DNA of 64,000 bases, taken from contig NC_043017.1 in the NCBI RefSeq assembly GCF_006345805.1, forward strand, positions 124,001 through 188,000. The letters run 5' to 3'. Source of the stretch: Octopus sinensis. Its lineage: Eukaryota. The notes beneath the pieces are model-generated. The model ran no database searches. It was not told where the DNA came from and saw only the letters and a program-made list of their open reading frames with translations. Of this stretch, positions 1-64,000 are shown piece by piece (position 1 is the stretch's first letter; the number at the start of each line of letters is the position of its first letter). The position numbers and the translations under genes were made by a program.

Positions 1-930
1 TAGGTGAAGGATGAGTTGATTACATCGACCCCAGTGTTCAACTGGTACTTATTTTATTGACTCTGAAAGAATGGAAAGCAAAGTTGATCTCTATGGAGTT
101 TGAACTCAGAATGTAGTGACAGGCAAAATAGCATTAAGTATTTTGTCTGGTACTCTAATGATTCTGCCAGCTCACTGCCTTGAAAAAAAAAAAAATAATA
201 ATAATAACTGCCCTGATGCAGTATCAGGCAGTGGCCCTCAAGGTTGAACTGGTTGGAAGTATTATCATGTACATGATTTGTCTTGGTGTAAAGGACTGGC
301 AACAGCAAATATTCTGCTCAATACCACAGATTTGCTTGTCAGTTGTTTGATCTTAACCAGTTGAGCATGTCCCTTAGAGGCTGACAATATGTGCATCTCT
401 GATCATGAGCAGAATTAATGGGGTAATATCGGTGGAAGTTGAAGTCAGAATGTGAAGACAGACGAAACACTGTAAAGCATTTTGCCTGGCAAGCTAATGA
501 TTCTGCCAAGTCACCACCTTAATGAGAGTAAAAATAATAATAATAATTCTCTCTAATTCTAGCTCAAGACTGGCAACTTTTGTTTAGGGAAGGGGCTTAG
601 TTGATTCCATGGAATGAAAATGGTACATATTTTATTCTCTTCTACTCTAGGCACAAGGCCTGAAATTTTTGAGGAGGGGGCTAGTCGATTAGATTGACCC
701 CAGTATGCAACTGGTACTTGATTTATTAACCCCGAAAGGATGAAAAGCAAAGTTGACCTCAGCAGAATTTGAACTCAGACAATAGAGACAGACGAAATGC
801 TGCTAAGCATTTCGCCCGGTGTGCTAATGTTTCTGCCAGCTCACCACCTTTTGGTACTTATTTTATTGACCCTGAAAAAAAGGAAAAGGCAAATTCAACC
901 TCAGCAGCCCCTGAACTCAGAACGTAAACC
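1..930 (-). mobile_element. Cluster of about 4 full/partial copies of tRNA-derived SINE family 2 separated by (TAA)n
   Basis: Repeated block gattacatcgaccccagt...ggtacttattttattgac...aaagttgacctc...gaatttgaactcagaa...ctgccagctcac at about 1-181, 430-520, 640-850 and 855-930. The minus strand gives A-box/B-box-like motifs (GAGTTCAAATTC). Confidence 0.8.
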
Positions 931-1009
931 TCAGAGAAATACTTCTCAATATTTTGTTTGGTATGCTTTACTTTATCAACACCAGAACGAATAAAAGGCT
1001 ATGTGTGTC

Positions 1010-1385
1010 TTTGCAGGATTAGTACACGTATATGTTTTTTCTATTTTTTATTTGTTTCAGTGATTAAATTGAAGAATTTCAGTTAAGCAAATCAGCCTCA
1101 ATACTTTGTTTATTTTCCTAAAGCCTGATATTTATTGTAGCAATCTTTTTGCTGAACCACAAAGTTACAGCAATGTAAACACACCAACGCCAGTTGTCAA
1201 GTGGCAGTGGTGGTGGGGGGGTAAAGACACACACACATATATACATACATACATACAACAGGCTTCTTTCAGTTTCCATCTACACAAGGCTTTGGTTGGC
1301 CCAAGGCTATAGAAGACACTTGCCCAAGGTGCCATGCAGTGGGACTGAACTTGGAACCATGTGACTGGTAAGCAACACCTGAACC
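1010..1385 (-). mobile_element. tRNA-derived SINE family 1 copy
   Basis: Matches other family 1 copies (cttctttcagtttcc...gaagacacttgcccaaggtgcc...gggactgaac) with an internal (CA)/(TA) microsatellite. Confidence 0.75.
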
Positions 1386-1394
1386 TATATTACC

Positions 1395-2162
1395 ATCATC
1401 GTCATCATTTAACATCCGTTGTCCATGCTGGTATGGGTTGAATGGTTTTACCAGGGATGGCAAGCTGGAAGGCTGCAGCAGGCTCCAGTCTGGTTTGGCA
1501 TGGTTTCTACAGCTGGATGCCCTTCCTAACACTAACCATTCTGAGAGTGTAATGGGTGCTTTTACATGCCACTGGCATGGGTGCCATTTATGTGACACTG
1601 GTAACTACCACGACTGTGGTTTTACTTGGCTTGATGGGTCTTCTTCTCAAGCAAGGCATAATGCCAAATGGACTTGGTCAATGCCTCCATGAGGCCCAAC
1701 ACTTGAAGCCTGGCATAATGCCAAATGATCTCGGTCCTTGCCTCCGTGAGGCCCAATGCTTTTATGTTCCACCGGCATGGGTGCCATTTGCGTGACATCA
1801 GCATGTCACAAATGCAATTTTACTTGGTTGATGGGTCTTCCTCCCAAGCACAACATAATGCCAAAGGTCTTGGTCATTGCTTCTGTGAGGCCCAACATTC
1901 GAAAGGAGCTTGGTCTCGGTCCTTGCCTCTATGAGGCCCAACGCTTGAAAGGTACTTATAATGCCAAAGGTCTTGGTCATTGCTTCTGTGAGGCCCAACA
2001 TTCGAAAGGAGCTCGGTCTCGGTCCGTGCCTCTATGAGGCCCAATGCTCAAAAGGTGGTTCTATGTGCCACTGGCATGGGTGCCATTTCTGTGACACCGG
2101 TATCTTCCACAACTGTAATTTTACTTGGCTTAATGGGTCTTCTTCTCAAGTAGAGCATAATG

Positions 2163-2165
<3 letters not shown>
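1395..2165 (-). mobile_element. Rearranged RTE LINE 3' end (ORF terminus plus 3'UTR) with internal tandem reiterations
   Basis: (CAT)n tail at about 1395-1408. The minus strand repeatedly encodes LGLTEA-x-TK-x-LW-x-YA-LEK, homologous to the C-terminus of ORF 5659-6327. Confidence 0.75.
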
Positions 2166-2217
<52 letters not shown>

Positions 2218-4811
2218 ATGTATCATCATCAACATTTAATGTCTGTATTCCATCCATGTCGCCATTCATTAAAGGATTTGACAAGAATGGACAGGTGTGA
2301 GAAATGCCTTGAGCACCAATGTCTATTTTGTCAATATTTCTAAGGCTGGATGCCCTTCCTAATGCCAAACATTTTACAAAGGGTACTAGGGTGTGTTTTC
2401 TTGACACCAGCACTAGTGAGGTTGCTAAGTAGCTTGTGAGACAAGACCCCTTGATTAAGGGGGTCGGTATAAAATTGAGGAGGGTGGCTTATGCTAGGTG
2501 CTAGGAGGCATAAATATGATAGAGGAATAGGAACAGCAGATGTCTTGCTGCAGAGATACATAGCTATTCCAGCTTGGAAAGGAGAGATGGTGGCAGTGAT
2601 GAGTTGTGTGTGTAGATAGATGCATACACACACACATATATATACAGACATATTATAGAGGCATATTTTTTTTTACCTGTATCAGTGTGTATGTATGTAT
2701 GTATATACACACATGCATATGCACACACATGTACAGATACATATATGTACCTGCATATACATATAAGTTTATACAGATATATACACTGATATAGTAAAAG
2801 TACAAATGTTGAAGAAATGAAATATGATTCCGTCTGAATGCATGAGATGATGATGATAAAGAGGAGGAAGAGGAGGAATGGAGTGAAAGAAGACGGCCAC
2901 CACCATCATTATCATCAGTAGCAGCCATTGGGTTTGTCTGAATGCAGGTTGTGTTACAACAGTGCCACATAAGTGGAGTGGAAGTGCAAGGTGAGGGTAG
3001 AGTGTGGGGAACAACGGCATCATCATCATCATCATTGCTATAATCATCGGCATAATGATCAGTAGCAATGGCAACAACAACAATACAGAACTTGAAAAAA
3101 CAATAGACAAGAACAACAACAACAACAGTAGCAAACAACTTTTAAACAATTGAATAACAGAGGACAACAGCAACAAACAATAGGCAATAACAGTAACAAC
3201 AACAACAACAACATAAGCACATGTAACAAGATGCTTAGCTATTGTAGTAACTAATAAGAGAACCAGAGAGAGGGGGGAGGAAAGGAGAAAGAGTAAGAGA
3301 CTAAAAGAGAGGGAGACAGTGTGAAAGATGAGGGACAGACAGAGTGTATGTCCCACAATCCTCCTTAGCCTCAGGTAATTGCGTGTGAATAATTACAGGT
3401 GTTAACTTGCAAGTAAAGGGAGCCTTGTACTCCTGGCTACACCTGCAATGACATCCAGCCACCTTCGTCCCCCACCCCTATGGCTGTAACACCATACTAC
3501 GCCACCACCACCACCACTTCCATCACTGCTACTGCTGCCCTCTAACCTTCAACACCAGTGCTACATCACCCCTACCACCACTGCCATTGCCACCATCACA
3601 AATACCACTACCACCTTCACCACTTTTGCCATTATTACCATCACGACTACCACCTCTACCACCACCACCACCATCACCGTCAGCATCGCCACTAACACTA
3701 ATTCTGTTGCCATCATCACCACCACCACCACCACCACCACCAAGAACATGAAGAACACCACCACGTATGATACCTGCACACATACTAACATCTCATCACC
3801 CCCATCTTACTACCGCCACTACCATAAATACTACAATTATTATGACGACCACGACCACTGCTGCCACCGCCACCACTTCTACCACCACCAGCATCAGTGC
3901 CATCATAGCACTATCAATACCTCCTTCATTACTATGACCACCACCACCACAACCACCACCATCATGATCCATCCCCTTTGCCGCCAACACCATACAACTA
4001 CCGCTCTACTTCCACCACCCCATCAAACTATCATTCACCCCGCCCCCTCCCTAGAGCTGATGTTTCTTTTTAGTAACAAATCATGTTATTCTATTATTTT
4101 TTTTACTTAACATGATTGGTGAACCCACCTTCAATTGATAAACTGTGTTGTTTTGTGTGTGGGTGTGTGTCTTTGGGAGGGAGAGACAGGGCTCCTGACC
4201 TTTGCATGTCTTACATCCAGACTTCCAGGTGCAACCTATGATGTGGTTTGTAAGAGCATATATGTTACCTGCTCTCGACTGTTAAACTGTCTTCTCTTTC
4301 CCTTGTTTATTTGTTTAGGAAGGAGGGACAGTGGCCCTGACGTTTGCATGTCTTACTTCCAGACTTCCAGATGTAATCTATGATGAGGCGCGGGGTGGGG
4401 GAACGGCAGGTTGATATTCAACCGAGTTTGAACATCTATAAGGCAGTGTCTGTAACAAGAGGGAGGGAAAGCAAAACGAAGCAAAATGTGAATGAGGACG
4501 GGTTCTAGGAAGGTGGGAGTTGAGAAGAAGAAGGATCATACAAAGTCTGAAGTGCCAGGGCATGAAGGAGAAACAGATAGGGTAATAGGTAAAAAGTGCT
4601 GCACCTTGTAGTACTTGTTCTGGCCCTTTATGTTCGGAGTTCAAATCCTGCTTGGGCTAACACTGCCTTTCAGCCCACTGGGGAAGGTGGGGGCTCTCTT
4701 GTGCTGAACCACTAAGTTACAAGGAAGTAAACACACCAACACTGGTTGCCAAGCAGTGATGGGGTGACAAACTGACACAAATACACACATAGATATATGC
4801 ATACATATAAA

Positions 4812-4842
<31 letters not shown>

Positions 4843-4895
4843 GTGTATGTGTGTGTGTGTGTGTGTGTAAATGTGTGTATATAGATATGTGTGTT

Positions 4896-4949
<54 letters not shown>

Positions 4950-4954
4950 CACAT

Positions 4955-6849
4955 AACTACAAGGGTATTAAACTGTTGGATCAGGTGATGAAGGTCACAG
5001 AGAGGGTCATAGCCCATCTCGTTAGGGAGAGAGTTTGCTTAGATGAGACGCAGTTTGGTTTTGTGCTGGGTAGAAGCACCACTGATGCCATATTCCTGGT
5101 TCGACAACTGCAGGAGAAATACCTAGCTAAAGATAAACTCCTCTACATAGCTTTCGTGGACTTGGAGAAAGCCTTTGACAGGGTCCCCCGATCCCTTATC
5201 TGGTGGGCGATGCAGAAACTGGAGATTGACGAATGGTTAATAAGGGCTGTACAGGCCCTATACAGAGATGCCATCAGCAAGGTTAGAATTGGCAATGAGT
5301 ATAGTGAAGAATTCCGGGTAGAGGTAGGGATCCACCAAGGTTTGGCCCTCAGTCCCCTTTTATTCATCATAGTCCTCCAGGCAATAATAGAGGAATTCAA
5401 GACGGGTTGCCTCTGAAAGCTCCTCTATGCTGATGACCTGGCCCTCATAGCTGAATCACTACTGGAACTAGAAAAGAAATGTCGGGTGTGGAAGCTAGGT
5501 TTAGAATCAAAAGGCCTCAGAGTAAATGTAGCAAAGACCAAAGTTATAGTAAGTAGGAAGGCAAACACATCACACACCCCTTCAGGTAGGTGGCTCTGCT
5601 CGATCTGTAGAAAAGGTGCAGCACCATCAAAGGAAAATTAACTGAGAAGATAGCTTTTGTGTGCGGCAGATGCACTGGGGCAATAGACACCACGGATACT
5701 CAGAAAACAGATTCCATCACACTCCAGGGGAAGAAACTAGAAGTAGTTGATAGTTTCCACTACCTAGGCGACCAAGTTAGTAGTGGGGATGGATGCTCAG
5801 AGAGTATTATCACTAGAATAAGAATAGCCTGGGCAAACTTTAGAAAGCTCCTACCCCTACTGGTGACAAAGGGTCTCTCACTTAGAGTGAAAGGTAAATT
5901 GTACGACATATGTGTGCAAACTGCCATGCTTCACAGTAGTGAAACATGGGCTGTGACTGCAGAGGACATGCGAAGGCTTGAAAGAAATGAAGCTAGCATG
6001 ATCTGCTGGATGTGTAATGTCAGTGTGCATACACGACAGAGTGTAAGAGCCCTGAGAGAAATGCTGGACATAAGAAGCATTGGATGTGGCGTGCAAGAGA
6101 GATGTTTGTGCTGGTATGGTTATGTACTACGGATGGATGAGGAGAGATGTGTGAAGAAGTGTTACTACCAAACAGTTGAAGGAATCCGGGGTAGAGGTAG
6201 ACCCAGGAAGACATGGGATGAGGCGGTCAAGAATGACCTTCGAACATTGGGTCTCACAGAGGCAATGACGAAAGGCCAAGACCTCTGGAGATATGCTGTG
6301 ACTGCAAAGACCCAACAAAGAATGTGAGTTCATGGCTGTTTCCTTCACCAGCTTCACATAGAAGCTCGGATCACAGGACGGCCTTCTGTACTTACCTTGT
6401 ATCGTAGGGTGACCTGCTGTGCTTGAGGAGACCTATTGAGTCAAGTACATCAACATCAAAAATCAAATGGAAATTGTAGCACCAGCACCAACCAAACGTA
6501 TCTGTTTCCACCCTCCCCTGGCACCTGTGCTGGTGGCACGTACAAAGCACCATCCGTACGTGGTCGATGTCAATGCTGCCTTGACTGGCTTCTGTGCCTG
6601 TGGCACGTAAAAAGCACCAACTGATCATAGCCGTTGCCAGCCTCCCCTGGTACCTGTGCTGGTGGCACATAAAATGCACCCACTACATTCACGGGGTGGT
6701 GGCGTTAGGAAGGACATCCAACTGTAGAAACACTGCCAGATCAGACTGGAGCCTGGTGCAGACTCCTGGCTTCCCAGACCCCGGTCGGACCGTCCAAACC
6801 ATGCTAGCATGGAAAACGAACGTTAAACGAAGATGATGATGAGGATGAT
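4955..6849 (+). mobile_element. 5'-truncated RTE-clade LINE (reverse transcriptase, 3'UTR, (GAT)n tail), defective
   Basis: QFGFVLGRSTTDAIF, AFVDLEKAFDRV, GIHQGLALSPLLF and LLYADDL motifs; stop at 5414-5416; internal deletion near 5618; RTE C-terminus RGRGRPRKTW; ends aacgttaaacgaagatgatgatg. It splits a family 1 SINE (tail part about 4690-4800, head part about 6985-7125). Confidence 0.92.
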
Positions 6850-6945
6850 GTGTGTGTGTGTATATATATATATGTGTGTGTGTGTATATATGTATGTGTA
6901 TATATATGCGTGTGTGTGTGTGTGGTGTGTGTGTGTGTGTGTGTG

Positions 6946-6987
<42 letters not shown>

Positions 6988-7605
6988 GATGGGCTCTTTT
7001 CAGTTTCCATCTACTAAACCCACTCACAGGGCTTTGGTCAGCCCAAGGCTATGGTAGAAGACACTTACCCAAGGTGTCATGCAGTAGGACTGAACCCAGA
7101 ACCATGTGGTTGACAAGCATGCTTCCCAAAGCTCCTCTTTGGTTACTGGTTAGCAGATGCTATCATACAGTAAGACTTCACCTTTTACTAGATATACATA
7201 TGGAAATCCACAAGTATCTGTATCGTATATACAAAAGAATTTTAATACATGAAGATGAAATGGACTGGCTTTATTACACATCCCTACAATTGTTTCCATG
7301 CATCAGTGCCAGCTGGTAATTGCCAAATGTCACATATAGTGTTCCCTTGTAACATTCACCTATTACCAACTGATACTGATGCACCAAAACAACTGTAGTG
7401 ATTTTTAATATAGCCTGTTCATTCCATCTTCTTGTATTAAAATTCTTATATATATATAGGCGTAGGAGTGGCTGTGTGGTAAGTAGCATGGTTCCAGGTT
7501 CAGTCCCATTGCGTGGCACCTTGGGCAAGTGTCTTCTACTATAGCCTCGGGCTGACCAAAGCCGTGAGAGTGGATTTGGTAGATGGAAACTGAAAGATGC
7601 CCATC

Positions 7606-7637
<32 letters not shown>

Positions 7638-7639
<2 letters not shown>

Positions 7640-7848
7640 CTCTCTTTTACTCTTTTACTTGTTTCAGTCATTTGACTGTGGCCATGCTGGAGCACCGCCT
7701 TTAGTCGAGCAAATCGACCCCGGGACTTATTCTTTGTAAGCCCAGTACTTATTCTATCGGTCTCTTTTGCCGAACCGCTAAGTGACGGGGACATAAACAC
7801 ACCAGCATCGGTTGTCAAGCAATGCTAGGGGGACAAAGACAGGCACAG

Positions 7849-7881
<33 letters not shown>

Positions 7882-8046
7882 CATATATACGACAGGCTTC
7901 TTTCAGTTTCCGTCTACCAAATCCATTCACAAGGCATTGGTTGGCCCGGGGCTATAGCAGAAGACACTTGCCCAAGATGCCACGCAGTGGGACTGAACCT
8001 GGAACCATGTGGCTGGTTAGCAAGCTACTTACCACACAGCCACTCC
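7638..8046 (-). mobile_element. Full-length tRNA-derived SINE family 1
   Basis: Head ggagtggctgtgtggtaag...ggttccaggttcagtccc, CORE-like cttgggcaagtgtctt segment, internal (TA)n(TG)n and (GAGTAAAA)n tail. A partial plus-strand copy lies at 7459-7610. Confidence 0.85.
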
Positions 8047-8082
<36 letters not shown>

Positions 8083-8325
8083 CGTGTGTGCATGTGTGTG
8101 TGTTGTGTGTGTGTGTGTTTGCACCCCCAACATCACTTGACAACCGATCCTGGTGTGTTTACATTCCCATAACTTAGCGGTTCAGCAAAAGAGATCGATA
8201 GAATAAGTACTAAGCTAACAAATAATAAGTCCTGGGGTCAATTTATTTGACTAAATGCAGTGCTCCAGCATGGCCACAGTCAAATGACTGAAACAAGTAA
8301 AAAAATAAAAGAAAGAAAAAGAATA

Positions 8326-8360
<35 letters not shown>

Positions 8361-8419
8361 AGATAATGGTGTCATTGAGATCCAAAGGTATCAGGTAATG
8401 CTGAATAAGACATACATTA

Positions 8420-8879
8420 TCTCGAAAGAGTCCAGAAGCTGGCTACCCGCATGGTTCTTGGTCTCAAGCATTTGTCTTATGAAGAAAGGCTGAAGATGCT
8501 CGACCTTTATTCTCTAGAAAAACGACGACGCTGTGGTGATCTCATTCTTGCTCACATCATAAGCGGAAACTGTAACCTCTCGAACGAGCTGTTCTTCACT
8601 CCTGCTCCAGAACGTTGGCTGAGGGGTCATTCCGAAAAGCTCTATCTGCGACGATTTCATCTCAATCGAAGGAGAGGGGCTTTCTCCGTCCGGGTTGTGG
8701 ATCCGTGGAATAAGCTGCCGGACGAGACAGTGAAGATGCCGACGACTGCTCGGTTCAAAGTCTCCCTTGACCACAAATGGCCTGAACTCTTTGCATGAAC
8801 ACCACCCTGTACATAACTCCATGTCCCCCTACATGGCCTTGCTTTTTGCTTTTTGAGCCAAAAAATTAACTTAACTTAA
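8420..8879 (+). mobile_element. CR1-like LINE 3' fragment
   Basis: LERVQKLATRMV-LKHLSYEERLKMLDLYSLEKRR-GDLI...FSVRVVDPWNKLP, the typical CR1/L2-group C-terminus; (TTAAC)n tail. Confidence 0.88.
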
Positions 8880-8964
8880 AGTGCTATAGACAGACCATAG
8901 TTAAGTTCCAGATTCGGTAATATTGCGAATAAAGGGTTCAATGTTGCTTCTATGTCAACGTGTG

Positions 8965-11185
8965 TATATATGAATTTTTTGCAGAATGAGATAAAAAAAA
9001 ACCAAGGCTGTATAGATATTAGAGCATTTATAGATAGAAGGTCTTACAGCTGTTTCTAGAATATTAATTAATAATTATGCACAGTCCACCTGTGCATACC
9101 TTCCTCCTTGTGATACTTGTGAAGGCCTGTTGAGGCAAGTGGAAATCAAAGGCCTGTTGAGGCAAGTGAAAATCAAAATCAAAATCAAATCAAAACAAAT
9201 CAAAATAGATGAACATCAATGGAATTTGTATCTTTGTGGTACCAGTGCCGGTGGCACACAAGAGATAACCATCCGAAAGTGGCCGTAGCCAGTACCGCAT
9301 CGACTGGCCTCCGTTCTGTGGGCACATGACAAACACCATCCGATCGTGGCCGTTCGCCAGCCTCATCTAGCACCTGTGTCGGTGGCACATAAAAACACCA
9401 TCCGAAGACCCGGCAAGACTAGTCAGGCCATAACCCATGGCCCCTACCTGGGACGTAGTCAGTCCACCTGTGCATACCTTCCTTCTTGTGACACTTGTGA
9501 AGACTGTTGAGGCAAGTGAAAATCAAATCAAAACAAATCAAAATAGATGAACATCAATGGAATCTGTATCTTTGTGGTACCAGTGCCGGTGGCACACACT
9601 TTGTGGTACCAGTGCCGGTGGCACACATGAGAACCATCCGAACGTGGCCGTAGCCAGTTCCGCATCGACCGGCCTCCGTGCTGTGGGCACGTAACAAACA
9701 CCATCCGATCATGGCCGTTCGCCAGCCTCATCTGGCACCTGTGTCGGTGGCACATAAAAAACACCTTCCGAAGACCCGGCAAGACTAGTCAGTCCACCTG
9801 TGCATACCTTCCTTCCTTCTTGTGACACTTGTGAAGACCGGTTGAGGCAAGTGAAAATCAAATCAAATCAAATCAAAATAGACAAAATAGATGAACATCA
9901 ATGGAATTTGTATCTTGTGGTACCAGTGCCTGTGGCACACAAGAAATCCATCAGTGCCGTAGTCAGTGCGGTGGGCACATGACAAACACCATCCGATCGT
10001 GGCCGTTCGCCAGCCTCATCTAGCACCTGTGTCGGTGGCACATAAAAACACCATCCGAAGACCCGGCAAGACTAGTCAGGCCATAACCCATGGCCCCTAC
10101 CTGGGACGTAGTCAGTCCACCTGTGCATACCTTCCTTCTTGTGACACTTGTGAAGACCTGTTGAGGCAAGTGAAAATCAAATCAAATCAAAACAAATCAA
10201 AATAGATGAACATCAATGGAATTTGTATCTTTGTGGTACCAGTGCCGGTGGCACGTGGCACATAAGAAAACCATCCGAACGTGGCCGTAGCCAGTACCGC
10301 ATCGACTGGCCTCCGTGCTGTGGGCACGTAACAAGCACCATCCGATCGTGGCCGTTTGCCAGCCTCATCTGGCACCTGTGTCGGTGGCACATAAAAACAC
10401 CATCCGAGCGTGGCCGTCTGCCAGCCTCGTCTGGCACCTGTGTCGGTGGCACATAAAAACACCATCCGAGCGTGGCCGTCTGCCAGCCTCGTCTGGCACC
10501 TGTGTCGGTGGCACATAAAAACACCATCCGAGCGTGGCCGTCTGCCAGCCTCGTCTGGCACCTGTGTCGGTGGCACATAAAAACACCATCCGAGCGTGGC
10601 CGTTTGTCAGCCTCGTCTGGCACCTGTGTCGGTGGCACATAAAATCACCCACTACACTCTCGGAGTGGTTGGCGTTAGGAAGGGCATCCAGCTGTAGAAA
10701 CACTGCCAGATCTGACTGGACTGGTGCAGCTTTCGGGCTCCCCAGACCCCAGTTGAACCGTCCAACCCATGCTAGCATGGAAAGCGGACGTTAAATGATG
10801 ATGATGATGATGATGAATAATATCCCTTCATCGGAGACGGTGTGAGAGGAAAAGTTAACTCTGAGGGACTTTCGGATTTTACGCAAAGGATATTGGAATA
10901 TTACACATATATACCATTATGCCAATAAAACGGTTTTATGAACTCAATAACCATACATATCTTACATCTATTTTCTTTCCTCCACCTCACTCTCTATTTG
11001 TATCACAACGAAACTAACTATGACTTAATTTTTCCTCTCACACCATCTCCGATGAAGGGATATTATTATTATTATCTCATTACACAAAAAATTCATATAT
11101 ATATATATATATATATATATGAATTTTTTGTGTAATGAGATAAAAAAAACCAAGGCTGTATAGATATTAGAGCATTTTTAGATAT
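8965..11185. mobile_element. Penelope-like pseudo-LTR segments in alternating orientation, interrupted by an RTE 3'UTR array
   Basis: Segments homologous to 56100-56395 occur at 8985-9080 (-), 10817-10853 (-), 10886-11097 (+) and 11118-11180 (-). 34-bp inverted repeat at 10820-10853/11030-11063; hammerhead-like core CCGATGA/GAAAC. The Penelope assignment is inferred; no PLE RT or GIY-YIG ORF is visible. Confidence 0.55.
9082..10816 (+). mobile_element. RTE LINE 3'UTR with four tandem copies of a 320-380-bp block, a 62-bp unit array and (GAT)n tail
   Basis: Block starts cagtccacctgtgcatacctt at 9082, 9460, 9790 and 10113; 62-bp units at about 10330-10640; terminal aggaagggcatccagctgtagaaac...ggacgttaaatgatgatg is shared with the other RTE copies. 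Confidence 0.85.
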
Positions 11186-11849
11186 ATATATATATATATA
11201 TATATAAAACGGACGTTAAACGATGATGATGATGATGATGATGATATATATATACATATATATGTTATGCATACACACACACATGCACAGAAAGAAAAGG
11301 TGAATGTGAGAGTCAGATGTTACAGTGTAGTAATGTTGACACAGACTCATCTAACCAATGCCAGCATCCAAAATCAAACATCATGATAATGATGGATGGC
11401 AACAACAACAACAACAACTGTGGTGATAGTGGCAGTGGTAGCAGCAGTTGTCATGGTATTCCAAGAAATTGGTGCATCAGAAAAAAAGCTTGTTACATGT
11501 CAGAGAAGCACTAATCCATCGGAAGCGTATTACTTGAGCAATGTTCTATACCAAACAAACCAACAAACAAACAAACATTATTGTTTTATATAGATACTGC
11601 TGTTGTAACCGGATTAACTTTCGGTAATGTTCAAAGAGTTTGTGTATCTGCCAAACCTAACCCGAACCTAACCCAAACCTGACCAACAACCAATCAATGA
11701 TTACGGAAACAAATCCACCCCATGAAGACCACCACCACCTAATACCACAGTATTTAGACTTTGGGGGTGGGAGGAAAAATGAATAAAGGGAGAAGGGAAA
11801 ACTATAAAACCTTTAGCAAGTAACTTCCATTAAATAATGCTCCCAAATG

Positions 11850-12340
11850 AATAAGTGCCTGGAGGAGGTAGGGCTGCCCTGGGTGAAAAAGGTGCTGGCT
11901 GGAAGACCCTATGTCTGACAACAGGACTCTGCACCATGCCTCATAAGCAGGAGAACCCAGTCATGGCTGTCAGACAATTTCTATGACCACATCACACCTA
12001 ACATCTGGCCACCTAACGCCCCAGACTGCAACCCTCTTGGTTATTATCTGTCGGGCACAGTTGGGCGAGAGACCAACAAAACTCCTTGTAACACCAAAGA
12101 TGAACTGAAGGCAAGGATTATGGCAGCATTCACAAGGAGACCATCCAGAGGAGTAGCAGAAAATTCCAAAGTCGTCTGGAGGCTATGGTTGAAGCCAACA
12201 CAGATTTTATTGAATGAATTGACTTTTTAGTATTTCAAGACATTCCCACGTAATTTTGGTAAATATATCTGTTAAAATGAGATGTCAATGTTATTTTCAT
12301 TTTTGCTTAATTTAGAAGACAGTTTATTCACCGCACTCTG
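11850..12340 (+). mobile_element. Tc1/mariner DD37D (maT-type) transposase 3' fragment with right TIR
   Basis: QQDSAPCLISRRTQSWLSDNFYDHITPNIWPPNAPDCNPLGYY: 37 residues lie between the D at 11925 and the third catalytic position (here G, presumably mutated from D). Ends RLEAMVEANTDFIE*; terminus caccgcactctg followed by TA. Confidence 0.8.
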
Positions 12341-12432
12341 TATACACACACACACATTTACATACATATGTATGTATGTATGTATGTATGTATACATATA
12401 TACATACATAATATATATGTATATATAATGAA

Positions 12433-12462
<30 letters not shown>

Positions 12463-12464
<2 letters not shown>

Positions 12465-12853
12465 CTCTTTACTCTTTTACTTGTATCAGTCATTTGACTG
12501 TGGCTGGAGCACTGCCTTTAGTCAAGGAAATCGACCCGAGGAATTATTCTTTGTAAGCCTAGTACTTATTCTATTGGTCTCTTTTGCCGAACTGCTAAGT
12601 TACGGAGATGTAAACACACCAGCAATCGGTTGTCAAGCGATGTTGTGGTGGACTAACACAGACACACAAACACACACACACATATACACATATATACGAT
12701 GGGCTTCTTTCAGTTTCTGTCTACCAAATCCATTCACAAGGCTTTGGTCATCCCGAGGCTATAGTTAAGACACTTGCCCAAGGTGCCACGCAGTGGGACT
12801 GAACCTGGAATCATGTTGTTGGTAAGCAAGCTACTTACCACACAGCCACTCCT
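12463..12853 (-). mobile_element. Full-length SINE family 1
   Basis: Same head, core, microsatellite and tail organisation as 7638-8046. Confidence 0.85.
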
Positions 12854-12855
12854 GT

Positions 12856-12902
<47 letters not shown>

Positions 12903-13453
12903 CTCTTTTACTCATTTCAGCCATGCGACTTCAGTCACACATATACATATAGATATATTTAAGTATACATACCCATAAACACACACAACAACAACAAGCT
13001 TTGCATGCTGTTTTAGTAAACGAAAATCTTATTTAATTGGTGCTGAATTTCAGAATTCCTAACTGCTTCATCAGCTCCGAAACCTTTATTAACGACAATT
13101 ATATCTGAACTATTTTCTCAGCATGTGTTGTATAAAGTGGTATCACACTGTTACATCAGAGATAGAGGTGACTGTTGCAAGAAGTAGGGGTGGTCTGGTA
13201 TCTGGTTCTCTAAACTGGTAATATAGCACATTGGCCCTCCTTTGAACAGGTGATGCATTTTGTAGATAAAAATACACACCAAGTGCACAAGTTTCTATAA
13301 ATACATGCGTATAAAACTGTGCTGTTTTTATATTGTAAATGCAAGCATATGTATAAATATACATAAATATACAATTATACTTGTGACCGGATTTGGTAAA
13401 CAGAAACTGAAAGAAGCCTGTTTTGCACATGAGTGTGTGTGTGTTTTGCACAT

Positions 13454-13503
<50 letters not shown>

Positions 13504-13508
13504 ATATA

Positions 13509-13552
<44 letters not shown>

Positions 13553-13718
13553 CTTTATTTAAAGCAGCAGAAAATTCAACAAAACCTGTTACTCTGAGTT
13601 TTCAGTTGCCGTTCATCGAACAGTTTTTGCTAGAATTCTAGCAAAAAGTGTCTGATGAACGGCAACGGTAAACTCAGAGTAACAGGTTTTGTTGAATTTT
13701 CTGCTGCTTTAAATAAAG
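13553..13718. repeat. 166-bp near-perfect palindrome (83-bp arms, no spacer) with a hammerhead-like motif in each arm
   Basis: The arms are reverse complements with 5 mismatches and are centred on GAATTC (13633-13638). Confidence 0.9.
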
Positions 13719-13787
13719 CATATTACTCTACCACTGGTATTTGAGTAGTCTTTTTTCCATCTTGTTTCACATTTATGTGTTTACTCC

Positions 13788-13829
<42 letters not shown>

Positions 13830-13830
<1 letters not shown>

Positions 13831-14220
13831 TCTATTCTTTTACTTGTTTCAGTCATTTTGACTGTAGCCAAGCTAGAGCACCACCTATTAGTCAAAGAAA
13901 TCACTCCCTGGACTTATTCCTTGTAAGCCTAATACTTATTCTATTAGTCCTTTTTGCTGAACGGCTAAGTTACAGGGACATAAACACACCGACATTGGTT
14001 GTCAAGCGATGGTGGGGGGGGACAAACATACAAATATATATATATATATATACATACACACACACACACTATTGGTGTCTTTCAGTTTCCGTCTACCAAT
14101 TACACTCACAAAGCTTTGGTTGCCCTGAGACTATAGTAGAAGACACTTGCTCAAGGTGCTGCATAGTGGGACTGAACCCCGAACCATGTGGTTCAGAAGC
14201 AAGCTTCTTACCATATCACC
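13830..14220 (-). mobile_element. SINE family 1 copy
   Basis: Same family blocks as above, more diverged. Confidence 0.75.
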
Positions 14221-15714
14221 ATGTATATATATCTTTTCCTTTATTTTGCTTGATTCAGTTATTGGACTGTTGCCATGCTGGGGCACTCCTTGAGGGATTT
14301 AATAGAACAATTCAACCCTAAGACTTAAGTATATATATTTTTTAAAGTCAGATACTAATTGTATGCTATATTACAGGGACATAAACAAACCATCACTGAT
14401 TGTCTAGCAGTGGAGTGGAGACATACATATACACAAAACAGTTTCCATCTATCAGATTTACTCTTAACCCATTCGGTGGCCTGGAGTATTGTAGAAGTAA
14501 CATGCCCAAGGTGCCACACAGTGGGACTGAAACTGAAACCTTGTGTTGCTGGTACCACTTAAAAAGTACTGGTGATGGTGCCATGTAAAAAAAGCCCCCA
14601 GTTAACTCTGTGGAGTGGTTGGGTATCCAGCCATAGGAAATAAGCCAAAACAGACACTTTGGAACCTGGTGCAGCCCCTGACCGTACCAGTTTATGTGAA
14701 ACCATCCAACCCATGCCAGCATGGAAAACAGACGTTAAAAGTTGATGATTATGATGATGATGTGATATATATGTATACACAGAAAACACACGCCCACGAA
14801 TGTGCACGCACACACACAATACAGTTTCTGTTATTTTCTCCTCAAGTGGAAAGCTGATAAAAGGGTGTTGGTGCCATCTGCACATTTCTCTCTTTTACAC
14901 ATATACAACAAATACAAAGTTCTTTTTATCTCACATAATGTGTGTGTGTGTGTGTGTGTGTATGTCCATGTATATGTTTGCATATTCATATATGTGTGTG
15001 TGCTTTTGTTGTTTGTTTAGTTCCATATCAGCCTTCACTGAACATATCTACAATCACAAGCTTTCCAACAATGACCATCCTGTTTGTCTTAGAGCCATGT
15101 AGGAATGCATTATGAAGGAGTGTGGCCTAGTGGTTAGGATGTGGCACTCACAACCATAAATCATGGTTTCAATTCCAAGACCATGTAGTGCATTGAGTTC
15201 TTAACCCTGACATGGACTAGCATCCCATTCCAGTTGGTGCTAAGCAATCTCAGACACTTATATGTCATGGAAACCAAGTTCAGCTATGGCATCATGAATC
15301 TTAACGCTCATGACAGACCCAAGGACTGCATTACCTAATTTCATCATCATCATCATTATTTTATGTTTGTTTTCCATGCTGGCATGGGTTGGACAGTTTG
15401 ATTGAAAACGGGTAGGCTGGGGACAATTTGACTGAGGACTGGCGAACCATATGGCTACATCAGGTTCCAATCTGATCTGACATGGTTTCTACAGATGGAT
15501 GTCCTTCCTAATGCCAACCACTCCAAAAGTGTAGTGGGTGCTTTGTAAGTGCCACCGGCATTGGCCATGACTACAATCTCGCTTGGCTTGACAGGTTTTC
15601 TTGAGCACCGAACTATCACTAAAGGTCTTGGTCACCTGTGACTGTCTCCATGAGGATCACTGCCTCGTTGAGGGCAATTTTGTTTGCTTTTAATTATTTA
15701 ACCTACCAAGATGT

Positions 15715-16010
15715 GAAGGTGCGTGGCTTGGTGGTTAGGGGTATTTGGCTCACGATTCTAAGGTTGAGAGTTCAATTCCTAGCAACACAGTATGTCCTTG
15801 AGCAAGACACTTTATTTCATGTTGCTCCAGCCCACTCAGCTGGCAAGAATGAGTTGTACTTGTATTTCAAATGACCAGCCTTGTCACATTCTGTGTCAAG
15901 CTAAATCTCTCCGAGAACTACATTGAAGGTACATATGTCAGTGGAATACTCAGCCATTTACACATTAATTTCCTGAGCAGGCTGTTCCGTTGATTGGATC
16001 AACTGCAACA
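15715..16010 (+). mobile_element. tRNA-derived SINE family 3 copy
   Basis: Head gcgtggcttggtggttagg...gttcaattcc followed by tccttgagcaagacactt...gttgctccagcccactcagctggc. Related minus-strand copies lie at about 17920-18160, 20760-20945, 33000-33230 and 51300-51570. Confidence 0.7.
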
Positions 16011-16809
16011 TTTTTTGTTGTAACTGATGGAGTGCAAAAAAAAAAAAAAGATGTGATTTGAAGGAGAATTGACTGCTATTTCTAGCAAACCAAGTGACCA
16101 TGTAGAGGCCCCCTTGTTAACTTTGAGAATTATTTATATGCATAATTAGAAAATTAACAAAATAATGAAGATGGGGAGGAGCTTCATATAATGCAAGAAG
16201 AGAAAGTTTAGTGACCATTATATATTTCAGGCCCAAAAGCTCATCATCAGAAGTAGAGAAATTAAAGCAGTGCTTCTCTACCATTTTTCTTTTTCTTTTA
16301 CCTATGGAACCCTTTAAGTCCTATTTTACTCAGATGGACCCTCTTAGCCATTTGATATTTAAAAAAGTCATATCATATTTTTATAATTAAATATTATTAG
16401 GAACTGTATGAAAAAAAAGCTAATAAAATATTTTGTGTATAGTAGAAATATAATGTGATGGCGCGTGGCTTAGTGGTTAGGGTGTTGGACTAATGATGGT
16501 AAGATTGTGGTTTTAATTCCTGGATCAGGCAATGTGTTGTGTTAAATGTTGAAGTGAATCTAACAGTTTTTGTGTGTTTCTTAAATGGCTTATAAACACC
16601 TTCCACGCTGCAATTGTTTATAACGAATTTATTGCAGATAAATTTTAACAACCAAAAAGGACCTGACAAGAGCCTTATGGATTAAAAAGATGTAACTTTA
16701 TGTAGTTCTGGCCATGTTGAGTGTTGTGCAAACAGTGACCCCAAGATGTCTGTTTAAGTGTTTGCATCAATGGAGGTAGTTACCACCCTTCCAAGTTCTT
16801 CTATAGGGC

Positions 16810-16940
16810 TTAGAAAAACTGAAGGGCCACTGCAATAAATGTGTGAATCTGAGAGGGGAATATGTTGAATAAAATCATAATTAACCGATCCTCCTGTATT
16901 TTCTTTAACCCAAAGCCAGGGCCTTTTTTCAGCACCCCTT
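16810..16940 (+). mobile_element. mariner-type transposase extreme 3' end and TIR remnant
   Basis: KLKGHCNKCVNLRGEYVE* followed by aaagccagggccttttttcagcacccct. Confidence 0.55.
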
Positions 16941-18674
16941 TGCAAGTTTATTTCACCTAGGAGAAAACCACTCCAATGTAAAACCCACAGTTTGCTGGTC
17001 ACTACAGCCGTCTAAGCTTGCTGAACCACTGTGGTCAGTCTAAAGAGTGAGATTGAAACTACAAAGGACAGGCAGGAAGAAAAATCCTGCAGTGTCAAGG
17101 ATTGGTTTACATTGCTAGTTGAGGGCATGCTGCTCTTCCTCATGAAGAAACTGCCCAACTTAGTTTAAGAATAAAGGTTCTTAAACTAACCATTTCCAAA
17201 TTGTAAGAAGCTATCCATCTTCATTATTTTGTTATTTTACTTCTGTATGAAAATACTTCAAGCAAGCAACAACACTTTATCTATATGTATGTTTTTGTTG
17301 AAATTTAGACCCAGGTCAGCCTTAATTGAGCTTAGCTATGATTAGTAATATCCCAACAATGGCCATCCCATTAGTCCTCTACACAGGACCACATACAGAA
17401 GAATCTAATGCATCCTTTCTTTATTTAAGAAAGTAAAATATGATTTGATGGCATTTTGGCTGCTACTTCTAGCAGTTCAAACGACCACACAGAGGCTCCC
17501 TCAATGATTCAGAAAATTTTAAGATGCTTGCCAGCCAGCACCAGGCTAATGGTCGCTGATCTAAGTACTAACCTGGTTTGATGTTTCTTAACTCCAGCAT
17601 CAGACAAAAACTGGTATTTGTTTTTACCAGGGTATGGTAAAAAAATTAGGAGTTTGTGTTTTAGACGATGGGGTTGTTGTTGCTAGCATGATTCGGATGG
17701 AATTTGTTGAAGCAAATTTTCTAAGGGTTAATGGATGCCCTTCCTGTTGCCAACCCATGCTTGTTTTCCCCATGTCCAGACATGTTTCCATGGAAGACTG
17801 GAAATAAGGGACATCACATGCATGACAGCAATGCTCAGTTATGACTACTCCATGATATCATGATAAAGACGTACACACACATACACACACACACACAATG
17901 TAAAGTAAAGGTAAGGTTACCTTCTCAAGTCATGTATGTAAATTCACAAGGGCCAGTTTCATGGGTTCCATGGCATATAAAGTCCCCACCCAGACAGGAT
18001 GCCAGTCCATCACAGGATCACACACTTTTACCAGCTGATTGGACTGGAGCAATGTGAAATGAAGTGTTTTGCTCACGAACATAATGTGTTGCCTGGTCCA
18101 GGACATGAAACCACAATCTTACAATCACGAGTCCCAATGCCCTAACCACTAAGCCACATGTCTCCACTATATATACAATGAGCTTCTTTCAGTTTCTGTC
18201 TACCAAATCCACTCACAAGGTTTTGGTTGGCCCATGGCTGTAATAGAAGACACTCGCCAAAGGTGCCATGCAGAGGGACTGAACCCACATGGTTAGGATA
18301 CAAACTTCTTAATCATACAACCATACCTTCTCAACCTCTTCCCACCCACCAAACACTTTTGTACTTGAAATTTGTCTTTGGTACCAAATATGGATTCCTA
18401 TGCCTTGCATAAGGACCCTTTTTGGCTCATTATATCATAGTACTGTTGTATAGGGTAAGGGATCTCAAAGGGGTAGGTAATACTTTAATTACTATGAAAC
18501 ACAAGACAAAGCCTACCCACTACACTACTGCCACCCACATCTACAGCACCCCAGGAGAAACACAAAATCTAGGAAAATACTCTGGCTGCTAACAAAATAT
18601 TGAGACAATCCTTGTGTAAATAGTTGCATGAGCGGGTAAGGAGTTGGGGTGGGGTTTACAGTGTAAATCTAGAG

Positions 18675-18973
18675 CAGTGGTTCCCATACTTTTACAGGCT
18701 GCTGCCCCCTTAGAAAAAAGGCCACATTCCTGGTGCCCTTCCCCCACCACTACCACAAACATAGAACACTTTCTGCAGCAAATTCAAAACAACTGTAGTA
18801 TACAAATAAAACTTAAACTCGTCAACCCATTATTTTGTTGTTTTTTACATCCATGGCCTCACCCCACCCTGCCTTTGGTCACCCCATTATCACCCCACTT
18901 TTCTTCAACGTCTCCCTGGAGCTTCCACGTCACCCCACGAAGGGGAGAGTACTGCCCACTTTGGGAACCACTG
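18675..18973. mobile_element. hAT (Charlie-like) MITE
   Basis: TIRs cagtggttccca / tgggaaccactg and a perfect 8-bp TSD atctagag (18667-18674, 18974-18981). Confidence 0.9.
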
Positions 18974-19829
18974 ATCTAGAGTCAATAGCAATAAGACTGT
19001 GGAGCATGAGTGCCATGCACCCCTTTTAGTATCAATGCACCCGGACCACCCTTGGTGGCATGACACAAACTTTCTGTTTTAAAGCGATTGAAATTAAATG
19101 AAATCCTCCATCAAAAATTCCATATTAACAAAACATTGGTCGGCCCAAGGCTATAGTAGAAGATACTTGTCCAAGGTGCCATGCAGTGGGACTGAACCTG
19201 GAACGACGTGGTTGGTAAGCAAGCTACTTACCACACAGCCACTCCAGATGAAATCTACTTACATCCTACCCCGAAAGTGCTGGCCTTGTGCCAAAATTTG
19301 AAGTCAATAATTACAGTTATTTCATTATTTCCAAAATTGAAACAAAGGTGCTCAAGAAGATCCCATACTAAGCAGCAGACCCTCTGGTAGGGTAAAGCAC
19401 TTGTGGTAGTAACAACTAAAAGTGCTCATGTGGGGCCATGTAAAAGTGTCTGTGCCGCATCATGTAAAAGTATTCATGTGGTGTCACATACAAGCGCCCA
19501 TGCAGTGCCACTTTGTAAAGTGGTTGGTGTTAGGATGGGCATCCAGTTGTAGAAACCATGCCAAATCAGACTGGGGTCTGGTGCAGCTTGCCAGCTCTGG
19601 TCAAACCATCAAACCCATGCCAGCATGGACAACGGGCATTAAATGATGATGATGATGGTGATGAAAGGTATTTCAACAGGGGTCAGTTCATGTATGGGGG
19701 CATGCACCACTGCAGTGTGTCACTGCCTCAATCATTTGTCAGGATCTGCTAGGGCTATTTCAGGCAACCCTCTGAGCAGTGTCCCAGTCAGTCCCCCATC
19801 TCTGCAAGATACTTCCTCATCTGCCTTGA

Positions 19830-20100
19830 CCATGTTGCAAGTGGCTGACCAAAACAAGCCATCAACCCAGCTGGATCCTCAGAGAAGAGATCAAAATTGG
19901 AAAAGCAAGATCCAAATTGGAAAACTGAACAACATGACCAAACTGTCTAAGCTGATGCTCCAAAATCATACAAATTACAGGATGCAGTCCAGTTTCTGCA
20001 TATAGACATTGGTTGGCCATGAAATATGAACAATGATAGCTCATAATCCTGTGAAGTGTCCTGATACCAAAGGATTACGTGTGACTCTTAAGGACCTGGA
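19830..20100 (-). mobile_element. Old RTE-like LINE C-terminal fragment
   Basis: Minus-strand peptide ...ILEHQLRQFGHVVQFS-LD-A-PILIS resembles the QLR-FGHV motif of RTE/L2-group C-termini. Confidence 0.4.
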
Positions 20101-21878
20101 CAGTGTCTAAGTCTTGCAACTATAGAGCAGAACAGGGAGGACCAGTAACCTAAAGACCCGACCCTTTGTCTTCCTGCTCAGATATTAGCAGTGCCAAACA
20201 CCTTTGTCCAGTGGGTCCACAACTGCACCAACACACCCAAGACTTTTTAAGACTTTGGAATTGCAGCTAAAGCTGGTATGGATCAATAAAAATACTACTT
20301 AAACATAAACCTTTCCCAATATTTCAGGCTTGTGGAATACACTAGAAACAATTATTTCACAGAGTAAACATTAACTACCTCCCCTAAACAATGCCAGCAG
20401 GAAGTAGTGTGAATGAGAGAAATGGTTCTTTTCTATATTCATAATACATGATCGGTGGCTGTTGTTGTTGTTCTTCTTCCAATCAGGACTCACGCCATTA
20501 GCCACAAAGAATAATCTCTAATTCGATCCTACTCTAAGCTACTAAGAATGCATGTGGCAACTTGAAGATCCACCCACCACACGCGACAGACTGGCGGTTG
20601 CACGGGCGCGAAAGCTACGTTGTTTTCTTCATTCCGTAAACGGTGTGGAGAGCTGAACCATCCTGGGGTAGAGAGGATTCGCAAGCTAGACTAGGGTCTG
20701 AAAGTTTACCACACCATAGTGAGTTACACCATGGTTCCTCTGCCTTGGGGCAGAAGTAGGAAGAAAGAGTGAGAGAAAGTTGTGGTGAAAGAGTACAGCG
20801 AGGTTCATCCCTCCCACTTCCACTGGAGCCTCGTGGAGCTAGGTGTTTTAGCTCAAAAAACACTCACAATGCCTGATCTGGGAATCGAAACTGCATTCTT
20901 ATGACCACAAGACCACTGCCCCAACCATTGGGCCATTGCGCCTCCACGTAGCTGTTGTTGCACTATGTTCCATAGCAGGATGGTATTTTTTTAAAGTTTG
21001 CTTCTCATAAGGGCCAGTTTCCTGGTTTTCATAGCATATATATTCCATACCTAGATAGGATGCCAGTGTAGTATTGAGGTAAATGCAACTGACTAACCCC
21101 TTTTCACCCCCAACAAAAAATTGGTGAGCTTGTGCCTTAACTAGAAACTATTATTTCTCAGTTGTAGTGGTGTGATTGCTGTTGTTCTTATTGCTGTTGC
21201 TGTTCTTCGGATCTAGGTCAGTCCGGATCCAAACAAAAAAAAAACAAAAAAAAAGAAAGATCATAGAGCTTCACTAAGATAAGCAACTTGTGTTAAATAA
21301 CATTCAATTTAATGAAAAATGCAATGGGAGAGAGCAGCAACCATCTTAGCTGACAAAATGAGTCTGGACCGACACACACACACACACACACACATACACA
21401 AAACATGTAAACACTGTATGTGTGTACTTTTGGTGTCATCTAGTGCATGTGCACTTAACATAATTCTTATAAATATCCACTTTCTCAGCATCTCTGGTCA
21501 ATATCACAGCTCTACAAGTGTATTGCATATATACTGTACACTGTATATGTAATGTATATACAGCAGGGTATATAGATGTGTTCATTGTTATTGTTTCTTT
21601 CCTTCCCTTTCTTTTTTGTTTCTTTCTTTTTTTACTCTCTTTTAATTACTTATGTCAATTTTTTCTTTTTTTGTCATTTTGCTTTATTGTTCTTTCATTC
21701 CTTTTCTTTCTTTCATTTCTCTCATTCTTTTCTCATTGTCATTTCACTCGTTATATCATCATATTTTTCATTCATTCATTCAATTTCTCATTAATTCCAT
21801 CAACTGTTACCATTCCATCTTCTGTCATATATCTGTCTGTTTGTCTTCTGCGAAATTCTAAAAATACAAGATGGATCT

Positions 21879-21919
<41 letters not shown>

Positions 21920-22269
21920 ACAGTTGGATCCCACCTATTCACAACTTCCTCCGACATCTTTTGACTTGCAGAAGAATGTGAGCTGAGAAGAGTGATGTAG
22001 ATGATGACAATAAGAAGAATGGTATTGAAGATTTTATTTGCCACAGGGGCTTGGATGAGGGAAACACCACTAAGACAGTTTATAATTTGTGTCTGCGTGT
22101 ATGTGTGTGGGGGGGGGGGGTACATAAAAGATGAGGGGAAAGAAAGGGAAAAGATGGCTGAAATAGATAAAGGCTCACGTAATATACAAAGTATGTGAAT
22201 GCATTTATGATACAGTCCTCCAGAATCAGGAGAAACCCCAACAATCAAAGCAGCCACCAGAGCCAGGGT

Positions 22270-22660
22270 TACCTTGACAACCAGAGTCAGCTCTTGCTCA
22301 AATGTTCTCCAATCCAGAGGTGCAGGCTTAAAGCAGGTCCATTTACCCCTTAACTATTTTTGCCAAAGTCTCACTTTTTTACAGATTCATCGGGAGAGAG
22401 TGCACTTCCCTCTTCACTTTCATTTTGCTTTCCAAGTGGAACTTAAAAAGGAAGTTAATGAGGGCTTGACTGAAGAAGAGGGTATCTTTCCTCAATCTTT
22501 TCAGTCATATCCATCACACAACCTCTTTTGTCATAATCACAAGACAGAGGAACATTGCCTGCTCTACCTCGTTAAAGGTGAGTAATGGGGCGTTCCACAT
22601 GATGAATGGACTCAGCTGGTAATTAGATTCATCCTATATGCGACGACAGCCATAATGATA
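22270..22660 (-). mobile_element. Tx1/L1-clade LINE C-terminal fragment (degenerate)
   Basis: Minus strand reads LPAESIHHV.../FNEVEQAMFLCLVIMTKEVV*WI*LKRLRKDTLFFSQALINFLFKFHL. Its start aligns with LSAESIVSIVTPPSFKR of the copy at 24575-25083. Confidence 0.6.
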
Positions 22661-22734
22661 TGGCTGCCCAGAGTGTCAGAAAGAGAAGAGAAGCAGGTCA
22701 AATAAAATTGTTTGAAGAACAAAATAAAAAAAGA

Positions 22735-22975
22735 TTGTGGTAGTTGAAGATGGTGAGTACTATACTTGTTGCTGTTGAAGGCTTGGGAACTATAAGTGGC
22801 AAGCTTATGAACAGGATTGAAAAAATAGGAATGACTATGAAAATAGAGAATCTACAGAAGACCGTGTTGCTTGAAACTGCACAAATTCTCTACAAAGCTC
22901 TTGGAATCGGAATAAGGAATGTTACCATAGCCCACTTACTGCGGACAGCTGACACTTCTTATATCATCCAACCAA
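22735..22975 (+). mobile_element. R4/Dong-like (REL-type) LINE C-terminal fragment
   Basis: VAVEGLGTI...IEKIG...IENLQKTVLLETAQILYKAL resembles the GALG...LQK-ALL-TA-ILR C-terminus of this clade. Confidence 0.6.
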
Positions 22976-23024
22976 ATTGCTGTGCTAAACATGATGATGA
23001 TGATAATGATAATCCTCTCTACTA

Positions 23025-23730
23025 CAGGTACAAGACCTGAAATTTGGGGAGTGGTGGGGGAGGAGCTAGTCGATTACATTGACCCTCAGTGCTCAACTAG
23101 TACTTATTTCCTCAACCCCAAAAAGATGAAAGTCAAAAATCGACCTTGGCAGAATTTGAACTCAGAACGTAAAGACAGAAGAAATACTGCTAAGCATTTC
23201 ACCCGGCATGCTAACATCCCTGTCAGCTCACTGCCTTAATAATAACAATAATAATGGCTTCAAATTTTGATGCAAGGTCAGCAATTTTGGTCGGAGGGTG
23301 TCAGTCAATTATGTGAATCCCACTACTTGAGTGGTACTTATTTTATTGACCCTGAAAAGATGAAAGGCAAAGTTGACCTCGATAGAATTTGAACTCAGAA
23401 TGTAGAGAGCCAAAAGTAATGCCATTAAGTATTTTGTCAAAAGTGCTAATGATTCTGCCAACTTGTTTAACAATAACTGTTATTCTTTTTAGTACAGGCA
23501 CAAGGCCTGATATTTTGAGGGAGTAGGCTAGTCAATTACATTGACCCCAGTACCCAACTGGTTATTCTTTCATTGACCCATTACTCAAATGTATTTGTTT
23601 TATCTACTCGAAATGGATGAGAAGTAAAGTCAACCTTGGCAGTTTTTGAACTCTGAATGTAAAGAGATGGAAGAAATGCTACTTAGCATTTTGCCTGACA
23701 TACTAACAATTCTGTCAGTTTGCCAAATTA
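23025..23730 (-). mobile_element. Three tandem SINE family 2 copies separated by (TAA)n
   Basis: Copies at about 23030-23237, 23260-23465 and 23490-23730. Confidence 0.8.
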
Positions 23731-23742
23731 ATAATAATAATA

Positions 23743-24107
23743 AGAGCCCTCAGAGAGCGCAAAACTCTGCCAAAGCAATACCAATGTCCTCTCAACGATT
23801 GGCCAGAGATGAGTTTTAAAATGAGAATATCTGAAATAAACTCGACTGTTCTCTTAAATGAGAATACTAAAAATGGACCTGACCGCTCTCAAAAATTAAG
23901 TAAAAAAAAACAGGAAAAATAATCCAGAATAGTTGTCTGGTGCCAGATTCATCCTGAAAGCTAATCAGTTTGTTCTAGTCACAAGGCCAAAAATCATGGA
24001 TAGTTTCATCTGAATCCATCTAGCGGTTCCTAGGATATCTTGTCCATGGACAAACAAACAAACATGACTGAAAACAATACCTCTGTCTTCGCTAAGGCGG
24101 AGGTAAT
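23743..24107 (+). mobile_element. Non-autonomous element, possibly Helentron/DINE-like
   Basis: 5' aagagccctcagagagcgcaaaactctgcc; (CAAA)n near the 3' end; 3' short hairpin cttcgctaaggcggagg; flanked by (TAA)n. The class assignment is an inference. Confidence 0.35.
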
Positions 24108-24574
24108 AATAATAATAATCATAATAATAATAATAATAATAATAATATAATAATAATAATAATTGTGGTTTGAAATTTTGGTACATAGCCGGTAGTTTTA
24201 GCAGAAGTGAGTTAGTCGATTACATTGACTAAAGCCCAGTGCTAGACTGGTTCTTTCCTCAACATGGAAAGAATAAAAGGTAAAGTAAGAGCTGAGCATT
24301 GGGGTTGAATAATAATGGTAGTTACAATTCTATCCTCTGTCTTTTAGATTACAACAACACTGAGTATGATGTTGTAATGATGATGATGATGATGATGATG
24401 ACGAATGATGTCGGTGATGTAATTATGATGGAGATGATTGCGTTGATGATGGCGATGAAGATGGTGGAGATGAGAATGGTGATGGGACGATGAAGATGGT
24501 GGTAGTGGTAGTGATGATGATGAAAATTATGACAGTACATATCAATCTATCTTGAAAAGTGCTACCCATTCAGA

Positions 24575-25083
24575 ATAAGCTCTACAGACACAGCTCGAGA
24601 AACACGGAGCTGACCTGCGGTCAGAGTGACGAAACCGTTCTGCATGCACTCGTGCAGTGTCCAACAATTTCCGATCTGTGGGCTTATGTCGAACAAGTGC
24701 TGTCACGTGTGGGACAAGTCGGTTTATCAGCCGAGTCTATTGTCAGTATTGTTACGCCTCCTTCCTTCAAACGGTAACATGTAACAATATTGACCAAGGT
24801 TACCGTGGTCTTTTCCATAGGCTTTTCTTCCCACAGATAAACCTTATCTGCTTCCCCCTTTACACCTTACATCACTTACATCATGACACTGATACACGAT
24901 CCCGATTGATCGTTCTTTTTTCTTTTGTTTCTTTTCCTTTTTTTTTCCTTCTTCTTTCTCTTTTACAATCCCTTTTGATCGAAAACCTACCCCACCTTTT
25001 TTTTTTCTTTCCCCAAAAAAGAAAAGCTCTACTTTGTAATCTGTCCCATCTGTGTGCAGCCCTGTGTGGCTAATAAAGAAACA
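24575..25083 (+). mobile_element. Tx1/L1-clade LINE 3' fragment (zinc-knuckle region plus 3'UTR)
   Basis: CGQSDETVLHALVQCPTISDLW is a zf-RVT-like C..ET..H....C motif; T-rich 3'UTR ending gccctgtgtggctaataaagaaacat. Confidence 0.75.
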
Positions 25084-25930
25084 TATCTATCTACAAAGAT
25101 AGATATCTGTGTATATACAGGTAGATAGACAGACAGACAGACAGATAGGTAGATAGATAGATAGATAGGTAGATAGATACATGGGTAGATAGATAGACAG
25201 ACAAACAGGTAGAGAGATGGATGGATAAAAGTGTTAAGAAGTATTCGTTGCTGTTAGTGTTAAGAAGAAAGGTCGAGATATTTCTTAATTTTTCCTTTCA
25301 AGTTTTTTCTTTGGTAGAGTGCAGGTAGATTCTTTTCTGAGTTATGTGCTGACACCTGGGAGAGTAATATATACTGCAGTGAGGGGAGATAATTGTAAAC
25401 TGTGCGTGTCTGTAGTACGAAAGAGAGAGAGAGAGATGGGGTAGGGAGAAAGGTGTTGGTAAAAAGGTGAGACAGAGAAAGTGAAAGAAAGAGAGAAAAC
25501 TAATGACAGGAAAATAAAAAGAGTAAAACAGATTTAAAAAGGTAAAAGGAAAACACACACAAACACACAGAGAATGAGAGATACACAAAGAGAAAAATGG
25601 AGAAACACATACGAAAAAGAGTATAGGAGAGAGAGAGAGAGAGAGAGGAATACAAAGAGACTGATAGACAGACAGACAGACAGACTGATGGATAGATGAA
25701 CAGACAGATAAATAGATTGATAGATAGGTAGACAGATAGACAGATAAACACACAGATATACAGAGAAGGTTAGAGAGAGAGAGAGGCTGATGAAAAGAGA
25801 AGATGAAAGATAATACACAGAGGAAATTGGAGAAAGACTGAGAAAAGAAATGAAGAAGGAGAGAGGAAGAGAGAAAGATTAACAGGGAGAAAGAAAGAAT
25901 GTAGAGAGCGAGAGAGAGAGAGAGAGAGAG
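25084..25930. repeat. (GATA)n/(GACA)n/(GA)n purine-rich low-complexity tract
   Basis: Direct inspection. Confidence 0.8.
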
Positions 25931-26479
25931 AACAGATTGGATGGGGTGGGGTATCGGTGGAATGATATAAGCAAAAAGTTAACTGATACAGGCAGCGGCA
26001 GGAGTTTGTATTTTGACAGCGTGTTTGTTAGGTTTGATAAACTTAGAGAAACTTGTTTCACTTAGGGGAGGGGGTAGGAGGGGAACGGGGGGGAATGGGC
26101 GTGGAGGAGGGGGAACATGGTAGTGGTGAGAGAAGAAAGGCGGAGGAGGATAAATTGGTTTATAAGGGCCCCTTTATTTGGCAGCTATGCACTTACACAC
26201 ACACACACACACATGCATGCATACGTGCACTCCTCAGACATTACATATATTCTTGCACAGATAGACACATATATATACAGGCAAGACTGCCTGCCAGCTC
26301 TTCTCTGTCGAGGAATGCTTTACTGGTTCTTATGGCAACATCGACCTCAAACAAAATTCTTGAATGCCAGAAGAATCTGGAGGTGAATTCCTTGTTTTGC
26401 TTTTTGTTATTTTTAATGAAATATATATGTGAGTTTATATAAGTATAATACATATGTACATGGATAAAGTGATACATAC

Positions 26480-26540
<61 letters not shown>

Positions 26541-26545
26541 TACAT

Positions 26546-26619
<74 letters not shown>

Positions 26620-26672
26620 CATATATATATATATACATATGTGTATGTTTCAGTTTATATATATATATATAT

Positions 26673-27676
26673 ATCATCATCATCATTTAGCGTCCGCTTT
26701 CCATGCTAGCATGGGTTGGACGGTTCAACTGGGGTCTGTGAAACCAGAAGGCTGCATCAGGCCCAGTCTGATCTGGCAGTGTTTCTACGGCTGGATGCCC
26801 TTCCTAACGCCAACCACTCCGTGAGTGTAGTGGGTGCTTTTTACGTGCCACCCACACAGGTGCCAGACGGAGCTGGCAAACGGCCACGCACAGATGGTGC
26901 TTTTACGTGCCACCGGCACGGGGCCAGGCGAGGCTGGCAACGGACACAAATGGATGGTGCTTTTATGTGCCACCGGCACGGAGGCCAGTCGGGGCGGCGC
27001 TGGCAACGGCTACGATCGGATGATTCGCTTAACCACAGCTGCAATTTCCATTGATGCTGATCGACTTCGATTTTGGTTCTGCTTTCTGATATCTGATTTG
27101 ATTTGGTTTGATTTTGATTTTGATTTGATTTGATTTTTACTTGTCTCAACGGGTCTTCACAAGTGAAGTTTTGTGTCCCAAGAAGGAAAGGTATGTAGGC
27201 CACAGGTTATGTTCTCACTGGTCTTGCCGGGTCTTCTCACACACAGCATACTTCCATAGGTCTCGGTCTCTAGTTATTTCCTTGGTGAGACCTAAAGTTT
27301 GAAGGTCATGCTTCACCACCTCGTCCCAGGTTTACCTCTTCCACAGGTTCCCTCAACTGCCAGGGTGTGGCACTTTCGCACACAACTATCTTCAGCCATT
27401 CTCACATGACCATACCAGCACAAACGTCTCTCTTGCACACAACAACTGATGCTTCTTAGGTTCAACTTTTCTCTCAAGGTACTTACACTCTGTCGATTAT
27501 GAACACTGACGTTACACATCCATCGGAGCATACTAGCTTCATTTCTTGCGAGCTTACGCAAATCCTCAGCAGTCACAGCCCAAGTTTCACTACCATGTAG
27601 CATGGCTGTACGTACACATGCATCATACAGTCTGCCTTTTACTTTGAGCGAGAGGCCTTTTGTCACCAGCAGGGGT
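26673..27676 (-). mobile_element. 5'-truncated RTE LINE (RT C-terminus, 3'UTR with 60-bp units, (GAT)n tail)
   Basis: PLLVTKGLSLKVKGRLYDACVRTAMLHGSETW...GRGKP is homologous to 5659-6327; (CAT)n at 26673. Confidence 0.9.
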
Positions 27677-29790
27677 ATATATATATATATACACACACAC
27701 ACACATATATATATAATATACATATGTGTATGCTTCAGTTTATATATATATAATACAAATATATATATAATGCTACATAAATAACACAAGAGCCAGTAGT
27801 TTCATGTGTAGCACTTATCAAAGTCACTTATACCTATGTATGTGCATGTGTATACACCTGTATACACACACACACACACCAACATGTTAATGACAAACAG
27901 ATATTCTATTAGCATAACAATATTTTTTGGGTGTAAAGCATTTTTAGCATAGTGCTCAATAAAGATGAAAATATATTCAGGTTTAGAGTGATAGTGTAAT
28001 GAAATATTGTTTTACTTGGTTTTAAAGGGCTTATGGGATGGATGGGGAAGTAATGGGGACATTATACACGAGCTTAAGAATGTTTAGGTGTCTTCGAAAA
28101 TATTGATATTTATTGAAGATTAACATTCGCAGAAGAGAAAAGGGTTTGAAAGAAATCCAGCTCACTCTGATAAAATTCCTGTCAAAGTGCCTGCCAAGAC
28201 TAGATTATCCAAAGTGTCCTTCCATATTGAAGATCGAATGGGGGTGATTTGCTTGCATTCATTACAAGAAACAGCTAAGTTTCTTTCTCCAATGTCTTAC
28301 ATAGTTCAACCTATTCAAGTTAACCTTTAGCACATTGTAAGTGCATCAAGTCACCACATGAGTTTTCTCCCCTGTAGTAACAGGGCAGTAGCAGGGGAAA
28401 CGATTCTAGAGAAAATGCATTGTCCCAAAAGTTAACGTTTGGAAAGCAAGATTGGAATTTTGAAAGAAGTATCTATAGATGAGTTTTTGAACATTGAGTA
28501 ATTATGGGAATCCACCAGAACAAAATAATAATCAAAAGGGTTTGTAAGTTAAAGAATGGTTGTGAACCACTAACTCTAGAAGAATGGTAACTCTATAAAA
28601 ACAACATAGAGGAGACTCTTAATTTCTGCAGCAGGCAACTTGTGCTGGTGGCACTGCTTTGATGCTGTAAAGTGGTCAGTCAGAGGAAGGGTGTCTAACC
28701 ATAGATAATGATGGATGAGATGCTGTGAAACCTGTCAAACAATATGCCATTGAGGAAAAATGAATGTAAAATCATGATGATGATAATGATGATGGTAAGT
28801 GAAAAACACTGGCTATGTATTGCAATTTATCATTATTGTCATTCTCATCATAATCACCATCAACACCATCCTCCTCATGTCATCATTATCGTTGTTATCA
28901 CCATCATCAAAGACATTATTTTCATCATTACCACCACCACCACCACCACCACCACCACCACCATCCTTGTTTTCATCATCATCATCATCATAGTCATCCC
29001 GGTTGTTGTAGTCATCATGGACAGTATCTTCATTATTACATTAATCACACCTGTCATCATCGTCATCATCATTATTTGGTTGACCCAGAGCTATAGCAGA
29101 AGACACTTGCCTAAGATGCCACGCAGTAGGACTGAACCTGAAACCATGTGGTTGGGAAGCAAACTTCTTACCACACAACTGGATCTCAGCAAGTGAATGG
29201 TTGTCTTTTTACACACTGACAACACAATATTCTATTTATATCTTAATTCTGACAAAGATTTTTTTTGAAAATGAATTAAAAATATGACTATTGTGCCTAG
29301 GGTAAATGTTTTTACCACCGCCACCACCACCATCATCATCATTTAACGTCCGTTTTTCATGCTGGCATGGGTTGGACGGTTTGACTGAAATCTGGTAGGT
29401 GCTACACCAGGTGCCAATCAGATTTGGCATGGTTTCTTCTACAGCTGGAGGCCCTTCCTAACACCAATCATTCCAAGAGTGTAGTGGGTGCTTTTCACAT
29501 GCCACCAGCATGGGTGCCAGTTATAAACCACCAGCATCAGCCACGACTATAATCTCACTTGGAGGTATTCTGAAGCTCGGTGTATTACCAAAGGTGTCGG
29601 TCACATGTTACTATCTCCATGAAGCCCAAAGTTCAAAGGGTGTTTTATTAATAAGAAAAATCATGACCCACCCCACCTCTAACCTAGTGTCTCTCATAGT
29701 GTTCCCTTAATGTTTGTCACTCCCTTGTGAGCTTACAACTCCTTTCACCCAAAGAGGTCCTATTTCTCAGGCCATGAACCTCTGCCTTAA

Positions 29791-30007
29791 CTCTTTAGCA
29801 TTCATATTATTCTGTCAAATGTAACACTTATTTATCTATTCACATTATTTTCAATTAATCATGCATTCTCTCATAGCTTTGAAACTGCAATGATGTAATG
29901 TTTTATTTGTAAAATGACATTGTTGTATGAATGTGAGAGACCAGATGTGGCCAACATAATACTGACTGAATATTTGGGCTGGGATGGCCAGTTTACATGC
30001 TAAAGGG
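29791..30007. mobile_element. piggyBac-like MITE
   Basis: TTAA-ctctttagca ... tgctaaaggg-TTAA; same family as 46751-46971 in opposite orientation. Confidence 0.7.
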
Positions 30008-30011
30008 TTAA

Positions 30012-30678
30012 CTCTTTGAACACCAATCAGCCAGAGACTGACTCCAGATCTATGATATAAGCTTCTTACTTCAAAGGGATCTAAACTTTCATGTTAGTTT
30101 CCATTCCAAACACCAACTTAATAATGGCAAAATCATTCATTACTTTCAAAACTGATTGTAACAAATAGCAGTATATTGCAACAAGAATATGGTAACAAAA
30201 TGGTTAAAGTGATTTGAATTGAAACCTTCCATCAAAATTTCATGTTTTCATTCCAGACACCAGCTTAATAATAGCAAAAGTTATTTTACCAAAGTCTTCA
30301 TTATTTTCAATATCAACTGAAACTAAGGTTTAACAGAAAGATGGTAACAAAAATGTTCCATCAAAATTTCATATTGATTTATGTTCCGAATGCCAGATTA
30401 ATAATTATTTAAAATAATTCTTTATCATTCTCCAAATTAATTGAAACAAAGGGGCCGTGCATTCTAACAGAATTATGCTAACAAAATGTTTTGATAGCAA
30501 CCTATCTTAAAGTAACCTAAATTAAAACCTTTGATCAAAGTATGAGGTTAGTATAGATTCCAAACATCAACTTAATAATAACAAAAGTTATTTCACTAAA
30601 TTCTTCATAATTGTCAAAATTAATTAAAAACAAAGGCAGTGTACTTCAACAGAAATGTGCTAACAAAATAGATTAAGC
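30012..30678 (+). mobile_element. piggyBac-like MITE with about 4 tandem ~150-bp reiterations of its 3' part
   Basis: Starts at the TTAA shared with the previous element. Repeated blocks ...ccatcaaaatttcat...cagcttaataat...aaagttattt...aattaattgaaacaaa...atggtaacaaaa. A single-unit relative lies at about 31835-32069. Confidence 0.55.
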
Positions 30679-30723
30679 TATAAGTATTATCATACATTTG
30701 GATGGTAAGACTTATAGCTTAAT

Positions 30724-30882
30724 CAGGAGTGGCTGTGTGGTAAGTAGCTTGCTTACCAACCATATGGTTCTGGGTTCATTCCCACTGCGTAACCCCTTGG
30801 GCAAGTGTTTTCTACTATAGTCTCAGGCTGACCAAAGCCTTGTGAATGGATTTGGTAGATGGAAACTGAAAGAAGCCTGTTG

Positions 30883-30949
<67 letters not shown>

Positions 30950-31160
30950 TTGTGTGTCTGTGTTTGTCCTCCAACATTGCTTGATAACCGATGCTGGTGT
31001 GTTTACGTCCCCATAACTTAGCGGTTTAGCAAAAGAGACTGACAGAATAAGTATTAGGCTTCCAAAGAATAAGTCCTGGGGTCAATTTGCCCGACTAAAG
31101 GGGGTGCTCCAGCATGGCCACAGTCAAATGACTGAAACAAGTAAAAGAGTAAAGAATAAA
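30724..31160 (+). mobile_element. Full-length SINE family 1
   Basis: Head, core, (TA)n(TG)n and tail as in the other copies. Confidence 0.85.
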
Positions 31161-32599
31161 TTCTTACATCATCAGGCAAAACATCAACGGCAACAGTAAT
31201 AAGGATTATACTAAAAACATTTTACACTAAGGTGTTAGTCTTATATATACAGAAGAAACAAACTACCTGAAGAAGTACATTTCTGAATACCAAAGCAACC
31301 CGAACCAACCCCAAACCATAACAAACCCCGAATACGTTATATAAAGCCAACACCCAATGTCAAGTACAAAATAGAGGTGAAACCATGAAACCAAATTCCT
31401 CACTGTGTATCATTCTCTCTATCTCTGTCTCCTTGCAAGGGATTGTCAGAGGAAATTCAAAGAGCCTGCAACATGCATGCATGCGCGCGCAGACATACAT
31501 ACACACACACACAAAGCACACACATGCATCCATACACACATACAGGCATACATATACATACATGAGGGCATACACACACACAAACAAAACACACACACAT
31601 ATATCCACACATGCATACACACACACACACACACACAAGACTGTATAATATCATAAGAAGTGTATTTGAAAAATAACAGTCAATGTTGTTAGCAAAATTC
31701 CTTGAGATTCCTCACCAGAGTTGATTCCCACTCAGAAATAGTTGCGACATAACGACCGCTTCTAAGAAATATCTGATGCATTTGTAAAAGGTTTTTGGTT
31801 TTTGGTTTGTCGAAGGTGAAACTGGGAAAGACCCCTTTAACCTTTTCAATACCAACCCAGCTGAAACCGGCTCTGGTTCTGTAGTACAAATGTCTTGTTT
31901 TCATTAAGTTTTGAATTAAAATTTCCCACCAAACCTTAATCACAATTTATGTTCCTAGCACTAGCTTAATGATAACGAAGTTATTTTACTAAATTTTTTG
32001 TTATATTGAAAATTAATTGAAAGAAACACAGAGCATCTCCAAAATAAATATGGTAACATTAAAGGTTAAGGGTTTGGGGATTAAGGGGTTAAGATTAGGG
32101 ATGAGGGTTGGGGTGAGAACAAAAGGAAACATTTTGAAACAAACAAACAAAAAAACTTAAACAAGAGAGGAAACATTGAAATGAGGTTGTTGTGGAACAC
32201 ATCACCACCATCATCATCATCGTCATCATCATTATCCTCATCACTGTCATCATCATCCACACTACCAACATCCCCATCATTTCTACACCCACTTTTCCAT
32301 GCTTGAATGGACAAGGTGGAGTTTATTGAGGTAGATTTTTTCCCATCTGATGTCCTCCCAGTCAGCAACCATCACACATGCACATACATATATACACATA
32401 TATATGGTGACTGCTCCTTCTACACAGATGATTGCTGTCTCTCTAAGTTTCTTCATTGTCAATGGCATTTCAGACATTCCATCGATGACCTTGCAGCTGA
32501 TTATTCAATCTCACTTCATGAGTTTGAATCATAGACGACAAACGAAAGTCATATAACTTCTACTCTTTGTGAATTATAATCCTTGTGCAATATGAACTG

Positions 32600-32990
32600 C
32601 CATATGCCTCTTCAGGCAAGTCCTTTCACACACTACACACATCAAATCACTCAGTCCAGCAGCAAGGACATTGCACAGAGTTGATCATACATGGGGCTAC
32701 AGATGGCTGACATACTCAGAGTTGGAAAGGACTACATGGCCACATGTTTTGGACCTCCAATACTTCATTATCTCAATGAAACTTTGATGACAGCCCCTCC
32801 GAAGCCAGCATTTAGGCTCAAGATTATCCTCTTCGAAAGCTTTATAGCCTTCCCTTATATACTTCCTCCACTCAGTTTTTTCCAAATCTAGTTCTTCCCA
32901 GTTGTCTTTTATGCACCGTTTGTACATTTTTATGGCTTAGCTGAGGATGCTTTCCAGTTCACAGTTCACCATAGAACATAATAAAAAATT
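32600..32990 (-). mobile_element. Old RTE (BovB-like) LINE 3' fragment
   Basis: DNWEELDLEKTEWRKYIREGYKAFEE...CGHVVLSNSEYVSHL matches the WE-LA-DR-WR...G...FE...C...C.S..G..SH pattern. Confidence 0.6.
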
Positions 32991-34431
32991 TTTAAAGCCT
33001 AGCCAAGCTCATGGGCCTGGTTTCCCGGTTTCTTTGGTGTATGTGTTCCCCAGCTGGACGGGACACCAGTCCATCACAGCGTTACTCATTTTTGCCAGCT
33101 GAGTGGACTGGAGCAACATGAAATGAAGTGTTTTGCTCAAGAACACAATGCATCGGCTGATCCAGGAATCGAAACCACAATCTTACGATCATGATGCTGA
33201 CACCCTAACCACTAAGCCATGCGCCTCCACACCATAGAACATACATATATTCATACATACATACACACATGCTTACACACGACAAGCTTCTACAGTTTCC
33301 ATCTATCAAATTCACTCACAAGACATTGGGTGGCCTGAGGGTCATAGTGAAGACACAGAGCTTCTAATAAATGCATAGGGCTGTAAGTGATGTAAGAAAG
33401 AAAGAGAGAAAGAAAGAGGGAGGGAGAGAAAGAGAGAGTTGAGAAAGGCAAGGAAAAATCACCATCAGAAAAAAATCCCCTCCCTTACTCTTCTCCTTCA
33501 TCCCTGACTGAAACATTGCACCATTTGGACTATGATGTAAGACATATTTACCTGATTTAGCATGTAGCTTCTTGAACCAAACAGCAACAGCTAATATCCA
33601 TTGCGGAGAAGAAGAAAAAGGTTTTGTATAAACTTTAGATTTGGTTTGGTCTCTGTTCCTGTAAATATTCTCCAAGATGGTGTTGAATCTGAAAACAAAC
33701 AAGAAATACATGTATATAAATATAATGTACCATTCCATGATGGAAAATTCAACAAGTACTCCATCTGGTAAGAGATAAATACTATTTATTTAATGGACAC
33801 GATACATTTTTTTAAGTGCTACTAATAGTTTCATATGTTGAGAAATATCTCATATTTATCAGACACAACACAGATATCATAAAGTAAAAAAATTGAAAAA
33901 GAAAAGTAATGGGGAAAAAACTGAGAAGGCAACACACACACACATATATCTATCTATCTATCTATATATATATATATATATCATCTTAATTATCATCATT
34001 GTTTAATGCCCACTTTCCATGCTGGCATAGGTTGAAAACTGCACCAGACTTCTGTGTCTGTTTTGGCATGGTTTTTATGGTTGGGTGCCCTCCCTAATAC
34101 CACCCACTCCAGAGAGAACTGAGTGAGTGTTTTTATGTGTACAGCTGGATTCCCTTCCAAATGCCAACCACTTTACAGTGTTGACTGGATGCTTTTTACG
34201 TGGCACTACCACTAGCAGGTCCACCAAGTAACTTTCAAGACAAAGATTCTTTAAGAGGAGAAAGGGCATTGGAGGAGGGGATATATGAAACCAAGACAAC
34301 ACAAAAAGAAAAACAAAGGCACCCACAAAAATGAAAGAACATATAAGGAAGTGAAAAATATCATGTTGGAAAATTGAAATTTTGTGTAAAAAAAATATAA
34401 ATAAAAAATAAAACAAAATAAATGAATAATA

Positions 34432-34864
34432 GGCGTAGGAGTGGCTGTGTGGTAAGTAGCTTGCTTACCAACCACATGGTTCTGGGTTCAGTCCCACTGC
34501 GTGGCACTTTGGGCAAGTGTCTTCTGCTATAGCCTCGGACCGACCAAAGCGTTGTGAGTAGATTTGGTAGATGGAAACTGAAAAAAAGCCCGTTGTATAT
34601 ATGTATGTATATATATATATGTATATATGTGTGTGTATGTGTGTGTGTGCGCGTTTGTGTGTCTGTGTTTGTCCCCCAAACATTGCTTGACAACCGATGC
34701 TGGTGTGTTTACATCCCCATAACTTAGTTGTTTGGCAAAATAGACCAATAGAATAAGTACTAGGCTTACAAAGAATAAGTCCTGGGGTCGATTTGCTTGA
34801 CTAAAGGTGGTGCTCCATCATGGCTGTAGTTAAATGACTGAAACAAGTAAAAGACTAAAAGAGT
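34432..34864 (+). mobile_element. Full-length SINE family 1
   Basis: ggcgtaggagtggctgtgtggtaagtagc...gggttcagtccc...aaacaagtaaaagactaaaagag. Confidence 0.88.
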
Positions 34865-34879
34865 AATAATGATTTCAAA

Positions 34880-36960
34880 TTTTTACCACAACAGCAACTT
34901 GGGGGAGGGGATTAAGTCGATTACATCAACCCCAGTGTGTAACCGGTACTTATTTAATCGACCTGCAAAGATGGAAAGCAAAGTCGACCTCAGCAGAATT
35001 TGAACTCACAACATAGCAACAGGCGAAATACCACTAAGCATTTCGCCCAGTGCACTAATTATTCTGCCAGCTTGCTGCCTTCAGAAATAAATGAATAATA
35101 ATAACAATGGTTTCAAATTTTGGTGCAAGGCCTGTATTTTGTGGGGTTAGGGTAAGCTGATTTCATTGACCCCAATGTTCAACTACTACTTATTTTATCA
35201 ACCCTAAAATTATGAAAGGCAAAGTCAACCTTGGCAGGATTTGAATTCAGAAGGTAAGGATGTATGAAATGCCGGTAAGTATTTAGCCAGGCATGCTAAT
35301 TATTCGGCCAGCTTGCTGCCTTAATAATGATAATTATAATAATCAAGGTCATATGCTATTTAGCCTGCTCACCTAGCCTATCAGATGGCATCGTATGAAG
35401 GCTAAAATGATGCAAAGCACATTGTGACCAGCGATGTGTAACAATATTTGATAGCCTGGTTGGTCATGTGGTCATGTGACAGGATGTGCTATTTATCTTG
35501 ATATGAGATCACCATCTCCCACACGTATAGCTCTGATGCATTTGGTTGGTGTACCCTTATCAGGCAGATGGTCATGATGGAGACATTGGGATTCATATAT
35601 TTGTAGCCTGGAGTCACTTTGATGATGTGTCCTGCTCTCTCACTCAATAATAATAGTAATAATGGTTTCAAACTTTAGCACAAGGCCAGAAATTTTAGGG
35701 GTGAGAGTAAGTTGATTACATCAACTCCAGTGATCAACTGGTACTTATTTTATTGACCCCGAAAGGGATGAAAGGCAAAGTTGACCTGGGTGGAATTTGA
35801 ACTCAGAATGTAAGGGTGTATGAAATGCCACTAAGCATTTTGCCTGGCATGCTAACGATTCTGCCAGCTCACCACCTTAAAAATAATAATGATAATAATC
35901 CTTTCTACAAAAGGTGCAAGGCCTGAAATTTTGGGGGAGGGGTAAGTCAATCACATCGACCTCAGTACTTGACTTGTACTTAATTTATCAACCCTGAAAG
36001 GATGGAAGGCAAAGTTGACCTCAACAGAATTTGAACTCAGAATATAGTGACGGGTGAAATACCTATTTCTTTACTACCCACAATGGGCTAAACATAGAGA
36101 GGACAAACAAGGACAGACAAGTGGATTAAGTCGATTATATCGACCCCAGTGCGTAACTGGTACTTAATTTATCGACCCCGAAAGGATGAAAGGCAAAGTC
36201 GACCTCGGCGGAATTTGAACTCAGAACGTAATGGCAGATGAAATACAGTTACGCATTTCACCCGGCGTGCTAACGATTCTGCCAGCTCGCCGCCTACGGG
36301 TGAAATACCGTTAAGCATTTCATCCAGTGTACTAACAACTCTGCTAGCTTGCTGCCTTAATAATAATAATAATATCCTTTTTACTATAGGTATGAGGTGT
36401 GAAATTCTGAGGGAGGAAAGTAGTTGATTACACCAACCCCAGTGCTCAGCTGGTACTTAATTTATCAACTCTGAAAGGATGAAAAGCAAAGTCGACCTCG
36501 GTGGAATTTGAACTCAGAACATAGTGATGGGCGAAATGACGACTCTGCTAGCTTGTTGCCTTCTTAATAATAATAATGATAATAATAAATAATAATAGTA
36601 ATAATAATAATGGCAGAAGGAAATTGAAATAGAATGCCTGGCAGAGCTCCTGCAGAAAGTTTGTCTCTTAGGGATAGCAAGGATTATCAGGAGGGTTCTA
36701 GAACTTGAAAGACTGCTGAAAACTTGTGGACCCCTAAGGTATCCTGCAACCCAGATAAATCCTACCAGGAATAAGACTGAACATGAGCCAAACCAAAATA
36801 ATAATAAAAATGATTTCAAGTTTTGGCACAAGGCCAGCAATTATCAGGGCATGGAATAAATCAGTTACATTGATTCCAGTTCTCAGCTCCTACTTATTTT
36901 ATCGACCCCAAAAGGATGAAAGACAAAGCTGACAATGGCAGAATTTGAACTCAAAAAGTA
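34880..36960 (-). mobile_element. Pile-up of 7 SINE family 2 copies, one nested with a 14-bp TSD
   Basis: Copies at about 34880-35082, 35105-35323, 35660-35879, 35905-36063 plus 36296-36360, 36064-36295, 36385-36565 and 36820-36960. TSD acgggtgaaatacc at 36050-36063 and 36296-36309. Confidence 0.88.
36611..36800 (+). mobile_element. R4/Dong-like LINE extreme 3' fragment in (TAA)n
   Basis: WQKEIEIECLAELLQKVCLLGIARIIRRVLE, flanked by (TAA)n on both sides, which is the known target of Dong-type elements. Confidence 0.6.
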
Positions 36961-38258
36961 AAGAAAACCTAGAGAATGGATACAACACACATGTTATTTA
37001 CCTCGACTTTGCCAAGGCATTTGACAAGGTAGATCATGGCATCCTGGGTCACAAACTTCGAAAGCTAGGAGTAGGAGGAAAAGTTGGTACATGGATACAT
37101 GAATTCCTTACAAATAGAACTCAAACAGTCACTGTGAATGGAACCCATTCAACACCATCACCTGTGACCAGCAGTGTTCCTCAGGGTACAGTACTTGGCC
37201 CAATCCTGTTTCTCATCCTCATCTCTGACATAGATGAAGATGCAACCAGCAACGTCTCATCCTTTGCTGATGACCCCAGGGTCATGAGACAAATCAAAGA
37301 CGAGGTGGATACAGAGGCCTTACAAAAGGACCCGACCACCATATATAAATGGCAGGAAACAAACAACATGTTGTTCAATGATAAGAAGTTTGAACTAATT
37401 TGCTACGGAACAGATCAAGATCTGAAAAATACAACAAACTACAGAAACCCATCAGGACAACAAATAATGGAAAAACAGTATGTGAAAGATTTAGGCATCC
37501 ACATGGGAACCAGCCTAAAATTCAGAGAACACCTTGACTCAGTCTGTCTTACCGCAAGAAAGTACAGCGGGTGGATCTTGCGCACCTTCAAATCAAGAGA
37601 TACCTCAACAATGAAAACCCTCTGGAACAGTATGATACTTCCGAGGATTGACTACTGTTCTCAGTTGTGGTCACCAACAACAAAGGGCCAACTATCTAAG
37701 ATGGAATCGCTCCAAAGAAATTTTACCTCATACTTCTCAGAAACGAGGGACCTGGACTATTGGCAAAGACTCGAAACCTTGAGGATGTACTCAATAGAAA
37801 GAAGATTTGAGCGATACCGAATTATATACATTTGGAAAATGATAGAGCAAAAGGTGCCAAACTTTGGTATCAAAACCTACCACTCACTGCGTCTCGGAAG
37901 ATGCTGCCAGCTACCACCAATCAACAAAAAGGCTGGCCAGGCAGCAAAAACCCTGTGAGAATCAAGTCTGTTGGTTCGAGGAGCACAACTATTCAACTCT
38001 ATTCCGGTACATGTCAGAAATCTATCAGGATGTAGTGTGGAAGCATTCAAATTGCAGCTGGATAGATACTTAAGCACCATTAGAGATGAACCCCATCTCC
38101 CAGGATATACACAACGAGCACAAACTGACTCAAACTCGCTCCTACACATGTCAAAATTAAGCAGAGAATACAACCTGGCAACCACACCAGACTCTGAGGG
38201 TGGAGTCTTCGACTTGGCCTGAGCATGGACTCAAACTCAAATGAAATGAAATGAAATG
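36960..38258 (+). mobile_element. 5'-truncated CR1-group LINE (RT domain), nested in a family 2 SINE
   Basis: YLDFAKAFDKVDH, SVPQGTVLGPILF, FADD, VKDLGI and IDYCSQLWSP motifs; frameshift near 37958; (AAATG)n tail at 38238-38258. The host SINE resumes at about 38275-38312. Confidence 0.92.
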
Positions 38259-38727
38259 GACAAGATGCAATTAAGTCTGGCGTGCTAACGGCTCTGCCAC
38301 CTCACTACCTTGACAACAACAACCACAACTATAATAATGGTTTCTAATACAGGCAAAATGTTTGTAATTTTTACTGAAAGGGGTGGTGGGGGGCTAGATA
38401 GTGCCATCGATCCTAGTATTTGACAAAAGTGGTATCATTTAGTTTCCACAGAGGCATCAAATGAAGAGGACATTACAAAAACATGAATGTGGTTGCAAGT
38501 GAGGTTGTGTATGAATGTAGTTGTGTGTGAGTGTGGTTGTGAGTGAGTGTGGTTGTGAGTGAGTGTGTGGAGGTGGATTGTGCCAAACAGGATGAGAAAG
38601 AAAGAGAAGAAAAGAATGAAATAAAAAAAAAGTAGTTTTAAACACAAAATTTGTAAACAGAAAAGGAAATAAAAATGTATGAATGAATCCATGAATAAAT
38701 AAATATATATGTTTGATTAAAAATGTA

Positions 38728-41700
38728 GATAGAGCAAGAGAGGATGAGAGAGAGGGAAAGAGAGATGATGAGAGCAACAGAGGATGAGAGAGAGGGAGGA
38801 TGAGAGTGAGAGAGGATGAGAGAGAGGGAAAGAGAGATGATGAGAGTGAGAGAGGATGAGAGAGGGAAAGAGAGAGGATGAGAGTGAGAGAGGATGAGAG
38901 AGAGGGAAAGAGAGAGGATGAGAGTGAGAGAGGATGAGAGAGAGGGAAAGAGAGAGGATGAGAGTGAGAGAGGATGAGAGAGGGAAAGAGAGAGGATGAG
39001 AGAGAGGGAAAGAGAGAGGATGAGAGAGAGAGAGGATGAGAGTGAGAGAGATGAGAGTGAGAGAGGATGAGAGTGAGAGAGGATGAGAGTGAGAGAGGAT
39101 GAGAGCGAGAGAGGATGAGAGCGAGAGAGGATGAGAGAGAGGGAAAGAGAGATGATGAGAGTGAGAGAGGATGTGAGAGAGGGAAAGAGAGTATGAGAGT
39201 GAGAGAGGATGAGAGAGAGGGAAAGAGAGGATGAGAGCGAGAGAGGATGAGAGAGAGGGAAAGAGAGGGAAAGAGAGATGATGAGAGTGAGAGAGGATGA
39301 GAGAGAGGGAAAGAGAGATGATGAGAGTGAGAGAGGATGAGAGAGAGGGAAAGAGAGATGATGAGAGCGAGAGAGGATGAGAGAGAGGGAAAGAGAGATG
39401 ATGAGAGTGAGAGAGGATGTGAGAGAGAGAGGATGTGAGAGAGGGAAAGAGAGAGGATGAGAGAGAGGGAAAGAGAGATGATGAGAGTGAGAGAGGATGA
39501 GAGAGAGGGAAAGAGAGAGGATGAGAGTGAGAGAGGATGAGAGAGAGGGAAAGAGAGATGATGAGAGTGAGAGAGGATGAGAGAGAGGGAAAGAGAGAGG
39601 ATGAGAGTGAGAGAGGATGAGAGAGAGGGAAAGAGAGATGATGAGAGTGAGAGAGGATGAGAGAGAGGGAAAGAGAGAGGATGAGAGTGAGAGAGGATGA
39701 GAGAGAGAGAAAGAGAGAGGATGAGCGAGAGAGGATGAGAGAGAGGAAAGAGAGAGGATGAGAGCGAGAGAGGATGAGAGAGGAGGGAAAGAGAGAGATG
39801 AGAGCGAGAGAGGATGAGAGAGAGAAAGAGAGAGGATGAGAAGCGAGAGAGATGAGAGAGAGGGAAAGAGAGAGATGAGAGCGAGAGAGAGGATGAGATG
39901 AGAGAGAGGGAAGAGAGATGATGAGAGTGAGAGAGGATGAGAGAGAGGAAAGAGAGAGATGAGGGAAGAGAGAGGATGAGAGTGAGAGAGGATGAGAGTG
40001 AGAGAGATGAGAGAGAGAGGGAAAGAGAGAGGATGAGAGCGAGAGAGGATGAGAGAGAGAGGGAAAGAGAGAGGATGAGAGCGAGAGAGGATAGAGAGAG
40101 GGAAAGAGAGATGATGAGAGCGAGAGAGGATGAGAGAGAGGGAAAGAGAGAGGATGAGAGCGAGAGAGGATGAGAGAGAGGGAAAGAGCGAGAGAGGATG
40201 AGAGAGAGGGAAAGAGCGAGAGAGGATGAGAGAGAGGGAAAGAGAGAGGATGAGAAGCGAGAGAGGATGAGAGTGAGGAGGATGAGAGAGAGGAAAGAGA
40301 GAGGATGAGAGTGGAGAGAGGATGAAGAGAGGGAAAGAGAGAGGATGAGAGTGAGAGAGGATGAGAGTGAGAGAGGATGAGAGAGAGGGAAAAGAGAGGA
40401 TGAGAGCGAGAGAGGAGAGAGAGAGGGAAAGAGAGAGGAAGAGAGAGGATGAGAGTGAGAGAGATGAGAGTGAGAGAGGATGAGAGAGAGGGAAAGAGAG
40501 AGGAGATGAGAGAGGATGAAGAGTGAGAGAGGATGAGAGAGAGGGAAAAGAGAGGAGGATGAGAGCGAGAGAGGATGAGAGAGAGGGAAAGAGAGAGGAT
40601 GAGAGCGAGAGAGGATGAGAGAGAGGGAAAGAGAGAGGATGAGAGTGAGAGAGGATGAGAGAGAGGGAAAGAGAGAGGATGAGAGTGAGAGAGGATGAGA
40701 GTGAGAGAGGATGAGAGAGAGGGAAAGAGAGAGGATGAGAGCGAGAGAGAGGATGAGAGAGAGGGAAAGAGAGAGGATGAGAGCGAGAGAGGATGAGAGA
40801 GAGGGAAAGAGAGAGGATGAGAGTGAGAGAGGATGAGAGAGAGGGAAAGAGAGAGGATGAGAGTGAGAGAGAGAGAGTGAGAGAGGATGAGAGGAGGGAA
40901 AGAGAGAGGATGAGAGCGAGAGAGGATGAGAGAGAGGGAAGAGAGATGATGAGAGCGAGAGAGGATAGAGAGAGGGAAAGAGAGAGATGAGAGCGAGAGA
41001 GGATGAGAGAGAGGGAAAGAGAGAGGATGAGAGCGAGAGGGATGAGAGGATGAGAGAGAGGGAAAGAAAGAGAGGATGAGAGCGAGAGAGGATGAGAGAG
41101 AGGGAAAGAGAGATGATGAGAGCGAGAGAGGATGAGAGAGAGGAAGAGAGAGGATGAGAGCGAGAGGATGAGAGGAGGGAAAGAGAGAGGATGAGAGTGA
41201 GAGAGGATGAGAGAGAGGGAAAGAAGAGGATGAGAGAGAGGGAAAGAGAGAGGATGAGAGTGAGAGAGGATGAGAGAGAGGGAAAAGAGAGTGAGAGAGA
41301 TGAGAGAGAGGGAAGAGAGAGGGAAGAGAGAGGGAAAAGAGAGGGAAAGAGAGAGGATGAGAGTGAGAGAGGATGAGAGAGAGGGAAAGAGAGAGGAGAG
41401 AGAGGATGAGAGTGAGAGAGGATGAGAAGAGGGAAAGAGAGATGATGAGAGTGGAGAGGATGAGAGAGAGAGGGAAAAGAGAGGATGAGAGAGAGGATGA
41501 GAGAGGATGAGAGAGAGGGAAGAGAGATGATGAGAGTGAGAGAGGATGAGAGAGAGGAAAGAGAGATGATGAGTGAGAGAGGATGAGAGAGAGGGAAAGA
41601 GAGATGATGAAGTGAGAGAGGATGAGAGAGAGGAAAGAGAGATGATGAGAGTGAGAGAGGATGAGAGAGGGAAAGAGAGATGATGAGAGTGAGAGAGGAT

Positions 41701-43213
41701 GAGAGAGAGGGAAAGAGAGATGATGAGATCGAGAGAGGAGATGAGAGAGAGGGAAAGAGAGATGATGAGATCGAGAGAGGATGAGAGAGAGGGAAAGAGA
41801 GATGATGAGAGCGAGAGAGGATGAGAGAGAGGGAAAGAGAGATGATGAGAGTGAGAGAGGATGAGAGAGAGGGAAAGAGAGATGATGAGAGTGAGAGAGG
41901 ATGAGAGAGAGGGAAAGAGAGATGATGAGAGCGAGAGAGGATGAGATAGAGGGAAAGAGAGATGATGAGAGTGAGAGAGGATGTGGAGAGGGAAAGAGAG
42001 ATGATGAGAGCGAGAGAGGATGAGATAGAGGGAAAGAGAGATGATGAGAGTGAGAGAGGATGTGAGAGAGGGAAAGAGAGATGATGAGAGTGAGAGAGGA
42101 TGTGAGAGAGGGAAAGAGAGAGGATGAGAGCAAGAGAGGATGAGAGAGAGGAAAAGAGAGATGATGAGAGTGAGAGAGGATGAGAGAGAGGGAAAGAGAG
42201 AGGGAAAGAGAGAGGATGAGAGTGAGAGAGGATGAGAGAGAGGGAAAGAGAGATGATGAGAGTGAGAGAGAATGAGAGAGAGGGAAAGAGAGTTGATGAG
42301 AGTGAGAGAGGATGAGAGAGAGGGAAAGAGAGAGGATGAGAGCAAGAGAGGATGAGAGAGAGGGAAAGAGAGAGGATGAGAGTGAGAGAGGATGAGAGAG
42401 AGGGAAAGAGAGATGATGAGAGTGAGAGAGGATGAGAGAGAGGGAAAGAGAGATGATGAGAGTGAGAGAGGATGAGAGAGAGGGAAAGAGAGATGATGAG
42501 AGTGAGAGAGGATGAGAGAGAGGGAAAGAGAGATGATGAGAGTGAGAGAGGATGAGAGAGAGGGAAAGAGAGAGGATGAGAGTGAGAGAGGATGAGAGAG
42601 AGGGAAAGAGAGAGGGTGAGAGAGGATGAGAGAGAGGGAAAGAGAGAGGGTGAGAGAGGGTGAGAGAGAGGGAAAGAGAGAGGATGAGAGCAAGAGAGGA
42701 TGAGAGCAAGAGAGGATGAGAGCAAGAGAGGATGAGAGAGAGGGAAAGAGAGATGATGAGAGTGAGAGAGGATGAGAGAGAGGGAAAGAGAGAGGATGAG
42801 AGCAAGAGAGGATGAGAGAGAGGGAAAGAGAGAGGATGAGAGTGAGAGAGGATGAGAGAGAGGGAAAGAGAGATGATGAGAGTGAGAGAGGATGAGAGAG
42901 AGGGAAAGAGAGAGGATGAGAGTGAGAGAGGATGAGAGAGAGGGAAAGAGAGATGATGAGAGTGAGAGAGGTTGAGAGAGAGGGAAAGAGAGAGGATGAG
43001 AGCAAGAGAGGATGAGAGAGAGGGAAAGAGAGAGGATGAGAGCAAGAGAGGATGAGAGAGAGGGAAAGAGATAGGATGAGAGCAAGAGAGGATGTGAGAG
43101 AGGGAAAGAGAGAGGATGAGAGCAAGAGAGGATGTGAGAGAGGGAAAGAGAGAGGATGAGAGCAAGAGAGGATGAGAGAGAGGGAAAGAGAGAGGATGAG
43201 AGTGAGAGAGGAT
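38728..43213. repeat. 4.5-kb purine-rich minisatellite, 40-bp unit AGGGAAAGAGAGA(G/T)GATGAGAG(TG/CA/CG)AGAGAGGATGAGAGAG
   Basis: An exact 40-nt period is visible at 42241-42600; the unit is itself built from GAT-GAGAG subunits. Confidence 0.95.
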
Positions 43214-43739
43214 AACACATGCATCGGTTGTATTTCCTACATGTGATGGCAGAAAAAAACAGGAAAATAGGTGGGATGGTCGTGGCTGGACTATCTTCGA
43301 TCATTGGTCAGTTTGATCTGAGATATCCTGGAGTTAAACAACAGTAGCAAACAACTGCAGCAATAAAAATGAGAACAATGACAAGAACAGCAGCAATAAC
43401 AACAGCAACAACATAAAAGACCAATAACAACAACAATACTACAATAATATCAACAGCACATACAATGACTGCAACGATAACAACAACAATACTGATAGCA
43501 GTAACAATAATAATAATAATAACAACATTATGAATATAATGACAACAATAACAACACCCACACATATAGTAATGCAAACGGTAATAACAAAGACTGCAAC
43601 GAGAACAGCAACAAGAACAACAGATATAATACCATCAACAAGAGAAATCAATAACAACAACAACTACAATATTAATAACAATAAGAGTGAAGCACAGTTT
43701 TAATATTTGATTATTTTAAATAAGGAAACAAAAGAATTG

Positions 43740-44335
43740 TCATAGAGAGAGAGAGAGAGATACAAGTGAAAGGAGAAAGTGAGAGAAGTGAAAGGAGAAA
43801 GAGAGGGTAGGGAGAGAAAGAGAGGGTAAGGAGAGAAAGAGAGAAATGGTGAGAGAGTGAGAGAAGAGAGAGAGTAAGAGGAGAAAGAGAGCAAGGAATG
43901 AAAGGAGAAAGAGAGCGAAGAATGAAAGGAGAAAGAGAGAGAGGGTCAGTGAAAAAGAGAAAGAAATGATAGAGGAAAGAGAGAGAAAGAGGAGAAAGAG
44001 AGAAAGAAGAGGAGAAAGAGGGAAAAAGGAGGGTAAGAAGACAAAGAGAGTGAGAAGTGAAAGGAAAAAGAGAGTGAGGGTAAGAGGAGAAAGAGAGAGA
44101 GAGGGTAAGAAGAGAAAGAGAGAGATAGAAGGGGAAAGAGGAGAGGATGATAAAGAGAGTGAAAGAGGGAAGATATATAATAAACAGACTGAGGAAATGA
44201 AAAAGAAAGTGAGAAATTAAAAGTGAGAGAGAGAGAAAAAGTGAGAAAGAAAGAGAGAGGATGAGAGAGAGAGAAAGGATGAAAGGGAGAGATATGTGAA
44301 AGAAAGAGAGGAGAGTGTGATAGAAGTGAAACAAA
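43740..44335. repeat. Degenerate (GA)-rich low-complexity tract
   Basis: Direct inspection. Confidence 0.8.
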
Positions 44336-44480
44336 ACAAGGTAAAAAGAACCAAGTTGGTAATTAGATAGAAAAAAATGAAACATTAGGACAAAAAAATA
44401 TTTTAAAAAAAACTTTCAGAAAACAAAAACCACTTCCATCACCACCACCACCACCACCAATAATAATAATAATAATAATA

Positions 44481-44519
<39 letters not shown>

Positions 44520-44974
44520 TGATAATAAACAATCTGAGACAGAAATGAAATGAGATGGAAAAATAATGAATTAGAGAAGAAAAATGAAATGTAATTTAAA
44601 GGAAAACATAATTAAAATTTGTTTCTTTGCATCTTTTATTTTATTCTTTATATAGCATGTATGTAAAGGATGCCTTTTTTTTATACTTGGCATTCATTTC
44701 CCTTGGTATTATGTTGCTTGTTTTCCAAATAACGCAATTAGTAGTGGTGGCCATATAGAAAAGAATGAGATGACATGTCATATCTATAAAAGTTAAAATA
44801 TATTCTATGTTTAAATTCTTCTTTTCTTCTGCTTCCTGTGTGTTGTTTTTGTTTTGTTTTTCTGCTTCATTGTTATGAGCACAGGCATGGCTGTGTGGTT
44901 AAGAAGCTTGCTTTGCAGCCATGTGATTTTGGGTTCAGTCCCACTGTGTGGAACTTTGGGCAAGTGTCTTTTAC

Positions 44975-45212
44975 TATATATTTCTTTATTGCCCATAGGG
45001 GGCTAAAACATAGAGGGGACAAATAAGGACAGACAAAGGGATTAGGTTGATTACATCGACCCCAGTGCGTAACTGGTACTTATTTAATCGACCCTGAAAA
45101 GATGAAAGGCAAAGTCGACTTTGGCAGAATTTGAACTCAGAATGTAATGGTAGACGAAATACCACTAAGCATTTCGCCTGGCGTGCTAATAATTCTACCA
45201 GCTCGCTGCCCT
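44975..45212 (-). mobile_element. SINE family 2, Tx1-like-tail subfamily, inserted in a family 1 SINE
   Basis: tatttctttattgcccatagggggctaaa tail. The host SINE head is at 44882-44975 and the host continues after 45212. Confidence 0.8.
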
Positions 45213-45800
45213 ACCTATAGCATCCTTTGAGGCTATTCACTCTTTTCAGTGATGGAAACTGTGTGGAAGCCTGTTGTGCTTGCGTGCATATATATATGCG
45301 TGTGTGTTTGTGTCTTCCCATCACCTCTTGACAAGTGATGTTGTTACAACCCTGTAACTTAGCAGTTCAGTAATAGAATGAGTACCGGGTTTAAGAAAAT
45401 AAGTATTGGGAGTTCAATTTCTTCAACTAAAACCCTTCAAGGCAATGCTCCAGCATGGCCAAAGTCTAATGAGTGAAACAAGTAAAAGACAAAAAGATAA
45501 TTAAATAAAGTTTGTCTGTGGTCATCATTATGTTTTATATTTTGTAAATGATCTTTTGGTCGAATTTCAAAATGACTTCTGCTAATGGAAAGGGGGGGGG
45601 CAGAGAGAAAGAAGGGAGGGGAAGTAGTCATTCATCATGTTGGTAGTTGTACTAATGTAAACAGATATCTCTTCAAACTTTTAATTAAACATACAAAAAG
45701 TTCAGATAGATATATGCATTGTTGTACAACAAACACTACAACAAAAACAATAGGAACAATGTAACCAAACAGAAAATTTACACACTAATCTATACAGGTA

Positions 45801-46105
45801 GAGGCACATGGCCTAGTGGTTAGAGCAGTGGACTCGTGGTCGAGGGATCATGGGTTCGAATCTCAGACTGGGCGATGTGTGTGTTTATGAGCGAAACACC
45901 TAAGCTCCACATGGCTCTGGCAGAAGGTAATGCCGAACTTCTGCTGACTCTTTCGCCACAACTTTTTCTCATTCTTTCCTCCTGCATCTTGCAGATCACC
46001 TGTGACAGACTGGCGTCCCATCCAGGTGGGGAACCTATATGCCAAGGAAACCAGGAAACCAGCCCTTATGAGACAGGCATGGCTCGAGAAGGAACAAACA
46101 AACAA
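45801..46105 (+). mobile_element. Full-length tRNA-derived SINE (family 3 related)
   Basis: A box tggcctagtggtta, B box gggttcgaatct, central ctgtgacagactggcgtcccatccagg and (ACAA)n tail. Confidence 0.8.
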
Positions 46106-46750
46106 TCTATACAAAGTAGAGAAAAGTTTAGGTGGAAACGTTAGAAATATTAAGTTTTGGCAGCAGTTTTAGTACCATTGCAGTAGTTTTTATACCATTG
46201 CTAGCTAAAAAGAACTATTTAGTTTAGATCAAATCATGGAAAAGGAAAAGACATGGGAGACGTGTATTACAAAAAGCAGTACCTCCTTGCTTTTGGGATA
46301 CAATGGGGAATTGTCTTCTTATGCCCACGAAAGAATAGTTGATAGAAGCTCTGTCTGATATATAGAATGATGTCATTTCTAATAAATGAAGTAGGGTCCC
46401 AGTTGTGAAGACTAAGGAAAAGGGAAGGCAACAGTTGGTGCATTATATACCTGCACTCAACTTTGTGCCTTGGTATGCGAACTGGCAGAAAACAAAGGTC
46501 ACAACTATGGACTTTTATAATAATGATATTGGGCCTATGAGTCATAGTTAGCTTTGTAGCATAGATTGGACAGGTTGTGAGTGTAATGAAACAAGTCTGA
46601 GTGTCATGTTTTAAATAGGCCTAACTATGGAATAAAATTAGAGACATAATAAAACAAGTTATGCTTCAAAACAAAGTCAATCATAGAACGAAATCAAGAT
46701 ACAATCAAAATGTTTCACACAATGAAAGGAGTTTGAGTGTTATGCTTTAA

Positions 46751-46971
46751 CCCTTTAGCATTTAAACCGGCCATATCTGGCCAAAAGTATTCTGCCTGTT
46801 TTATGTTCAAACTGGCCAGATCTGGTCTCTCACACCAACCCTACAATATTGTTTTAAAAATTAACAGCTACCTCATCAAAATCTCATAGCTACAAGATAA
46901 TGCATGATTAGTTCAAAACAATTTGGATAAAATAGCATTAATTTTGGCAGAATAATGTGAACACTAAAGGG
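46751..46971. mobile_element. piggyBac-like MITE
   Basis: TTAA TSDs at 46747-46750 and 46972-46975; TIRs ccctttag / ctaaaggg. Confidence 0.8.
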
Positions 46972-48409
46972 TTAAAGAAGCTTAAGTATGGAATAGAAAG
47001 GAAGACAATCAAAATATTTCACAGAATAAAACAAGATTGAGAGTTATGCTTTAAACAAACTCAACCATGGAACAAAATCAGAAAGACACTCAAAATGTTC
47101 CACAAAGAAATTTAAGATCTACACTTTAAATAAACTCAAGTATAGGGATGAAATTATACACAAAATTGAAATTTTTAAAATGAAATACATTTATAAAAAT
47201 TTATGAAATATATGCATAACAAAAATGGAATTTATCAAATATTTATAAAATGATTAAATGTAGAAGATGTGTATTAGTTATTCAAAAATACACGAAGACA
47301 CTCCATTTAAACATTTTTTTTATTTAGTGTCAAAATGTTCACTGCTCCAGCTGCAACCCAGTTACTGACACTGTTCTGCCGTAACAGAGTTGTCTATGAG
47401 CAGTTTGCTTTTAAGTGAAGCTAACAGTGATTGTGCATTTGTCAATGGTTAATATGTATTTCTTAGAAGACAGAAAGCTAGTAGAATCACTAGCATGCAG
47501 GGGCAACATGTTCAGCAGCATTTCATCTGCTTTTACATTCTGAGTTCAAATTCCACTGAGGTCAAATTTGCTCTTTTATTTTTTCAGGGTTGATAAAATA
47601 AGTACCAGTTGAGCACTCGGGTCAAGCTTATCAACTTATCCCCTCCCCCAAAGTGCTGGGCTTGTGCCAAAATTTGAAACCAAAACGTGTTTCCCATGCT
47701 GTAATTGTTCTAGTTTCAAATGACGGCCTCATATAAGAGGGGTTTGCTTGGCAAGTACATACTTTCATTTGCTCATCAAGTCAGTATTATATTTTATTTT
47801 TTTTTTTTAGTTTGCTTATTTCTTGATATGAACTTCTGTATTGGAAAAGATTTTGTTGTATCTTAGTAGGGTCATTATGCCAACAATAAACAACCACACT
47901 GGTTCAATTTCACTTCCTTAATATTATTCACACTGGGGTTAATGCAATTGGCTAGCCACCTTCTCCCAAAATTTCAGGCCTAGTGCCTATAGTAGAGAGG
48001 ATTATTATCATCATTTTTATCATTATTATTATTAACATGGTGAGTGACAGAATCATTAGCACGCCGGACGAAATGCTTAGTGATACTTCATCTCTAGCTA
48101 TGTTCTGAGTTCAAATTCCTCTGTGGTTGACTTTCCCTTCTATCCTTTCGGGGTCTATAAATTAAGTACCAGTGAAACTCCAGGGTTGATGTAGTTGACT
48201 AGTCCCCTCACCCATAATTTCAGACCGCATTATTTTGCCTGTTACTACATTCTGAGTTCAAATTCCACTGAGGTTGACTTTGCCTTTCATCCTTTCAGGT
48301 CAATAAAACAAGTAACAGTTAAAGACTGGGGTCAATGTAATCGACTCATCCCCCCTCCCGCAAAACTGTTGCCCTGGCGGAAAAATATCAAACCATTATT
48401 ATTATTACT

Positions 48410-48790
48410 CTTTACTCTTTTACTTGTTTCTGTCATTTGACTGCAGCCATGCTGGAGCACCGCCTTTATTCGACCAAATCGACCCCAGGACTTATTCTTT
48501 GTAAGCCTAGTACTTATTCTATCAGTCTCTTTTGCTGAACTGCCAAGTTACGGGGATGTAAACACACCAGCACTGGTTGTCAAGCGATGTTGGGGGGGAG
48601 GGACAAACACAGATACACAAACATATACACACACATACATATGTATATACATATATATGACAGGCTTCTTTCAGTTTCCGTCTACCAAATCCACTCACAA
48701 GGCTTTGTTCAGCCCGAGGCTATAGTAGAAGACACTTGCCCAAGGTGCCACACAGTGGGACTGAACCTGGAACCATGTGGCTGGTAAGCT
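48410..48790 (-). mobile_element. SINE family 1 copy
   Basis: Family blocks as above. Confidence 0.8.
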
Positions 48791-49739
48791 TGAGAAGACA
48801 TGCTAAGCTAAGTGAAATTGCAGCTTCAGCCAGTGCCAGTGACATGCAAAAGACACCTGAACCAGTGACATGTAAAAGGCACCCTGTACACTCCATAGAG
48901 TGGTTGGCATCAGGGAGGGCATCCAGCCGTAGAAACCAAGCTAAAACAGACCAGAGCCTGATGCCTCTGGCTTACCAGTTCCAATCAAACTACCAGCATG
49001 GAACAGAGATGTTAAATGAAATGATGAAATGATGAAATTATTATTATTATCATTTAACCATCAAACTAATCAATTGTTTCATTCATTTGGTTAATCAATC
49101 AATAAGTTCTTTTGCTGCCATTCCCAATCTCTACAGCACCATGCCCTTTCTACTCCAGGTCAGCTTCAGGTCTGACTTGACACAAATAACAGTGAAGAAG
49201 AGAAACTGAACCTGACCACGTGTTTATAATTAGCATAATGACCCTCCCAAGATACAATATTATTATATAACTACAACAAAAGTATAAAGAAGAATCTTGT
49301 AGGTTTGCCAGTTCCTTTGAATCAGAAAAGATGGCACTACAGATGAAAGCCAATCACACACAATACTTACAAACAAACGAATGACGGAATTATTGCTATT
49401 GTTGAAGAATTAAGTGTAAACCCATGGTGAAGATAATCAGGGTAGACATTACATAAAATGACCGCTCACAATTTAATGGTCTCGGTTTTATTTTTCTTCA
49501 CTTTTTCTTTCAGGAAATATTTTTTTCATGTTTTTCCTATGTCTCTGTCAGAATATATTTATTGAAAAAAGAATGTTTCAGGTTGAATGAATTGATGTTA
49601 CAACAGACTGATGAATGGACCAGTCTACCGGAATGGATAATGGATGAGCGACTTGTTGATAAGAAATAACTACATCTTACACGCCTATAATTTCAACAAT
49701 ACCAAGACCAACTTAACGATCCGTACATTCTAAGACTGA

Positions 49740-49771
<32 letters not shown>

Positions 49772-50189
49772 GTATGTGTGTGTAAATACATAATATATAA
49801 ATATATAAGAATGCATATATACACACACGTACATATATACTCACAAACGTAATCCGTGTTGGCATGGATTGGAGAAGCTGTTTCAGTACAATGCCTTCCC
49901 ACCCGGTGTGGCCCTTTGTTATTTGATGTGCACAACAACAAAGAGAATATGGACACTGATATTTGCATGTAAATATATATTTGCATCTGTATTTGTGCAC
50001 ACACACACAAACACACAGATGCAGGATCGGTTGTCTGGTAACAAGTTCACTTCCTAACTACAGTGTTCCAGGTTCAGTCCCTCTGTATGACAACTTGGGC
50101 AAGTATCTTCTACTATTATTGCCTCAAGCCAACCAAAGCCTTACAAGTGGATTTTAGATAGAAAGTTAAAGTCGATTGTATTTATACAT

Positions 50190-50670
50190 CATCCCCATCG
50201 TTTAACATCTGCTTTCCATGCTAGCATGAGTTGGATGATTTGACTGAGGCCTGGCGAACCAGATGGCTGCACCAGGCTCCAATCTTGATCTCGCAGAGTT
50301 TCTACAGCTGGATGCCCTTCCTAACGCCAACCACTCTGAGAGTGTAGTGGCTGCTTTTATGTGCCACTGGCATGAGGGCCAATCAGACGGTACTGGCAAC
50401 GGCCACATTCAAATGGTGTTTTTTACGTGCCACTTGCACAGGAGCCAGTCCAACGACACTGGCAACAACCTCGTTCGAATGTTTTTTTCACGTGCCACTG
50501 GTACAAGTGCCAGTAAGGCGATGCTAGTAATGATCATACTTGAATGGTGCTTTTTACGTGCCACTGGCACGGCAGCTGGTTAGCTGCTCAGGCAACGATC
50601 ATGCTTGGATGGTGCTCTTAGCACTCCACTAGTACAGATGCCAGTCATCGAATTCGAATTCGATTTCACT
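50190..50670 (-). mobile_element. RTE 3'UTR fragment with diverged ~60-bp units
   Basis: (CAT) tail at about 50187-50200; ggatgcccttcctaacgccaacc; repeated ttttacgtgccac. Confidence 0.75.
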
Positions 50671-50708
50671 TGCCTCAGTTTTTGTGAAGTATTGTGAGGT
50701 ATAACTTT

Positions 50709-50993
50709 AAAGAATGTTGCTGTGTAAAGGTGAAACAATGCATGAAAATACAAAGTAAACTACAAGATGTAAAGAAAACAGAACAAAGCTGCAGTTTAAC
50801 CTTGTATTTCTATATTTCCAGGGTGAGCAACAAACTTTCTCTGACCACCACTTTTCTAAATGTCCTGAAGAAGAGGTCTCCATCCCAAAATATAGAAATA
50901 CAAGGTTAAACTGCAACTTTCTCCTGTTTTCTTTCCATTTTGTAGTTTACTTTCTACCTTTGTGCATTGTTCCAGCTTTACACAACATTCTTT
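50709..50993. repeat. Inverted repeat (about 108-bp arms, 70-bp spacer)
   Basis: 50709-50817 is the reverse complement of 50888-50993; the innermost tgcagtttaaccttgtatttctatattt is perfectly matched. Confidence 0.85.
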
Positions 50994-51010
50994 CAATTGC
51001 AATCATCACT

Positions 51011-51264
51011 AATTGAAACTGGGGTTGCTGAGAGCACCTATATTGCAAGAGAGTTAAAACCCTTAAAACTGCATGAGCAAAGCTAGAAACACCGAACTGG
51101 CTTCATCCCTTCCTTTAGGACTCATCAACGATGTCACTCCATCGATTTGATGGAACAGCTGGACCCCACTAGCAGTAGATACAAATGTGCTTTTCACGCA
51201 GCTTGAAGAGTTTTAACCCTTATTCCTTGCAATATAAGTGTTCTCAGCATCCTCAGTCACAATT
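51011..51264. repeat. Inverted repeat (about 70-bp arms) enclosing a degenerate hammerhead-like motif
   Basis: aattgaaactggggttgctgagagcacctatattgcaag versus cttgcaatataagtgttctcagcatcctcagtcacaatt. Confidence 0.75.
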
Positions 51265-51656
51265 GTTTTGTTTGTTTGTTGTTGTTTGTTCATTCTTGGC
51301 TCATAAGGGCTGGTTTCTTGGTTTCATTGGCATATAGGGTCCTCACCTGGATGAAACATTGATCTGTCACAGGTGAGCTGCTAGATGCAGGAGAGGAGGA
51401 AAGAGTGAGAGAAAGTGTCAGCAGAAGTTCACCACCACCTTCTGGCCATGTGTCATGTGGGGCTTAGGTGTTTTGCTCATAAACACACACATCACCTGGT
51501 CTGCGATTCGAATCCGTGATCCCTCAACTGCGAGTCTGCAGTTTGAAAAACTAAGTCATGTGCCTCCACCAGCCACAATTAGGGGTGATTAATTTTTTCC
51601 TATATAGTTTTATATTGCGCCTATCAGCTTTTATCATTATATATATATATATATAT

Positions 51657-51695
<39 letters not shown>

Positions 51696-52762
51696 AGGTG
51701 TGGCTGTGTGGTAAGAAGCTTGCATTCCAACCATATGGTTCTGGGTTTAGTCCCACTGTATGGAACCTTAGGCAGGTGTCTTGGGCCAACCAAACCAAGT
51801 GAGTGGATTTGGTAGACAGAAACTGAAAGAAGCCCATCGTATATGACTTACTTATCCTGGAATCAAATCACACACAAGTGTGATCATTGTTTCATGGGAC
51901 ACTTAAGCAACATTTAGCTACCTTGTAATTATTCCCTTGGGTCTTTCTTATAAATTTTACACTCAGATACATACAAACAAACATACATATATATATATAG
52001 TCCAACCCATGCTAGCATGGAAAACGGACGTTAAACAATGATGATGATGATATATTTGTGTGCGTGTGTGTGTCCGTGTTTGTCCCCCTGCCATCACTTG
52101 ACAATCGATGCTGGTGTGTTTATGTCCCTGTAACTTAGCAGTTCAACAAAAGAGCCTGATAGAATAAGTGCTGGGGTTGATTTCTTTGACTAAAACTTTT
52201 TAAGGCAATGATCCAGCATGGCTGCAGTCAAATGACTGAAACAAATAAAAGAATAAAAGAATGTGTGTGTGTGTGTCTTTCTGTAAGTGTTGGTGTGTTT
52301 TCATCTCTGTGACTTAGTGATTCAGCAAAAGAGACCAACAGAATCAGTACCAGGCTTACAAAAATAAATAAAATAAAAATGTACTGGGCTCAATTTGTTT
52401 GACTACAGTTCTTCAAAGTGGTGCTCCAGTATGGCCCCTATCTAATGATTGAAACAAGTTCCTGTCGCCAATCTTTACTTGTTTCCTATGCCCAGACATG
52501 TTTTTCACAGAAGACTGGAAACAAGTGGCACACTATTTACAACCTTCATGTGATGTTGAGACAAGGACACACACACACACACTTCACAGATGATACCCAG
52601 AGTTTCTCCATATAAAAGATACCTTGTAGTGCTCAAAAGATTCAAACTTAGACTGATGTCTTTACAAGCGATCATTCCACAAGATAAAGAAAGGCTATGA
52701 GTTGAGCAGGCATAGAGGCAATTATGTAGATAATTGAACACACACATACATGTGTGTGTGTG

Positions 52763-52833
<71 letters not shown>

Positions 52834-54754
52834 ATATATATATGTATGTATCAGTTTCCATCAATTAACTCTGCTCAAGAGGCTTTGGTTAGCCAAGGGC
52901 TATAGTGAAAGATACTTGCCTTGGGTGCTGCAAAGGAGGACTGAACCCGAGACCACATGGTTGGGACGCAAGCTTCTCAGCTGCACAGCCATGCCTGCAC
53001 CTATTGTTTGTCATGATAGATCATGTATCTGCACCTGAGAGGTTCTCAAGGACCAGGGCCTGAGTAAGGTTTCTGTTTGTTTAACTCAGTGAATTGTGTC
53101 TTTGTCAAACTGGATGATCATATCTGGAACACTTTTGATTATTGATCTGTTGGATCTGGCCTGAACTAGGATTCATCATCATCATCATCATCATAATAAT
53201 AATAATAATCATCGTCATCACCACCACTGCCACACTATCACCACCAACATCACTATTACTGAGGGATCTTCTACATGGCCACACGATCTGCAAGAAATAG
53301 TAACCAAATCTCTCACTTCTTGAAAAAATACTTGAAGGATACATTAGATAATGTAGTCTAAGTTACACCCCCCCCCCAAAAAAAAGCTATGATGATCAGA
53401 GCTTGATTATTTTTGATCATAAGAACTGTTGATCAACAGTAACCTGGGGTTAAATGACAATGCCATTAAAACCACCACCACTGCCACCACCACCAACAAC
53501 AAAGAAGCCTGTACTTTGTCATTGATTGCACTAGAAATAACAAATTTTCCTCAATCCAATGTACACACCCTCTACTGTCTTAAATATAGAAAACTAGGAA
53601 GGACACATTGGATAGTGTAGTCCAGGCTACACAATGCCTAGAAGACAATAAAAAAAAATAACCAACCAGATGAACAAAACACTGACCTGTGGCTAAACAA
53701 CAACACCTGAAACAAGACCATTCTTCTTCCTAAGACCATCACTGCCACGACCACCACCAGTAATATTGACCACAATGTCATACCACAATGGTGTACCTTA
53801 TTATTGATGTATTTCAACATCAAAATTATTGATGTATTGGTATTTTTTTTACATCCCAGCCACCACCCCACTCCCAATCACCTCCACCCTGTGAAGATTG
53901 TTTTTTTGTGCTTTTTGATCACTTGCAGTTTCCAATGTAATAATAATTCAGGGCCAATCACATCCAAAATATCACCTACCATCACCGATCAGTGATCAAT
54001 ATATTCATAAAGTCTGTGTGGGAGGGTGTATGTATATGTATTGTGTGAGTGTGTGTATATGTGTGGTGAACACATGCTCTGTGTGTGCGTGGATGTATAT
54101 GTTGTGTGTGTGTATGTGTGGTGTTTGTGTGTATGTGATTATGTTCTCTACGTGGTGTGTGTATGTATGGTGTGCAGGTGCATTTGTTATGCATGTATGC
54201 GTGTGTGTGGCGTTTGTGTATATGTTTGTGTGTATCTGAATATGTGCTCTATTTGATGTGTATCTGTGCATGGGTGTATATGTTGTGTTGTGTGTGAGTG
54301 TATGTTTGGTGTGCATTAATTATGCATGTATATATGTGATGTGTGTGTGTATGTCCCTTTCTTTCCAAATCACACTTGTCAATATGGACTTTAATCTTCT
54401 CCCTCCCCCTTTCATTGTTTTTCTTTCCTGTTTTTTTCCTTTTTAGAAAACACAAACAAAACAATTTCTGATTTTTGGCTTTGTCTATAGATTCATGTAT
54501 TTATTATTGTTATTCTTGTTGTTATTGTTTTATAGGGAGAAGGAGAAACTTAATTATCAAAGAATCCCTCTTTTTGATTACACATGCATATATGTGTACT
54601 TACATTTGTATATGCATATGTCTGTGAATATATATATATACACATACACACTCAAATTTATATAGATAAATACTTGCACACACACAAACATTATATAAAT
54701 ATACATTAACATATATATGCATATATGAATATATATATGTGTGTGTGTATATAT

Positions 54755-54799
<45 letters not shown>

Positions 54800-55004
54800 A
54801 AAGTCTGTTACACATTCCATTTCCTATTTTATTAGTACTGTTACCCCAACTGCCACTACGAAGTTCCTGCAATAAATCTCTGAATAACAACAGGTGATCG
54901 AAACTGTCGGTGCTTTACTCATCATCATCCATTTTGTACAATTTCCCCATTGTGTATATATATATAATCATATATCAGAAAGCAGGGGTTAAGTGACCCA
55001 TCCG

Positions 55005-55716
55005 TTTGTGTCCGCTGGCAGCCTCGTCTGGCACCCGTGCCGGTGATACATAAAAGCACCATTCGCTCGTGGCCATTTGCCAGCTCTGCCTGGCCCCCAT
55101 GTCGGTGGCACGTAAAAGCACCGTCCGTTCGTGGCCGTTTGCCAGCTCTGTCTGGCCCCGTGTCGGTGGCACGTAAAAGCATCATCCATTCGTGTCCGTT
55201 GCCAGCATCACCTGGCCCCGTGCCGGTGACACGTAAAAGCACCATCCGTTCGTGGCCATTTGCCAGCTCTGCCTGGCCCCCATGTCGGTGGCACGTAAAA
55301 GCACCATCCGTTCATGTCCGTTGCCAGCCTCGGCTGGCCCCCGTGCCGGTGACACGTAAAAGCACCGTCCGTTCGTGGCCGTTTGCCAGCTCTGTCTGGC
55401 CCCGTGTCGGTGGCACGTAAAAGCATCATCCATTCGTGTCCGTTGCCAGCATCACCTGGCCCCGTGCCGGTGACACGTAAAAGCACCATCCGTTCGTGGC
55501 CGTTCGCCAGCTCTGTCTGGCACCTGTGCAGGTGGCACATAAAAAACACCCACTACACTCGCGGAGTGGTTGGCGTTAGGAAGGGCATCCAGCCGTAGAA
55601 ACACTGCCAGATCTGACTGGGCCTGACGAAGCCTTCCAGCTTCACAGACCCCAGTTGACCCGTCCAACCCATGCTAGCATGGAAAGCGGACGCTAAATGA
55701 TGATGATGATGATGAT
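55005..55716 (+). mobile_element. RTE 3'UTR with about 9 tandem 60-62-bp units and (GAT)n tail
   Basis: taaaa anchors at 55051, 55113, 55174, 55234, 55296, 55357, 55418, 55478 and 55540; standard RTE terminus. Confidence 0.88.
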
Positions 55717-55729
55717 ATATATATATATC

Positions 55730-55753
55730 ACCTGGTTGATCCTGCCAGTAGTC
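55730..55753 (+). rRNA. 24-nt fragment identical to the universal 5' terminus of eukaryotic 18S rRNA (not a gene)
   Basis: acctggttgatcctgccagtagtc; the match stops where 18S continues atatgc. Confidence 0.85.
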
Positions 55754-56033
55754 TTGAGCATGGTCATTGCTAGTGCTGCCGGACTGGCTCCCATGCAGGT
55801 AGCACGTAAAAACACCTTTGAGCATGGTCGTTACTAGAACCGCCTGACTGGCCCACATGCCGGTGGCACGTAAAAAAAGCACCCACTACACTCTTGGAGT
55901 GGTTGGCATTAGGAAGGGCATCCAGCTGTAGAAACTTCACCAGATTAGATTGAGCCTGGTGCAGCCTTCTGGCTCACCAGTCCTCAATCAAACCCTCCAA
56001 CCCATGGAAAGCAGACGTTAAATGATGATGAGG
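55754..56033 (+). mobile_element. 5'-truncated RTE 3'UTR copy
   Basis: Two diverged ~60-bp units, then aggaagggcatccagctgtagaaac...gacgttaaatgatgatg. Confidence 0.8.
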
Positions 56034-56099
56034 ATATATATATAACCCTTGATTCAATAACACTGAGTATAAACTCAATACTTGAAATGACTAATTTTA

Positions 56100-56395
56100 A
56101 ATTCTATTGGATTTCACTCATAAGGTATTGGAATATTATATGTATACCATTCTGCCTAAAAAAAGAGATCTACAAATGCAATATCCCTACATATTTCACA
56201 TCTATTTTCTTTTATTTTCTCCACCTCTTTCTCTATTTTATATCTTATCTAAATTGACTATTTAACCATCTTCTCACAACGTCTCCGATGAAGGGATATA
56301 ATAAATATCCTGGAAACAACTGTAAGACCTTCTATCTATAAATGTTCTAAAATCTACACAGCCTTGGTTTTTTATCTCATTACAAAATAAAAAAG
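56100..56395 (+). mobile_element. Penelope-like pseudo-LTR segment
   Basis: Homologous to 10886-11097 and to the reverse complement of 8985-9060; carries the hammerhead motif. Confidence 0.55.
56281..56328 (+). ncRNA. Putative minimal type I hammerhead ribozyme
   Basis: Stem I gtct/agac; core CCGATGA; stem II ggatat-aataa-atatcc; GAAA; stem III AC-aact-GT; predicted cleavage after GUA (56324). Confidence 0.6.
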
Positions 56396-56478
56396 ATTAT
56401 ATATATATATATATATATCTATATATATGGCTGCAATTCAATTTCGAGCAATGACATCACTTGACTGTTCCTTTACAG

Positions 56479-56544
56479 CAAGCCAGGGTTTTTCAGCCCT
56501 GCTATGGACCTACAGTCTTTGGCACAAATGGGCAAAATCTTACA
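56479..56544 (+). other. Candidate 66-nt internal exon
   Basis: Acceptor ttgactgttcctttacag and donor ACA|GTAAGT; open in all three frames; product not recognised. Confidence 0.25.
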
Positions 56545-57189
56545 GTAAGTGTTCAGAGAAATTACCTCCCATTGTAGCACATGCCTTGATTCCGTCATGG
56601 AATTTTCCATTGGGTGGTTTGCTATTCTTAACTATAGCCAGCCATAGTATGCAAAACATAATAAAAATGTTAAAGAATCAAGAGATATCTGTGCCTGAAG
56701 CTTTTTAAAGTGAAGAAAGGCCTTGCATAAGGCCAATCCCTCTCTCTAGACAAGATATAGATTTGTCCAAAAAGAACTTGTCTGTGTCATTGGAGCAAAT
56801 GAAATTACAGGTGTTACATCAAAGTTTTCTTTCTCCTACAGAGGTGTCTAAACAAAAACTAGGGGTCTGTCTGTCTGTCTTACGTCCATAGATGGCATAA
56901 TCTCTACAGATGGATGTCCTTCCCAGCACTAACCACCTTGCAAATTCAACTGGGTGCTTTTTTGTGACACCAGCACTAGATAGCCCTTGACTAAGTAAGG
57001 ATATAGCAGAGAGAGAGAGAGAGAGAGAGGCATGTTTATGCTGGGTGACGAATGGTTAAAGTATGAAAGTAGATACCAGAATCGGCTTCTTCTAGAGAAG
57101 ATCGTGACCACATGCATTGTACAAAAGTGGTGGGGGGAGTCATCAGTTGAAAGGGGGCAGGATAAACTACCTCCATCAACTTGCTATAA

Positions 57190-58003
57190 AAGCAGGTAGT
57201 AATTTTACCTTGTACTTATTCTTAGTGCGAGTTTTGAAGAATGCAGTTCGATTTTAGCTGTTATTTTTTCAAAGCTATAATGGATGTAACAAAGGAGCAT
57301 ATTCGGCATATTTTGCTTTATGAGTTCAATAAAAGCAACAACGCAATGGAAAGTACGAGGAATATTAATGCAGTATATGGGAATCGGTCAGTAAGAGTAA
57401 GCCAGTGTCAATGGTGGTTCCAGAAATTCCAAGTAGGAAACTACAGCCTAGAAGACGAACTTTGTCCTGGAAGATCTGAAGAGCTCAACAAGGATGTCCT
57501 GCAAACCCTACTGGAACAAAATCCCATCATAACTGTTGAGGAACTAACAGAGAAGCTTGGATTTTGTCATTCAACCATTCATCAACACCTACAGGCCATC
57601 AAAAAATGACCATCTTTGGTTTCAAGATGAAAGGTGTTCTTCCATCAGGATAATGCTCGGCCACATGCAGTGAGGAGAACATTCCAAAGGCTGAAATAGT
57701 TTGAATGGGAAATGATATCCCACCCAGCGTATTTGCTGGACATTGCCCCATCTGATTATCATTTATTCCGCAGTCTTCAAAATATTTGGATGGAAAAGAT
57801 ATGAATCCTGTAGATGAGGTCAATAGTACTAGAAGAGTAATTTTCATCACAGACGAGTGAATTTTGGAAGATGGGCCTTGCAAGTCTACCAGACAGACGG
57901 AGGAGCATTGTAGTAAATGAAGATTAAAAAAGAACTTTGTTTATCTTAATTTTGAAAAGTAAAAGAAGTATAAAAAATGCATTATTTATGGGATGACCCA
58001 AAT
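57190..58003 (+). mobile_element. mariner transposon relic (internally deleted, with stops)
   Basis: N-terminal HTH MDVTKEHIRHILLYEF...QWWFQKF...LEDE..PGR; QDNARPH; HPAYLLDIAPSDYHLFRSL; right TIR gcattatttatgggatgacccaaat. Confidence 0.88.
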
Positions 58004-58036
58004 GTATGGATTCCCTACCTTATGTATGTATGTATG

Positions 58037-58070
<34 letters not shown>

Positions 58071-58490
58071 TTTACTCCCATAGTCTCTACATATGGAGCT
58101 AAATTCTTTACAATGTGTTTGTATACGTGAAGCCAGCATCTGCACACCAAGCTTATATATATCTAAATAATATAATAATGTGTATACACACACACACATA
58201 TATAGTGATGGCATGTTGTCAACTTAATGTGGTAGTCCCAGTAAAGGAAGAATGCTACTGTTATTTAGCCCCAGGAAACACTGTTTCTCGTTGGCCATGT
58301 AACACAAGCGTACTGTGCCCTTTTGTTTTTAAGCAGGGGAGATAAGCACCTCACATACATACATATACATATCTATGTATGTATGTATTTATAATCCCCA
58401 ACCAGGTACACACAACAAATATCTAGACTATGCATCAATATGTTTACCTAACATATTCACACTGGTCCTACATATCAAGTATGCATCTAT

Positions 58491-58525
<35 letters not shown>

Positions 58526-58646
58526 GTGTGTGTGTGTGTGTCTATTATATCAAGTCAAAGCTGACACTGCAGTATGATGCAGTCCTCTGACGATCAAGCC
58601 ATACCTGTCAAATGCTAAAAGATGAGGATGATAAATATGTATGTAA

Positions 58647-58792
58647 GCGCAGGAATGGCTGTGTGGTAAGTAGCTTGATTCTAGGTTCAGTTCCACTGTG
58701 TGGCACCTTGGGCAAGTGTCTTCTACTATAGCTTTGGGCTGACCAAAGCCTTGTGAGTGGATTTGGTTGACGGAAACTGAAAGAAGCCTGTC

Positions 58793-58831
<39 letters not shown>

Positions 58832-59036
58832 GGTGTGTGTATGTATATATTTGTGCCCCAACATCGCTTGACAACCAATGCTGGTGTGTTTATGTCCCCG
58901 TCACTTAGTGGTTCAGCAAAAGAGACCGATAGAATAAGCAGTAGGCTTCCAAAGAATAAGTTCTGGGGTTGATTTGCTTGACTAAAGGCGATGCTACAGC
59001 AAGGCCGGAGTCAAATGACTGAAACAAATAAAAGAA
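58647..59036 (+). mobile_element. SINE family 1 copy
   Basis: Family blocks as above. Confidence 0.82.
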
Positions 59037-59224
59037 TATGTATATGAAATGCTGATCTCCCTTCTAACACCACCATGTGATTCACCTTGGCCAATAACAG
59101 CCCATTTTCCTGTGACCACCTTGTATTTTTCTGGTTGCTAATCTGAGCCTGGATGAGCTAGGTTTCTGTAAACTGATTTAAATGATTATAAGAATAATTT
59201 GTTTCTTAGTCTCTTGACCATAAC

Positions 59225-59625
59225 TACATGAGCATGTCCTTCTCTGACCATGAGCAGATGTTATGAGCATATGCATCTCTGATCATGAGCAGAAGTTATG
59301 GGTGGGGAACATCATAGCCATGTGTTGAGAGGAATTCCATGGGGTATGAATAATTCACTTCTGGAAACATGGGTGTTTTGTTCAACATCCTTAAACAACC
59401 CTTATTCAGGGACCTTTTGAGTGCGATGGGCTACTCGTGCTGGAGAAAATTCTGACTGGGTCCTGCCTGCAAAGTCATGAGCTCACCACATCGTGTACAT
59501 ATGGTTGTAATGCATGTGCCTTGTGTACCCTTATCAGATGGGTAGTCATGATGGGTATATTGGGCTTCATATAATAGTACCGCAGTGTCCCATTGATAGC
59601 ATGTGGTGCTCTCTCACTTAATAAC
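59225..59625 (+). mobile_element. Interspersed repeat ending gctctctcactYaataa, possibly a LINE 3'UTR
   Basis: Shares segments with 360-430 (gcatctctgatcatgagcagaa) and 35540-35655 (gtacccttatca...gtcatgatgg...ctctctcact). Confidence 0.45.
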
Positions 59626-59915
59626 ATACATACATACATATAAGAAAAAAGGGACTAATCAATAAATAATTATATCTATTAATTGCAAAAATGGACATAA
59701 TCTCTGACAGCTGCTTTATTTCAGACTTTGTGGTGCACCTGAGCACTGTATACAATAATTTCATTATTATTATTAATTAAAACATTTAAATCATTATAAA
59801 GTAGAATCTCTTCAGAGGCAGAAAAAATGATATACCATTAGATGTTTTATGTGTACGGAACAGTTCAGCTAACTGAGCCTTGTTTTAGGGACAAATTAGG
59901 TATAGACCTTATAAA

Positions 59916-59917
<2 letters not shown>

Positions 59918-59968
<51 letters not shown>

Positions 59969-59986
59969 TGTGTGTGCGTGTGTGTG

Positions 59987-60050
<64 letters not shown>
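59918..60050. repeat. Compound (AG)n(TG)n microsatellite
   Basis: Direct inspection. Confidence 0.95.
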
Positions 60051-60052
<2 letters not shown>

Positions 60053-60115
60053 CTGTCTGGCATTTGCCATGATAGATCATTAGCCACTACACATTCTTTA
60101 TTTTCTCACCTTGTA

Positions 60116-60153
60116 TCTTTCTGTGGAAGAGCATAGACCCGAAGCGTTAAAGA
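60116..60153 (+). ncRNA. Degenerate minimal hammerhead-like motif in a different repeat context
   Basis: Stem I tcttt/aaaga; core CTGTGGA (consensus CUGANGA); GAAGC-GTT (consensus GAAAC-GTT). Confidence 0.35.
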
Positions 60154-62419
60154 CTTTTTCACTTCCTGAGCATAATACTAATAGATCTGTTTGTTGTCTA
60201 CACCACCTGTCTTCGTCTTTTTGTGAATTCTTCCCCTGTGTGTGTGTATGTATATATATATATGCATACATACACAAAGTTTCATGTTAAACTGAAGCAT
60301 CACTCAATACTTTTTAGTAGAGTACATATTTCTTAAACTTTTACAAGAGATGATACCCACCCAGCCACATACAGACACACGTTTCTCAATTCTGTCCAAA
60401 ACATTGGATACTCCCCATCACCACCACACAGCCCAGAGGCGATTTCACCAAACTATTTCTGTTACTTTTTTTCAAAATAAATACAAGTCTTAATGATGCA
60501 GACTACTGTCAGTCTCTCCAGATTCTCTTTTATCTTATACACACACACAGACACTCTTTCTCTCTCTCTCTCTCTCTCACACACACAGATCGTATATGCA
60601 TATATGTGTGTATTTGTGTTGGTGCATTTCTACACTTTGATTCACTGTACTGTATTCATTTCCTCTATGCATGCATTCACTTTTCCATTTTATTTTACTC
60701 TATCTCACCTGTTGATATATATATATATATATACTGTATAATATATATATATATAATATATATATATATATATTTATATATATACATATATACTATATAA
60801 TGTATGTGTACATATATCTATCTATACACATACGCACACATATATGAAACAATAGTCATTTTATATTTATATACACATAACAGCAATAATCAGTACATAT
60901 AAGTAGACACACATACACACACACATATATACATACACATGTATATATATACACACACATGCACATATCAAATATTAAAATTCTTTACAGAGTGCCGATG
61001 GTTTCGAGTTGCCACAATTCCTGATGGCATCTGCCTTAACATTGATTAACCCAATTTCTCCTCCTTCGTTAACCACACACACAATTCTGAAATTTTCTCC
61101 AAGCCTCCCCATTCTCTTTCTCTTTCTCTCAGTATGTCTCACACACACACACACACTCTCTCTCTCTCTCTCTGTCTTAGACTGCCAGGTAATGCTACAA
61201 GATTCTCTACACAATCTGCTGCAACATTTCTCCTGTCACAATTTCAGCATCTTGCTGCCTGTCTGTCGGCTTGCATCATCTGCAAGCACGATCTGTGAGG
61301 TGGTAATGGTGGTAGTGGTATTCATGGAGTTGGTTGTGGTGGCGATAGTGATAATTGTGGTGGTGCTGGTAGGGGATATGGCTGTGGTAGTGGTGTTGGT
61401 AGCGGCTGTGGCAGTCATCATAGTAGTAGTAGTGGTGGTGGTGACAATGGCAGTACCGGTGGTAGTTACAGTGGTGGAGGTTGTCGCCACAGCCAGTTCA
61501 ATACTGAATGAGGCTGTGACCTGATTTCATTCTCTGTCCCCCACCTGACACACCAACCATCCACCACCTCCCCAGTCTACCCAACTCCTCCACCCAGCTC
61601 TTTCAAACACCTACAATTCGACCCCCCTTTCCCTCTAGTCTTTTCCAGTCAGCTGATGCTATTGGCAAATGAATAAATAAATAGATTGATGAATTGAAAT
61701 ACAAAAATACAGCAAAAAGTCATGAATGACAAAATTTTCCAGTTCTTCTTCTGATGTCGTTTCATTTCCATAATTGTTACAACACCTTTCTCAGAGTCCT
61801 TAAGAAAGAATTATTATTATTATTATTATTATTATTATTGGTGTTGCTGCCACTGTTCCCGCCACCACCACCACCACCACCACCAACCATTAACACCATT
61901 ATAATCATTATCATTGTTGTCATTATCATCATCATCAACAGCATCATCATCAGTATCATTACCATAACATACTTTCAACATCACATATACCACCACTCTT
62001 GCCACTACCTCCATCACCACAACCCCTACTCCAACCACCACCATGACCATCATTATCATTAACATCATCAAAATCTTTATCACCACCACCACCACCTCTG
62101 CCACTAGCGTCATTATAATTCCCCCCCCTCCCCATGTATATATCCTAGTGTTTAAGAAATTGGACCCCAGACTGTCTCTGCTTGTGAAGGAGATGAAAAA
62201 AGGGATCGGCGCCAGTAGAATGAGCAGCTGGCAGTAAAAGCATTACCTGTCCCATCCACCCATGACATTATGGAAGACAGGACATAAAAATGCTGGTGAT
62301 GATGACAATAATAACGTTGAGAACGATGATGATTATGATGACGATAATGATGATAGTGATGATGATGGTGATGATGATGATGGCGGTGGTGATGGTAGTG
62401 GTTTCATAGATGATGATGA

Positions 62420-62640
62420 TGGCAGACATGTTAGCATGCCGGGCAAAATGCTTAGCAGTATTTCGTCTGCCGTTATGTTCTGAGTTCAAATTCCACCGAG
62501 GTCGACTTTGCCTTTCATCCTTTCGGGGTCGATAAATTAAGTACCAGTCATGCACTGGGGTCGATATAATTGACTTAATCCCTTTGTCTGTCCTTGTTTG
62601 TCCCCTTTTTGTTTAGCTCCCTGTGGGCAATAAAGAAATA
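62420..62640 (+). mobile_element. SINE family 2, Tx1-like-tail subfamily
   Basis: ggcagacatgttagcatgccggg...gagttcaaattccaccgagg...ctgtgggcaataaagaaata. Confidence 0.85.
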
Positions 62641-62749
62641 ATATGATGTTGATGTGATGATGATAATGAAGGTGATGATGGTGATAGAACAATGATGCTG
62701 TTGCTGCTGATGGTGATTATATATATAAATAAATATATATATATATATA

Positions 62750-62779
<30 letters not shown>

Positions 62780-62780
<1 letters not shown>

Positions 62781-63335
62781 CTTTGATACTTTGATACTTT
62801 GATAGGTTTCGACCATTATTGGCCCAGGCCATGTCTAATTTAATAGCACCACCAGGTGAAGTCTTTCAAGTCAGAATTTGGGCACTATGGCCCACTCAAG
62901 TAGAGAGTTATTGTTTACAGAGACATATCCGGGTGTAGGGGGTTTATCCGGGATTCCTTGAAGGAATCTGTCCAAAGACTTCTTGAACCCTATAGGGTCA
63001 GTTTCTGTTTTAATGTGTTTTGGTGTAATGTTAAAGAGAGCGGGGCCAATTGAGGTGAAATAATTGTGCCGTATTGTTGTTATGAGATGAGAGTGCGATT
63101 TTTGTTGTGGGTGGATGGCACAGGGCCCAAGCCTTGGATGTACCTTAAAGGTGATGCCAACATCATTTGGGCAATGCTGATGGAATATTTTCCACATCAT
63201 GCAGATGATGTAGCACTTACGGCGACGTTGGAGAGAATAAAGTTTTAGCTTTTCTAGTCGACCCCAATAGTCGAGGCCTGTCATGCCATCTATCTTTTTT
63301 GTGATTGGGTCTGTTTCGGGGATGAGTTTCACCAA
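62780..63335 (-). mobile_element. CR1-group LINE 3' fragment
   Basis: GLDYWGRLEKLKLYSLQRRR-CYIICMMWKI...PRLG...FKKSLDRFLQGIPDKP; (AGTATCAA)n tail at 62780-62803. Confidence 0.85.
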
Positions 63336-63344
63336 CATTTACAA

Positions 63345-63830
63345 CATCAACAACAGAGTGGAGGAGTCATGTTGTGGGCTGGTATCATTGGGGAAAGACT
63401 TGTTGGCCCAGTCAGGGTGCCCAAAGGGGTCAAAATGACTACAGCCACCTACTGTAATCTCCTGAAGGAGGTCTTGGATCCCTGGCTAGATGACATACTG
63501 CTGTCACTTCTCAGGAATCTCATATTCGTGCATGACAATGCACTCTCCCACTCTGCTAGGACCACCCAAACATTACTAAGGTCTTATGGCATACAAGGTG
63601 AAAGGTTGATGGTGTGGCTGCCAGCATCTCCAACACTGTTGAAGTCTTTGGTCCATCATCAAACAAAATGTTTATGCCAATGAACACCGATTTACATTGA
63701 AAGATGTCTTTTGGGTAACCATCAAAGCTGCAGCAGAGGCAGTCCAACCTGCTACTATTAAGAAATTGACAAATTGAAGTTATCCGTCGAAATGGCACTC
63801 ATGTAGCTAAATCATTCATTATGTCAATAA
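63345..63830 (+). mobile_element. Tc1-like transposase fragment
   Basis: GGVMLWAGIIG...LIFVHDNALSHSARTT...WLPASP, then frameshifted. Confidence 0.8.
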
Positions 63831-64000
63831 ATGTTATAATATTATTATTATGGTTTTCTGTTAGATATATACCCTTCATTAGCCTTCATTTTCTGAAAAA
63901 ATTGTCTAGATGGGCTATTTTTATCCAAAAGCTATTAGCATGGTTTGCTCCAAAACTGAAGAATTTGAAATAAAAAAGAAAGGACATTACACAGAATAAT

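What the first reader, a model, noticed from the sequence alone, without database searches (positions are those of the whole stretch)
55730..56033. Chimeric retrocopy: the first 24 nt of 18S rRNA fused to the 5' end of a truncated RTE
Seen: acctggttgatcctgccagtagtc, the universally conserved 18S 5' terminus, joined directly to an RTE 3'UTR fragment ending in (GAT)n, within a (TA)n context. Established: LINE RTs can switch templates to cellular RNAs (e.g. U6-L1 chimeras). Inference: the RTE RT jumped onto an 18S 5'-terminal fragment and copied it to its end. This would record both RTE template switching and a discrete 24-nt rRNA-derived fragment in the germline.
Basis: partly seen in the sequence, partly recalled or inferred. 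Interest (0 to 1): 0.7.

Follow-up and report, generated by a model that had tools for sequence, protein, structure and literature searches.

The report
18S rRNA start fused to LINE tail
A 24-base copy of the very start of 18S ribosomal RNA sits directly on the front of one truncated copy of an abundant LINE retrotransposon tail, most likely a one-off by-product of reverse transcription, and a small example of a known kind of chimera.

Summary
ACCTGGTTGATCCTGCCAGTAGTC lies at 55730-55753 (+) and is unique in the window. It matches positions 2-25 of the Rfam eukaryotic SSU rRNA consensus exactly; position 1 is a mismatched C at 55729.

With no spacer it is followed by two 64-bp units, a conserved tail and GATGATGAGGAT (55754-56035). 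This is the 3' end of an abundant LINE: at least 15 other copies and 34 units in the window. Two copies, and a related metagenome contig, run upstream into a reverse-transcriptase ORF. None of the others has the 18S piece. Neither flank is rDNA, and both flanks are (AT)n.

Three features point to an RNA-level chimera made in one retrotransposition event: the sense orientation, the start at the mature 18S 5' end, and the clean junction. Template switching is the most likely route. RNA ligation, or a source copy sitting in an rDNA unit, cannot be excluded.

Not shown: RTE-clade membership, recurrence elsewhere in the genome, support from independent reads, or a discrete 24-nt rRNA fragment. Searches of metagenome DNA and of the protein collections found no second case.

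Verdict: a new member of a known kind (chimeric LINE retrocopies), of modest interest.

The parts
54970..55716 (+). Neighbouring LINE 3'UTR copy 'A'. It is 5'-truncated, has nine 61-bp units (54998-55544), a conserved tail and (GAT)6 (55699-55716). It ends 13 nt before the 18S piece.
   Evidence: The 5' boundary is approximate (54966-54970), by comparison with the copy at 26677-27260(-).
55717..55728 (.). (AT)6 between copy A and the chimera. It is either the 5' copy of a target-site duplication or part of a longer (AT)n target.
   Evidence: It is low-complexity, so the duplication cannot be proved. TATATATATATAA-type tracts occur 16 times in the window.
55729..55729 (+). A single C where 18S nt 1 (U/A) would be. 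It is an extra or mis-copied nucleotide at the 5' junction.
   Evidence: alignment (model position 1 'u' against C). Real 18S genes have T or A here.
55730..55753 (+). Copy of 18S rRNA nt 2-25 in sense orientation, 24/24 identical to the eukaryotic consensus.
55754..55876 (+). Two 64-bp tandem units of the LINE 3'UTR (83% alike). The first unit starts exactly at the junction.
   Evidence: The unit motif GGTGGCACGTAAAA occurs 34 times in the window.
55877..56023 (+). Conserved 3'-terminal region of the LINE 3'UTR. It differs by 9% from a mixed consensus. An 8-nt deletion between two CATG repeats removes most of the palindrome CCATGCTAGCATGG found in other copies.
   Evidence: The hairpin itself is not supported by covariation.
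56024..56035 (+). Microsatellite tail GATGATGAGGAT, the 3' end of the element.
   Evidence: Other copies and L021 end in (GAT)n.
56036..56045 (.). ATATATATAA 3' flank: a putative 3' copy of the target-site duplication, or the rest of the (AT)n target.
   Evidence: 4 of 12 copies are followed directly by an (AT)n run and others by TA-rich sequence.

Best explanation
The segment 55729-56035 is one dead retrocopy made in a single target-primed reverse transcription event. The LINE's reverse transcriptase started at the (GAT)n end of a LINE 3'UTR RNA at a nicked (AT)n site and copied about 280 nt. Instead of continuing on the LINE RNA, it switched to 18S rRNA at nt 25 and ran off its 5' end. One further nucleotide (C) was added before the cDNA was joined to the target. 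Shown: the anatomy, the exact 18S identity, the end at the mature rRNA terminus, the sense orientation, the clean junction, and the absence of the 24-mer from all other copies here. Inferred: the single event, the template switch, and whether the acceptor was a short 5' fragment or full-length 18S. This copy has no known promoter in its head and has lost the 3' palindrome, so it is probably inert.
For: The 24-mer is exact, unique and not due to chance. It aligns to SSU model positions 2-25 starting at the model's 5' end. A random captured rDNA fragment would end within 1 nt of the mature terminus only about 1 time in 10^4 (inference). It has the same orientation as the LINE and no spacer. The 3' part is a genuine LINE 3'UTR: copies at 4871-6836 and 26677-27789 continue upstream into RVT_1 ORFs. 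Contig L021 shows RT ORF, then units, tail, (GAT)7 and ATATAT. No other copy or unit has the 24-mer. Neither the 3' flank nor the body resembles 18S beyond nt 25. Both flanks are (AT)n, as expected for an insertion with a duplicated target. Zero changes in 24 nt is compatible with the at most 9% divergence of the LINE part (p about 0.1). Chimeras of L1 with U6, 5S, 28S and tRNA, attributed to template switching or ligation, are documented. Extra 5' nucleotides are common at the junctions of an L2-clade LINE.
Against: This is a single locus. No second chimera, orthologous site or independent read could be examined (searches were all negative or uninformative). The target-site duplication is only (AT)n, so a single event cannot be proved, and the order of insertion relative to copy A is ambiguous. 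There is no clear microhomology at the junction. 18S nt 1 is not copied. Nothing separates template switching from prior RNA ligation.
Confidence: 0.55

Rival explanations
1. RNA ligation before reverse transcription. A 5'-terminal 18S fragment of about 25 nt, for example with a 2',3'-cyclic phosphate end, was ligated to a 5'-OH fragment of LINE RNA. The ligated RNA was then copied end to end. This route has been proposed for U6/L1 chimeras (my own knowledge of that literature).
For: It gives the same anatomy as the best explanation: clean junction, sense orientation, rRNA 5' end retained. The L1 study lists 'RNA ligation or template switching' as alternatives for sense-oriented 28S/L1 chimeras.
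Against: Nothing found here favours it. It needs a discrete 18S fragment ending at nt 25, which has not been shown for this organism.
Confidence: 0.12
2. Carry-over from an rDNA-resident copy. A truncated LINE tail had inserted into an 18S gene between nt 25 and the AUAU at nt 26-29, which is an (AT)-type site of the kind this LINE uses. It was transcribed within pre-rRNA, the RNA was trimmed at the normal 18S 5' end, and the LINE enzyme then copied this RNA into the present site.
For: 18S continues with ATAT right after the break point. Four of 12 copies are followed directly by an (AT)n run. This would explain both the exact rRNA 5' end and the break point.
Against: It needs two events and reverse transcription starting at an internal (GAT)n tract. 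No rDNA is present in the window, and the flanks here are not rDNA.
Confidence: 0.1
3. It belongs to a multi-copy non-autonomous family (SINE-like), or the full-length LINE consensus itself carries the 18S-derived 24-mer at its 5' end. In that case the junction is inherited and was not made at this locus.
For: rRNA-headed SINEs exist (5S- and 28S-derived, cited). Full-length 5' ends of this LINE are absent from the window, so a head at the extreme 5' end cannot be excluded.
Against: Only 1 of about 16 copies in 64 kb has it. The nearest relative (50196-50605, 86% identical over the conserved tail) continues upstream into more units and the ORF end with no 18S. The junction 27-mer is absent from metagenome contigs, and the junction ORF has no relative in the protein collection. 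No Pol III promoter is known in 18S nt 2-25 (inference). This copy has lost the 3' palindrome.
Confidence: 0.08
4. Assembly, read or primer artefact, or DNA-level filler capture of an rDNA scrap during repair.
For: The sequence overlaps widely used universal 18S primers (my own knowledge). A metagenome or metatranscriptome contig (L003) joins 18S nt 1-25 directly to LSU rRNA, which shows that artefactual joins at this point can occur in assemblies.
Against: The match runs 2-4 nt past the 3' ends of the usual primers (from memory). A 24-nt insert at a repeat junction is not a typical misassembly. Random DNA capture would not end at the mature rRNA terminus.
Confidence: 0.06

Closest known systems
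Bipartite chimeric retrocopies of LINE-1 (U6/L1, and U3, U5, 5S, 28S, tRNA, 7SL/L1)
   Same: A cellular non-coding RNA segment sits at the 5' side, in sense, fused without a spacer to a 5'-truncated LINE that keeps its 3' end. These are interpreted as template switching or RNA ligation during one TPRT event.
   Different: Here the LINE is not L1. It is an invertebrate LINE with a (GAT)n tail and an RT followed by a PHD finger. The partner is 18S rRNA, which that survey does not list (0 mentions). The captured piece is only 24 nt, against a median of 269 nt for 28S. Only one case is known here.
5' extra nucleotides at junctions of L2-clade LINEs (zebrafish ZfL2-2)
   Same: Non-element nucleotides lie between the target and a 5'-truncated LINE copy.
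   Different: Those are described as 'several' nucleotides of unassigned origin. Here 24 nt can be assigned to a specific RNA terminus.
rRNA-headed SINEs (5S-derived SINE3, 28S-derived SINE28)
   Same: An rRNA-derived 5' part combined with a LINE-derived 3' tail (cited).
   Different: Those are multi-copy families, and the 5S heads carry promoters. Here there is a single copy in the window and no known promoter in the 24 nt.
rDNA-specific LINEs (R1, R2, R7-type elements; own knowledge)
   Same: A LINE sequence abuts rRNA gene sequence.
   Different: Those lie inside rDNA units with rRNA sequence on both sides. Here only 24 nt of 18S are present, upstream is (AT)n rather than ETS, and downstream is not 18S.

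Membership tests
Chimeric LINE retrocopy (U6/L1 type) | The 5' part is a copy of a cellular RNA that reaches that RNA's own 5' end | tested here: met
   SSU model positions 2-25 are exact and the alignment starts at model position 1. Nt 1 itself is mismatched (C).
Chimeric LINE retrocopy (U6/L1 type) | The 3' part is a 5'-truncated LINE that retains its 3' terminus | tested here: met
   55754-56035 aligns to the 3'UTR end of copies that are linked to RT ORFs, and ends in the (GAT)n tail.
Chimeric LINE retrocopy (U6/L1 type) | Both parts are in the same orientation and joined without foreign sequence | tested here: met
Chimeric LINE retrocopy (U6/L1 type) | One target-site duplication flanks the whole chimera | tested here: inconclusive
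   (AT)6 upstream and ATATATATAA downstream, but (AT)n is common in the window.
Chimeric LINE retrocopy (U6/L1 type) | Independent recurrent fusions elsewhere in the genome | not testable with these tools
   The source genome is not searchable. The metagenome and protein collections gave nothing.
RTE clade of non-LTR retrotransposons | The RT domain groups phylogenetically with RTE/BovB | not tested
   Only RVT_1 was detected. Homologues carry RVT_1 and PHD and are unnamed. No reference set was available.
RTE clade of non-LTR retrotransposons | A single ORF with an N-terminal AP endonuclease | not testable with these tools
   All copies in the window, and L021, are 5'-truncated within or after the RT.
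RTE clade of non-LTR retrotransposons | The 3' end is a short tandem repeat rather than poly(A) | tested here: met
   (GAT)n tails
rRNA-headed SINE | Many copies share the same head-body junction | tested here: not met
   1 of about 16 copies in the window. The junction is absent from metagenome contigs. This is not a genome-wide test.
rRNA-headed SINE | An internal promoter in the head | not tested
   No promoter is known in 18S nt 2-25 (inference only).
rDNA-inserted LINE (R-element-like) | rRNA gene sequence on both sides of the element | tested here: not met
   The 3' flank and the body do not resemble 18S beyond nt 25. There are no rRNA matches elsewhere in the window.

The most novel reading that the evidence does not exclude
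This locus is one of many independent fusions of an 18S 5'-terminal fragment of about 25 nt to LINE tails in this genome. That would record a discrete germline 18S 5' fragment and frequent end-to-end template jumping by this LINE's reverse transcriptase. Alternatively, it founded an 18S-headed non-autonomous family.
Probability: 0.1. Interest if true: 0.55.

Novelty: new member of a known kind. Interest (0 to 1): 0.3.

Why it matters
If the single-event reading holds, this is a natural record that a non-L1 invertebrate LINE enzyme can move from its own RNA onto ribosomal RNA and copy it to the end. That is the same process thought to create new SINEs and chimeric retrogenes. One locus adds only an example. 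It would matter more if a genome-wide count showed recurrent fusions at the same 18S position, because that would point to a specific rRNA fragment present where retrotransposition happens.

Tried and rejected
- **Chance match:** rejected.
- **Fixed part of the LINE 3'UTR:** rejected for the region represented here.
- **rDNA context or an R-element-like insertion:** rejected. There are no rRNA hits at gathering or relaxed thresholds apart from the 24-mer itself, which shows only in the small-region searches, and the flanks are unlike 18S.
- **Other cellular-RNA fragments at the 5' ends of other copies:** none found. The relaxed Rfam hits are microsatellite noise.
- **Scan of metagenome contigs for the junction 27-mer:** 0 hits.
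- **Scan for the 18S 20-mer followed by non-18S sequence:** 20 loci. They were genuine 18S variants, one 18S/LSU join, and bacterial coding genes, with no LINE chimera.
- **Junction-spanning ORFs, 10 start variants:** none is in the 15-billion-protein collection. A homology search with the junction ORF found no candidate sharing three words. So no independent assembly could be reached.
- **Literature search for an 18S-derived SINE and for the repeat's sequence:** nothing relevant.
- **Conserved 3' hairpin as a recognition signal:** it is predicted in copy A and in L021, but covariation is no better than in shuffles, so it is left as a suggestion.
- **Order of insertion of copy A and the chimera, from the three (AT)n tracts:** ambiguous, because copy A's own 5' end (AATCA.ATATCAG) overlaps the tract.
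- **Microhomology at the junction** (18S GCTTGTC against LINE GCATGGTC, 4 nt downstream): judged too weak to use.

Full report
**Observation**

The 24-mer ACCTGGTTGATCCTGCCAGTAGTC is at window 55730-55753 on the + strand. It is the only match in 64 kb even with three mismatches allowed, and none of 100 dinucleotide-preserving shuffles gave a match.

Rfam's eukaryotic SSU rRNA model aligns to it from model position 1. Positions 2-25 of the consensus (ACCUGGUUGAUCCUGCCAGUAGUC) are identical to 55730-55753. Position 1 (u) faces C55729. After position 25 the alignment falls to scattered matches (E = 8e-4 in a 50-nt search).

Genuine 18S genes recovered from metagenomes carry the same 20-mer, preceded by (A/T)ACCT and spacer sequence and followed by (A)TATGCTTGTCTCAAAG. 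So the piece is 18S nt 2-25, in sense, starting within one nucleotide of the mature 5' end.

**What it is fused to**

From 55754 onward the sequence belongs to an abundant repeat. A BLAST of 55730-56033 against the window finds at least 15 other copies, none covering the first 24-27 nt of the query. The unit motif GGTGGCACGTAAAA occurs 34 times.

- The chimera has two 64-bp units (55754-55876, starting exactly at the junction).
- These are followed by a conserved region of about 150 nt and the tail GATGATGAGGAT, which ends at 56035.

The repeat is the 3' UTR of a LINE.

- The copies at 4871-6836 (+) and 26677-27789 (-) continue upstream into ORF fragments that match Pfam RVT_1.
- Homologues in the large protein collection carry RVT_1 followed by a PHD finger.
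- The best of these (64% identity) lies on an ENA metagenome contig, L021. That contig shows the same layout: end of the RT ORF, GGCACGTAAAA units, the conserved tail, (GAT)7, then ATATAT.

No endonuclease region or reference phylogeny was available, and only the microsatellite tail is in keeping with that clade.

**Surroundings**

Immediately upstream lies another copy of the same LINE tail (copy A, about 54970-55716), with nine 61-bp units and (GAT)6. Between copy A and the 18S piece are (AT)6 (55717-55728) and one C (55729). Downstream of the chimera is ATATATATAA (56036-56045).

Four of 12 copies examined are followed directly by an (AT)n run and others by TA-rich sequence. The element therefore either prefers such sites or primes on them. 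The two (AT) tracts around the chimera fit a target-site duplication. They are too simple to prove one, since such tracts are frequent in the window. The order in which copy A and the chimera arrived cannot be settled.

No rDNA is nearby. Rfam finds no rRNA at gathering thresholds and only microsatellite noise at relaxed ones. Neither the 3' flank nor the LINE body resembles 18S beyond nt 25 any more than shuffled sequence does.

**Mechanism**

Four facts constrain the origin:

- The rRNA piece begins at the mature 18S terminus. A randomly captured rDNA fragment would do so roughly once in 10^4 (inference).
- It is in the same orientation as the LINE.
- The junction has no spacer.
- The piece is absent from all other copies in the window.

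Together these point to an RNA-templated fusion made during one retrotransposition. The cDNA was primed at the (GAT)n end of a LINE 3' UTR RNA, was extended for about 280 nt, and then continued on 18S rRNA from nt 25 to its end. One extra nucleotide was added before joining to the target.

This is the pattern described for L1 chimeras with U6, 5S, 28S and tRNA, where template switching or RNA ligation is invoked. It also recalls the extra 5' nucleotides seen at junctions of an L2-clade LINE. I put template switching at about 0.55.

Three alternatives remain open:

- **Ligation before reverse transcription** gives the same product (0.12).
- **An rDNA-resident source copy** also fits (0.10). 18S continues with AUAU right after the break point, which is the kind of site this LINE uses. 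A tail inserted there, transcribed in pre-rRNA, trimmed at the 18S 5' end and then retrotransposed would give the same product.
- **An inherited head** (0.08), from a multi-copy family or the full-length LINE's own 5' end, is unlikely on the window's evidence but cannot be excluded without the genome.

An artefact is unlikely but untested (0.06).

The idea of a discrete 24-nt rRNA fragment has no support here. An internal jump explains the data equally well.

**State of the copy**

The LINE part differs by 9% from a mixed consensus of 12 copies. This is an upper bound on its age-related divergence, because subfamilies are pooled. At that rate 24 unchanged bases have a probability of about 0.1, so the intact 18S piece is not anomalous.

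The copy has an 8-nt deletion between two CATG repeats that removes most of the palindrome CCATGCTAGCATGG. In copy A and L021 this palindrome is predicted to form the inner stem of a small hairpin just before the tail. Covariation does not support the hairpin beyond shuffles, so its role in enzyme recognition is only a suggestion. With no known promoter in the head, the copy is most likely inert.

**Attempts to find a second case or independent support**

- The junction 27-mer is absent from 241 million metagenome records.
- The 18S 20-mer followed by non-18S sequence gave 20 loci. These were variant 18S genes, one contig joining 18S nt 1-25 to LSU rRNA, and bacterial coding genes that contain the 20-mer by protein conservation. 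None was a LINE chimera.
- Ten start variants of the two junction-spanning ORFs are not in the protein collection.
- A homology search with the junction ORF found no candidate.
- Literature searches found L1/28S, L1/5S and similar chimeras, but no 18S-headed SINE and no 18S/LINE chimera.

**Verdict**

The finding is a new example of a known kind of event and of modest interest unless recurrence is shown.

Noticed in passing
window 9082-10407: A higher-order tandem duplication, about 4 copies of a 290-370-bp block. Each block holds the end of the LINE ORF region plus 3'UTR units. It lies upstream of the complete tail at 10369-10816.
   Followed up: partly
window 38457-43304 (-): About 4.8 kb of highly repetitive CT/AG-rich sequence. 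All three minus-strand frames are open for about 1500 codons (LSLSSS-type peptides). It is almost certainly a satellite or minisatellite and not a gene.
   Followed up: no
window 56109-56308 and 10817-11072: The same unclassified repeat (74% identity) lies just downstream of two different LINE tails. The copy at 10817-11072 has inverted ends (10817-10850 against about 11033-11066), which suggests a MITE-like element.
   Followed up: partly
window 57241-57609 (+): An ORF with the Mos1-type transposase HTH_48 domain (E = 2e-19): a mariner-like transposon remnant.
   Followed up: partly
window 36945-37958 (+): A second, unrelated LINE reverse-transcriptase fragment (RVT_1, E = 2e-18).
   Followed up: partly
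L003 (Ga0247563_1019064) 495-523 (-): A metagenome contig in which ETS plus 18S nt 1-25 is joined directly to LSU rRNA sequence (LSU model 1-588). This is the same 18S break point as in the window. It may be a cDNA or assembly template-switch artefact.
   Followed up: partly
L006, L008, L010, L011, L014, L015, L017, L019, L020: The 20-mer GGTTGATCCTGCCAGTAGTC also occurs inside what look like related bacterial coding sequences, apparently because of a conserved peptide (DYWQDQ on the opposite strand). The 20-mer alone is therefore not specific for 18S in metagenomes.
   Followed up: no
window 55650-55716; L021 1960-2028: The conserved palindrome CCATGC(T/C)(A/T)GCATGG, nested in CGUCC...GGACG just before the (GAT)n tail, folds the same way in copies about 20% diverged. 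It may be the recognition hairpin for the LINE enzyme, but covariation is inconclusive.
   Followed up: partly
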